Shown: piece by piece, positions 1 to 56,576 of the stretch | Layout: each line of letters starts with the position of its first letter | Position numbering within the stretch: the first letter of the stretch is position 1 | Assembly: GCA_038326995.1 (NCBI GenBank) | Contig: JBBQKP010000001.1 | Location: forward strand, 1 to 56,576 | DNA: 56,576 nt | Direction: 5' to 3' | DNA from: Tepidisphaerales bacterium | GTDB taxonomy: Bacteria; Planctomycetota; Phycisphaerae; Tepidisphaerales; Tepidisphaeraceae | Notes under the pieces: model-generated | What the model saw: the letters and a program-made list of their open reading frames with translations, nothing else | The model's database searches: none | What the model was told of the DNA's origin: nothing | Made by a program: the position numbers and the translations under genes

Positions 1-3000
1 AGCTACTCACTCGCCGAAGCCCGCTACACGACTGACGAATGTCGCGCCCTTCGCCTGACCTTCGGCATGCCGTTCCGCGTGACGCTTCGCCTCATCCGCA
101 AGGACAAGAGCGACATCATCGAAGAAGCCATTTATCTCGGCGAAATCCCGATCATGATCGGCGGCGGCGAGTTCATCATCAACGGCTCTGAGCGCGTGAT
201 CGTGAATCAGCTCCACCGCTCGCCCGGCGTCGACTTCCTCGTCGAAGTTTCTGAAGGCGACCGACCGCTTCATGCCTTCCGCATCATCCCAGAGCGCGGA
301 AGCTGGATCGAGTGCGGCGTCACCAAGAAAGACTCCCTGGCGGTTCGAATCGACCAGTCCTCGAAGATTCCCGCAACTACGTTTCTTCGCGCTTTGGATT
401 CCAAATACAGCGGCAACGAAGCCATAATCCGCGAGTTCTACACTGTAGAAAACGTCAAGGTCGGCCAGCTTCAGCCCCAATACTACGCCGCCGCCTCAAT
501 CATCGATCAGGAATCGGGCGAAGAGCTCGTCAAGGCTGGGGCACAGCTTGGCGACGCGATCGCGAAGATCCAAGCCGCCCCGAAGCTCAAGAGCATCGCG
601 TGCATCACCGATGTGAAGGACAATCTCGTCCTCAATACGCTCGCCGACGATAACGCCAACAGCCACGAAGAAGCCCTCATGCGTATCTACGCGCGGCTTC
701 GTCCGGGCAACCCGCCACAACTCGAAAAAGCCAAGACGCTGTTCCAGGAAAAGTTCTTCGACGAAGCACGCTATCGACTCGGCCGCGTCGGCCGATTCCG
801 CACGAACCGCAAGTTCGAGCAGAACGTGCCCGAAACCGAGATGGTTCTCCGCTCGGAAGACCTCGTGAACTCGCTGAAATACCTCATGCAGCTGCGCGAC
901 CCGCAGGGCAAAGGGTACGTCGACGATATCGATCACCTGGGCAACCGACGCCTGCGAACCATCGACGAACTGGCCCAGGAAGAACTCCGTAAGGGTTTCC
1001 TCAAGCTCAAACGCACCGTCCAGGAGCGAATGAGCCTGAAAGACCCCAACGAGGTCACCAAGATTGCCGAGCTGGTCAACAGCAAGAGCATCTCTTCGGC
1101 GATCGACTTCTTCTTCGGTCGCGGCGAGCTCTCTCAGGTGGTCGATCAGACCAACCCATTGAGCCAGCTCACACACGAAAGACGCCTGTCGGCCCTTGGG
1201 CCTGGCGGCTTGAACCGAAAACGCGCGGGCTTCGAAGTACGCGACGTTCACATCTCCCACTACGGCCGAATCTGTCCGATCGAAACGCCTGAAGGCACGA
1301 ACATCGGACTGATTGCGTCGCTTTCCATCTACTCAGACATCGACGAATACGGCTTCCTCATCACGCCTTACCGCGTGGTCGAAGACAGCAAAACCAACGG
1401 CCAGATCAAGTACCTTCGCGCCGACGAAGAAATGAAGGCCGTCCTCGCTCCGCCCGATGCGGTAGACGTCGACGGCGTGCTGAAGAAGGGCACGACGCTC
1501 GCCCGCGTTCAAGGCGACTTGAACTCCGTCAGTTCACGAGATGTTCAGTACATCGATATCTCGCCCAAACAGACCGTGTCGGTGTCTGCCGCGCTCATTC
1601 CGTTCCTCGAGCACGATGACGCGAACCGAGCCCTGATGGGATCGAACATGCAGCGCCAAGGCGTTCCGCTCCTGCGGACCGACCCGCCGGTGGTCGCGAC
1701 TGGTCTGGAAAGACCCGTTGCAGCCAACAGTGGTCTACTGGTCCGCGCAGAACGCGCGGGTCTGGTGACATACTGTGACAGCCAGCGTCTTCTCATTGAC
1801 AACGCCGACGAATACGTCTTCCGTAAATTCGTAGGCCTGAACGAGCGGACCTGTCAAAACCAGAAGCCGATCGTGAAGAAGGGTCAGCGCGTCAAGAAGG
1901 GCCAGATCCTGGCCGACGGTGCGGCGACATATCAGGGCGAACTCGCCCTGGGCCGCAACGTACTCGTCGCGTTCATGACATTCGACGGCTACAACTTCGA
2001 AGATGCCATCGTGATCTCCGAGCGACTCGTGAAGGAAGACACCTACACCTCGATTCACATCGAAGCGTACGACGTCGAAATTCGCGAGACCAAGCTGGGC
2101 CGTGAAGAATTCACGCGTGACATCCCTAACGTCAGCGAAAAGGCACTGAATAACCTCGACGAGGCGGGCATCGTTCGCGTGGGAACACGCGTCGGTGCTG
2201 GTGATATCCTCGTGGGCAAAATCAGCCCCAAGAGCAAGAGTGAACTGACGCCCGAAGAAAAGCTGCTCCATGCGATCTTCGGCCGGGCAGGTGAAGACGT
2301 GAAGAACGACTCGCTCGAAATGCCCGCGGGCGAAGAAGGCGTCGTCATCGGCGCTCAGCGGTTCAGCCGCCGAATGCACATGACCGACGACCAGAAGAAG
2401 GTGCTTAAGAAGGACATCGAACGCTACGAGCGTGAGATGGACCTTAAGAGCATCCAGATCTTCAAAGACATGATCATCGAGATCAACGAAGTCGCGGGCA
2501 CGGAAATGGTCGATCCTGGCACCCGCCAGAAAGTCGCCAAGAGCGAAAACCCCGACGTCGTGCTCGAACAGATCGAAACCTTCAAGACCGACTGGATCAA
2601 GGGCAGTAAAGAAGCCAAAGATCAGGCAATGAACACCTATTCCAGGTTCTGGCCGCGAATTATCGCAGTCAGCAAGGAAAAGGCGCGCAAAGTCGATCAC
2701 ATGAAGCGTGGGGACGAACTCGCCAGCGGCGTCCTGGAAATGGTCAAGATTTACATCGCGACCAAACGCCAGCTTTCTGTCGGCGATAAGATGGCTGGTC
2801 GGCACGGGAACAAGGGCGTCATCGCCCGAATCGTCCCCGAGCAGGACATGCCGTTCCTCGAAGACGGTTCGCCCGTCGATATTCTGCTCAACCCGCTGGG
2901 CGTGCCCAGCCGTATGAATGTCGGGCAGATTCTCGAAACCCACCTGGGCTGGGCTGCAGCAGTTCTCGGCTTTCAGGCCGTCACTCCCGTGTTCGACGGT

Positions 3001-3573
3001 GCGACCGAAGGTGAAATCTTCGACGCCGTTGAAGAAGCGAACAAGTCGACGATCGAGAAGCGTAAAGAACGTGAAAAGAAGGGCATCCCGCTCGGCAATC
3101 GCGAGTTCGACGTCGTCATGCCCTACGGCGGAAAGCTACAACTCTTTGACGGCCGCACCGGCGAGCCGTTCGAGCAGAAGACCACTGTCGGCTATCTATA
3201 TATGATGAAGCTGCACCACCTGGTCGACGATAAAATCCACGCCCGAAGCACCGGACCCTACTCACTCATCACCCAACAGCCGCTCGGCGGCAAGGCTCGC
3301 ACCGGCGGCCAGCGATTCGGGGAGATGGAAGTCTGGGGCCTCGAGGCCTACGGCGCGGCCTACATCCTCCAGGAACTGCTCACCGTCAAATCCGATGACG
3401 TCGAAGGACGTACCAAGATTTACGAGAGCATGGTTAAGGGCACCAACTCACTCGAGGCCGGCACCCCCGTCAGCTTCGACGTGCTGTGCAACGAAATCCG
3501 AGGCCTGGGACTCAATATCCAACTGGAGAAGAAGAACGGCGTCAGCTCGCCGGTCGATGAAGACCTGATGTAA
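1..3573 (+). CDS. rpoB: DNA-directed RNA polymerase beta subunit, 5' end outside window
   Basis: The frame is open from base 1 ([25 protein letters not shown]...), so the listed ATG at 67 is internal. Classic beta-subunit motifs are present: [80 protein letters not shown]. Stop TAA at 3571-3573. Confidence 0.98.
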
Positions 3574-3588
3574 AGCAACTGCCGAGTT

Positions 3589-3603
3589 AGATCCAGTGGA
3601 TCT
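3589..3603. repeat. 15-bp palindrome agatccaGtggatct in the rpoB-ORF A spacer
   Basis: Read directly: 7-nt arms agatcca/tggatct around a single central base, starting 16 nt after the rpoB stop and ending 34 nt before the GTG of the first small ORF. Function unknown (operator or insertion scar). Confidence 0.5.
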
Positions 3604-3636
3604 TCGTAAGTGCTCTCGCAATAGAAGGAAGCTGTC

Positions 3637-3888
3637 GTGCTGTTCGAGATAGTCGGTCCCATCAACAGCATAGAAGTCATCGCGACAGGAAGCGGCGTAC
3701 GGACGCGAAAAGAACTTTCTAAGCGTTTCGGTCACTCAGGCGCACGGTGGCGTAAGTTAAAAGGACTTGCCACCGTACGATTGATGGACACTTCGCCCAG
3801 AACTTCGCTTCGAAAGGCCGAGGTCCATTGGTACGAAGCTCACGGAATCGGCAAGGTGCTTTTCAAGATCAAACGATATGTCGACTAA
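3637..3888 (+). CDS. small basic protein (83 aa), uncharacterised family with C-terminal AEVHWYEAHGIGK..KIKRY motif
   Basis: GTG start with AAGGA about 7 nt upstream, and an uninterrupted 83 codons. The product is rich in R/K. The motif HWYEAHGIGK matches, from memory, a widespread family of unannotated small proteins. Same strand as rpoB/rpoC. Confidence 0.65.
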   Translation: MLFEIVGPINSIEVIATGSGVRTRKELSKRFGHSGARWRKLKGLATVRLMDTSPRTSLRKAEVHWYEAHGIGKVLFKIKRYVD

Positions 3889-4189
3889 AATCACCCCATC
3901 TCTCCGAACACCACAAAACAAGAGCAAGCCATCTCGTTCGAAGATTACCTCATCAAACGTAGCTAATATCAGTGTGATCTGCGTCAAAAATGGTGAGTTT
4001 ACTAGCGAGTTGCACGTCGGTAAGGTTTACCTTTTGGAAAAATCTGAACCAGGTGATCTTGAAACGAATCTCAGGATAATCGACGAGTCAGGCGAATCTT
4101 ACCTCTATCCGGCGACATGGTTTGAGTCAGTACAAGTTTCCAACCGAGCGATCAAAATCATTCGACACGCCCAGAAAATAGCCTGCTGA
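3878..4189 (+). CDS. small protein (103 aa, or ~71 aa from in-frame GTG 3974) with acidic core motif [17 protein letters not shown], uncharacterised family
   Basis: ATG 3878 overlaps the stop of the preceding ORF (TAA 3886-3888) by 11 nt. The core [18 protein letters not shown]...[14 protein letters not shown] resembles, from memory, a widespread unannotated small-protein family. The N-terminal 30 aa are low complexity, so the true start may be GTG 3974. Local GC is about 45% by hand count. Confidence 0.6.
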
Positions 4190-4239
4190 TCGCAGTCTGC
4201 ATGATAGTTAGAATTCATACGAATCAATCGAGAAATAAC

Positions 4240-8646
<4,407 letters not shown>

Positions 8647-8690
8647 GGTTCGACGACATCAGGGCAAAAGATGCTGTATCAAAGCAATTG

Positions 8691-8716
8691 GAGACCGCCT
8701 TCGGGCGGTCTCTTTT
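8691..8716 (+). terminator. rho-independent terminator after rpoC
   Basis: 9-bp perfect stem gagaccgcc/ggcggtctc, tetraloop ttcg, followed by tttt. Confidence 0.85.
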
Positions 8717-8839
8717 GCGTAAGTGGTTCTCTTTCAAACCTCTCTGTCTTGCAACGCGCGTCCCAAGCCCGTGAGCGGTCGAGACCTTCTTAATTTACAG
8801 ACAGTTTCAGATCGAAATCGCCTTGAATATTGATCGTTC

Positions 8840-9796
8840 GTGGCCGAGTGTGATGTCGCACGCGTAGAATACTTTGTCGTCCCAGCGATATTCACACCGA
8901 CCTTCACATTGCCTCTTCCACTCCAACAAATTCGCGACGCAGACGGGCCGCCACAACAGATCTCGGCGTGGATTCAAGGCCGCGCCAGACGGCTTGTCGA
9001 GGTGCTGCTCGAAGCGGAAGTCAGCGACGTTCTGGGCAGACCCAATTACGCTCGCACGAACGCACGCGGCTCTCGAAACGGCTACAAGCTTCGCTGGCTG
9101 AAAGTCGGACAGACCAAACTGCGAATGCGCCTGCCTCAGCTCCGCGACACCGACGAGCCGTTTCAGTCGTGCGTCTGGAGAATGCTCAAGTCCAATTGCC
9201 CCGCGCTCGACGGTTTCATCCTCTCGCTCTACGCCCACGGCCCTTCGGCTGCACTGCTCAGGCGGTTTATCGACTTCGTCGATTGCGGTCAGACGCAGTA
9301 CACGCCCGGCGAGCCAGCGCTCGAACAGGCAGCCCTGACTCTCGGTCAAGACATTCAGCACCACCGAACGATCGACCTGCGGCGAGTCTTGCCCGTGTGC
9401 TTGTCCATCTGCACGATCGACGCTCGCATACCCGGCCCGTCTCCACTACCCGCTGGCGATTCATCGTCCGATCAACGTTTTGTCGTGTGCTTCGCCAAGT
9501 GTGCCAACGCAGCAGAGGAAGTCCTGAGCGTCACGGACGTGACCGCTGACGCGCCACAACACGACGAGGTCACGATCAGACGCATCATCACGGAGCTGAG
9601 AGATCGCGGCCTGGCGCCTCCGCTTTTGCTCGGCGGCGTGTCGAGTGAGGAAATTCGTTCCTGCGTTTCGTCGCTCTACCCGCTCCGCCAGAGACTTGGA
9701 TACTGGGACGACCTCTTCAGGACCGGACGCCAGAGACTCTCCAGCGATGTGATGCCGCTCGCTTTGACCGGCTATCGGCAACTGATCGATACATGA
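8840..9796 (+). mobile_element. IS256/Mutator-family transposase-like ORF, probably a degenerate relic
   Basis: LLEAEVSDVLGRPNYARTNARGSRNGYKLRWLKVGQTKLRMRLPQLRD..PFQS matches the conserved N-terminal block of IS256-type transposases (L.EAE..E.LG...YER...R.G.RNGY..R.L.T..G.i.l.vPR.R). Later blocks are recognisable but eroded: the first D is retained in CTIDARI, the second acidic position reads LLLGGVS, and the C-terminal third including the E is missing. At 318 aa it is short of the ~400 aa expected. No terminal inverted repeats were identified. Confidence 0.5.
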
Positions 9797-9831
9797 GATA
9801 TACAAAAGGTGGCGAACACGCTCACGCCCGA

Positions 9832-11142
9832 TCACCCCCGATACGCCCGAAACACCAGCGCCGCGTTTTGCCCGCCGATGCTGTACGCGGTGCTCAGTGC
9901 CGATCGAATTTCGCCCGTGCGGGCTTCGCCTGAAACGTTCAGTTTCATCGCGGTCTTTTCGGGCCGCGTGTTGATCGCGGGTGGGGCGATCTGATTGGCC
10001 ACCGACATCACCGCGATCGCCACTTCCACGCCACCTCCCGCGGCAAGGCTGCCGAGCTGCGATTTCACGGGCGACATTTTCATACGACTCAGTTCATCGC
10101 CCAGCGCCAGCTTCAGCCCGTTCAGCTCAGCCGCGTCGTGCGATGCGATACCCACGCCGTGCGGAATCAATAGGTCCACATCGATCGCGTTCGTCTTGGC
10201 GTCGCGCAGTGCGTTACGAATCGCCGCCGCGTAGCTCTTTCCCGTCGGATCGGGTTCGGTCGTGCTGTAGGCGTCATGACTCGCTGCAAATCCGGTCAGC
10301 TCCGCGTAGATCGTCGCGCCGCGAGCCTTCGCGTGCTCGAGCTCTTCCAGGATCAACAGCCCGCCGCCTTCTGCGATCGCGGTGCCGCTCGCCTGCGTGT
10401 CGAACGGCCGAACCGCGTCCGGTCCCTCTCCGCCGCTTTCGTTCAGCCTCTTGAGCAGTGTTTGCCGGACCATGCCCATCGGGTTCAGCTTCGATTCCGC
10501 GCCGCCGCAAATCGCCAGATCCGCCTTGCCGCGCTGAATCGTCCGAAACGCCTCGCCGATCGCCAGATGGCTGCTCGCATCCGCACACGTAATCGTGTTC
10601 GACGGCCCCATCAACCCGTGAATGATCGTCACATGACACGCCAGCATGTTCGGCAAATATTTCAAGAGCCATAGCGGTGTAAGCTGACCCATGCCGTCGT
10701 TTCCCCATTTCTTCAGATCGAATCCAGTCGAGCCCGGCCCGTCGCGCGCCACATCAAACGCCGCGGTCAGTTCATTCAGCTCACAGCAGATCAGCCCCGC
10801 GCCGATGTTGCACCCAAACCGCTCGGGCGTGAGCGTCGGGTTTTCGGTATAAGCCTGCGACGCGATCTTCGCATCCTTGAACGCATCGTCCGCCGCGATG
10901 ACCGCGAGCTCGATATCGCGCGCCATCACCTTCGTCGCCTTGCGATAACTCTTGGGCACGAAGTCGTTGATCTTGTATGCCGGCACCTGCCCGCCCACGC
11001 GACAACCCAGCCCGTCGGGCGAAAACAGCGTGATCGGCCCGATCCCGCTTCGGCCCGCAAGCAGCGCCTCCCACGTCGCGGCCTTGCCGATGCCCAGTGG
11101 CGAAACCATTCCAATACCCGTGACGACGACGCGTTTGTCCAT
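9832..11142 (-). CDS. beta-ketoacyl-ACP synthase II (FabF)-like protein with non-canonical active-site residues
   Basis: MDKRVVVTGIGMVSPLGIG...W.ALLAGRSGI and the thiolase-fold KAS blocks GGAES, PHG, VKS..G, GGQNAALVF are present. An ungapped alignment to E. coli FabF (from memory) puts Asp at the Cys163 position and Ser at the His340 position. Confidence 0.85.
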   Translation of the reverse strand: MDKRVVVTGIGMVSPLGIGKAATWEALLAGRSGIGPITLFSPDGLGCRVGGQVPAYKINDFVPKSYRKATKVMARDIELAVIAADDAFKDAKIASQAYTENPTLTPERFGCNIGAGLICCELNELTAAFDVARDGPGSTGFDLKKWGNDGMGQLTPLWLLKYLPNMLACHVTIIHGLMGPSNTITCADASSHLAIGEAFRTIQRGKADLAICGGAESKLNPMGMVRQTLLKRLNESGGEGPDAVRPFDTQASGTAIAEGGGLLILEELEHAKARGATIYAELTGFAASHDAYSTTEPDPTGKSYAAAIRNALRDAKTNAIDVDLLIPHGVGIASHDAAELNGLKLALGDELSRMKMSPVKSQLGSLAAGGGVEVAIAVMSVANQIAPPAINTRPEKTAMKLNVSGEARTGEIRSALSTAYSIGGQNAALVFRAYRG

Positions 11143-11693
11143 CCGAACAGTTTAGGATGGATCGCCCAATGTGGGTAGAGGCGCGGCCTGCAGTCGCCAA
11201 CAGATGATCAGCATTATTCAAAACTTTTTTTCCATGACAGAATTGAAATTGATTTCTCTCCGTCACGATTGAGGTCTTGAAACATTTGGCAACCGCAGGA
11301 GGACTACACGTCTTCATGGTTTGCGATTGGTCCTTGTTTCGCCGCGGGCGCGAGCCTGCGGAAGCACGCGAAGTTGTCGAGCGATGTTGGGTCGAGACGC
11401 GCGCGAGGAAGAGGAGGCGCTTCAGATTTGCGCGCCCGTCTCGATGCGCTCATGCGCGAATGGGACAGATGGTGCAGAAGCGGTGGAGATATGAGTCTGA
11501 AACACTCGGGTGACATCGAAGTCGAACTCAAATGTGCGCATTTCGAGTGGGCCGGGGTGAGGATGGTCGGCGTAAGATGAGCGGCGGCCGGGAGATGGAG
11601 CGAGGGAGGGGTGAAAAGAGTATCGACAAAAGGGTGGTAAATAGGCGCAAAATGGTGGTTGATGACGGCGAAATGGTGCGAATGGGCGCAAAT

Positions 11694-11746
11694 CGGCGGC
11701 GAATGTCGGGCGGCGAATGTCGGGCGGCGAATGTTGGGCGGCGATT
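11694..11746. repeat. 14-bp tandem repeat (cgggcggcgaatgt, about 3.8 copies) in a 690-bp non-coding gap
   Basis: Read directly: two exact copies at 11707-11720 and 11721-11734, flanked by imperfect copies. More degenerate gcg(c)aaatgg-like units lie upstream (11645-11693). Confidence 0.8.
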
Positions 11747-11829
11747 CAGAAAGCCGTTTCAAACTTCGACAACGGAAGAAAAAATCCTGAGCGAGAGTCG
11801 CACACCGAACTTCAATATGACGAAAAATC

Positions 11830-12798
11830 TTAGAGCTTGGCGGCTTCTTTTTTCGGGTCGAACTGGTCGCGCAGGCCGTCGCCGAGGAAGTTGAGGGCGA
11901 GCAGGGTGATGCTTAGAAGTAAGCAGGGAAAGAGGAGCATCCACCACTCGGGATTAAGTGTGCGGGTCGCGTTAATGCGGTTCTCGGCGGCGAGGGCGCC
12001 CCAGGTGGGCAGGGTCGGATCGACGCCGATGCCGAGGAAGCTGAGGAATGATTCCGCGAGGATGGCCTGTGGGATGGTGAGGGTGGCGTAGACGGCAATG
12101 GGCCCGACGAGGTTGGGCAGAATGTGCCGGAGAAAGATGCGAAGCTGAGGCAGGCCGACGGCGTGGCAGGCCTCGATGAAGGGCTGAGACCGGAGCGAAA
12201 GGACCTGGCCGCGAATGACGCGGGCCATGGTGAGCCAGCTGACCAGGCCGATGGCGAGGAACATGACGATGAGGGAGGCGATGCGGGAGGGGAAAACGCT
12301 TTTGAGAGGGTCTTCGAGGGCGATCTTGAAAAGGAGGACCAGGAGGATGTAGGGCAGGCCGTAGAGGACATCGACGACTCGCATGAGCAGGGAGTCGATC
12401 CATCCGCCGCGGAAGCCTGCGATCAGGCCGACGGTGACGCCGAGCGAGACGCTGATGGCGGCGGCGGCGAAACCGATGGCGAGCGAGATCGACCCGCCCA
12501 AGAGCGCCCGGCCCAGCACGCTTCGGCCGAAGGAATCGGTGCCCATGACGTAGCCGATGCGTTCGAGTGAGGGCGGTTGGCGTTCGTCGCCGCGGTTGCG
12601 AAGCTCGTAGGAAATTTCGCCCCTGGAAGCGAGCGTAAGGGGCATCGATAGCAGGCTCGACCCGGCGATCAGGAGCAGAATCAGGCCGCCGAAGAAGATA
12701 CGCGGTTTGGAGCGGGCGATATTCAGAAATCGTGCGAAAAACCCGGGCCTAGCGGGCTGAATGAGGATGGCAGAGGTTGGCAGGGTGACTGCGGTCAT
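11830..12798 (-). CDS. peptide/nickel ABC transporter permease (OppC/DppC type)
   Basis: Multi-TM protein with the binding-protein-dependent transport signature region (FIEACHAVGLPQLRIFLRHILPN). Confidence 0.9.
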   Translation of the reverse strand: MTAVTLPTSAILIQPARPGFFARFLNIARSKPRIFFGGLILLLIAGSSLLSMPLTLASRGEISYELRNRGDERQPPSLERIGYVMGTDSFGRSVLGRALLGGSISLAIGFAAAAISVSLGVTVGLIAGFRGGWIDSLLMRVVDVLYGLPYILLVLLFKIALEDPLKSVFPSRIASLIVMFLAIGLVSWLTMARVIRGQVLSLRSQPFIEACHAVGLPQLRIFLRHILPNLVGPIAVYATLTIPQAILAESFLSFLGIGVDPTLPTWGALAAENRINATRTLNPEWWMLLFPCLLLSITLLALNFLGDGLRDQFDPKKEAAKL

Positions 12799-12813
12799 TT
12801 CGAGTGCAGACGA

Positions 12814-13755
12814 TTAGTTGGCCGCGGTGACGTCGATGCGGGGATCGACAAAGCCGTAAAGGAGATCGACCACGAGGTTCAGGACCAGGACGAGAGTGGA
12901 ATAGACCATGACCAGTGCGAGGATCATGGTTTGATCGCGATTGGTGACGGAGTCGATGAAGACCTGACCCAGGCCGTTGAGGTTGAAGACGCGTTCGACG
13001 ACGAAGGAGCCGGTGAGCGTGAGCGCGGCGGCGGGTCCGAGGTACGAGAGCACAGGGAGAAACGCGTTACGCATGCAGTGCTTGATCACGACCCAGGGCT
13101 TGGACAGGCCCTTGGCGCGGGCGGTTCGGACGTAATCGGCGCCAAGAACGTCGAGCATGGAGACGCGCTGAAGGCGAACGATGTACGCCATCGGAGCAAG
13201 GGCGAGTGAGATCGCGGGCAACACTAACGCGGCCAGGGGAAGCGACGAGCCCGTGCCCTGGCCCAGTGGAAATAAGTTGTACTTGCCGATCAAGACGACG
13301 AGCAGAATGGCGGCGGTAACGAACGCGGGAATGGAGATGCCGACGAGCGTGAGGGTCATGCCCGCCCAGTCGATCAGGCCGTCGCGGTAGACGGCAGAGA
13401 GGGTGCCGACGGTCATCCCGACGATGACGGCGATGGTGAGCGCGATGAGGCCGAGCTTGAACGAGACGGGAAACCGCGCGGCGATGATTTCGTTGACGCG
13501 AAATTCCTGGTTTCGCATCGACGGGCCGAAGTCCTGATGGAGGATCAGCTGGACGGGATAGTGGGCGAGGAAACCGTACCACGTATCGGCGTTCAGCTTT
13601 TCCTTCAGCTGCTGCAACTGAGCAGGGTCCATCGCGCGGTCTGAGTTCTGAAACGGATCGCCCGGCACGACCCAGACCATCATGAACGTGACGACGTAGA
13701 TCACCGCCAGGATGAGGGGGAACTGGAGTATTCGACTCAGTGCGTATTGCTTCAT
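12814..13755 (-). CDS. peptide/nickel ABC transporter permease (OppB/DppB type)
   Basis: The N-terminus has the typical OppB form, and the EAA-like loop reads DYVRTARAKGLSKPWVVIKHCMRNAFLPV. Confidence 0.9.
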   Translation of the reverse strand: MKQYALSRILQFPLILAVIYVVTFMMVWVVPGDPFQNSDRAMDPAQLQQLKEKLNADTWYGFLAHYPVQLILHQDFGPSMRNQEFRVNEIIAARFPVSFKLGLIALTIAVIVGMTVGTLSAVYRDGLIDWAGMTLTLVGISIPAFVTAAILLVVLIGKYNLFPLGQGTGSSLPLAALVLPAISLALAPMAYIVRLQRVSMLDVLGADYVRTARAKGLSKPWVVIKHCMRNAFLPVLSYLGPAAALTLTGSFVVERVFNLNGLGQVFIDSVTNRDQTMILALVMVYSTLVLVLNLVVDLLYGFVDPRIDVTAAN

Positions 13756-13762
13756 GGCGATG

Positions 13763-13798
13763 CGACGACTACTTCGACGACTACTTCGACGACTACTT
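13763..13798. repeat. 12-bp exact tandem repeat x3 (cgacgactactt) spanning the SBP stop codon
   Basis: Read directly. On the coding (minus) strand this gives three in-frame TAG codons 12 nt apart (AAG TAG TCG TCG x3), between the SBP gene end and the permease start at 13755. Confidence 0.9.
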
Positions 13799-15568
13799 CA
13801 CTGAAACGAATTTCGGCAGGACGATGAGCTTGGCATTGGGCGTGATGCCATCGACGTTGTCTCGGTAGAGCGTGACATTGACATAGTGATAAAGCGGCAA
13901 GATCGGCAGCTCGGTGTTGATCATCGCCTCGGCTTTCTGGAGCAGGTCAGAACGCTTTTGCTCGTTTGACTCTTGCTCGGCTAACTTCAGCAGGGCGTCG
14001 TATTCGGGAGGGGCCCAGTTCGTGTCATTGTTCTGACTGGTCGAGAGGTATTTGTCGGTCCAGGTCGAGAGGTCCATGTAATCGCCGTACCACGCGACGG
14101 CCGCGATCGTGTAATTTTTATCCGTTACGCGCGTGCGATAGGTCTTGAGTTCGAGCGGTTCGAGGTCGACCGTGATGCCCAGATTTTCGCGCCATCCTTG
14201 AGACAGAAATTCCGCGAAAGCCTTGCGAGTCGGGTTGTCTGAGTTGTAGGCGAATGTCAGCTTGGGAAATCCTTTGCCTCCGGCATAACCCGCCTCGGCG
14301 AGGAGCTTTCGAGCGCCTTCGACATCATATTCCGGCGTGGGCGTGCTTGAAAATCCCTTGAAAAAGCCCGGCGGAATATAGCTGCCCGCGACCTTCTCGC
14401 CCATTCGTGTGATCTGGTCGACGATGTACTGTTTCTCGACCGTCATCGCCAAGGCGCGGCGAATGCGGACGTCTGAGAGAGGATTTTTCACACCCGCACC
14501 GAGCTTGCTGTCGACGGTGGGGGCGGTGTTAAAGGTGAGAAACGCCGTGCCGTAGGCGGGCGTGGAGCGGAGGTCACTTCGATTGATCGATTTAAGTTCG
14601 GCACTCACGTCGGCGGAAACATCCGCGAGCCAGTCGACGGTTCCCTGCTCGTATTGCTGGAAAGCACTTTGCGGGTCGTTGTTCACGACCATGATGACTT
14701 TCTTGCTCTTGACGTTGGCTGCGTCCCAGTAGTTCGGGCACGCGGTCAGGACGATCTGCCTGCCCGCGATCCACTCGCTCAGAGTGAACGGACCGTTGGT
14801 GACGACGTTTTCAGGCTTGGTGTATTTCGCATCGTAGCTGACGCGTCCTTTCGCGTCGGCCGATTTGAAGGGTTCCATGCTGCGTGCGTGACGCGGGTAG
14901 AACGTCGGAAACGCCATGAGATCAGGCAAAAACGGCACTGGGTTGTTCAATGATATTTCAACCGTCTGAGCGTCAATCGCCCTAACTCCTACGTCCTGCG
15001 ACTTCACTTTGCCGTCCTGTTCGCGATAGCTTTTTTCATACGCCTCGGCATTTTTTATGTAGTAGAGCAGCGAGGTATATTCGCCCGGCGATTCGAGCAG
15101 GAGAAGCCAGGAAAAGACGAAATCGGCCGCGACCAGCGGGTCGCCGTTGGACCATTTTGCATCCGGGCGAAGTTTGAACGTCCAGGTCTTTTTATCGTCG
15201 GAAATTTTGGTCTCGCTCGCGAGCGAGGGCACCGGGGACATGTCGCGCACGTCATAGGTGTACAGGCCCTCGCGAATGCCGTAGGTGATGCGGAAGTCCT
15301 GCAGATACGACATCTGATTGAGGTCGAGCGTGATGAGGTCGCCGCGGTTGATGAAGGTGAACGTGCCCGGCCCGTTTGCGGGTGGCTTGTCGGCGACTTT
15401 CGTGATGGCGACGGAGCTGTTTCCGTCTGCTCCGGTCGCACCGGTTCCCTTGCTCTCATTCTTGTCTTCGCATCCCGTCAGCAATGCCGCCGCCGCGATT
15501 ACAGGCATCAGCAGTTTAAGAATGAATGTGGATGACTTGCCGGATGTTTTGGGTGTGCGAATGTTCAT
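13793..15568 (-). CDS. ABC transporter substrate-binding lipoprotein, family 5 (peptide/oligopeptide type)
   Basis: The preferred start is ATG 15568 (MNIRTPK...), with GGAGA 8 nt upstream. The signal peptide has a lipobox (AAALLTGC). The length and composition fit SBP family 5. The ORF is open upstream to 15661. Confidence 0.9.
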   Translation of the reverse strand: MNIRTPKTSGKSSTFILKLLMPVIAAAALLTGCEDKNESKGTGATGADGNSSVAITKVADKPPANGPGTFTFINRGDLITLDLNQMSYLQDFRITYGIREGLYTYDVRDMSPVPSLASETKISDDKKTWTFKLRPDAKWSNGDPLVAADFVFSWLLLLESPGEYTSLLYYIKNAEAYEKSYREQDGKVKSQDVGVRAIDAQTVEISLNNPVPFLPDLMAFPTFYPRHARSMEPFKSADAKGRVSYDAKYTKPENVVTNGPFTLSEWIAGRQIVLTACPNYWDAANVKSKKVIMVVNNDPQSAFQQYEQGTVDWLADVSADVSAELKSINRSDLRSTPAYGTAFLTFNTAPTVDSKLGAGVKNPLSDVRIRRALAMTVEKQYIVDQITRMGEKVAGSYIPPGFFKGFSSTPTPEYDVEGARKLLAEAGYAGGKGFPKLTFAYNSDNPTRKAFAEFLSQGWRENLGITVDLEPLELKTYRTRVTDKNYTIAAVAWYGDYMDLSTWTDKYLSTSQNNDTNWAPPEYDALLKLAEQESNEQKRSDLLQKAEAMINTELPILPLYHYVNVTLYRDNVDGITPNAKLIVLPKFVSVK

Positions 15569-15731
15569 TAAATTTTCTCCGTGCATTTTGAGTCTGGGTG
15601 GTGATCTCGGTCCATTTCGACTTGCCTTGGCAGAGCGAGCGACTTGCGATCGAAACCACACGCAGAACGTCGGCTGTAGTATTACAAATTTCTCGTGAAT
15701 AGACGAAGTATATCGAACTAATTCAGTCGAA

Positions 15732-16937
15732 CTAATTCGCCGGTGTGGTTCCGGTTTTTGCCCCCGGCAAGACGTTGGGGAATGATGCCGGCACGGCGAC
15801 GATCAGGTTGTCGATGAGCGTTTGAATCTGCTGGACTGAATTGGCGCGGCCGACACGGTTGAGGTCGTTTCCGGCCTTCTGCAGTGCCGCTGCGTTGGGG
15901 ACCGAAGGATCCACGGCGGCACAAACCGAACCCAGGCCGCGTCCGAGTTCTCTGAACTGATCGATTTGAGCGGCGTTTGTGGAATCGACGTTTTTTCGAG
16001 TCACTTTCAACAGTTCCAGCACACGCTTCATGGTGGTTTCGCGCTGCTCGGCGGACTGCAGCGACCACACCGCCGGGAGTGCCAAAACGCGAATGCCGTC
16101 GGAGTAATCGGTCATCGGGTCGTTGGGCATGGCGCCCGTCGCGTAGATGCCGATACGTGCGCCGAGGATATCGTGCGCACCGTCGATAAGTGTCGGAGCG
16201 ATGGCGGCGAGAAGCTCGCGGTTCCTTTGACGGCGTGCGGGGTCGCGCGTGATGGCTTCGACTTCGCCCAGCAGAGCACGATAGGCCTCGGCCGCAACCG
16301 GACCTTGCTCCTGGTGCGTCTGAACCGCTGCTGCTGCGGCTGCGATGACTTTTTCGTTTTGCTTCAACAGCGGATCACTCAGGATGACGGGCAAGATCGA
16401 ACGAGCAGCCTGCAGCCCCCACATTGAAATCGCCGGAGTCTGATCCGCGATCAAAAGTTCAACTGTCTTTTGCAATTCGGACGCCTGACCCGCACGTGAG
16501 AGGCGTGCGACGATGATCGCAGTGTTGAGCCGCGCCGCCGGTGACATGCTGGCCAGTGCGGGCCTGGCCTGAGCGTCGACCTCTTGTGAAAGGAGCTGAA
16601 GGAAAGACTGCGAGCGTGCGGGAGTCGAGGTGATCGCGGAATTGACAATCGCGTCTCGCGAGCGCGATAGCAACTCGCGGTTGTCTGACTTGATCGCCGC
16701 GAAATGCTCCGTGACAAAGGCACGGACTTCGCTGCGATAACCAGTCGCATCTTCGGCCGTCACGATCTCCGCAGTAAGGTCAGCTTTGGCGGGAATTGCG
16801 GTTGCCATCACGCCCATCGCAGCGACACAAAATAAAGCAATGAAGGACCGAATAATGTGGCGTGAGGGTTTTATAAGAGGAGCAACAAAGTAGACGCGTG
16901 GTTTTACAGGCTGAGTCACGTTCAGGAATGAAATCAT
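15732..16937 (-). CDS. hypothetical secreted alpha-helical protein
   Basis: Long ORF with a signal-peptide-like N-terminus (SFIALFCVAAMGVMATAIPAKA). GGAGA lies 8 nt upstream of ATG 16937; an alternative ATG is at 16952. I recognise no family. Confidence 0.7.
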   Translation of the reverse strand: MISFLNVTQPVKPRVYFVAPLIKPSRHIIRSFIALFCVAAMGVMATAIPAKADLTAEIVTAEDATGYRSEVRAFVTEHFAAIKSDNRELLSRSRDAIVNSAITSTPARSQSFLQLLSQEVDAQARPALASMSPAARLNTAIIVARLSRAGQASELQKTVELLIADQTPAISMWGLQAARSILPVILSDPLLKQNEKVIAAAAAAVQTHQEQGPVAAEAYRALLGEVEAITRDPARRQRNRELLAAIAPTLIDGAHDILGARIGIYATGAMPNDPMTDYSDGIRVLALPAVWSLQSAEQRETTMKRVLELLKVTRKNVDSTNAAQIDQFRELGRGLGSVCAAVDPSVPNAAALQKAGNDLNRVGRANSVQQIQTLIDNLIVAVPASFPNVLPGAKTGTTPAN

Positions 16938-17045
16938 CGAAAAAGTCTCCATACGTCAAACGAAGCGGCCGATTTTAACGCCGTGCCGCGTGGTGGGTTC
17001 AGACCGACCGCCAGACGCTATCGGTGCTCGCAAAAAGTGTCAACA

Positions 17046-17059
17046 TTCGCACGTGCGAA
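17046..17059. promoter_or_regulatory. perfect 14-bp palindrome ttcgcacgtgcgaa next to a TATAAT box upstream of rex
   Basis: Read directly. TATAAT sits at 17070-17075, only 8 nt before the rex ATG (17084). The palindrome overlaps the expected -35 region. It does not match the Firmicute Rex box TTGTGAA-N4-TTCACAA. Confidence 0.35.
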
Positions 17060-17083
17060 CGTCAATCTCTATAATCGACCAGC

Positions 17084-17806
17084 ATGATCGAACCGAGTGA
17101 CGCGAAACAACCCGTCTCGCAGACCAGAGGCGTCAGCGCATCGGTCTCCGAGATCGCCCCCCAGTCTGCCGGTCATCAACCGCCGCCCTATGTAAGACGG
17201 CTCAGCTTGTATTTGCGTCAGTTGGAGCATCTCGCGGAGACGGGTCAATCCCGCATCAACAGCAAGCAGCTGGGCGATCTGCTGGGACTGACCGACGGGC
17301 AGGTCCGCAAGGACCTGGCTCATTTTGGTCAATTCGGGCATCCGGGCATTGGCTATCGTGTCGCGGAACTCTCGCGTCAGATCAGGCACATCCTGGGCAT
17401 CGACAGGCCTTGGAATGTGATATTGATCGGCGCGGGCAATCTCGGAAAAGCACTGGCGTCTCACAAGGGATTTGAAGGAAGAAACATGCATTTGCTCGCG
17501 GTGCTAGATACGGACAAAACGCGTGTCGGCGAAGAAATCGCCGGGCTGAAAATTGAAGCAATGGGCGAACTGGCGAGTGTCGTCAAGCGGACGTCGGCTC
17601 AGCTTGCGATCGTTGCGGTGCCGGCATCGGCGGCGCAAGCCGTCGCAGACGCACTGGTCGCGGCGGGGGTGCGGTCGATCCTGAATTTCGCCCCTCGTCT
17701 GCTCACAGTTTCTCGGGGCGTTCTTGTCAATAATGTGGACTTGGCCCAGCAGTTGGAGCAACTCGCCTTTCAAACGCATTTCGCCGACGAGAGTTCGAAT
17801 TCCTAA
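17084..17806 (+). CDS. rex: redox-sensing transcriptional repressor Rex
   Basis: RLSLYLRQLE...INSKQLGDLLGLTDGQVRKDLAHFGQFGHPGIGY (winged helix) followed by a Rossmann ILIGAGNLGKAL. There is a ~35-aa N-terminal extension relative to typical Rex. Confidence 0.9.
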   Translation: MIEPSDAKQPVSQTRGVSASVSEIAPQSAGHQPPPYVRRLSLYLRQLEHLAETGQSRINSKQLGDLLGLTDGQVRKDLAHFGQFGHPGIGYRVAELSRQIRHILGIDRPWNVILIGAGNLGKALASHKGFEGRNMHLLAVLDTDKTRVGEEIAGLKIEAMGELASVVKRTSAQLAIVAVPASAAQAVADALVAAGVRSILNFAPRLLTVSRGVLVNNVDLAQQLEQLAFQTHFADESSNS

Positions 17807-18253
17807 AAAAATCGTCTCCAGAACGAATTGCGCAAAAGCTGCGCTAAGGGTAGTCCCGTTTTATCTTGCCCAGATTAACGCAAGAGGGTTTAGTCGCGGG
17901 GAAACTATTTACGATTGTAAATCCGTTACAGGTCGATTAAGTGGCCATCATATCCCGTCGAAATGATTAATGTCAGGCAATTACGACTCCCACACGAAAA
18001 ATAGTTCAGGCGCAAATACGGCGCAAAATAAAACTTTTTTTCCGGTGTTACATGGCTTGATCAGTCTTTCCCTTACGGGCTATAAGTTCAAAGCCTTATC
18101 GGTCCTTCGCTAATGGGCGACGGACGGCAAGAGCGTTGCAACATGGGTCGTGGCGGCAGATAGCGTGTCGTGCTCAAGCCCGTCGGTATGACCTAACGCA
18201 TCGCTCGACATTTCAGTAAACCCTTGGATCCCTTGAGAGGGAGAAACCAGCCC

Positions 18254-20161
18254 ATGGCCTTTAATAAGCAGCAAGCTCACGCCCCCCGTATCAAGACCAA
18301 GCTCATGCGGACGCTTCCACGGCAGATTACAATTCTGCGGACTCCTCCCCGGGCGCTGGTCGAGAATCTTGAGAATCGGCAACTTTTTGCCTTTTCTGCC
18401 GACATTAATTTCCAGCCCAGTTGGGATTCGACCCCAAGGGATCATTATCCCGACACAGGTGCGACCTACAACTCGCGGTTCGGAATAACCTACGGTTGGG
18501 ACTCCGACAACTCGGCTAACCAATTACGCAGAAGGCAGGGCGGCGAGCAGCGCCTTGATACCTTCGCGAATTTTGGCACGGGAAATCAGGCCAGAACTTG
18601 GGAAGTGGCCGTTCCCAATGGAACGTACTCAGTGTCATTGGCTGCAGGTGATCCGGCCTCTAACGAAGCTTATTACAACATCAATGTCGAAGGGCGAAAC
18701 CTGGTCAACGGCGCGCCCAATTCGAGTCAACGATGGCTCAATCGCAGTGGGAGCGTCACAGTCACCGACGGCAGACTGTCTGTTACCAGTGGCAATGGCG
18801 CCTGGAACAACCGAATCAACTTCATCTCGATTCGCCAGACCTCAGAGTTGGGGACTTTCTCTCCTTCACCCTCTCCCTCGCCTTCGCCGACACCTTCGCC
18901 GACACCTTCGCCGACACCTAGTCCCTCACCCTCACCGACACCCAGCAATCAGGCGCCGGGCCGGCCCTGGGGTGCGTTCGTTTCCAACGGCTCGGGTACG
19001 GACCTGAACCTCTCATGGCTCGATGCTTCAAGCAACGAAGAAGGCTTCCGTCTGGAACTTTCGATCGACGGCAGCAACTGGAACCGTATCGCCACCACGG
19101 GTGCGAACGCCACCAACTTCACCGCAACAGGCCTTCAAGCCAACACGCGATATTGGTTCCGCGTGCAGGCGTTCAACTCGGCAGGCAGCAGCGACCATCG
19201 TCAGTCCGGCACAGTGGTGACGGGCGGCAACGGGGCTTCCAATCCTGCTCCATCGCCGACACCAGCTTCCACGCCATCACCCACTCCGACACTATCACCC
19301 ACTCCGACACTATCACCCACTCCGGGGAACAATGGCGGCGGCGTGAGGCCGGTCGTGAACGACCAAAATATCGCCAATAGGTACAATCGGCTTACGTTCA
19401 ACGACGAGTTTAGCGGGTTTAGTCTGGATCAAAGTAAGTGGCGACATGAGTTTCAAGGACCACGTCGTGACGCCATTAACGTCCCAGAAGCAGTGTCCGT
19501 CGAGAACGGCGACCTGGTCATCCGCACCTACACCGAAAATAACACCCACTACACCGGTATCGTCAGCACCCGAGACAGATTCCAGCAGGCACATGGCTTC
19601 TTCGAAGCTCGGATCGATTTTGACTCCGCCCCCGGCATGTGGTCCGCGTTCTGGATTCACTCATGGAATATGCACAACGGCAACGCCGGCCGAAGCCCGG
19701 GCAACGCGAGTTCACTCGGCAACGAAGTCGATGTCGTCGAGCATCGCTCACACGACGCGGGCAACAACTACCGCGGCAATAAAGCCAGCCTCGCCGTGCA
19801 TTGGGACGGATATCGCGAGAACCAACGCACCGTCTTCGAAGACTCAGACCGTTTGGGTAACATCAACGCCGACCAGGGATATCACGTTTACGGCGTCGAA
19901 TGGACCGAAAACGCTTACAACTTCTATGTTGATGGCCGATTCTGGTACACGCTCAACCGGCAGGTCGCTCAGGACCGTGGCATCACCACCAACCCGATCA
20001 GCAACTTCCCCCAGTTCCTGATCCTCAGCTCGGAAGTCCAAAACGGAATCTGGGCCGGCAACGTGCCCAACGGCGGCTACGGCGATCGCGCCTCGACCAA
20101 CGTCAAGATGAAGGTCGACTACGTCCGGGTTTTCGCAAGTTCATCGCAGATCGTCTTGTAG
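18254..20161 (+). CDS. secreted multidomain glycoside hydrolase family 16 (beta-glucanase/laminarinase-like): malectin-like CBM, PS/PT linker, FN3, PT linker, GH16
   Basis: GH16 catalytic motif GNEVDVVEH plus FNDEFSG...LDQSKW and GMWSAFW. FN3 is seen in LSWLDASSNEEGFRLE...TRYWFRVQAFNSAG. The N-terminal domain ...GTYSVSLAAGDPAS...NINVEG...GRLSVT... is malectin/CBM-like. LENRQLFA lies near the N-terminus. ATG 18254 is preferred (ORF open from 18224). Confidence 0.9.
   Translation: MAFNKQQAHAPRIKTKLMRTLPRQITILRTPPRALVENLENRQLFAFSADINFQPSWDSTPRDHYPDTGATYNSRFGITYGWDSDNSANQLRRRQGGEQRLDTFANFGTGNQARTWEVAVPNGTYSVSLAAGDPASNEAYYNINVEGRNLVNGAPNSSQRWLNRSGSVTVTDGRLSVTSGNGAWNNRINFISIRQTSELGTFSPSPSPSPSPTPSPTPSPTPSPSPSPTPSNQAPGRPWGAFVSNGSGTDLNLSWLDASSNEEGFRLELSIDGSNWNRIATTGANATNFTATGLQANTRYWFRVQAFNSAGSSDHRQSGTVVTGGNGASNPAPSPTPASTPSPTPTLSPTPTLSPTPGNNGGGVRPVVNDQNIANRYNRLTFNDEFSGFSLDQSKWRHEFQGPRRDAINVPEAVSVENGDLVIRTYTENNTHYTGIVSTRDRFQQAHGFFEARIDFDSAPGMWSAFWIHSWNMHNGNAGRSPGNASSLGNEVDVVEHRSHDAGNNYRGNKASLAVHWDGYRENQRTVFEDSDRLGNINADQGYHVYGVEWTENAYNFYVDGRFWYTLNRQVAQDRGITTNPISNFPQFLILSSEVQNGIWAGNVPNGGYGDRASTNVKMKVDYVRVFASSSQIVL
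18881..18916. repeat. 12-bp exact tandem repeat x3 (ccttcgccgaca) encoding the PSPT linker
   Basis: Read directly, inside the PS/PT linker (about 18862-18945) of the GH16 gene. Confidence 0.9.
19276..19324. repeat. 18-bp tandem repeat x2.7 (atcacccactccgacact) encoding the second PT linker
   Basis: Read directly; encodes SPTPTL SPTPTL SPTPG. Confidence 0.9.
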
Positions 20162-20182
20162 ACTAATGTAATTGTGCACAAC

Positions 20183-20210
20183 GCGGGTCGGCCAAACGAG
20201 GCCGACCCGC
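20183..20210. terminator. hairpin terminator after the GH16 gene (possibly bidirectional)
   Basis: 11-bp perfect stem gcgggtcggcc/ggccgacccgc with loop aaacga, followed by tgcatttt. Confidence 0.7.
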
Positions 20211-20229
20211 TGCATTTTAAGGTCACTCG

Positions 20230-20880
20230 CTAGTTGGCAGATAATTCATCGAGTTTTAGGTTCAATTCAGTGGCCGTTTCAAATTCAAATTTCCTCGCAA
20301 ACTGTTCGTGCCTATTCCGAAGCACCTGCAGATGGTCCATGCCGAGGGTTTGAGGACGTTGATCGGTTTTATTCGCCCATTGTACGTAGGTGGTGAAGGT
20401 GTTTTTGATCTTTAGCGATGCGTGAGATTTTACCAATGTGCGGAAATAGGATTCGTCGGAACACCACGCACGCTCGTTTTGGCGCCGGAGGCCGTTATAT
20501 AGTTCGCGCCCCGTCAAAATTGATTGAGCAACTTTCATATTTCCCGCGAACCGCTGGCTGCCAGCAAAACACTAGAAGTTCGACCTCCACGGAAAGCTAG
20601 GCCAGCCCACCGGCGGGGATGTGATGTTGTAGCGTCTTTGTGTCGGTTTCAACTGACGGCTGAGCCAAAGCACTTTTATGCTTTTGGTGCAATATCGTCG
20701 AAAGGTAACACTTCAGCCGAATGCCAGAATTTCACGATATCTGGTGCCACGACTTGTACGCAAGTCGTTATACGCTCGAAAAATACAATTGATTCGACTG
20801 CTCGCGTTTACCAGGACTTGAATAAAAACCGTGACACCCAAAAATGTCCGAAGAAATGCGATTTGCTGCGTACGGCTGAA
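20230..20880 (-). pseudogene. decayed GT14 (core-2/I-branching type) glycosyltransferase remnant
   Basis: The intact C-terminal ORF (20230-20538) carries SDESYFRTLV ... YVQW......RPQTL......FARKFE, typical of the GT14 C-terminus. The same frame continues upstream through in-frame stops (TAG at 20572-20574, TGA at 20713-20715), reading ...CFAGSQRFAGN... (compare GSQWF). The region is visibly AT-richer than its surroundings, and the N-terminal part is absent. Confidence 0.55.
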
Positions 20881-20994
20881 GTGTTACGGATGACGAACGC
20901 ATCATTATGAGTCATTTATCGGTACGTTGTTTTAAGCAGCACATTTCCTGTCAATCTTTGCCTCGTGTGTAAAAATCGCTTATTATCTAGGCAC

Positions 20995-22641
20995 ATGGCC
21001 GATCAAAAGACCGCTCTTGACCTGCTCGCCACACAGGACGGTGCCCGTTCCGACGCTGAAATGCGGGTATTGTCTGAGATTGCGCAGATTCTAAGCAGCA
21101 CGCTCGACCTACGCGCGGGATTCACCCGAATCATGCAGGTCATCTCCGATCGTCTTCAGATGCATCGCGGCACGCTCGTGCTCTTGGACGAAGCGACCGG
21201 CAGGCTTCGAACCGAGACCGCATTCGGTCTGTCGGCAGAGGATATTGAGCGAAACCGCTTCGCGCTGGGTGAGGGCATCACGGGCAACGTCGTTGCGACC
21301 GGCAGGTCACGCATTATTCCTGACGTTCGCAACGAGACCGATTTTCTGAACCGCACGAATCGACTACGCAGCTACGACAACGCATCGACTCCGATCAGCT
21401 TCATGTGCGTGCCGATCAAGATCGAAAAGCGGCCTGTCGGTGCATTGGCGATCGACAAGCCCTACACGACAGAAGCGCAGCTTAAGGCCGACGAGATTTT
21501 TCTCGGGATCATCGCGGCGTTTTTGGCGCAGGCGATCCAGATCAATCGAATGGTGATGCGGCAAAAGGAGGATCTACTAGGCGAGAACGCACAGCTTCGG
21601 TCTCAGGTTCGCGACCGTTTCAAATTTGAAAGCATCATCGGCGACGCCCCGGCCATGCACGAGGTGTTCAACGTCGTCGGGCAAGTCGCAAGCAGCCGCG
21701 CGACCGTGCTTCTTTTGGGCGAGACCGGCACGGGCAAGGAAATGATCGCCAAGGCGATTCACTACAACAGCCCGCGTAAGGACAAGCCGTTTATCCGCGT
21801 CAATTGCGGCGCACTCACCGGCACGCTGTTGGAAAGCGAGCTCTTCGGACATGTAAAAGGCAGCTTTACCGGAGCCATTCGCGACAAGCTCGGCCGATTC
21901 GAAGCAGCCGACGGCGGGTCGATCTTCCTCGATGAGATCGGCACGATGGAGCCGCAATTGCAGGTCAAACTGCTTCGCGTATTGCAGGAGCGTGAGTTCG
22001 AGCGCGTGGGCGATAATCAGGTGGTAAAGGTGGACGTCCGCGTGATCGCCGCGACGAACGTCGATCTGCAGGAAGAAGTCGCCCGGGGTAATTTTCGTGA
22101 AGATTTGTTCTATCGATTGAACGTCGTCCCGATCTATCTTCCGCCGCTGCGGAATCGGCGCGAGGACATTCCCCGGCTGATCGATTTTTTCCTGGACAAG
22201 TTTAATCAGGTCAACGCCAGAAAACTCAGGCGCATCAATCGCGAGATGCTGAACGTAATGTTGCGATACCCCTGGCCCGGCAACGTTCGCGAGCTCGAGA
22301 ACGCGATGGAGCGGGCGGTCGTGCTCAGCACGGGCGAGGATTTTACCGAGGAACTTTTGCCGCTGTCCGTGCGGATGTTCGCGCAGCAGCGAAAGAGTTT
22401 GCAGAATGCGGAGACGATGGAACTATTGACCCGGCGATTGGCCGATCAGGCGATCAGCGAGTACGAGATGCGCGAGGGCGAAATTTATCAACTCGTGATC
22501 GATCAGGTCGAGCACGCGCTGATCGACAGGGCACTCGCGCGGTGCGGCGGCGTCAAAACCAAGGCGGCCGACTATTTGGGCATCAACCGCAACACGCTTA
22601 ATAAGAAGGTGAAGGATTTGGGCATTGAAACCGTGGACTGA
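20995..22641 (+). CDS. sigma-54-dependent transcriptional activator with N-terminal GAF domain (NifA-like architecture)
   Basis: AAA+ core GETGTGKE, the GAFTGA-like loop GSFTGA, ESELFGH, RVIAATN, and the C-terminal Fis-type HTH (AADYLGINRNTLNKKVK). ATG 20995 is preferred (ORF open from GTG 20965). Confidence 0.93.
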   Translation: MADQKTALDLLATQDGARSDAEMRVLSEIAQILSSTLDLRAGFTRIMQVISDRLQMHRGTLVLLDEATGRLRTETAFGLSAEDIERNRFALGEGITGNVVATGRSRIIPDVRNETDFLNRTNRLRSYDNASTPISFMCVPIKIEKRPVGALAIDKPYTTEAQLKADEIFLGIIAAFLAQAIQINRMVMRQKEDLLGENAQLRSQVRDRFKFESIIGDAPAMHEVFNVVGQVASSRATVLLLGETGTGKEMIAKAIHYNSPRKDKPFIRVNCGALTGTLLESELFGHVKGSFTGAIRDKLGRFEAADGGSIFLDEIGTMEPQLQVKLLRVLQEREFERVGDNQVVKVDVRVIAATNVDLQEEVARGNFREDLFYRLNVVPIYLPPLRNRREDIPRLIDFFLDKFNQVNARKLRRINREMLNVMLRYPWPGNVRELENAMERAVVLSTGEDFTEELLPLSVRMFAQQRKSLQNAETMELLTRRLADQAISEYEMREGEIYQLVIDQVEHALIDRALARCGGVKTKAADYLGINRNTLNKKVKDLGIETVD

Positions 22642-22729
22642 AGTTTATCAATAAGATTCGGTTAAATTCACGCTTCGCGGTGCAAGGGATGTAGACATTT
22701 GTACGGTGTTTGTTACTGTTATTTTTACT

Positions 22730-23095
22730 ATGAGCACACAGGAAACCGCCGATCGTCTGGTCATGTTTTGTCGCTCGGGTCAATACCACGAAGCGGTCGA
22801 TCACCTCTACCACGCCGACATCGTGTCGGTCGAATCTGCAGGCCCGCCCGGCGTGCCGCTCGAGCAGAAAGGGATTGAGGCGATCATAGGCAAGTTCAAG
22901 TGGTGGGACGAGACGTTCCAAGTCCACGGCGGGATGGTCAGCGACCCGATCGTGTCGGGCGAGTTCTTCGTCGTAAAGATGACGCTCGATGTCACGAACA
23001 AGCACACCGCAACGCGCGAGTTTATGTCCGAACTCTGCGTGTATCAGGTGAAGGAAGGCAAGATCGTGCACGAGCGATTCGTGTACGGAGCCTGA
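22730..23095 (+). CDS. SnoaL-like / NTF2-fold small protein
   Basis: About 121 aa, with a pattern typical of SnoaL-like domains (..Y..D.VSVE...G.EAI..KF.WW.....VHG..V..P...G..F.V........G......E..VY.V..GKIV.E.F.Y). Confidence 0.7.
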   Translation: MSTQETADRLVMFCRSGQYHEAVDHLYHADIVSVESAGPPGVPLEQKGIEAIIGKFKWWDETFQVHGGMVSDPIVSGEFFVVKMTLDVTNKHTATREFMSELCVYQVKEGKIVHERFVYGA

Positions 23096-23214
23096 TTTAA
23101 TTCGCGTACTGGGCCTTGGTCAAACAGGCGTTTCAACTGCTCTCCAGTTGAGAAATGGCTTGCCAGCCGGACCAGAGTTAAACTGCGCCCTAGTTATTCT
23201 AAGGTCATAACAAT

Positions 23215-24234
23215 TTACGGCCAGACCGGTGGGCTATCGAGCCCGAGTTCGGGTGCGAGTCCGAGCATAAGGTTGGCGTTCTGAATCGCCTGACCGGCCG
23301 CGCCTTTGCCGAGGTTGTCGATCACGCTGATCGCCATCACAAGATTTCGTGCGGGGTCTGCCGCGTAGTGCAGAAATGCGAGGTTCGACGCCGCGGCGAA
23401 TTTCGTGTGGGGCGGCGAATCAAGCACGCGAACGAACGGGCTGTTCTGGTAAAATTTTCGCGCGGCCGACTGACAATCTTCGCTCGTCACGCCTGCTGAC
23501 GGTCCGCGTGCTTGGCCTTCTGCCCGGCCGCGTGCGTAGATGGTGGCAAGGATGCCCCGAGTCATGGGAATGAGGTGCGGCGTGAAAACCAGGCCGGTGG
23601 ATGACTCGCTTTTAGGCTCGGACATCTGCCGAATCGTCTCCTCGATTTCCGGCATATGCGTGTGTTTCAACAGCCCATAGGCCATGAGATCTTCGTTGGT
23701 CTCGGCATATCCAAATTTATTATCGCCGCTGCCACGCCCCGCGCCCGACACGCCTGATTTCGCGTCGATGATGATCGATTCGGGCGAGATGAGTTTCGCG
23801 TAAAGAAGCGGCGCGAGTGCGGTGATGGACGCGGCCGGGTAGCAGCCCGGGTTGGCGACGCGCGTCGCGCCGCGAATTTTTTCCGGCCAGATATCCGCCA
23901 GGCCGTAAACCCATCCCGGGACATATCTGTGGTCGCCGCCGATATCGACGATGCGTGTTTCCTTGCGAACTTTCGCGAGTGGCTCGGCACTCTTTCCAGT
24001 CGGCAAAGACGCGAAGAGCACGTCGATTTCCGGCATGTTGTCGGCGTCGAATTTTTCGATGACGAGATCGCCGGTCTTCTTCGACAGGCCCGGGAATCGA
24101 TCGATGAGTTTTGATCCTGCCGATCCTTCGCCCGCGACGTAGACCAGGTCGAACTGTGGATGACGCGCGAGAAGTCGCAAAAGTTCTCCGCCGCCGTAGC
24201 CACTCACGCCCGCGATGCCGATGGTGTAACGCAT
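23215..24234 (-). CDS. argC: N-acetyl-gamma-glutamyl-phosphate reductase
   Basis: [27 protein letters not shown]..., active-site region NPGCYPAA, 339 aa. The longer listed ORF (to 24597) is an upstream extension with no homology. Confidence 0.93.
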
Positions 24235-24367
24235 GGTCCTGACTGTATCGGGATGTTCGATCGGCGCGAATGGCGGCGAACGCGCCAACATCGGCAGCGC
24301 ACAAATCAATTGTATAGTACTTCGCGCCATTGAGATTGAAGTCATCAGAGTTAGCGTTACATCAATC

Positions 24368-27115
24368 ATGAGCACTCTGAAGCCCTCGCCGACGGTCGAT
24401 CTCTCGCACGACATCCTTCGGCTGGAGAACTCACAGTCGCTTGATGCGATTTTCACGCCCAAAAATGTTGCGGTGATCGGCGCGACAGAAACGCCCAACG
24501 CGGTCGGCCGAACCGTGCTGTGGAACCTCGTGTCGAATCCTTTTGGCGGGACAGTTTTTCCGGTCAATCCGAAACGGCCGAGCGTGCTGGGCATCAAGAG
24601 TTATCCGAATATCGCAAGCGTGCCCGAGCGCGTGGACCTCGCGGTGATCGCGACGCCCGCGTCGACGGTGCCGGGCGTGATGAGGGAATGCGTCGCGGCA
24701 GGCGTGAAGGGGGCGATCGTCATCAGCGCGGGTTTTAAGGAGATGGGCGCGCCGGGCGTCGAGCTCGAACGCCAGCTTCACCACGAAGCCAAACTCGGGC
24801 GAATTCGGCTTATCGGCCCGAACTGTCTGGGCGTGATGAATCCGCTGACGGGGCTCAACGCGACGTTCGCCGGCGACATCGCCCGGCCGGGCCGGATTGC
24901 GTTTCTGAGTCAGTCGGGCGCACTCTGCACCGCGATCCTTGATTGGTCGTTTCGCGAAAAGGTCGGCTTCAGCAGCTTCGTCTCGACAGGCTCGATGCTG
25001 GATATCGGATGGGGCGATCTGATCGATTATTTTGGCAACGACGCGCGCACGAGCGCGATCCTGATTTATATGGAGAGCATCGGCGACGCCCGGGCATTTT
25101 TGTCGGCGGCGCGTGAAGTCGCTTTATCGAAACCGATCATCGTCATCAAGCCCGGCCGAACCGACGCCGCCGCGAAGGCTGCCGCATCGCACACCGGATC
25201 GCTCACGGGTTCGGACGACGTGCTCGACGCCGCGTTCAAGCGTGCGGGCGTCTTGCGTGTCAACACCATCGCCGAGCTTTTCTACATGGCCGAGGTGCTG
25301 GCGAAACAGCCCAGGCCCAGGGGAAATCGGCTGACGATTATTACCAATGCGGGCGGGCCCGGAGTGTTGGCGACGGACGCGCTGATCGGCGGCGGGGGTG
25401 AGCTGGCGACGCTCTCGAAAGAGACGCACGAAAAATTGAACGCCGTCCTTCCGCCGCAATGGAGCAGGAATAATCCGATCGATGTTCTGGGAGATGCCGG
25501 TGCGGATCGATATGCGAAGACGCTGGAGATCGCCGCGGATGACCCCAACAGTGACGGCCTGCTTGTGATCCTCACGCCGCAAGACATGACCCAGCCCACG
25601 CAGACGGCCGAGCTGCTGAAGCAATACGCCAGGACGGACGGCAAACCGATCCTCGCGAGCTGGATGGGCGGCCCGGACGTCGCGGGCGGCGAGGACATTC
25701 TCAATCGCGCCAACATTCCCACGTTCCCTTATCCCGACACTGCGGCGAAGACGTTCTGCTCGATGCACGCGTACGCGCAGAATTTGAAAGAGCTATACGA
25801 AACGCCGCGGCTGGATGAGGAGGCGGAGCATCCGGATTCGGCGCTCGTGCAGTCGATCATCGCCGGTGCGATGGCGCAGGGGCGAACGCTTCTGACGGAG
25901 TTTGAAAGCAAGCAATTGCTGCAGGCGTACCACATCACAACCGTGCCGACGTTTTTGGCTTCGACGAGAGAAGAGGCGGCGAGCTATGCGAAATCAATTG
26001 GCTTTCCGGTCGTGCTGAAGCTCGATAGTCGTGTCATCACACACAAGACCGACGTGGGCGGCGTGAAGCTGAACATCGCCAGCGAGAGCGAGGTGCGGAT
26101 GGTGTTCGACGACATGAAGCAGAGAATTCAGGCCATCGACGCGGCGGCGTTCGACGGCGTGACTGTGCAGCCCATGGTAAAGCTGAAGGACGCGTACGAG
26201 CTGATTCTCGGCAGCAGTATTGACTCGCAATTCGGCCCGGTTTTGCTTTTCGGCAGCGGCGGTGTGCTGGTGGAAGTCTTCAAGGATAAGCAGCTCGGCC
26301 TGCCGCCGCTGAACAACACGCTCGCCCGGCGAATGATCGAGGGCACGAAGATCAGCCATGCGCTCGCGGGCACGCGCGGCAGGGCGGGTGTTGATCTGCC
26401 GGCGCTCGAGCGTTTGATCGTGCGATTTTCGCGGCTCGTGATCGAGCACCGGCGAATTAAAGAGATCGACATCAACCCGCTGCTGGCGGGGCCGGACGGA
26501 ATTATCGCGCTCGACGCGCGTGTGGTGCTTCACGATGCGAGCGTGAAGGATAGTGATTTGCCGGTGAGTGCGATCAGGCCGTACCCGTCGCAATATGTTT
26601 CGCAAGAAACACTTCGCGATGGGACAGTCGTCGTGCTCCGGCCGATCAGACCCGAGGATGAGCCGCTGCTCGTTGGCTTTCACAATCAACTCAGTGAAGA
26701 GTCGGTTCGCATGAGATACTTCAGCCCGCTGAAGCTCGGCCAGCGCATCGCACACGAGCGGCTCGTGCGGGTTTGTTTCAATGACTACGACCGCGAGTGT
26801 GCGATCGTTGTCGAGCTCGAACGCGATGAGTCGAAGCAGATCGTCGCGGTCGGGCGACTCAGCAAAATCCCCGGAACGGGCGACGCCGAGTTTGCGATCC
26901 TGGTTTCTGACGCATTTCAGCGACAGGGATTGGGCTCGAAATTGCTGGAGACGCTGATCAGAATTTCGGAAGAGGAGAAGGTCGATCGTATCGTTGCGGA
27001 TATTCTGGTGGACAATCAGAACATGCAGTCGGTGTGCAAAAAGCATGGCTTTTTACTGCATCATGACATGGAAAATGGAACCGTCCGTGCGGAGCGTTTG
27101 GTGAAGAGACTGTGA
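24368..27115 (+). CDS. bifunctional ADP-forming acetyl-CoA synthetase-like / GNAT acetyltransferase (Pat-type protein acetyltransferase architecture)
   Basis: CoA-binding N-terminus ([21 protein letters not shown]), succinyl-CoA-synthetase-like flavodoxin domain, ATP-grasp ([10 protein letters not shown]), and a C-terminal GNAT ([19 protein letters not shown]). ATG 24368 is preferred. Confidence 0.88.
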
Positions 27116-27147
27116 AGTTAAAAGCTTGCGCCGAAGCAAACTTGCGA

Positions 27148-27561
27148 CTAGCGCGGAAGCGTGCGGAATTTCTTTTTGTACCGTTGCCACGAATAGATCG
27201 CGGGAATGATCATGAGCACGATGACGATGGTTCGATAGCGGACTCGGAGTCGGGTTGAACCTGTTGGAAGTTCGGCGGGGCCGACGGTTAGTTGGACGCC
27301 GACGAACTTGGCGATGGACTCTTCCCATGGGTCGATGGGAGGCACGCGAGCGAGCGACCATTGCCAGCCCGTCGGCGGCCTGTCGTCGGTCTGCACGAAG
27401 AACACGATGCGACCGAGAACCGAAGCACATCGAATGAGTTGCTCGCCACTTGATCGGAAGAACACATCGTTGCTCTGATGTGATCGCGCCCAAAACACGC
27501 ATAGGATCGCTGCCAGTAAAAGCGATGCTCGAGCCAGCGTCGGCCAGAGATATTGAAGCAT
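27148..27561 (-). CDS. hypothetical membrane protein (N- and C-terminal TM helices)
   Basis: MLQYLWPTLARASLLLAAILCVFWA... and ...YRTIVIVLMIIPAIYSWQRYKKK. Lies downstream of, and on the same strand as, glycerate kinase. The start is uncertain (ORF open to 27645). Confidence 0.55.
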   Translation of the reverse strand: MLQYLWPTLARASLLLAAILCVFWARSHQSNDVFFRSSGEQLIRCASVLGRIVFFVQTDDRPPTGWQWSLARVPPIDPWEESIAKFVGVQLTVGPAELPTGSTRLRVRYRTIVIVLMIIPAIYSWQRYKKKFRTLPR

Positions 27562-27657
27562 ACCTTGCTGCCCGAAAGCATCGGGGACGGTTGGGATCAA
27601 TGTCGTTTCGGTTGCATGCTTCAAGATGTGTAACTCTATGCACAATGAGCTCGGTAT

Positions 27658-28848
27658 TCACGTGAGCGACTTCGGCGCTTTTTCGCTGGTGATTATTGTG
27701 CTCTCGCGGGCGTCGAACAGCCGAGTCGCGTTAAAGGCGGCGTGACGCAGCAGCGGTGCGGCATCGCGGGTCGCTTCGTCGAGTGTCATCGGCCCGTCGC
27801 AGATCGACAACACGGCACTGAAGTCGAATTGATTCATGTCGAGCCCGCGCTCGATCGACCCGGCGATGACGACGCACGGCACGCCCAGCTCGGCGCACAA
27901 TCTCGCGACGCCCGAGGTGGTTTTTCCGAACGCGCTCTGATGATCGATTCGACCTTCTGCGGTGAAGCACAAATCTGCGCCGCGCAGGCGAGCTCGCAGG
28001 CGAGTCGTGTTGAGAACAAGGTCGATGCCGCTCTTTAGCGATGCAGAGAAGAACGCGAGCATACCGAACCCGAGTCCGCCCGCCGCACCGCTGCCGGGCG
28101 TGTCGGCGAGATCGAGCAGGCCGAGTCGGGTGGCAAGAGCGCGAAGCTCGGCGTCGAGCCATAAAACAGTTTCCGGCGAAGCGCCTTTTTGCGGACCATA
28201 AATCGCGGCACAACCGGTCGGCCCGAAGAGAGGATTGGTGACATCGCCGGCGACGATGATTTCCACACCATCGACGGGCGAGCCGCGATGGCTTTTGATC
28301 ATGAGAACATCAGGAAGATCTCGGCCGCAAAGGGGTTCGGTGATCGAGGCGTATTGACCCGACTGCAAAATCACATGGCAACCCGCCGCCTGAGCGCATC
28401 CGATGCCCGCGTCGGTGGTCGCGCTTCCGCCGATGCCGAGGAGGATACGTGTGCAGTTAAGCTCGGCGGCATGGCGAATGAGTTCGCCCGTGCCGAAGGT
28501 TGTGGTGGCGAGCGGGTCTCGCAAGTGCGGAGGAAGAAGGGTAAGCCCCGACGCGCTGGCCACCTCGATGACGGCGGTCTTGCGTCGGATTTCACCAGCT
28601 TCTTCCACAATGCCGAACGTCGCATCGATACGCATTTCTGGTAGTGGCCCGGTCACGCGATGGGTCACAAACGAACCCTTCATCGCGGTGGTGAGAGCGA
28701 GCACGAACCCTTCGCCGCCGTCGGCCAATGGACATTGGTCGATGGTCGCGCCGGGAATGGCGTGCGAGACGCCTGCGGCAATCGAGGCGGCGACTTCGAC
28801 GACGTTCAGCGAGCCTTTGAATTTATCGGGGGCAATCACGACCTTCAT
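27658..28848 (-). CDS. glxK: glycerate kinase
   Basis: MKVVIAPDKFKGSL... and the remainder is typical of the glycerate kinase family (GGSATTDAG, GEGRID.QS..GK). Confidence 0.9.
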   Translation of the reverse strand: MKVVIAPDKFKGSLNVVEVAASIAAGVSHAIPGATIDQCPLADGGEGFVLALTTAMKGSFVTHRVTGPLPEMRIDATFGIVEEAGEIRRKTAVIEVASASGLTLLPPHLRDPLATTTFGTGELIRHAAELNCTRILLGIGGSATTDAGIGCAQAAGCHVILQSGQYASITEPLCGRDLPDVLMIKSHRGSPVDGVEIIVAGDVTNPLFGPTGCAAIYGPQKGASPETVLWLDAELRALATRLGLLDLADTPGSGAAGGLGFGMLAFFSASLKSGIDLVLNTTRLRARLRGADLCFTAEGRIDHQSAFGKTTSGVARLCAELGVPCVVIAGSIERGLDMNQFDFSAVLSICDGPMTLDEATRDAAPLLRHAAFNATRLFDARESTIITSEKAPKSLT

Positions 28849-29064
28849 CGCCGGCAGTGTAGCAAGACTGCATTCCTAGACATCTCACTCATCAATCAGT
28901 TGAGGAGTCCGTGTGATCGGGCGGGGTAATCAGACTCGGATATGATCTGTGGTCAATCGCGTCATTTGATACTGGACACGTATAGGTAAAAGACCGTAAC
29001 GAAAGTTTCGCACCGCCCGGGGTTTACGCTATGCTGCAAAGAAGAACTGAACCAGGAGAACTCC

Positions 29065-29370
29065 ATGCAAGTCGTCGTATCGTCTCGACACATGACCGTG
29101 TCCGCCGCCTTGAAAGAGTTTGCGGAGAAGAAGGCGGGAAAACTGACTCGATACTACGACCGCATTCAGGAGATAGAGGTGGTAGTGGATACGGCGGAGA
29201 AGGGTGATCAGTCGGTGGAAATGATCGTCAATGCGGAGCATAAGGGACTGTTTATCGCGAAAGATCGCGGACCTGACGCGTACGCGTGCGTTGACAACTG
29301 TGTCCAGAAATTAGAACGACAACTGACGGACCATAAAGAGCGTCTGCGCAACCGCAAACACCCGGAATAG
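29065..29370 (+). CDS. hpf: ribosome hibernation promoting factor (short HPF / sigma-54 modulation protein family)
   Basis: MQVVVSSRHMTVSAALKEFAEKKAGKLTRYYDRI.EIEVVVD..., with GGAGA 5 nt upstream of the ATG. Confidence 0.9.
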   Translation: MQVVVSSRHMTVSAALKEFAEKKAGKLTRYYDRIQEIEVVVDTAEKGDQSVEMIVNAEHKGLFIAKDRGPDAYACVDNCVQKLERQLTDHKERLRNRKHPE

Positions 29371-29376
29371 AACGCC

Positions 29377-29844
29377 ATGAAGCTACAGGATTTTATCGTA
29401 ACCGACGCAATTACGCCGCAGTTGCAAGCCACTGATCGTGACAAACTCATCGAGGAATTGGTGAACACGCTGGCGGCCTCGGGTGCTCTTGATGCCGAAT
29501 CCGTGCCGGAAGTGGTTCAGGCATTGCTCAAGCGCGAGCGAAATGGCTCGACCGGCTTCGGCAAGGGCGTGGCCGTTCCGCACTGCAAGCACGCGAAGGT
29601 CAAGACGCTCGTCGGGACTGTCGGCATCTCCGCCAAGGGAGTCGACTTCTCCGCGCTCGACAAGCAGCCAGTATACATCGTGTTTGTCGTGCTCTCGCCG
29701 GAGGGCGCGACACAGCAGCACCTTTCGGCTATGGACCTCATCTTCCGTAATCTGCAGAACGATCGGTTTCGCAAATTTCTCAGGCAGTGCGGCGACAAAC
29801 AGGCCGTCATCGACTTAATCCAGGAGACAGACACCAATGCCTGA
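29377..29844 (+). CDS. ptsN: PTS EIIA-Ntr type regulatory protein
   Basis: EIIA type-2 fold with the phosphorylation-site His in GKGVAVPHCKH; 155 aa; immediately follows hpf. Confidence 0.88.
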   Translation: MKLQDFIVTDAITPQLQATDRDKLIEELVNTLAASGALDAESVPEVVQALLKRERNGSTGFGKGVAVPHCKHAKVKTLVGTVGISAKGVDFSALDKQPVYIVFVVLSPEGATQQHLSAMDLIFRNLQNDRFRKFLRQCGDKQAVIDLIQETDTNA

Positions 29845-30262
29845 CTCATCTTTAAGCGACTCATCGTACCCTGAAAGTAATCTTCGAGATGCAAATGTCT
29901 CTGGGGAATGGGCCGCTTCGCAAAACACTTCAACACCAATAAATATGCCGGGCAACATGTCGAGTGACACGCTGGCGAGTGAAGTTGTTCGAGATGTTAT
30001 CGTTAAGAACGAGAACGGCCTGCACGCCCGGCCTGCGGTAAAGTTCGCGGACATCGCCAATCGATTTAGCAGCGACGTTCACGTCCATCGACATGCCGAC
30101 GAGGCGAGCGAAGCCGTCGACATTGATGGAAAAAGCGTCATGCAGCTTCTTACCCTCATGGCCCTTCCTGGAACGAAACTGACCATCCGCGCCCAGGGCA
30201 TTGATGCGGGCTCTGCGGTGGATGAACTCGTAAAACTGATAGACGACAATTTCGGGGAGTAG
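29837..30262 (+). CDS. ptsH: HPr/NPr phosphocarrier protein, possibly with a ~45-aa Ser-rich N-terminal extension
   Basis: His15 motif NGLHARPA and Ser46 motif GKSVMQLLTL. ATG 29837 overlaps the ptsN stop (ATGCCTGA). Alternative in-frame ATGs at 29945 and 29957 would give a canonical-size HPr. Confidence 0.85.
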   Translation: MPDSSLSDSSYPESNLRDANVSGEWAASQNTSTPINMPGNMSSDTLASEVVRDVIVKNENGLHARPAVKFADIANRFSSDVHVHRHADEASEAVDIDGKSVMQLLTLMALPGTKLTIRAQGIDAGSAVDELVKLIDDNFGE

Positions 30263-30335
30263 TAATAGCCAGCAACGACTAACAACCATAAAAGACCTCA
30301 CTAGCCGAACACTCTAACTCAAAACTGATTTCAAG

Positions 30336-32072
30336 ATGGAGCTACTGAAAGGCGTAGCAGCAGCACCCGGCGTGGCCATCGCCACCGCGGTCGTGCTTGA
30401 CGCCGACGACATCGCAGTCCCCAAACGCCCGATCGCATCGCAGCAAGTCGACGCGGAGCTTGCTCGTCTGCGCGTCGCGCTTGAGGCCGCCAGAGCGGAA
30501 GTGGATGAGCTTCGTCGCAACGTGACTGCAAGCCACGGCCAGGAAATCGGCGCAGTGTTTGATTTCCACCTGAGCTTGTTGCGTGACAAGTCGATGATCG
30601 GGCAGATCGAGCAGGCGATCAGCAAGCAGCTCGTCACCGCCGAGCACGCGACCAGCCTCGTATTGCGCCGTGTCGCCGCCACGTTCGCAAAGATGTCCGA
30701 CCGGTATTTTTCAGAGCGAGTCAAGGATCTTTTTGATGTCGAAAAGCGAATTCTTCGCACGCTGATCGGGCAGCAGCGTGAACAGCTTTCACACCTTGAT
30801 CGTGAAGTGATTGTCATCGCACACGACCTCTTGCCGAGCCAGACGGCGCAGCTCGATCGCAAGTGGGTTCGCGGTTTCGCGTGCGAGGTGGGCGGGCGAA
30901 CGTCACACACCGCCATCGTCGCGCGGGCGATGTCGATTCCCGCCGTCGTCGGGCTCGGCAATGTCGCTTCGGTCGTGAACCCGGGCGACACGCTCATCAT
31001 CGACGGAACGCACGGCGTGGTGGTGGTCAATCCCACCGCAGAACAGCTTGTCGATTATCAGCAGCGCGTAATCCTTCAGCAGAAATTTGAGCTGGATCTC
31101 GCGAGCCTGCGCGATCTTCCGGCCGTCACACGCGACGGCCATCACATCACGCTCCAGGCGAATATCGAGTTCCCGCATGAAGTAGACGAATCACTCGAAC
31201 GCGGCGCGACGGGCGTTGGGCTCTATCGCACCGAGTTTCTTTATCTCGGCCGCGATACCGAGCCGACGGAAGAAGACCACTACGCCGCTTACAAGTACGT
31301 GGTTGAGCGCATGAAAGGTCGGCCGGTCGTTCTTCGTACGCTCGATCTTGGTGCCGACAAATATGATCCCAGGCACGTGAACGATGAAGCGAATCCGTTT
31401 CTGGGCAATCGCAGCATCCGCATGTGCCTGACGTCCGTGCCGATGTTCACCGCACAGCTTCGCGCGATCCTTCGCGTTGGCATTCTCGGCGACGTGCGAC
31501 TCATGTTCCCGATGATCACGACGATGCCCGAACTCAGGCAGGCGACGATGATTCTGAAGGACGCTATGGACGAACTGGACGAGAATGAAATTCCGTACAA
31601 GCGGGACATTCCAGTCGGCATCATGGTCGAAGTGCCATCCGCGGCGATCATGGCCAGTTCGCTCGCTCGCGAAGCGAAGTTTTTCTCGATCGGCACGAAC
31701 GATCTCGTGCAATACACACTGGCCGTCGATCGCACGAACGAGAAAGTCGCGGGGCTTTACATACCCGGGCACCCGGCCGTGCTCACACTCATCAAAGACA
31801 CGATCCGCGCCGGTGCGCGGGCGGAAATTCCCGTGAGTGTTTGCGGCGAGATGGCGGGAGATCCGCTTTACACGCTCCTGCTCATGGGCCTGGGGTTGAC
31901 CACCTTCAGCATGAATTCACCTGATATTCCCGAGGTCAAACGCATCATTCGAAGTACGACGCTCTCGCACGCCAAAGAGGTGGCGCGGCGCGTCATGTCG
32001 TTCGATTCAGAACGGCAAATCAACAATTACCTGCGTGATGAAACACGCAAAATTTTGCCCGAAGTCGTGTAG
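30336..32072 (+). CDS. ptsI: phosphoenolpyruvate-protein phosphotransferase (PTS Enzyme I)
   Basis: GGRTSHTAIVARAMSIPAVVG (phospho-His), LRTLDLGADK, FFSIGTNDLVQYTLAVDR. At 578 aa it has no N-terminal GAF domain. Confidence 0.95.
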   Translation: MELLKGVAAAPGVAIATAVVLDADDIAVPKRPIASQQVDAELARLRVALEAARAEVDELRRNVTASHGQEIGAVFDFHLSLLRDKSMIGQIEQAISKQLVTAEHATSLVLRRVAATFAKMSDRYFSERVKDLFDVEKRILRTLIGQQREQLSHLDREVIVIAHDLLPSQTAQLDRKWVRGFACEVGGRTSHTAIVARAMSIPAVVGLGNVASVVNPGDTLIIDGTHGVVVVNPTAEQLVDYQQRVILQQKFELDLASLRDLPAVTRDGHHITLQANIEFPHEVDESLERGATGVGLYRTEFLYLGRDTEPTEEDHYAAYKYVVERMKGRPVVLRTLDLGADKYDPRHVNDEANPFLGNRSIRMCLTSVPMFTAQLRAILRVGILGDVRLMFPMITTMPELRQATMILKDAMDELDENEIPYKRDIPVGIMVEVPSAAIMASSLAREAKFFSIGTNDLVQYTLAVDRTNEKVAGLYIPGHPAVLTLIKDTIRAGARAEIPVSVCGEMAGDPLYTLLLMGLGLTTFSMNSPDIPEVKRIIRSTTLSHAKEVARRVMSFDSERQINNYLRDETRKILPEVV

Positions 32073-32111
32073 CTTTGCCGCGCGACCGGGCCCTACCGGA
32101 ACAGACTCATC

Positions 32112-35100
32112 ATGCAAAAAGAAATGCTCATCAATGTTTCTGAGGGCGAGGAATGCAGAATCGCCCTCCTCGAAGACGGCCGTCTCGAAGAACTCTACAT
32201 GGAGCGAACCAGCTCCGCGAGCCACGTCGGCAACGTCTACAAGGGCCGCGTCATGAACGTCGAGCCTTCAATACAGGCCGCGTTCATTGATTTCGGCACC
32301 GGCCGAAACGGCTTCCTCCACATCTCCGATGTCATGCCCACGTACTTCGGTCGTCGCGGTGAAAATGTTCGTGAAACTGTCGGCCGAAAAATGGCACGAC
32401 GCGATCGACCGCCGATCCAGCAGTGTCTTCGACGCGGCGACGAAATTACCGTGCAGATCATCAAGGAAGGCATCGGAACCAAAGGCCCGACGCTCAGTAG
32501 TTACGTCAGCATTCCGGGCCGCATCCTGGTGATGATGCCCGGCGTGGGCAAGTCGGGCGTGTCACGCAAAATCGAAGACGAAGTCGAACGCAGGCGACTG
32601 CGAAAAATCCTCGACGAACTCGACCCGCCCAGGGAACTGGGTTTCATCATCCGCACCAACGGAATCGACAAGAGCAAGCAGGAAATCGAACGCGATCTGA
32701 AGTATCTGCTGCGGCTCTGGGAAACGATCGACAAGAAGAATCAGGAGCGCGGCCCCGTCGAGCTTTACGCCGAGGGCGACCTCATCATGCGAACCGTCCG
32801 CGACGTGTACGCGGCCGACGTCGATCGAATCGTGATCGACAACAAGGTTGTCGCCAAGCGTGTCAGCGATTTCTTCAAGCTGATGATGCCAAGGTCCAAG
32901 AGCAAGGTGGAATTTTACGAAGACCACACGCCGCTCTTTCACCGATACAACATTGAGCACGCCATCGAGCAGATGCACAGCAAGCGTGTGCCTCTCCCGA
33001 GCGGCGGCTCGCTCATCATTGACCAGACCGAGGCCGTCGTCGCGATCGACGTCAACAGCGGCAAGTTTCGCGAGCACTCTGACGCAGAAACAACGGCGTT
33101 TCAAACCGACCTCGAGGCGGCCGACGAAATTCCGCGTCAGCTTCGCCTGCGCGATCTGGGCGGCGTGGTGATCTGCGATTTCATCGACCTTCGCTTCGAG
33201 CGTCACCGCCGAGAGCTTGAAGCCAGGCTCGCAGAAAATCTTAAGAAGGACCGCTCAAAAACGCGTTTTCTGCAGATGAGCGAGTTCGGCATTATCGAAA
33301 TGACCAGGCAGCGCATGCGCCCCAGCCTCAAGCGCAGCATCTACCACGACTGCCTGCAGTGCGCGGGCACGGGCCTGGTAAAGACCAACGAATCGATCGG
33401 CCTGGACGCCGTCCGCAAGCTCGCACTGGCCGCGGCGGACGAGCGCGTGGTGAAGATTGATCTGCACATCGCGATGGAAGCGGCGCTGCACGTGCTGAAT
33501 CGAAAACGTGCCGCGATTTCTGAGATCGAACAGCGCAGCGGCAAGCCGATTCGCATCGTCGCCGACGCGACGCTCGCGGGTGATCAACTTAAGTTTGTGC
33601 TTGGCGACGACCGCGATACGAACGTCTATCTGGAAGTGCTCGACATGTCGCCCGAGGGCGAAGCGGCGCGTGGGAAGACGGAAACCAAACGAAAAGGTCG
33701 CGATCGAGGTAGGGACGGCGGCCGCGACAAGGCGAGAGACTCAGGTCGCGATCAGCGCGGCGGTCGATCATCGCGAGAAGATTTCGATGAAAACCCGCGC
33801 GGCGAAATATCTGAACGCGATGACGGCGATGAACGCGATAACGACGTTAGAGGGGAGCTGGATCGCGACATCGACGGCGACACCGCGCAGGACTCACGTG
33901 ATTCGTCGCGCTCGCGCCCGGCCGCTCAGACAGATCGAGATTCTGATGACCGCGATCGAGAAGACGCTGAGGAAGGTTCGGGGCAGGGTTCAGAGCAGGG
34001 CAGTCGGCGTCGACGACGACGAGGCCGCGGACGACCCGATTCGCAGGCCGAGCGAACAGCTCCGCCCGCGCGTCCGGCACCGCCGAAAATCAACGCGTCG
34101 GGCGAACGCGTGTACGAAACGGTCGGCGAGTACGACGTCGATCCACGCGAATTTGAAACGGACGACGACAGCGACAATCCCGATCAGAACCAGCGCGACG
34201 CCGGCCGACAGGGCGGGCGAGACCAACGTAACGCACCACGCAATGATCTGAGAAGTGAGCAGAGAAGTGATCAACGTGGCGATCAACGTCGTCAGGGCCA
34301 ACAACCTTCGCGCGACCAACGGCCTAATCAAGGTACAGGTGACAGGTCTGGCGATCGTTCTGGCAGATCGAGCAATGAGTCGGCTTCCACATCCAGCGGC
34401 CAGAAGCGCAATGAGCCACTTTTCCGCGTGAAACGGCCCGACTCACAGGCGCTTCCCGCCGCCGAATTGCCGGGTGGTGAGAAGCCGCTATTCCGAATTC
34501 GTCCAGTCGAGCGGCAAGCGATCGTGTTCCCGCAGTTAGGCGATTTCAAGCCGCAGCCGACCGCACTTCGCGGGCCGAAGGTGATTCGGGAAGACCCGAT
34601 TGATCTTCCCAATAGTGAATCAGGATCGGAGATGGATGATGATTACGATGATGAACTGGAGGATCGCAGCGAGTCGGGCGCCCGCGCTGTTGCGCGTGAC
34701 GGCGCGACAAAGGACACAGATCGCGGCGACATCGACGCTGATGCCAGTCCTGAAGTCGATGCTGAATTAGGAGCCGACGGCGGGCCGCGTCGCAAGCGGC
34801 GTCGTCGTGGTAGGCGTGGTCGCGGTGGGAAAGGTGCAACAGTCGACGCAGGACCGCCGCCTGTCGAAGTTTCCGCCTCACGAGACTTACGCAGCGATGA
34901 GATTGAAGATGAAGAAGATGACGAGCAGGACGTCGAAGACCGCATCGAGAGTCTAGAGAACCGCATCGAAAACGAGTCTCCGGAAAACTTGAGCGATGAC
35001 TCGGGAGTCGTGTTAATCGGCGATGTCGATGATGTCGAAGATCTAGACGAGGTCGAGATCAAACCCTCGCCTGCCGTAGTGCCGGAAGTCGTCAAGATCA

Positions 35101-35408
35101 CCAAAACGCGTCGCAAAGCGCCGGCCAAGGCGGGAACAAAAGAGAAGGTGGTCGCAGAAAAACCTGCCGCCGACGATGCGGCTCCCGCCAAAGCCACGTC
35201 GCGCCGAGGCGCGCCCAAGACGATTAAGAAAGAGCGAAAGCCCACTAAGGAAAAGCAGTCGGACAAGGACATCGAACTCGCACCGGTCGTTCCCACGGGT
35301 TCGAGCGATCGCCATTACGTCGAGACGGATTTGCCGCCCGTCGATTTCGGAAAGTTCACACTGAGCGATCTGGATTCCGTTCCGGACGATGATGATTTCG
35401 ACTCATAA
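32112..35408 (+). CDS. rne: ribonuclease E/G family endoribonuclease with a ~570-aa charged low-complexity C-terminal tail
   Basis: S1 domain GNVYKGRVMNVEPSIQAAFIDFG..RNGFLH, catalytic core VAIDVNSG.F, and Zn-link CLQCAGTG. The sequence after about residue 520 is rich in R/D/E/S. Confidence 0.93.
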   Translation: MQKEMLINVSEGEECRIALLEDGRLEELYMERTSSASHVGNVYKGRVMNVEPSIQAAFIDFGTGRNGFLHISDVMPTYFGRRGENVRETVGRKMARRDRPPIQQCLRRGDEITVQIIKEGIGTKGPTLSSYVSIPGRILVMMPGVGKSGVSRKIEDEVERRRLRKILDELDPPRELGFIIRTNGIDKSKQEIERDLKYLLRLWETIDKKNQERGPVELYAEGDLIMRTVRDVYAADVDRIVIDNKVVAKRVSDFFKLMMPRSKSKVEFYEDHTPLFHRYNIEHAIEQMHSKRVPLPSGGSLIIDQTEAVVAIDVNSGKFREHSDAETTAFQTDLEAADEIPRQLRLRDLGGVVICDFIDLRFERHRRELEARLAENLKKDRSKTRFLQMSEFGIIEMTRQRMRPSLKRSIYHDCLQCAGTGLVKTNESIGLDAVRKLALAAADERVVKIDLHIAMEAALHVLNRKRAAISEIEQRSGKPIRIVADATLAGDQLKFVLGDDRDTNVYLEVLDMSPEGEAARGKTETKRKGRDRGRDGGRDKARDSGRDQRGGRSSREDFDENPRGEISERDDGDERDNDVRGELDRDIDGDTAQDSRDSSRSRPAAQTDRDSDDRDREDAEEGSGQGSEQGSRRRRRRGRGRPDSQAERTAPPARPAPPKINASGERVYETVGEYDVDPREFETDDDSDNPDQNQRDAGRQGGRDQRNAPRNDLRSEQRSDQRGDQRRQGQQPSRDQRPNQGTGDRSGDRSGRSSNESASTSSGQKRNEPLFRVKRPDSQALPAAELPGGEKPLFRIRPVERQAIVFPQLGDFKPQPTALRGPKVIREDPIDLPNSESGSEMDDDYDDELEDRSESGARAVARDGATKDTDRGDIDADASPEVDAELGADGGPRRKRRRRGRRGRGGKGATVDAGPPPVEVSASRDLRSDEIEDEEDDEQDVEDRIESLENRIENESPENLSDDSGVVLIGDVDDVEDLDEVEIKPSPAVVPEVVKITKTRRKAPAKAGTKEKVVAEKPAADDAAPAKATSRRGAPKTIKKERKPTKEKQSDKDIELAPVVPTGSSDRHYVETDLPPVDFGKFTLSDLDSVPDDDDFDS

Positions 35409-35446
35409 GCACGCGATTTAGTCTGAAATTATGGTTCATTAATTTT

Positions 35447-35483
35447 CCGCGAGCAGCAACCTAAAGCTGCTCGCGGATTTTTG
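35447..35483 (+). terminator. rho-independent terminator after rne
   Basis: 11-bp perfect stem ccgcgagcagc/gctgctcgcgg, loop aacctaaa, then atttttg. Confidence 0.85.
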
Positions 35484-35501
35484 TTGGACTAAACTATCGT
35501 C

Positions 35502-36440
35502 ATGATTCTGGGCATCCATCACGTCACCGCGATCACTTCCGACGGCCAGAAGAGCATCGACTTCTACGCTGGCCTGCTCGGTCTACGCGTCGTCAAGGTC
35601 ACTGTGAACTTCGACGATCCGGGCAGCTATCACCTTTACTTCGGCGACGCCAGCGGATCGCCCGGTTCGATCGTGACGTTCTTCGTCTGGCCCGGTGCTC
35701 ATCGCGGCCGCGTGGGCAATGGACAAGTCGTGGCGACCACCTTCGCAGTGCCCAGCGGCTCGCTGGTCTACTGGATGGACCGATTGCAGCATGCAAGCGT
35801 TGTGACGACTTCATCGACGCGGTTAGGCAAAAACGTGCTGCGATTCGCCGATTTCGACGGCCTGATTCTCGAACTGATCGAGAGCGGCGATACGCGTCAC
35901 CCGTGGAGTAAAGGCGGCGTCGATGAAGCACACGCGATCCGCGGAATCGATGGCGTCACGCTCGGCGTCGAAGCATCAGAGCACACGGCCAGGCTGCTCA
36001 CCGAAACGCTCGCGCTCAAGGCGTCCGACGTCGAATCGAATCGATCGCGTTTCGAGACGGCAGGCTCGAATGGCAATCGGATCGATGTCCTTTGTCAGCC
36101 TGGAGCATCGCACGGGTCGATGGGCGCGGGCGTCGTTCATCACGTTGCGATTCGAGTCGCAGACGATCCGACCGAACTCAGATGGCGGCACACGCTCACG
36201 TCCGAAGGTTACAACGTGTCGCCTGTGATGGACCGAACCTATTTCCATTCGATCTACTTTCGCGAAAAGGGCGGCGTGTTGTTTGAGATCGCGACGGACC
36301 AGCCCGGCATGTCCGTCGACGAGCCGTCTGAATCGATCGGAACATTGCTCAGGCTTCCACCTGGCGTGGAAAAATTCCGGGCAGAGCTGAAAGGGCATTT
36401 GCCCCAGCTCAAACTGCCAGGCGGCGAAGTTATTCCGTAA
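35502..36440 (+). CDS. ring-cleaving dioxygenase, VOC/glyoxalase superfamily (MhqO/YfiE-like, two-domain)
   Basis: MILGIHHVTAITSD..KSIDFY.GLLGLR.VK.TVNFDDP..YHLYFGD..G.PG...TFF.W; a second VOC repeat contains HHVA.RV. Confidence 0.85.
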   Translation: MILGIHHVTAITSDGQKSIDFYAGLLGLRVVKVTVNFDDPGSYHLYFGDASGSPGSIVTFFVWPGAHRGRVGNGQVVATTFAVPSGSLVYWMDRLQHASVVTTSSTRLGKNVLRFADFDGLILELIESGDTRHPWSKGGVDEAHAIRGIDGVTLGVEASEHTARLLTETLALKASDVESNRSRFETAGSNGNRIDVLCQPGASHGSMGAGVVHHVAIRVADDPTELRWRHTLTSEGYNVSPVMDRTYFHSIYFREKGGVLFEIATDQPGMSVDEPSESIGTLLRLPPGVEKFRAELKGHLPQLKLPGGEVIP

Positions 36441-36442
36441 GA

Positions 36443-37060
36443 ATGGTCGTGGATATTCAATACTTCCAACATCGATTTGTTCCCAGTTCGGGTTCCGTAC
36501 GAACGTTGCTCATGCTGCACGGCACGGGCGGCACCGAGGATGATCTCATTCCGATCGCGAAAAATCTCGACCCGCTGGCCGCGATCATCAGTCCGCGCGG
36601 CCGTGTCTCGGAGAACGGCATGCCGCGATTTTTCCGCAGGCTCGCCGAAGGTGTGTTCGACATCCCCGACCTCATCGAGCGGTCGAATGAATTGGCGGAC
36701 TGGATTGGCGCCGCGGCGATGCAATACGCGTTCGATCTTTCGAAGCTCGTCGCAGTCGGATACAGCAACGGCGCCAACATCGCGGGCGGAGTGATTCTGC
36801 TTCGCCCCGGCGTGATCACGACGGCGATCCTGCTTCGGCCGATGGTGCCATTCGTGCCGCCAGTTCTGCCCGATCTTTCGGCCGGCCACGTGCTGATCGC
36901 AGCCGGCGCGTTCGATCCTATCGCGCCCAAACCGCAAATCGAAGCTCTAGAAAGATTGCTGAAGTCGTGCGGCGTGTCGGTCACCACGCATACTTCTGAT
37001 GCCTCACACGGGTTGGTGAAGGAAGATATCGACGTGTCGCGTGAATGGCTCGAGCAGTAG
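36443..37060 (+). CDS. alpha/beta hydrolase, phospholipase/carboxylesterase family (MhqD-like)
   Basis: LLMLHGTGG.E.DL, nucleophile elbow GYSNGAN, and a start 2 nt after the preceding stop. Confidence 0.85.
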   Translation: MVVDIQYFQHRFVPSSGSVRTLLMLHGTGGTEDDLIPIAKNLDPLAAIISPRGRVSENGMPRFFRRLAEGVFDIPDLIERSNELADWIGAAAMQYAFDLSKLVAVGYSNGANIAGGVILLRPGVITTAILLRPMVPFVPPVLPDLSAGHVLIAAGAFDPIAPKPQIEALERLLKSCGVSVTTHTSDASHGLVKEDIDVSREWLEQ

Positions 37061-37646
37061 GAGATCGACGCGATTGGGTCGCACCGCTATGGCCTCAAGG
37101 TCTGGTCATGGCCTCAGGCCAACAAAAGCTTTTTCGGGCTTAAAAAATATACCGCTGCCGACTGCGGCGACATCAACTCTCCGCTTGCCACACAACAGCT
37201 TTTGGCAACCGACGAACCATCGAATTCACCCCCGGCCGGATGCGTTGACCAGGTGCCCTTACTCGCCCTTTTGATAACGGATAAAAATCTCTTCCGCCCA
37301 CTTCACCTCCAACCCGTGCGGCATGACACGCCCGTTCTCTCACAAAACATCAACATGTATTGCAGGACGGGCCCGATACCAGAAAGTAATTCTTAATTAC
37401 CGCGAGGAACTAACGATCGGACCAATGCTGACGGCCCGAAAGTGCGATAAATGGAGATTCAGATTCACTGAGGTGTGATTGCGAGCAAAATGCTCCGTCC
37501 CTGGTTTGCACCCTGAGTCGCGCTGCATCTGAACGGCTATGTGCGTCAATCGAAGTTATGCGGACTCTGTGCGTACGTTGTGTGTGCTGTGTCGAATCGA
37601 GTCGGCCCATTATCATCAGTCGTCATTCTAAACAGAGACCCGCGCT

Positions 37647-40373
37647 ATGAAAATCGGCATCATCATCCTCGGCCTCGTCGCGATCTGCACTGCGGTTCTG
37701 CTTTCCCTCACCCAGGCGGTCGGCCCGACCTCGCGTGCCGCACAAGACGTGGCGACATGGCGCGTCGCACCAACGGGCGGATTCTCCTTCGAAATCACAC
37801 GCGGCAATCAGGTCGCCGCGACGATGGGTCTGGTGCACTGGGGGCCGGACTGGAAGTGGTATGAGTTTCCAAAGAGTGTCGCCCTGGCCGATGACGGAAC
37901 GCAGACAGCGAAGGTGGCAGCGACGGTCCCGTCGTCGGTTGCTGGCACGCAGTCAAACGTCGTGCTCGACTACCGATATTCTACGGCGCCCGATGCCGCG
38001 ACGTGGAGCTACGACTTCACCGCGACAGAGAAGACGCCGATCGTCGGCTCGGTCCTCGAAGTCACACCCGACGCGAATTTTTTTGCCGGCGGGAAGGTCA
38101 AGCTCGTTTTGCCGGGCGGGGGTTCGGAGATTCGCGACTGGCCGCTGGGCACGACCGATGCGGCCGGGCCGTTCGCGCGGGTGGAGTTCGTCGCGCCGGG
38201 CGGGGAGTCGTTCGCTTTTGATCTGAAGCCTGGGAGCATCGTGGCGGGTCAGGGCGATGCTGTGCGAATTTATCTTGCGAAGGATGAGTTCGCTGTCGGT
38301 TCGACAGGCCCGCGAACGATCACGCTTACCGCGTCGGGCGCGGCCGCGTTCGGCTCCGCCGCTCCAAGGCCGGCCGTTGTCGACGACCTGAGCACATGGT
38401 TTCCATATCGCATCGACAAATCCGGCCCGCCGCTCGATCTGTCCTTCCTCAATAAGGACGCGGCCGGAAAATTTATTCCCGCCGGTAAAGACGGATTCGT
38501 GAAAATCATCGGCGAGCATTTCGCCTTTGCAGACAACAGCCGCGCGAAATTCTGGGGCGTGAACGTGACGGCGGGGGCATTGACCGACTCGCCCGCGCGC
38601 GGAAAAGAGATCGCCGATCGACTTGCAAAAATGGGCGTCAATCTTGTTCGCATTCATCATATGGACAGTTGGCACAAGCCGATCATTGACACGGAAAATC
38701 CAGACGGCACGACACAGAACCTCAATCTGCTAACGCTCGAAACGATCGACTCATTCGTAAAAGAACTCAACGCACGCGGGATTTACGTCAAGCCCGATCC
38801 ATGGGTGCAGCGGTTCTTTCGCGAAAACGACGGCGTGGCCGCGTGGGAGAAATTCGAAGAGCGAAACAATCACCACCTGCATCCATACGTCTTCTTCGAC
38901 CCGAAAATGCAGGAGTTGATTCGCAAGCAGTTCATTGGAATGCTGTCGCACGTCGGCCAATCGACGGGAATCTCGATGTTCAATAATCCGGGCATCGCGT
39001 TCTTTCAAGTCGCCAACGAAGCGCTGATGCAGAGGGGCGGAGGGCACGTTGAGCACGAGCCTTACCGGTCTGCCTTCGTCAAATTTTTCAACGCGTGGCA
39101 GCTCAAGAACAATTTACCCGTCGGCGGCGACCCGGTCGGCAATAACTATTCGCCCGAGCATCAGAAATTCTACATCGACCTGATGCGAAATTTTTACGCG
39201 TCGATGAACAAGGCGTACCGCGAGGTCGGCGCGAAAGTGCCGATCGGAACTTCGAACTGGATGGTCTGGGCGTGGGAGCTGCGCTCGCAAAGCAAGGGCG
39301 AGTTCATGGACGCACACCACTATTACGGCGGAGACAAGGTCGGGCCGGGCGGTGAACTTGGAAGGCTCTGGACGCTCGACGCGCCGGGCCGCACGAACGG
39401 GCCGTTCGGGCCGATCGCCGCCAGCCGAATCGTCGGCAAGCCGATGATGATCTCCGAGGTCGGCGACAATCCGCCCAAGACATTTCGCGCGGCTTATCCA
39501 ATCGGGCTGGCCGTGGTTTCGAGCCTTCAGGGTTACGACGCCATCATTGGCTATGCCTATTCGCAGACGGGTCAATCCTTCGACAAGCTCGACGCGTTCG
39601 AATGGGAAAGTGATCCCGTTTCGGTCGCGATGTGGTCGGCCGCGTCGCTCATTTATCGCCGCGGCGACATTCAGCCCGGCAAGAACGTTTTCACGATGCA
39701 CCTTACCGGCGGCGAGCAATACGCCATGCACTGGGAGGCCGAGAACAAGCGAATGTTCTACAACACGCCGCGATTCAATCAGCTTCTGGAAACGTCGCGT
39801 GTCAATGTGTGGTGTGAAGACGACGGCCCGATGCCCGCCGGAACGGGGACGGTGATCACCGCGCAGGAAGCGGCGAGCTACAGGCCGACGAACCCGATCG
39901 TCAGCGATACGGGCGAGCTGTTTCGCGATTTCGAAAAGGGCTTCGGCTCGATCAACACTCCGCGAACGAGCGCGGCGTACGGCATGGTGGGCGGGCAATC
40001 CATCAAGACCGCCGCGGCGACGTTTGATATCGCCACGCCGTTCGCTTCGGTCGTGCTTTCAAGCATGACAGACGAGCCGATCATCAGCAGCACGAAGATG
40101 CTTTTGATCACCGCGGCCAGGGCGCAGAACACGGGCCGCGTCGCGAATCTGTCGGCTCGGCGAATCACCGACGACGGCAAAGGCCCTGTGCTGTGTGAGC
40201 CGGTCACGGGCAAAATTGCGATCAACACGACGCACGCCAGACTGAGCGTAGTCGCACTGAACGCCGACGGTACGAAGCAGCCGCCCAGGGTGATTGATGC
40301 CGTCAACGGCGTCGTCACTATCTCGCTGGAAGCGAGCGCGAAGACGCTGTTCTATGAGATCACCGCGCCGTAG
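37647..40373 (+). CDS. secreted large protein with a clan GH-A (GH5-like TIM-barrel) glycoside hydrolase domain
   Basis: Signal peptide MKIGIIILGLVAICTAVLLSL. FWGVNVT...MGVNLVRIHHMD, a candidate acid/base in VANEALM, and a candidate nucleophile in MMISEVGDN. The N-terminal ~250 aa and the C-terminal beta-rich region are unassigned. Confidence 0.7.
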   Translation: MKIGIIILGLVAICTAVLLSLTQAVGPTSRAAQDVATWRVAPTGGFSFEITRGNQVAATMGLVHWGPDWKWYEFPKSVALADDGTQTAKVAATVPSSVAGTQSNVVLDYRYSTAPDAATWSYDFTATEKTPIVGSVLEVTPDANFFAGGKVKLVLPGGGSEIRDWPLGTTDAAGPFARVEFVAPGGESFAFDLKPGSIVAGQGDAVRIYLAKDEFAVGSTGPRTITLTASGAAAFGSAAPRPAVVDDLSTWFPYRIDKSGPPLDLSFLNKDAAGKFIPAGKDGFVKIIGEHFAFADNSRAKFWGVNVTAGALTDSPARGKEIADRLAKMGVNLVRIHHMDSWHKPIIDTENPDGTTQNLNLLTLETIDSFVKELNARGIYVKPDPWVQRFFRENDGVAAWEKFEERNNHHLHPYVFFDPKMQELIRKQFIGMLSHVGQSTGISMFNNPGIAFFQVANEALMQRGGGHVEHEPYRSAFVKFFNAWQLKNNLPVGGDPVGNNYSPEHQKFYIDLMRNFYASMNKAYREVGAKVPIGTSNWMVWAWELRSQSKGEFMDAHHYYGGDKVGPGGELGRLWTLDAPGRTNGPFGPIAASRIVGKPMMISEVGDNPPKTFRAAYPIGLAVVSSLQGYDAIIGYAYSQTGQSFDKLDAFEWESDPVSVAMWSAASLIYRRGDIQPGKNVFTMHLTGGEQYAMHWEAENKRMFYNTPRFNQLLETSRVNVWCEDDGPMPAGTGTVITAQEAASYRPTNPIVSDTGELFRDFEKGFGSINTPRTSAAYGMVGGQSIKTAAATFDIATPFASVVLSSMTDEPIISSTKMLLITAARAQNTGRVANLSARRITDDGKGPVLCEPVTGKIAINTTHARLSVVALNADGTKQPPRVIDAVNGVVTISLEASAKTLFYEITAP

Positions 40374-40391
40374 ATCTATTGAACAAAGAAA

Positions 40392-40420
40392 CCGCGTGCT
40401 CAGCCAGGCTGAGCACGCGG
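40392..40420. terminator. strong hairpin between convergent genes (terminator for rpoD, possibly bidirectional)
   Basis: 12-bp perfect stem ccgcgtgctcag/ctgagcacgcgg with loop ccagg. A T-rich tract (tttctttgtt) follows on the minus strand. Confidence 0.8.
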
Positions 40421-40460
40421 GAGAACGTCTGTTAGAGATTGATCGACTCGCGTACTGGTC

Positions 40461-42665
40461 TCAAACCGTCAGGCCGCCAGGCAGGAAGCCTTCGAGCTTG
40501 CGGGCCCGCACTGGGTGCTGAAGTTTGCGAATGGCCTTGGCTTCGACCTGCCGCACACGTTCGCGTGTGACCTTGAAGATTCGGCCCACTTCTTCGAGCG
40601 TGTAGGTGTAGCCGTCGCCGATGCCGTAGCGAAGCTTGATGATTTCGCGTTCGCGGTAGGTGAGGGTTTTGAGGACCTGTTCGATCTTATCCTTGAGCAT
40701 TTCCTGCGTTGCGGACTCGACCGGATTCTCGGCCTTTTCGTCCTCAATGAAGTCGCCGAAGTAGCTGTCTTCGGACTCGCCGACCGGGCGATCGAGTGAG
40801 ATCGGGTGACGGCTGATTTTCAGAACGCGACGCGTTTCGGTCACGGGCATTTTCGCCTTCTTGGCGATTTCTTCGATCGTCGGCTCGCGGCCGAATTCCT
40901 GCATGAGCATCTTGCTGATGTTGCGCAGCTTGCTCATCGTTTCGATCATGTGCACGGGAATGCGAATCGTGCGGGCATGGTCGGCGATCGCACGGGTAAT
41001 TGCCTGGCGGATCCACCATGTGGCGTAGGTGCTGAACTTGAATCCTCGTCGATATTCGTATTTGTCGACGGCGCGCATCAGGCCGGTGTTGCCTTCCTGA
41101 ATGATGTCCAGGAACGACAGACCGCGGTTGCGATATTTCTTGGCGATCGAAACCACCAGGCGAAGGTTTCCGCCCGAGAGTTTTCGCTTGGCGTCTTCGT
41201 ACTTGTTGTAGATCTTGCGGACCTGATACACGCGCTTCTGAAGCGACTGTGCGTCTTCCATGACCAGATCTTCCAGGCCTGAAAGTTCCTGCTGGCAGAC
41301 TTCCAGGTCTTCGCCCGGATTTTTCAGCTTCTGCAGTGCGACGATGCGGTGTTCGAGCTCGACCATCTTTGTGCTGATGGACGAAAGACGCTTGTATAGC
41401 GGCGTGATGCGGCTGGTTCGAAGCGAAAGTTCTTCGAGCAACTTCACCACTCGACGGCGCCTGCGACGCAGACGAAGAAGATGCTCGGCGGCCTCTTTCT
41501 TGACCTTCGCGTTGCGGTAAAGATCCCAGTCGGCGCTGTTACGCTGAAGCATCTCGCGGATGGTCGCGAGGTTGGTCGGAATACGCTGGCCGATCGTGCC
41601 TTTGTCGGCCTGATCTTCGGCGGTGGAGATTTTCATCGTGCGGTCGAAGGGCAAGTCGCCGCTCTCGACCTGACTCAGCGTTTTAACGGCTTCGTTGATG
41701 CAATAGTCGGACTCCAGAACGCGCGAGCGATAAATCTTTCGCGTGATTTCGATCTTCTTGGCGAGGTAGATTTCCTCCCACCGCGTCAGCAGCGGGATTT
41801 CGCCCATCTGCGTGAGATACATGCGAACCGGATCGTCGATCCGCTTGTTCCCGGCTTCGGTGAGTTCCTTCTCAAGCTCGGAGAGATCTTCCTCGTCGGC
41901 ATCTTCTTCTTCGACGGCATTGGGATCAAACCCATCGGCATCAGGCATGGAAATGCGGGGCGTCGGATTTTTCAACTCGGCCTTGGCTTCGGCGCGGGCG
42001 GCGGCCTTGGCGGCGGACTTTTGAGCGACCTCCTTCGGATCGAGTTTCTCGGGTCGGCCGATCGGGATGGTGGCGTTGGATGTCATCGCCGCGATGTGCA
42101 GCGCGGCCGATTCCTTCGTCGCGTTCGCCAGCGCCGTTGTCGAAACGTTGTTCGTCGGGGTGGTGATGACCTTCGCGGGTGCGGCGACGGCCTTGACGGC
42201 CTTCTTTAGTTTCTCGCGTGTCGCGGCGGCGGACAGGCCCGACTCATTGCCTTCTTTGGATCGCTTCTTGTTGAAGTCGTCGATGTCAGAATCATCGATG
42301 AGCTTGATGCCCATCTCGTCGATGTTCATCAAGAGCGAATCAAGCCGTTCGGGCGAAACAACTTCGTCGGGGAGCTTGGTATTGAGTTCTTCGTAGGTGA
42401 GGTAGCCGCGCGTCGTACCCATTTCGAGCAGGATGCCGACGCGGCGGACGACTTCGTCCGTCGTACCCGAACCGATGAGCAGTTCGCCCGGCGGAGGCGG
42501 AGGCGGGGCGATTGCGGTGGCGACGCCCATGACCTGCGGGCCTGTTCCGACGGACTCTCTCGCCTGATCCACACGTGCCTGATCGACACGGGTTTGTTCC
42601 GCACGGGCGTGGTCACGCGTCGACGGTTCCTTCAAGTTGCTCTCGTTTTTGGCGGCGTCTTTCAT
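40461..42665 (-). CDS. rpoD: primary RNA polymerase sigma factor (sigma-70) with a long N-terminal region
   Basis: Region 2 ([56 protein letters not shown]), region 3, and region 4.2 ([27 protein letters not shown]). Confidence 0.97.
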
Positions 42666-43140
42666 AAGTTGCGGTCTGCCTTCTGTTGAATGTCGTCTTA
42701 GGCGATTATCGCCTGAAACCCGGTATTTTAAGCTCGCTGAGTGATCGATTGATTAGCCACAGATTGCTGTGTGATCGTGTCCGACATAGCAACGCTTCAC
42801 CATATCACATAATTTGACCCGTGCGTGGTCTCTATCTGATGAAACAGTTCTGAATCCATACGGAAGCACGTCAATTCGCAAGGTTCAACCGCAGAAATCC
42901 CGTTGGTATGCTGGCTGATTACACGATAGACGGTCAGACGAAAAGATGAGGACTCGATGGCCCGATGGCGTGTTTAGGCGTTTGCTTGAACGTCTGCTCG
43001 ATCACCCGACGAAAAACCCGCCCGGGAGGACCTGTGTCCCGAGAATTCGTGCTCTATGGTAATTTCTAGTCGAGTCGTGACCAGGCGGCGGAACCGTTCC
43101 GATGCCGTTAACCTGCTGTTCCGATCGCCTCACTTCCGAC

Positions 43141-43169
43141 ATTATAGCAAGTGCAGAATAAAAGTCGAA
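43141..43169 (-). promoter_or_regulatory. sigma-70-like promoter candidate (TTCGAC-17-TATAAT, with TGC just upstream of -10) about 470 nt upstream of rpoD
   Basis: The minus strand reads cattcgacttttattctgcacttgctataat. It lies in the 617-bp AT-richer gap between the peroxidase gene and rpoD. Planctomycete promoter rules are poorly known. Confidence 0.3.
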
Positions 43170-43282
43170 TGATGATAAAATGGGCAATATGTACTTGCGT
43201 TCTCGAAACTTAAAGGGTGTGGTGAAAGTCGAACTCTTTCGCGTCTAGAGCCTGAAAGAAAGAAGCCGACCCGATGGGCAGA

Positions 43283-43939
43283 TTATCGCGAAAGCGCATC
43301 GTTGATGGCTTGAATTACCTTCGGGTCGGTCGGCTTGGTGTTACTGCTCAGGCGGGCGAACACGACACCGTTCTTATCGACGAGAAATTTGGTGAAGTTC
43401 CAGCCGATCTCACCGGCGAATTCGCCATTGGTTTCCGGGCTGGTGAGGAATGTGTACAAAGGATGTTTCGATGCGCCTTTGACGACGACTTTGGACATCA
43501 TCGGAAACGAAACGCCGTAGTTCTTCTGGCAAAAGGTTGCGATCTCGGCGTTGCTGCCCGGGTCCTGGCTGCCGAAGTCATTGCTGGGAAAGCCCAGCAC
43601 AACGAAGTCTTTGCCCTCGTACTGCTTGTAGAGCTTTTCGAGAGATTCATATTGCGGGGTGAAGCCGCACTTGCTGGCGGTGTTCACGATAAGAACGACC
43701 TTGCCTTTGTACTGCGAGAGGTTCGCAGGCGCGCCCGTGATGTCGTCGGCTTGAAAGTCGAGCACGCTGCCCAGTTGATCGGTGGGCCGGGAATTTTGAT
43801 TGTCGGAATTCATGTTGAGAGTTTCAATCTTCGCAGGACTTGGAACGCCGATGATGGTTCTGCCCAGTATGTTTCGGATCACCCAGAAACCCAGGGCTCC
43901 GACGACAAGAACGACCAGAACGAGTGCGATGGTTGGCAA
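43283..43939 (-). CDS. glutathione peroxidase family protein (Cys type) with an N-terminal membrane anchor
   Basis: VLIVNTASKCGFTPQY, LGFPSNDFGSQDPG and GWNFTKFLVDKNG. The TTG start lies 5 nt after the upstream stop and gives the TM helix PTIALVLVVLVVGALGFWVI. An alternative internal ATG (MNSDNQ) would remove the anchor. Confidence 0.88.
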   Translation of the reverse strand: MPTIALVLVVLVVGALGFWVIRNILGRTIIGVPSPAKIETLNMNSDNQNSRPTDQLGSVLDFQADDITGAPANLSQYKGKVVLIVNTASKCGFTPQYESLEKLYKQYEGKDFVVLGFPSNDFGSQDPGSNAEIATFCQKNYGVSFPMMSKVVVKGASKHPLYTFLTSPETNGEFAGEIGWNFTKFLVDKNGVVFARLSSNTKPTDPKVIQAINDALSR

Positions 43940-43944
43940 CTTAC

Positions 43945-45573
43945 TTATGATGTGAGTGTAGGCGTGGATTTCGAATCGGGAGGAAGCGCGGATGCAGTCA
44001 ACGAATCGATCGATAATCGACGAACCATCGACTCGAGTCTATTGCGCGGCTGCAGTGCGTAAAACAGCTCGCGGTCAAAATATTGTGCGTCGAGCGCCTC
44101 GTCATGCTTCGAACGCCGCAGCCGAGCTTCCCAGGCGACGAGCCCCGGATCACTTGCGGCGGCGGCTTCCAGACGTGAGTGCATATCCTGGAATAGAGAG
44201 AAGCGGGCGACGGACTTCCTGGGGGCGGCTTCGATTTGCTGACGCATAACGTTTTTCTCATCTCCAAGGACCTCGTGCCAAAGCCGATGCCCTTCCATCA
44301 AGACGCACGGCACGCACGCACGCATCCGGCTAGCGGCGTCAGGGTGAAACAGCGTCGCCGTTACCACCGCGAACGGCGGCGGGGTGATCTTGAAGTAGGA
44401 GACGAAAATGCGATCCAGCACCTGATCGTAACGTCCACCGCCGATGCCGTGGACGAACAAATCGCACACGCACAGCCGCATGAAACAGGTGAGGGTGAGC
44501 GCGCGGGGCGCGATTCGGACATTGTTGATTCGGCAAAACTCGGCGAGTTGCCGGGCTGCATCGTCGAGCGAAATATCGCGTAGTAATTCGATAGATTCCC
44601 CCGACTTGGGCGATGTCAGCATCGCGCCGCCCGGCGTTTCGTGCACGGTGAGTCGCTCGCGGCGACCCGTATCAAGCGAATCGAGCCAGAAGGGCATTTC
44701 GATCGAATTTCCGACCATCGCCAGATCGGGCATCGGGCGGGTGGACGAATCGATTTGTTGCTCAGCGCGGTAGTCGATGAGGGCTTTGTTGTAAGCAAGT
44801 GAGAAACACGCCGCATCGGCAAGGAGGTGATGCACGAAGCCCAGCCATGCGGTCGAGCGCAGCACCGGCGAGAGCATTGTCAGCTGATATTCCAGCCCGA
44901 GTGACCAGTCGAGCTTGTGCATACTGCTGGCGAGCAGCGAGGGAAGTTCGGCGTTCTCGTGGCCGTCCAGGGCGAAGGACCGCATGTCGGCAAGCGTGTC
45001 GAGAACGACCGGCACAAATGTCTGTTGGTCGGCCCATTTCTGAGCGGCGTCTTCAAGTTTTTCGAGGTGGGCGGGAGTGGGCGCGATGAGCAGGCCGGTC
45101 CATTTCGCGATGGATAGTTGCGGGTCATCGGTGATGGGAAGCGAGTCAGAGCCAAGGCGAAGTTTGAGGTGCTTGGGAGCATCGGTATCGACTGCAAGGT
45201 GCACCGCCGTCGCACCGACGCCGAGGTGTTTTGCCAGTTGATCGATCGCGATGTTCTTTGCCCACACACCCGGATGATGCAGTTCGCATTGGTGCCCGGT
45301 CATGATCAGCGGCGCGGTGGAACGATGCCCGAAGAACTCGCGCGCGAGGCATCTGAGGTCGGCCAGCGTCATGTCTTTGATCAGGCCCGTTGAGGCATCG
45401 AAAATAGGTGTCGCATCGCGAGCCTGCTGCATCGCCTGGATAGGGTCGGGCCAGAACAACGTTTCGCCATCGCTCTTTGGCGCTTTCCAATCCGAATAAC
45501 GGCCGCCCAGCGAATCGAGATTCGAATCGCGTCGAGCTTGGTGAGAAGATGTCGAAGTATCAGCAAGCGGCAT
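43945..45573 (-). CDS. uncharacterised 542-aa protein, distant BshC-like (putative cysteine-ligase superfamily) by motif order
   Basis: LIMTGHQCELHHPGVWAKNIAIDQLAK and NVRIAPRALTLT...HGIGGGRYDQV...ITPPPFAVVTATL occur at about the same relative positions as BshC GGQQAGLLTGPLYTIHK...LAK and NVVTRPLMQEF..AGPGEINYWGEL..KMPPVMPRLNITIL (B. subtilis YllA, 539 aa, recalled from memory). The similarity is weak. Confidence 0.45.
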   Translation of the reverse strand: MPLADTSTSSHQARRDSNLDSLGGRYSDWKAPKSDGETLFWPDPIQAMQQARDATPIFDASTGLIKDMTLADLRCLAREFFGHRSTAPLIMTGHQCELHHPGVWAKNIAIDQLAKHLGVGATAVHLAVDTDAPKHLKLRLGSDSLPITDDPQLSIAKWTGLLIAPTPAHLEKLEDAAQKWADQQTFVPVVLDTLADMRSFALDGHENAELPSLLASSMHKLDWSLGLEYQLTMLSPVLRSTAWLGFVHHLLADAACFSLAYNKALIDYRAEQQIDSSTRPMPDLAMVGNSIEMPFWLDSLDTGRRERLTVHETPGGAMLTSPKSGESIELLRDISLDDAARQLAEFCRINNVRIAPRALTLTCFMRLCVCDLFVHGIGGGRYDQVLDRIFVSYFKITPPPFAVVTATLFHPDAASRMRACVPCVLMEGHRLWHEVLGDEKNVMRQQIEAAPRKSVARFSLFQDMHSRLEAAAASDPGLVAWEARLRRSKHDEALDAQYFDRELFYALQPRNRLESMVRRLSIDSLTASALPPDSKSTPTLTS

Positions 45574-45603
45574 GAAATCATGAAGAGCAGAAGGAGGAGT
45601 AGT

Positions 45604-46449
45604 TCACCGACACCCGCAGCCCGATCCGCAAGGCTCCGCACGTGTTGGCAAAAGGAGCTTCTGGGCGGGCGCTGCTCGCTGGGCATGATCGACAGATATT
45701 TCGGACATCGGCGTATCAAGAGTGTCGTGAACCGTCGGCCGATGCATGCGAACGAATTCGGCGTTGAGCACTTCCAGGTAGTGCTCGAGTCGCTTCTTCG
45801 CGACATCCAGGCCGTTGCCGAACGTGCGATTGAGATCATTGTAGATCCGCCGCACCGGCAGTTCTGTCATCCGCAGTCCTTGCTCTGCAACCCGAGGCCA
45901 AAATTGCAGTGGAAACGCGTAGCCGGTTTCAGACATTGCGAGCTTCATCATTGACGAAGTGCGGTGTGCTTTAAAGCCGCAGAACGCGTCTGTGAGCGGC
46001 GTCTTTAGCTCGCTGCCCAGTTCGCGATTGATGATGCGTGTGATGCGAAGGTTGATGTCACGCCGTTCGGGCGGGGGAAGATCGTTACTGGCATGATGGG
46101 CGATGTATCGCGAGCCGGAGATCAGGTCGTGCTGATCGGCACGAATGAGTTCGATGAAGTCTGGGATGTCCGATGCCTCGTGCTGCCCGTCGGCGTCCAT
46201 GGTGATGACCCAGTCGAAATTTTTCGCGTGAGCATAATCAAATGCGTCAATAAGAGACTGACCATAACCTTTGTTGGTTTGATGCTTAATGAAGCGCACC
46301 TGAGGTTTGCTGGAGAGAAGTTCGACCGTTTGATCGGTGCTGCCATCATCGACGACGAGAATTTCATCAGCAAACTCAACAACTCGGTCAATCACGCGAG
46401 CGAGATTACTTGCTTCATTATAGGAGGGTATGGCGATAAGAAGTTTCAT
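45604..46449 (-). CDS. family 2 glycosyltransferase (DPM1/GtrB-like)
   Basis: MKLLIAIPSYNEASNL...VVDDGSTDQT...NKGYGQS...ITMDADGQHE. GGAGA lies 8 nt upstream of ATG 46449. The listed ORF extension to 46665 has no homology. Confidence 0.88.
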   Translation of the reverse strand: MKLLIAIPSYNEASNLARVIDRVVEFADEILVVDDGSTDQTVELLSSKPQVRFIKHQTNKGYGQSLIDAFDYAHAKNFDWVITMDADGQHEASDIPDFIELIRADQHDLISGSRYIAHHASNDLPPPERRDINLRITRIINRELGSELKTPLTDAFCGFKAHRTSSMMKLAMSETGYAFPLQFWPRVAEQGLRMTELPVRRIYNDLNRTFGNGLDVAKKRLEHYLEVLNAEFVRMHRPTVHDTLDTPMSEISVDHAQRAAPAQKLLLPTRAEPCGSGCGCR

Positions 46450-46685
46450 ACGCGAAGTCTCCTGTTTCTGCAGATACAGTGGAAAAGAACCTTGTTTCAG
46501 ACGATCAAGGTACGTTCGTGTGGGGTTCGAAGCGCATATCGATGCGTGTTCATAGCCAGTTTCGCCCCGCTGACGGCGAAGCATCTTAGCCGCAGAAACG
46601 TCCGCGGGCGATGTGGATCTTGAAAATTCAAAAACGAGCCGGATCACGAAGTTCCGACTGGCCACGGATTCTCGATGCCGTCAAC

Positions 46686-47423
46686 TCAAGGCATCATTGA
46701 TTCCCACGACTGGATGCGTTTTGGGTGGTAAGTGACGTCCTGAAGCTCGGGTTTGTCCATCAGCACCACGTGATTATCACCAAAAAGCAGGTTGTTGCCG
46801 TTGCGGTGAAGATTGCGTCCGTCCTGCTCACCTTTGAAGAGGACGCCCTTTTGCGAGGCGTCGTCTTTGTCGGCGTCATCTATAGAAAATGATGACGCGA
46901 CGCCGAAGACGGGCGGATAAAGCCTCGGCTGCGTACAATCACCGGCGATTACGAATGAGGACGACAGCCGGATTTCGCCAAAGCGAAGAGTCCTTCGTGC
47001 GTTGAGAAACTGGTGCCGAACGGAGAGAAAATAGTTGAATCGATTTTCTTCCGGGAAGCTGGGGCATTGGTAGCCATCGGAGGACGGCTTGGTGTAATAG
47101 CGTTCGAGTTGTTCTGTCCATGCGAGCCCGGCATCGTCATCGCCTGTACCGTCGCCGCCGTAGGTTTGCCAGCCTGACCATGACGGCACGTTGTCTTTGA
47201 AGCTGAGAGAATAGAGCCTCAGGCCGTTGCCCAGCTCGCGTAGACGAGAAGCGCACTGCGTGGCACGTGCGCTCTCACGGGCCCGCTGCGCCATTGGCAA
47301 AAGCAGGCCGATGAGAATCGCGATGATTCCGATGACGACCAGGAGCTCGATGAGGGAAAAGCCAAGCGAACGGCGGTGAAGATGGCGGTATCCTGGGCCG
47401 GCTAATTCGTTTGCTATTGTCAT
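46686..47423 (-). CDS. prepilin-type N-terminal cleavage/methylation domain protein, DUF1559-like (Planctomycete pseudopilin-like family)
   Basis: [45 protein letters not shown], plus a C-terminal ..[12 protein letters not shown] motif. Confidence 0.88.
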
Positions 47424-47458
47424 GATTGCAATGGTACCGGCCGGGGACTTAAAAATCT

Positions 47459-48268
47459 CTACCTCGGTTGGGCTGGGGCGTCGGTAACACGCGGGGCAAG
47501 CATCCGTCGTGCCAGTAGATACCCGATCGCCGCACCGCCGAGGTGGGCGGCCTCACCACCGGCGTTGTTTCGCTGCGCCTGATACCCGGCCCCGAAAACG
47601 ACGGCGCACGCGACGGCGATCATGATCATCACGAACTGCCGCAGCAGCATCGGGATCGGCGGGAAGATCAGCTCGATCTCTTCGTTGGGCGCGACCACCG
47701 CCGCGGCGACCAGCACGCCGAACACGCCCGCCGACGCACCCACCAGCGGCTGACTTGTCCAACCCGGGTCGATCAATACGCCAAGCCTATTCAGCAGCAT
47801 CAGCATGATCGGCCCGGCCACCCCACAGGCGAGGTAGAACACGACAAACCGGGCTGCCCTCATCTTTTCCTCGACGACCGGCGCGATCATCCAAAGCATC
47901 GCCATGTTAAAGCCCAGGTGCATCAGGCCGTGCGGATTATGCAGAAACTGAAATGTGACAAACCGCCAGATTTGTCCTTGCAGGATCGTCTGGTTGAAGT
48001 TGAAGTTGCCCAGCGCAAAGAGAAGGCCCGAGGTCGTCAGATTGCCTTGCGGCGTCTGGACGACCTGCATGGTGAACATGTTCACCGCATAGACGGCGAC
48101 ATTTGCCAGAATGATCCATGTTGACGCAAGTGCCCGCCGCGGAACGGCAACCGAGCCGGATGCAGTTGGCATTCCATTTGTTTTGGTGCTTGAAGAAGCA
48201 CCCGGACGGACCTCGGGACCTGCTTCGGTCGGGATCGGCATGGCCATAACGATACAACATGCGCCCAC
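47459..48268 (-). CDS. rhomboid family intramembrane serine protease
   Basis: [22 protein letters not shown] and the catalytic GASAGVFG, in a multi-TM protein. The start is uncertain (several in-frame Met in the first 35 codons). Confidence 0.88.
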
Positions 48269-48311
48269 ATAAGAAACGGTGCGGCGCGGCCGAGAAACAA
48301 CAATGATCGAA

Positions 48312-50312
48312 CTAAGACGCTTTACGCAGTTCGTGCGGTCCGTCTTTCGTCAGACGCAGGATCATCTCGCACAGCGCAACGCGGTCGACGGGTTTGGTCG
48401 CGTAGTCGTCGCAACCCGCCGCGATGCAGCGCTGTCGGTCGCCCGGCATCGAGTGCGCGGTTATTGCGATGATTGGTAAGGACAACCCCGCGGCGCGGAG
48501 CTGTGTCGCGGCGGAGTAACCGTCGAGTTCGGGCATCTGCATGTCCATCAATACCAGGTCGACTTGCCCTGTCTTTGGTGCAGTCAGAAGGTTAAACGCG
48601 ATCTGGCCATTCTCCGCGGTCAAAATATTCGCACCGAGCTTGCCCAGCAGCCTAGTCAGGAGCGCGCGGTTGTCGGCGGCATCATCCACAACCATTATCA
48701 AGAGATTTTTCAGCGGCTGCGATTGTCTGGCGGTGTCGGACTGGTGAATGCGGCTCGCACCAACAACGGGCATGAGGGTTAGCTTCTGGTTCCTCAAATC
48801 GATTCGTAACGCCAAGCGGCTGCCTTTGCCGACGGTGCTACTGGCGCGAATCGTCCCACCGATGACGCCGGCCTGTCGCTGGCTGATCGCAAGCCCGAGC
48901 CCCATGCCCGAGAATTGCCTGGTAAGTGAACTGTCCGCCTGCTCGAAGGGCTTAAAAAGTTTACTGAGAACGGCGTCGTCCATGCCGATGCCTGTGTCAC
49001 TAACTACGAATTCAATGTGTTTTTTGTTATTGATTTCCAGATAGTTCAGTGCGAGTTCGATTGAGCCGGAGCCTGTGAACTTGATTGCGTTGTTAAGAAG
49101 CTGATCTAAAATCTGCCTAAGGCGGTCCTCATCGGAATGGATCGTCTGGGGCAAAAGGATGTCGGTGGTCAGGCGAATCTGCACGCCGGATGTGCCCGCG
49201 CGAGTTCGGGCAGACTGAAGCGCGGCGGAAGCGATTGTCAGCGGCGAAACGTCGGCGAGGTTTGGCGTCACTTCGCCGCCTTCCAGACGCGTGAACTCCA
49301 GGACACTATTAACCACCTGAAGAAGATTTTGACCGTTGCGGTGAATCGTTTCGGAGGCGACGAGTCGCTGGTCATGGCTCGATGTGGAATCCTGCAGCAA
49401 TTCCGCGAAACCCATGACCGCGGTCAGGGGCGTGCGCAACTCGTGAGACATATTGATCAAGAACGCATCTTTCGTTCGCGCGGCGGCGCGTGCTTTGCCG
49501 TTTGCAATGACCAGTTGTGCTTCGGTCCGCTTTCGGCGTTCAAGATTGATGAGCAATAAGCCTGTCCCGACGTAGCCGCTTAGGATCAGCGCGCTCAGCG
49601 AGCCGAACAACGCGATCGAAACCATCCGCGCCCGGCGAATCGTCGCGATCCATTCGGCTGCGGAGTAGTCCACACCCAGGATTGCCTCGACCTTTCCCTC
49701 ATCGTCGAAAATCGGGCATGTGGCGCTGACCCATGTTCCCCACTTGTCGGTGTAGATGTCGCCGTCGAAGACGTACTCACCCGCCATTGATCGGCGAAAG
49801 GCGTCGGTGTTTTCTGTTTCGTACGCGTAGCCGATTGCGGTGCGTTCTTCGCGAGGGTCGTCGATCGCGCCGCTGCGATCGTAATCGGTTTCGCTGTCCA
49901 CGATGAATCTAAATCCGCCATACTGCCCCGGGCGCATGGTGTAGATGTCTGCGACCACCGGATTGATTTCCAGCATCCTCCGCTGCATTCGGATGAGCTT
50001 GAGATAGGTCTGATCATCGGAAGACGTACTTGTATTGATGGAGGCGTGGCCCGACTCTTTCATCGATTGGGCGTAGGTCGGCGCGATGGCGCGGAGATTG
50101 TTTTTGACGCGATTAATTTCAAATGTCTCGGCCGCGCGAGAAAAGGCTGAACCCACGAGCAGCGTCAGGAATATCGCAACAGCTGCCACTGCGACGATTT
50201 TCGGGCAAAACGATCTTCGAAGAAGAAATTCCGAGACGGCGACGAAAATAACGATAACCGCGCTGCAAAAGAGCAGGTATTCGATCGAGAAACTGAACGG
50301 GGCGATGCTCAT
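48312..50312 (-). CDS. hybrid sensor histidine kinase/response regulator with a periplasmic Cache-like sensor
   Basis: Two TM helices flank a domain ending DKWGTWVSATCPIFDDEGKVEAILGVDYS (Cache-like). HisKA INMSHELRTPL, a HATPase (GMGLGLAIS), and a REC domain (MVVDDAADNR...DLVLMDMQMPELDGY). Confidence 0.93.
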   Translation of the reverse strand: MSIAPFSFSIEYLLFCSAVIVIFVAVSEFLLRRSFCPKIVAVAAVAIFLTLLVGSAFSRAAETFEINRVKNNLRAIAPTYAQSMKESGHASINTSTSSDDQTYLKLIRMQRRMLEINPVVADIYTMRPGQYGGFRFIVDSETDYDRSGAIDDPREERTAIGYAYETENTDAFRRSMAGEYVFDGDIYTDKWGTWVSATCPIFDDEGKVEAILGVDYSAAEWIATIRRARMVSIALFGSLSALILSGYVGTGLLLINLERRKRTEAQLVIANGKARAAARTKDAFLINMSHELRTPLTAVMGFAELLQDSTSSHDQRLVASETIHRNGQNLLQVVNSVLEFTRLEGGEVTPNLADVSPLTIASAALQSARTRAGTSGVQIRLTTDILLPQTIHSDEDRLRQILDQLLNNAIKFTGSGSIELALNYLEINNKKHIEFVVSDTGIGMDDAVLSKLFKPFEQADSSLTRQFSGMGLGLAISQRQAGVIGGTIRASSTVGKGSRLALRIDLRNQKLTLMPVVGASRIHQSDTARQSQPLKNLLIMVVDDAADNRALLTRLLGKLGANILTAENGQIAFNLLTAPKTGQVDLVLMDMQMPELDGYSAATQLRAAGLSLPIIAITAHSMPGDRQRCIAAGCDDYATKPVDRVALCEMILRLTKDGPHELRKAS

Positions 50313-50342
50313 GAGATTCGGTCTAGCGAAAAATTCAGAGGT

Positions 50343-53300
50343 TCAGGCCGTCACGACGCGGGAGTTGCAGGCGCTAAGGATGACTTGTGACATCTGGCCG
50401 GGCTGAATGGGTTTGGTCATGTAGTCATCACAACCGGCGGCGAGGCATTTTTCGCGGTCGCCCGACATCGCATGCGCGGTCAGCGCGATGACGGGCGTAT
50501 CGATTCCTTGCCGGCGAATCTCGCGTGTCGCGGCGTAGCCGTCTAAAACGGGCATTTGCATGTCCATGAGCACGGCGTCGAAGGGCTTGCCCTGTGCGAT
50601 GGCGTTTTGAATTGCGTCGATACCGAGCTGGCCGTTGTCGGCAATTGCGAAGTGTGCCCCCACGCGTTTGAGATGAAAGCCGATGAGCTTTTGATTGTCC
50701 GGGCCGTCCTCGACGAGCAGAATCCGCATGCCCTTGATGCACTGCGTCGTTTGCTTACCCTCACTTAATTTGTTGTCGCGGGTGTCGGCCGATTCGGGCG
50801 TTTTATTCGAGGCGGGCTCAAAGAGGGTCGAAGTGTCCGGGTCCACCGGAAGGATCAATGAAAACGTGCTGCCGTCTTGCGGAGTGGATTCGACTTTGAT
50901 CTCCCCGCCCAGCAGTCGGGCCAGACGAACGGATATCGCGAGTCCCAGGCCCGTTCCGCCGAACCTGCGACTGGTGGAGGTATCCGCCTGGACGAAGGGG
51001 CTGAAGATGCGTTGTCGCTGTTCTTCAGTCATGCCGATGCCGGTGTCAATAACGTCGAATCGAATGATGGATTGGATCGGTTCGAACTGCAGTCGGACTC
51101 GCACATGACCTACTTCGGTGAACTTAATCGCGTTTCCGATCAGATTCATAAGAATCTGTCGCAGGCGTGTGGGGTCGGTTTTGATGTTAAACGGAAGCGG
51201 GCTGGCTTCTTCGATCGTTAGACCGATTCCCTTGCTGACCGCACGCACGCGCAGGAGATCGGCGATGTCGTTGACCTTTGACACGGGATGGGTGTCGATG
51301 GATTCGCACTCGAGCTTTCCAGCCTCAATCTTCGAGAGGTCCAGAATATCGTTGATGATGCTGAGCAAGTGTTCAGCGTTTCGCCTGATCGTGTTGACGT
51401 ACTCCAGACGATTTTCAAGCGAACAATCTTCCTCGCCGAGCAGATCGCTGAATCCAAGGATCGCAGTCATGGGCGTGCGAAGCTCGTGGCTCATGTTTGC
51501 CAGGAACTCGCTCTTGGCGGCATTGGCGGCGTTGGCGGCGTCGCGTGCCGCGTCGAGCTTGGCGTCGATCGACTTGCGCTGAGTCACGTCCTGGCTCGTC
51601 CCGGCCATGCGGAGTGCACGCCCGCTCTCATCTCGAACCATGATGCGCCCGCGGGCGCAGATCCAAACGTCGTGACCGCCCGCGTGCTTCATTCGAAATT
51701 CAGATTCGAAATATTCTGTTTTTTTCCGGTCATGTTCGTCCAACTGTCTTAGAACACGTTCGACATCCCGTGGGTCGGTGAGTCTTTTCCAGCTTTCGAT
51801 GGTGCTCGGGAAATCGTCGCGGTTAAAGCCCAGCAGCGCGGTCCACTTTTCGTTGATCGCGATGTCGCCGGTACCCATATCCCAGTCCCAGAAACCTGAC
51901 CCCGTACCGTCGACTGCGAGTTGAAGATGCTCGCGGCTGCTCGCGATTTCACTCAGCATTCCTATTGCCTGTTCCTTGGCAATCTGGAGTGCATTCAGTG
52001 CTACGCATTCGATGGAAATATCCTGGTTTGTGCCGACCATTCGAACCGGGCTTCCTTCATCGTCGCGAACACTGACTTTTCCCCGTGATCGCACGTGTGC
52101 GTATGAACCGTCTGCGCGGCGAAGGCGAAGTTCGGTCTGAAACGCAGTGGATTCGCCCGAGAAGTGCCTTTCGATAGCGGATTCGAGCAGATTCCGGTCG
52201 TCCACGTGGATCAAATTTTCAAATAGCATAAGCGAAGTCTCGCTCGCGCCGGGGTAGCCCAGCATGGTGTGCCAGCGCTCGCTTGTGGTGACTCGTCCAC
52301 TGGGGATGTGCCAGTCCCAAAGGGCGTCTTCGGTGGCCAGAAGTGCCATCGCGTATCGTTCTTCGCTGAGTTTTAGGGCATGGAGTGAATTGGTCTGCTG
52401 GGTGATGTCGATCGCATTGAAAATAAAGCTCAGGGTCAGCCCGTCGGCACCCAGAACAGGCGCTCCGCCGATGGAGAGCACGACTCGCGAGCCGTCGGGC
52501 TTTCGAATCGCCACCACGTGGTCGCGGATCGCCTGATTTGTTTGCCGGACGATGGAGAAAGGCATTTGCTCTTCGGGGATTGGGTTGCCGTCGAGCGTTT
52601 CGTGGATCCAGCAGGGGGCGTTATACATCGTCCCTTCCATGTGCACGATGCCCAAAATCTCCGCAGCCGACTGGTTGGCGCGAATGATCTCACCGTCTTT
52701 TGAGAGTTCGACTATGGCGCTGGTGCTGCAGTCCGTCAGGGCCTGCAGGCGGTTGCGTTTTTCCTCGAATCGCCGGTCGTCGGCGACGCGGTTTGAGGCG
52801 TCAGAGCTGACCTTACTGAATCCGATACAGCGCCCCGAATCGTCGGTGATGCTGCGAACGGAATAGTTGACCCAGATGATCGTGCCGTCTTTACGGATGC
52901 GCTGAGCCGTGCCCGCTGTTTCGCCGTTGCGGCGTGCGTTTTCGAGTTCGAGCTCGGGATAGCCTAAATTTCGGTCACCATCCGTGAAGAGCATCGCAAA
53001 GGATTTGCCAAGAATCTCCTGTGCCTCATAGCCGAAAATCATTCGCACGCCCGGGTTCCAGCTCTGAATGATTCCGTTCTCGTCGAGCATCAAAACCAGA
53101 TGGTCTTTGATGTTGCTCAACAACGTCGTGAGGCGCAAGTCGGTGGTCAGGCGACGCTGATCAGATTCTTCACGGGCCGTCGATTCGGTCTGGAGTTGCC
53201 GATTGATGCGTTTGAGCTCGATCAGTTGACCAACTTGCCTGCTGAGCGTGCCAAGCGCTTCGATCTGGCATGGCGTGAAATCGCGGGGGCGGGTGTCGAT

Positions 53301-53765
53301 AATGCAGAGTGAGCCAAGAGCGAGACCCTGATGATCGATGAGCGGAGCGCCGACATAGGCGCGGATGTGCGGAAATCCGGTGACAAGTGGATTGTCGTGA
53401 AACCGCTCGTCCAAAGTGGCGTCGGGAACGACGAGAGTCTTCTCGGGCTCGACAATCGCATGCGTACAGAACGAAACGCACCGGGGCGTCTCCGTCACAT
53501 CGAGCCCGAAGCGGGACTTCAAGAATTGCCTATTGCTTTCAACGAGCGAAACCAGCGCGATCGGAACATCAAATATCTGAGCCGCGAGCTGTGTGAGTGC
53601 GTCGAACGTACTCTCGGTCGGCGTGTCGAGCAGCTGAGTGGCGCGGACGGCTTCGAGCCGCTGCGTCTCATTCGCTGCGATGGGATACCAATTCGAGTCG
53701 CCCGGCCGCGCTAGCTGTTTTTCAATTGACATGGAGACGTGCCCCTTTCGCCCGGTTGACTTCAC
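50343..53765 (-). CDS. hybrid sensor histidine kinase/response regulator: GAF, about four PAS domains, HisKA, HATPase, REC
   Basis: GAF (FDVPIALVSLV......CIIDTRPRDF), repeated PAS/PAC blocks, ANMSHELRTPM, GGTGLGLAIS, and REC (LLVEDGPDNQ...DAVLMDMQMPVLDGY). The start is either GTG 53765 or ATG 53732. Confidence 0.93.
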   Translation of the reverse strand: MKSTGRKGHVSMSIEKQLARPGDSNWYPIAANETQRLEAVRATQLLDTPTESTFDALTQLAAQIFDVPIALVSLVESNRQFLKSRFGLDVTETPRCVSFCTHAIVEPEKTLVVPDATLDERFHDNPLVTGFPHIRAYVGAPLIDHQGLALGSLCIIDTRPRDFTPCQIEALGTLSRQVGQLIELKRINRQLQTESTAREESDQRRLTTDLRLTTLLSNIKDHLVLMLDENGIIQSWNPGVRMIFGYEAQEILGKSFAMLFTDGDRNLGYPELELENARRNGETAGTAQRIRKDGTIIWVNYSVRSITDDSGRCIGFSKVSSDASNRVADDRRFEEKRNRLQALTDCSTSAIVELSKDGEIIRANQSAAEILGIVHMEGTMYNAPCWIHETLDGNPIPEEQMPFSIVRQTNQAIRDHVVAIRKPDGSRVVLSIGGAPVLGADGLTLSFIFNAIDITQQTNSLHALKLSEERYAMALLATEDALWDWHIPSGRVTTSERWHTMLGYPGASETSLMLFENLIHVDDRNLLESAIERHFSGESTAFQTELRLRRADGSYAHVRSRGKVSVRDDEGSPVRMVGTNQDISIECVALNALQIAKEQAIGMLSEIASSREHLQLAVDGTGSGFWDWDMGTGDIAINEKWTALLGFNRDDFPSTIESWKRLTDPRDVERVLRQLDEHDRKKTEYFESEFRMKHAGGHDVWICARGRIMVRDESGRALRMAGTSQDVTQRKSIDAKLDAARDAANAANAAKSEFLANMSHELRTPMTAILGFSDLLGEEDCSLENRLEYVNTIRRNAEHLLSIINDILDLSKIEAGKLECESIDTHPVSKVNDIADLLRVRAVSKGIGLTIEEASPLPFNIKTDPTRLRQILMNLIGNAIKFTEVGHVRVRLQFEPIQSIIRFDVIDTGIGMTEEQRQRIFSPFVQADTSTSRRFGGTGLGLAISVRLARLLGGEIKVESTPQDGSTFSLILPVDPDTSTLFEPASNKTPESADTRDNKLSEGKQTTQCIKGMRILLVEDGPDNQKLIGFHLKRVGAHFAIADNGQLGIDAIQNAIAQGKPFDAVLMDMQMPVLDGYAATREIRRQGIDTPVIALTAHAMSGDREKCLAAGCDDYMTKPIQPGQMSQVILSACNSRVVTA

Positions 53766-54018
53766 GTCGGGTGCTTATCTCTTATTTCGGCCGCAATTGG
53801 GGGGTGCTTTATTTTGCTTCAGGGGGCACCTTCATCCTGATGTGATTTGGTCTGGGTGCGAGGAAGTGATCGATCTTGATTTGAGTTATCGGGCTGTTTG
53901 CGATTGAAATCAGTCGCGATTTCAAATAAATCGCGGAAGGGACCGCCCGTTTACAAGACGCGGACGGCTGCTATAACGGATGTCGGCCTACCATTTTGGC
54001 ACCCTCGGAGAACAACCT

Positions 54019-55452
54019 ATGCGAACCTCGACAACTAATACGACGACTGCCCCAATGACCATGACCCAGCAGATCCTCGCAAAACATGCGGGCAAAGCCT
54101 CCGTTGAGGCCGGGGAGACCGTCTGGGTCGACGTCGATGTCCTCATGACCCACGACGTGTGCGGTCCCGCGACCATCGGCATCTTCGAGCAGGAATTCGG
54201 CAAGGACGCAAAGCCCTGGAACAACGATTCCATCGTCATCATCCCCGATCACTATATCTTCACGGCAGACGAAAAATCGCACCGCAACGTCCAAACCTTG
54301 CGAGATTTCGTCAAGAAGCACGGCCTGAAGTACTTCTACGATCCCGAGTTCATCACGCTCAACCCCGGCTTCCCAACGCCCTACAAAGATCCGACCAAGA
54401 CCAGCTACAAGGGCGTGTGCCATAAAGCGCTTCCGGAAGAAGGACACGTGCGTCCGGGCGAGATTCTGCTCGGGACAGATAGTCACACGTGCACGGCCGG
54501 GGCGTTCGGACAATTCGCAACTGGCGTGGGCAACACCGACGCCGCGTTCACGATGGGCACTGGCAAAACCTGGCTCAAAGTGCCCGCGACCATGAAGTTC
54601 GCCTTCCACGGCGAGATTCCGCCGTACCTCACCGCCAAAGACCTGATCCTGGCGGTCATCGGTGAGATCGGCGTCGACGGCGCGACGTACCGCAGCATGT
54701 ACTTCACCGGCGACGGCATCGGATCACTCACCCTCGAAGACCGCATGACCCTGACCAACATGGCCATCGAGGCGGGCGGGAAAAACGGCATCTGCGACGT
54801 CGATGACAAGACCCTGGCCTATGTCCGCGCCCGGTCGAATCGGCCGAACTGGGATATCGTCGAGGAACAGCGTGGCGTGAAATATTTCTCGAGCCACGAA
54901 TGGGATCTTTCCACGATGGAGCCGATGGTCGCCAAACCGCACTCGCCCGACAATAAAGACCTCGCCCGCAATTGCCGCGATGTCAAACTCGATCAGGCGT
55001 ATCTCGGCTCGTGCACGGGCGGGAAAATCACCGACATGATTTTCGCAGCCAACATCCTCAAAGGCAACAAGGTCAAGATCAAAACCTGGGTCGTGCCCGG
55101 TAGCACCGAAGTGCATGCGGACATGAAGCGGCTCAATCTGCGCGGGGCCCTGAGAGAAGGCAATGAAAAGAGCATCGAAGACATTCTCGCTGACGCCGGT
55201 TGCGACATCGCCCCGAGCGGATGCGGAGCGTGTCTGGGCGGACCTCCCGACACGCTGGGCCGGCTCAACAGCCCGATCACCTGCATCAGCAGCACGAACC
55301 GCAACTTTCCGGGCCGAATGGGTGACAAGCGTGCGGGCGTTTATCTCGCCTCGCCGCTTACCGTCGCGGCCAGTGCATTGACGGGCTACGTCACTGACCC
55401 GCGAGATTTTGTGACGTCAAAAATCGAGACGGGCACGGCCGGCGTGGTGTAG
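54019..55452 (+). CDS. leuC: 3-isopropylmalate dehydratase / homoaconitase large subunit (aconitase family)
   Basis: MTQQILAKHAG......GE.VWVDVDVLMTHDV.GP, Fe-S ligand regions GTDSHT, LGSCTGG and GCGACLGG, and NRNFPGRMG. GGAGA lies 8 nt upstream of ATG 54019. Confidence 0.9.
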   Translation: MRTSTTNTTTAPMTMTQQILAKHAGKASVEAGETVWVDVDVLMTHDVCGPATIGIFEQEFGKDAKPWNNDSIVIIPDHYIFTADEKSHRNVQTLRDFVKKHGLKYFYDPEFITLNPGFPTPYKDPTKTSYKGVCHKALPEEGHVRPGEILLGTDSHTCTAGAFGQFATGVGNTDAAFTMGTGKTWLKVPATMKFAFHGEIPPYLTAKDLILAVIGEIGVDGATYRSMYFTGDGIGSLTLEDRMTLTNMAIEAGGKNGICDVDDKTLAYVRARSNRPNWDIVEEQRGVKYFSSHEWDLSTMEPMVAKPHSPDNKDLARNCRDVKLDQAYLGSCTGGKITDMIFAANILKGNKVKIKTWVVPGSTEVHADMKRLNLRGALREGNEKSIEDILADAGCDIAPSGCGACLGGPPDTLGRLNSPITCISSTNRNFPGRMGDKRAGVYLASPLTVAASALTGYVTDPRDFVTSKIETGTAGVV

Positions 55453-55507
55453 GCGGCTCAGCTTGAAGTTGATTTATTGAGCCGCGCATGACGCAAGCGG
55501 TTTTTTC
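55452..55507 (+). terminator. probable terminator region after leuC (hairpin plus T-run)
   Basis: 8-bp stem gcggctca/tgagccgc, followed by the short stem ccgc/gcgg and tttttt (55501-55506). The geometry is imperfect. Confidence 0.4.
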
Positions 55508-55726
55508 TCCGTTTGCAACATATGTTTTTGAAAAACGTCAGAATTCGGTCGTTTAAACCCCTCTTACTGCAAACGCCGCTCTTCCAAATTTTTTTGTGCT
55601 CGCTCCATAGAGCCAAGCCCGATACCGCTACAACGGCGAGTCCGGGATTGTCAGTTTTGCAATGCGGAGGAAGTAGCCGATTGCGGCTTAGCTTTATCAT
55701 TCGACCTGTCGATACACTTAAGACCA

Positions 55727-56576
55727 ATGAGTGAAGTACCTACATCAGCTGTGCCGTCTCAAGCCCCCGTTCCCCGCAAGCGTCGCCGCTGGCCTTATGT
55801 GCTGCTGAGTCTGGTTATCCTCCTCGTGCTGGTAGTTTTGCTTTTGCCCACGATTGTTTCAACCGGCATTGTGCGTTCGCTCATTCTGCCCCGCGCCAGC
55901 AGCGCAGCGCTCGCGCACCCCAACGCGAAGCTCGACATCGCCTCGTGGTCGTTCGGCTGGTTCGGCGGGCAATCGATCAGCGGCATCCGAATCACCGACG
56001 CCGAACAAATCGTCGCGATCGATGCAAGCGTCCGCACAGACCTCTCGCTGCTCTCTGCAATTCGAGGCGACTACGACCTGGGCAATACCGTCATTGATGC
56101 CGACATCGTCAGATTGAAGATCGAGGCCGATGGGTCATCGAACCTCCAGCGGACGTTCGTAACATCTTCCTCCTCGACGCCATCAACGCCGACGGGAAGC
56201 TCTGCGGACATTCCCATCGAACTTCCCAACGTAAAAGGGAGGATCGTGATCAATCTCACGGGCACGATCGAGCCGCCCGCGATCGCGGGAAAGGCAGTCG
56301 CGCCGATCAAAATTGAAAAGGGCAGCACGATCCTGATCGATCTGCTCGACCCGGAAAAAGACATCGGCCTCGAAGGCAAACTTGTCTACCAGACCCAAGG
56401 CAAAATCAGCACCGTCGATTTCAAAGCCCACGCCGATGCCGTTGATAAGGGCATCATTAAAACCGACCCGACCAAGCTCTCGGCCCGCGCCGATGTCACC
56501 CTCAGCAGCATTGATTTGTCGGTGCTGAATGCCGTGCTCGCGCCGCTCGGCATTCCGGTCAATCGAATCGAAGGCG
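55727..56576 (+). CDS. AsmA/TamB-like large membrane-anchored protein, 3' end outside window
   Basis: The frame is open from ATG 55727 to the window edge and is not in the supplied ORF track because there is no stop. It reads MSEVPTSAVPSQAPVPRKRRRWPYVLLSLVILLVLVVLLLPTIVSTGIVRSLI... (signal anchor), followed by beta-rich repeats like those of AsmA-family N-termini. Confidence 0.6.
   Translation, partial: MSEVPTSAVPSQAPVPRKRRRWPYVLLSLVILLVLVVLLLPTIVSTGIVRSLILPRASSAALAHPNAKLDIASWSFGWFGGQSISGIRITDAEQIVAIDASVRTDLSLLSAIRGDYDLGNTVIDADIVRLKIEADGSSNLQRTFVTSSSSTPSTPTGSSADIPIELPNVKGRIVINLTGTIEPPAIAGKAVAPIKIEKGSTILIDLLDPEKDIGLEGKLVYQTQGKISTVDFKAHADAVDKGIIKTDPTKLSARADVTLSSIDLSVLNAVLAPLGIPVNRIEG

Follow-up and report, generated by a model that had tools for sequence, protein, structure and literature searches.

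What are the two small open reading frames that occupy the spacer between the RNA polymerase genes rpoB and rpoC in this planctomycete DNA, and how did they come to lie there? The window, namely the whole analyzed stretch of 56,576 nt, begins within rpoB (beta subunit; 1..3573, + strand), which is truncated by the window start with an RpoB-like frame open from nt 1. Over the last 160 aa, it shares 92% identity with a Planctomycetota MAG, and its stop codon is TAA 3571-3573. With regard to rpoC (beta' subunit, + strand), the ORF list gives 4201-8646; we placed the start at ATG 4240, where the conserved RpoC N-terminus begins (gene 4240..8646), and the first 200 aa share 77-79% identity with planctomycete RpoC. 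The rpoB stop and this rpoC start therefore delimit a spacer of 666 bp (3574-4239). It holds ORF A (3637..3888, + strand; 83 aa, from GTG 3637 to the stop TAA 3886-3888) and ORF B (3878..4189, + strand; 103 aa, from ATG 3878 to the stop TGA 4187-4189), which overlap by 11 nt. An earlier note on this DNA had described the same 666-bp spacer, same-strand ORFs and overlap, and had these coordinates right. It had also proposed a GTG start with an upstream AAGGA for ORF A; GTG 3637 was confirmed, with the Shine-Dalgarno-like GAAGGAAG at 3624-3631, 5 nt before it. The only other in-frame start of ORF B is GTG 3974, which would give a protein of 71 aa.

Both ORFs belong to large families. At E<=0.01, we found at least 1413 homologues of A, about 77 aa long and 55-66% identical, from many phyla (hits in Planctomycetota, Betaproteobacteria, Nitrospinota, Acidobacteriota, Entotheonella and Firmicutes), and none of them is annotated. 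The B family comprises 444 representatives (50% identity clusters) at E<=1e-3 with a common core at residues 33-95, and its members are 26-45% identical, A being much better conserved. The A family is characterized by the motif W-R-K-x-K-G ... A-E-V-H-W-Y-E-A-H-G-I-G ... K-I-K, and the window ORF A keeps every family-invariant residue in the alignment. The HWYEAHGIG motif and the ORF B motif quoted in the earlier note are indeed present as the most conserved parts of the two families. Neither protein matched Pfam, NCBIfam, PADLOC or PHROGs, no recurring family appeared when all members of the A and B alignments were scanned at E<=10, and nothing relevant on the A/B motifs or on toxin-antitoxin modules between rpoB and rpoC came out of a literature search. 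The small size and the missing annotation are the only points in favor of chance frames within a long untranslated rpoC leader, an explanation with a negligible probability: it is refuted by the hundreds to thousands of homologues and by the codon-position pattern of substitutions, and the structure predictions are confident. In the B core, 15 synonymous and 7 non-synonymous substitutions separate the window copy from L001.

The ORF A protein is basic (pI 10.8; family median 10.6), and its AF2 model (pLDDT 90.9) contains one helix and four strands in the order beta-alpha-beta-beta-beta. A profile of A retrieved nothing from the PDB at E<=0.1, and Foldseek found no significant PDB match (best E 0.33, TM<=0.42); thus, no catalytic mechanism can be assigned to it. 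Rad52, which binds ssDNA (E 0.3, TM 0.34), and NTF2-like folds came up among the PDB fold matches and were rejected as too weak (E>=0.3, TM<=0.42). ORF B (all parts on the + strand) has a disordered, basic tail rich in Ser, Thr and Lys (residues 1-32; 3878-3973), a predicted SH3-like beta-barrel core with an invariant IDESGExYLYP motif (3974 to about 4132) and a C-terminal helix (about 4142-4183). The AF2 model of B shows five strands in the core (pLDDT about 90) and a tail with pLDDT of about 50. In Foldseek, SH3 domains made up nearly all of the top 50 PDB matches (prob 0.9-1.0, TM by target 0.5-0.68, E 1e-2 to 1e-1). The model thus suggests an SH3-like small beta-barrel for B at the level of fold only, implying no homology to eukaryotic SH3. 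The sequence profiles of A and B gave only noise against the PDB, such as ribosomal proteins and FUS, and B showed no RHH, HTH or AbrB match. The core of ORF B has a pI of 5.6, its tail 12 and the whole protein 9.2, while the median for the B family core is 4.4. The pairing of a basic with an acidic protein, as the earlier note put it, therefore holds for A and only in part for B, namely for its core. The basic tail, which is found in the window copy and some other copies, could bind nucleic acid.

The base composition sets the cassette apart from its surroundings. GC and GC3 are 51.6% and 56% in ORF A and 44.6% and 48% in ORF B, against 58.1% and 75% in rpoB and 59.1% and 78% in rpoC. The whole spacer has a GC of 47.1%, against a baseline of 57.7% (sd 3.1) for 666-nt windows across the 56.6 kb; the minimum of all these windows falls at the spacer, and only 0.4% of them have a GC as low. 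Moreover, comparison of the spacer with relatives showed that the cassette is missing there in 78/78 other genomes, nearest relatives included, whereas two near-identical metagenome contigs (~97% DNA identity) do carry it between rpoB and rpoC. The foreign origin proposed in the earlier note is thus supported by both low GC/GC3 and absence from this spacer in the other genomes, and the cassette was gained horizontally and recently in one Planctomycetota lineage. It has been retained in three sampled populations, which differ by about 3% in DNA; to call it "almost impossible to lose" is speculation beyond this retention. At the same spacer position, the nearest relative (L011) holds an unrelated GNAT-like ORF; the rpoB-rpoC spacer may be a hot spot for insertion in this clade. 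No convincing direct repeats that could be insertion scars were found around the cassette, nor any alignable spacer in relatives. The upstream part of the spacer (3574..3636, + strand; 63 nt with a palindrome and the Shine-Dalgarno-like site) is probably a leftover of the ancestral spacer, and the downstream part, the rpoC leader (4190..4239, + strand; 50 nt, GC 36%), has a single difference from L001/L002. The cassette would have been inserted into an ancestral spacer of about 110 nt in this lineage.

Elsewhere, the two genes travel together. In 87/87 loci with room downstream, representing about 82 distinct cassettes, A is immediately followed by a co-directional B gene, usually after a gap of 2-30 nt. 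In the loci found via A, A never occurs without B. The earlier note had described the two as widespread, unannotated families that often occur as a pair, which these loci bear out. The neighbors of the cassettes are unrelated (114 Pfam families among 129 neighbors, none more than two times); most are housekeeping genes, and no integrase or transposase recurs among them. The search of plasmids gave a single megaplasmid match for A, so a role in plasmid addiction is not typical. These contexts also bear on a possible role of A and B as accessory or regulatory subunits of RNA polymerase, which the earlier note had offered as an alternative. Such a role could be argued only from the location between rpoB and rpoC and from the implied co-expression. 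It finds no support in any other context examined: none of the other ~82 cassettes, the Firmicutes copies or the phage copies lies near RNA polymerase genes, the spacer of 78 other genomes, those of the closest relatives among them, is without the pair, the nearest relative has the GNAT-like ORF there instead, and the cassette is foreign in composition. We consider this role very unlikely.

A different context was found in phages. Among 30 IMG/VR loci found via B, the A domain ends the ORF just upstream in 26, and in 12 of these 26 the upstream protein is 393-696 aa long. When seven long proteins of this kind were scanned with Pfam (E<=0.01), six had an N-terminal Phage_Mu_F (PF04233) or Phage_min_cap2 (PF06152) domain, and the seventh (L193) had no Pfam match. 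A aligns end to end with the C-terminal ~80 residues of these MuF / Phage_min_cap2 proteins, and the domain sits at the extreme C-terminus (residues 344-419/420 in L177, 591-661/665 in L182 and 439-512/515 in L196). A B-family ORF of 52-80 aa begins a few nt past the MuF-A stop, and the genes lie in terminase-portal-MuF-[B]-scaffold-capsid modules. Similarly, an independent fold search with the A model retrieved a phage "minor capsid protein" (36% identity, TM 0.68). B also occurs without A, beside other MuF C-terminal domains and in tandem B-B fusions: in L183, two B genes follow an ORF that resembles, by eye, an ADP-ribosyltransferase and lacks A, and in L200, a B gene follows a MuF-like protein (MuF by eye) with a different C-terminus. 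Two B genes are also present in L194. These orphan and multiple B genes fit orphan immunity genes and immunity arrays of the MuF class. The carriers of the A domain found are two related MuF families, MuF1 and MuF2, only (PF04233 and PF06152); a homologue search with MuF-type A domains gave no other carriers among the listed matches, all shorter than 150 aa. Tblastn of A, the A consensus and MuF-type A domains against 50,697 GenBank phages (INPHARED) gave no real match. [quoted passage not shown] (PMC5576092) was represented in our comparison by the C-terminus of Mu GpF, in which the A domain was not detected. The gene order in these phage loci is the one already published for MuF polymorphic toxins, whose genes have a short immunity ORF immediately behind them (Zhang et al., 2012, PMC3482391; Jamet et al., 2017, PMC5576092).

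Taken together, we conclude with a probability of about 0.7 that the spacer holds a horizontally acquired toxin-immunity (toxin-antitoxin-like) cassette, in which A is a toxin domain and B its immunity protein. The earlier note had already read the pair as toxin-antitoxin-like; this reading is now strengthened by phage MuF proteins that end in the A domain and whose genes precede a B gene. The gene order, the better conservation and the basic charge suggest that A is likely the toxin and B the immunity protein. In the loci found via A, A always had its B while B also stands alone, and this asymmetry, like those in conservation and charge, is usual for toxins and their immunity proteins. ORF A aligns to the domain start from its first residues and has no N-terminal trafficking domain; with its 83 aa, it would therefore be part of a free-standing toxin-immunity cassette rather than a polymorphic toxin. 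ORF A would represent a free-standing basic toxin domain of about 77 aa, whose phage counterpart would serve as the C-terminal "warhead" of MuF-type polymorphic toxins. The SH3-like barrel of B, acidic in its core, would most likely bind A directly and block it, and the 11-nt overlap suggests translational coupling of the two.

Alternatively, the pair may be a non-toxic heterodimer, in which A is, for example, a nucleic-acid-binding domain that holds DNA for MuF and B its small SH3-like partner or chaperone; the chromosomal copies would then be phage remnants that are decaying or have been domesticated. Binding of viral DNA has been ascribed to MuF proteins (PMC12226406), A is strongly basic, and the top PDB fold matches of A, weak as they are, are Rad52-type ssDNA-binding domains (E 0.3, TM 0.34). 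In addition, a published caveat holds that MuF C-terminal extensions of unknown type are unproven toxins. On the other hand, the free-standing pairs are intact, about 60% identical across phyla and isolated as two-gene units without other phage genes; the orphan B beside the ADP-ribosyltransferase-like (by eye) MuF C-terminal domain fits immunity arrays and not a structural partner; and the domain was not detected in Mu GpF. A non-toxic heterodimer thus seems rather improbable. We attach an equally low probability to the possibility that the toxin-antitoxin-like module has been selected for phage defense by abortive infection, where a phage factor sensed by or displacing B would free A, and the phage MuF-A/B would be counter-weapons or the evolutionary source; the system would be the same and its biological role different. 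The patchy, context-free spread resembles that of defense toxin-antitoxin systems, there is the direct tie to phage head proteins, and a Firmicutes copy (L206/L207) adjoins genes for a methyltransferase, a ResIII helicase and an HTH/Peptidase_M78 protein. But A and B match no PADLOC family, the cassette neighbors are mostly housekeeping genes rather than defense islands, and the window copy lies in the RNA polymerase operon and not in an island.

If the cassette is a toxin-immunity pair, A may act as a metal-independent nuclease, probably an RNase, through residues of the type of His64, Lys77, Lys79, Lys40, Glu67 and Glu62, an assignment that we make tentatively and would not favor over its opposite. 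It draws on the size, the charge and the conserved His, Glu and Lys residues only: His64, Lys77 and Lys79 are invariant in the A family, Lys40 and Glu67 are near-invariant, and Glu62 is kept only among free-standing copies. Membership of A in the BECR/RelE/barnase-type RNases was not supported, as there was neither recognizable sequence nor fold similarity and no RNase toxin occurred among the top 50 PDB matches listed. The Ntox24 Pfam model likewise matched none of 19 A-domain sequences even at E<=10, nor did the model of any other Pfam toxin family; Ntox24 also gave no match to the full MuF-A proteins at E<=0.01. A bolder view, which we regard as unlikely in its entirety, is that A represents a new toxin family, whose fold and activity have no counterpart yet among solved structures, delivered by phages on MuF, present in more than 1000 bacterial cassettes and, in the rpoBC-embedded copy, tied to RNA polymerase synthesis. 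If true, deletion or silencing of the cassette would hardly be achievable without polar effects on rpoC; alternatively, the cassette would act as a growth-rate-coupled checkpoint.

With regard to expression, the scan from the rpoB stop to the rpoC start found no terminator-like site on the + strand, in agreement with the earlier note, and no sigma-70-like promoter; neither Rfam nor tRNA scans found any match in the window. Since there is no terminator on either side, the cassette would lie on the transcript that carries rpoC, and any expression of the RNA polymerase core operon would yield A and B as well. The sequence is thus consistent with co-transcription of the cassette with rpoBC. The palindrome AGATCCAGTGGATCT at 3589-3603 (7+7) has arms of 7 nt, against about 4.8 in shuffled sequences, and is a possible operator, as a candidate only. 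Upstream palindromes in about 80 cassettes are barely longer than in shuffled controls (5.17 vs 4.76), and no conserved operator was found upstream of the cassettes.

The A family (more than 1400 sequence clusters) and the B family (more than 440 sequence clusters), which are absent from Pfam, NCBIfam, PADLOC and PHROGs, now have a testable assignment as a putative toxin domain and an SH3-like immunity partner. It ties unexplained MuF C-terminal extensions of phages to a widespread chromosomal toxin-antitoxin-like cassette. The toxin domains common to polymorphic toxins and genomic toxin-antitoxin pairs include BECR RNases, RES, Ntox24 and Doc (PMC3482391), and this short list would thereby be extended. 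The model of A is confident (pLDDT 91) yet without a PDB match, so A is a good target for studies of structure and mechanism. Moreover, a selfish two-gene module within the essential rpoBC operon would be an unusual natural case, which could show how core operons tolerate or fix such modules.

Among known systems, HigBA, HicAB and BrnTA exemplify type II toxin-antitoxin modules whose toxin gene precedes that of the antitoxin. The A/B pair likewise consists of two small genes on one strand that overlap or directly adjoin, with a better-conserved, basic A upstream of a faster-evolving B, strictly co-occurring, patchy across phyla and in unrelated contexts. It differs in that A and B have no sequence or fold relation to solved toxins or antitoxins, B lacks RHH, HTH, AbrB and Phd DNA-binding modules, the cassettes have no conserved operator, and they are almost absent from plasmids. 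In barnase-barstar and the colicin nuclease-immunity pairs, too, the first gene encodes a small enzyme-like protein of basic charge and the next a small inhibitor that is acidic. They are an analogy only, which may suggest a mechanism in which the acidic surface of B plugs a basic active site; B is SH3-like and not barstar- or Im-like, and barnase, RNase T1 and RelE are all missing from the top 50 PDB fold matches listed for A. Ntox24 is described as a small toxin domain made up mostly of beta structure, in which Tyr and His residues are conserved; besides MuF and other carrier proteins, it has been seen in type II toxin-antitoxin pairs of a new kind, whose antitoxin is uncharacterized (PMC3482391). 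This description resembles A with its HWYEAH motif, a likeness by description only, while A has one helix besides four strands and no Pfam match even at E<=10. In the phage loci, the A domain is itself the C-terminal domain of MuF-type proteins, as are the toxin domains of MuF polymorphic toxins, and a B-family gene follows directly. The window A differs in having no N-terminal delivery domain and in lying outside a prophage; in addition, the A domain is not among the Pfam toxin domains, and tblastn found it in no cultured phage of INPHARED. Even so, the nearest described systems are the pairs of polymorphic-toxin C-terminal domains and immunity proteins, rather than any named type II toxin-antitoxin family.

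The rpoB gene, open from nt 1 of the window, ends with TAA at 3571-3573 and rpoC starts with ATG at 4240, both on the + strand, leaving a spacer of 666 bp that holds two + strand ORFs. ORF A (83 aa) runs from GTG 3637 to 3888, preceded by a Shine-Dalgarno-like GAAGGAAG (3624-3631), and ORF B (103 aa) from ATG 3878 to 4189, with an overlap of 11 nt; GTG 3974 is the sole alternative in-frame start of ORF B. Consensus scans of the spacer detected neither a + strand terminator-like site nor a sigma-70-like promoter, and Rfam and tRNA scans of the whole window gave no matches. The GC content of the spacer (47.1%) is the minimum of the window (mean 57.7%, sd 3.1 over 56.6 kb), and GC3 is 56% in A and 48% in B versus 75% in rpoB and 78% in rpoC. 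Every detail of this region in the earlier note (coordinates, overlap, low GC, lack of a terminator) was borne out. No second copy of the cassette was found within the window. The second-lowest GC region is an intergenic stretch some 800 nt long (20162-20964, GC 0.47-0.49) without a convincing ORF, which lies between a 645-aa protein rich in Pro/Ser/Thr linkers (18224-20161) and a 558-aa ORF (20965-22641) that by eye looks like a sigma-54-type activator; GC also falls, less markedly, around 17750 and 42600. At 3589-3603, 34 nt before the start codon of ORF A, lies the perfect 7+1+7 palindrome AGATCCAGTGGATCT, which two metagenome contigs (L001 and L002) also have. Possible roles are those of an operator or a processing site, with weak family-wide support for upstream palindromes: their comparison across the family revealed no conserved operator upstream of the cassettes.

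Both ORFs are genuine genes. At least 1413 homologues of A were found at E<=0.01 in many phyla, and those listed are nearly all 76-96 aa long, 55-66% identical and labelled 'hypothetical'. For ORF B, a word-index search found one close relative only, and exhaustive phmmer retrieved 444 cluster representatives with residues 33-95 (the B core) as the common part. Moreover, the order rpoB-A-B-rpoC recurs in L001 and L002 at a DNA identity of about 97%, and the differences are mostly synonymous (15 synonymous and 7 non-synonymous in the B core, 3 and 2 in A), as is typical of protein-coding DNA that evolves under purifying selection. Pfam, NCBIfam, PADLOC and PHROG hold no family for A or B, and scanning all the alignment members at E<=10 again gave none. 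The differences from L001/L002 concentrate in the B core (3974-4186; 22 in 213 nt) compared with the remaining aligned part of 3450-4350, namely the rpoB end, spacer flanks, ORF A, B tail and rpoC start (18 in 679 nt; Fisher p ~1e-5). Such clustering suggests that the putative immunity gene recombined locally or exchanged alleles instead of diverging uniformly.

A and B are an obligate pair, independent of context. We collected 91 loci anchored on A (exact-protein look-ups supplied 8, IMG/VR 3 and metagenomes 80), and a B-family ORF directly follows A on the same strand in all 87 that have downstream room, mostly after 2-30 nt. These represent about 82 distinct cassettes with unrelated neighbours: 129 neighbouring genes fell into 114 Pfam families, each seen at most twice, without any recurrent integrase or transposase. 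In a planctomycete example, the pair is flanked by the genes for penicillin-binding protein 2 and an mnmA-type tRNA methyltransferase. The suspicion that both proteins belong to widespread, unannotated families that occur together is thereby confirmed. Free-standing pairs of A (118-138 aa) and B (about 60 aa) are also present in gut Firmicutes. One such pair (L206:3249-10244 / L207:418-7173; A of 138 aa, B of 61 aa) is accompanied by HTH_3, Peptidase_M78, DUF4417, N6/N4 DNA methyltransferase and ResIII helicase genes, probably in a mobile or defence island.

With regard to the location, the rpoB-rpoC spacer is mostly 10-250 nt long among 78 genomes with both genes on the fetched stretch, and none of them carries A or B there. 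The flanks of the cassette (63 + 50 nt) add up to a normal spacer, as expected if a cassette of about 553 nt had been inserted. Together with the lowest GC of the window, this absence agrees with the foreign origin proposed before. The nearest reference genome, Planctomycetota MAG H51-bin164_1 (L011; RpoB C-terminus 92% identical), has a 584-nt spacer (L011:3430-4013) with an unrelated 161-aa ORF (3459-3944) that weakly matches GNAT acetyltransferase (PF00583; score 21.3 bits, cut-off 20.7). Because this insert is different, the spacer may be an insertion hot spot of the clade, one that tolerates inserted genes or attracts them. Other long spacers were seen in L017 (500 nt), L069 (418 nt) and L068 (357 nt). 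Since rpoC requires read-through of the spacer and no terminator was detected, the cassette is very probably on the rpoBC transcript. An RNA polymerase-related role, for which the location is the sole argument, found no support and is contradicted by all other contexts of the A/B pair.

The structure of A, predicted with high confidence, is beta(3-17)-alpha(24-31)-beta(39-49)-beta(58-68)-beta(72-81) (pLDDT 90.9), with no match in PDB by sequence or fold (best Foldseek E 0.33, TM<=0.42). In the model of B, an N-terminal tail that is disordered (pLDDT ~50) precedes a five-stranded core (~90) and a C-terminal helix, and the core consistently retrieved SH3 domains from PDB with probability near 1 and weak E-values. 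The pI is basic for A (10.8; family median 10.6) and acidic for the B core (5.6; family median 4.4), and the B tail is basic. This Ser/Thr/Lys/Pro-rich tail of about 32 aa (3878-3973), whose ATG overlaps the 3' end of A, also occurs in an unrelated planctomycete cassette (L003:4209-4304). Comparable tails are found in many other homologues and in none of the phage or Firmicutes copies; nucleic-acid binding and control of protein stability are possible roles.

Against predicted viral structures, Foldseek matched the A model to three uncharacterised phage proteins, including a 451-aa 'minor capsid protein' (36% identity, TM 0.68). Scanning IMG/VR with the B alignment gave 30 loci, and in 26 of them the ORF just 5' of the B-like gene ends with the A domain (hmmsearch E 1e-4 to 1e-35; 1e-10 to 1e-18 in large MuF-type proteins). 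In 12 of the 26, A is the extreme C-terminus of a 393-696-aa protein; six of seven scanned have Phage_Mu_F (PF04233) or Phage_min_cap2 (PF06152) in the N-terminal part, and the seventh (L193) had no Pfam match. The phage gene order is terminase-portal-MuF-[B]-scaffold-major capsid. Free-standing A and the phage domains align end to end, sharing invariant W38, H64, W65, K77 and K79 and near-invariant K40 and E67. MuF polymorphic toxins are defined by a conserved MuF domain at the N-terminus and a toxin domain that varies at the C-terminus, with a small immunity ORF immediately 3' of the gene (PMC5576092; PMC3482391), and phage MuF-A with downstream B shows the same architecture. Variants were also observed. 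Phage loci contain B genes that lack an A partner or are duplicated: in L183 (2969-4355) two of them follow a 269-aa ORF that by eye resembles ADP-ribosyltransferase at its C-terminus, and other cases are a B gene two small ORFs past a MuF-like protein with another C-terminus (L200:1819-4069), and a B gene pair after MuF-A (L194:2113-2429). There are also tandem B-B fusions or C-terminal B domains (P0122, P0125, P0126, P0179, P0184, P0201; L175:3689-4135, L181:3746-4192). In 148-aa proteins, the B domain is C-terminal to unrelated N-terminal parts, with no upstream A gene.

Thus, B sometimes occurs without A, while A never occurs without B in the A-anchored loci, as expected if A is harmful in the absence of B. 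The cassette is best read as a free-standing toxin-immunity unit, with A as candidate toxin and B as candidate immunity protein; the phage evidence supports the toxin-antitoxin-like interpretation of the earlier note and refines it by assigning these roles, with an SH3-like fold for B. The small size and basic charge of A, the His, Glu and Lys that it conserves on its beta-strands, the acidic partner and the frequency of nucleases among MuF toxins tentatively suggest that A may be a nuclease. Nucleases account for over half of the MuF toxins whose domains are recognised, and C-terminal extensions of unknown type are unproven toxins (PMC5576092). The cassette offers a clear experimental target and an odd insertion site, and so far no new principle. 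In contrast to classical antitoxins, B lacks their DNA-binding domain. Polymorphic toxins and genomic toxin-antitoxin pairs share toxin domains such as BECR RNases, RES, Ntox24 and Doc (PMC3482391), so a free-standing cassette with a MuF-toxin domain has parallels. A and B are a new unannotated family pair of putative toxin and putative SH3-like immunity protein, known in kind and unusual in place.
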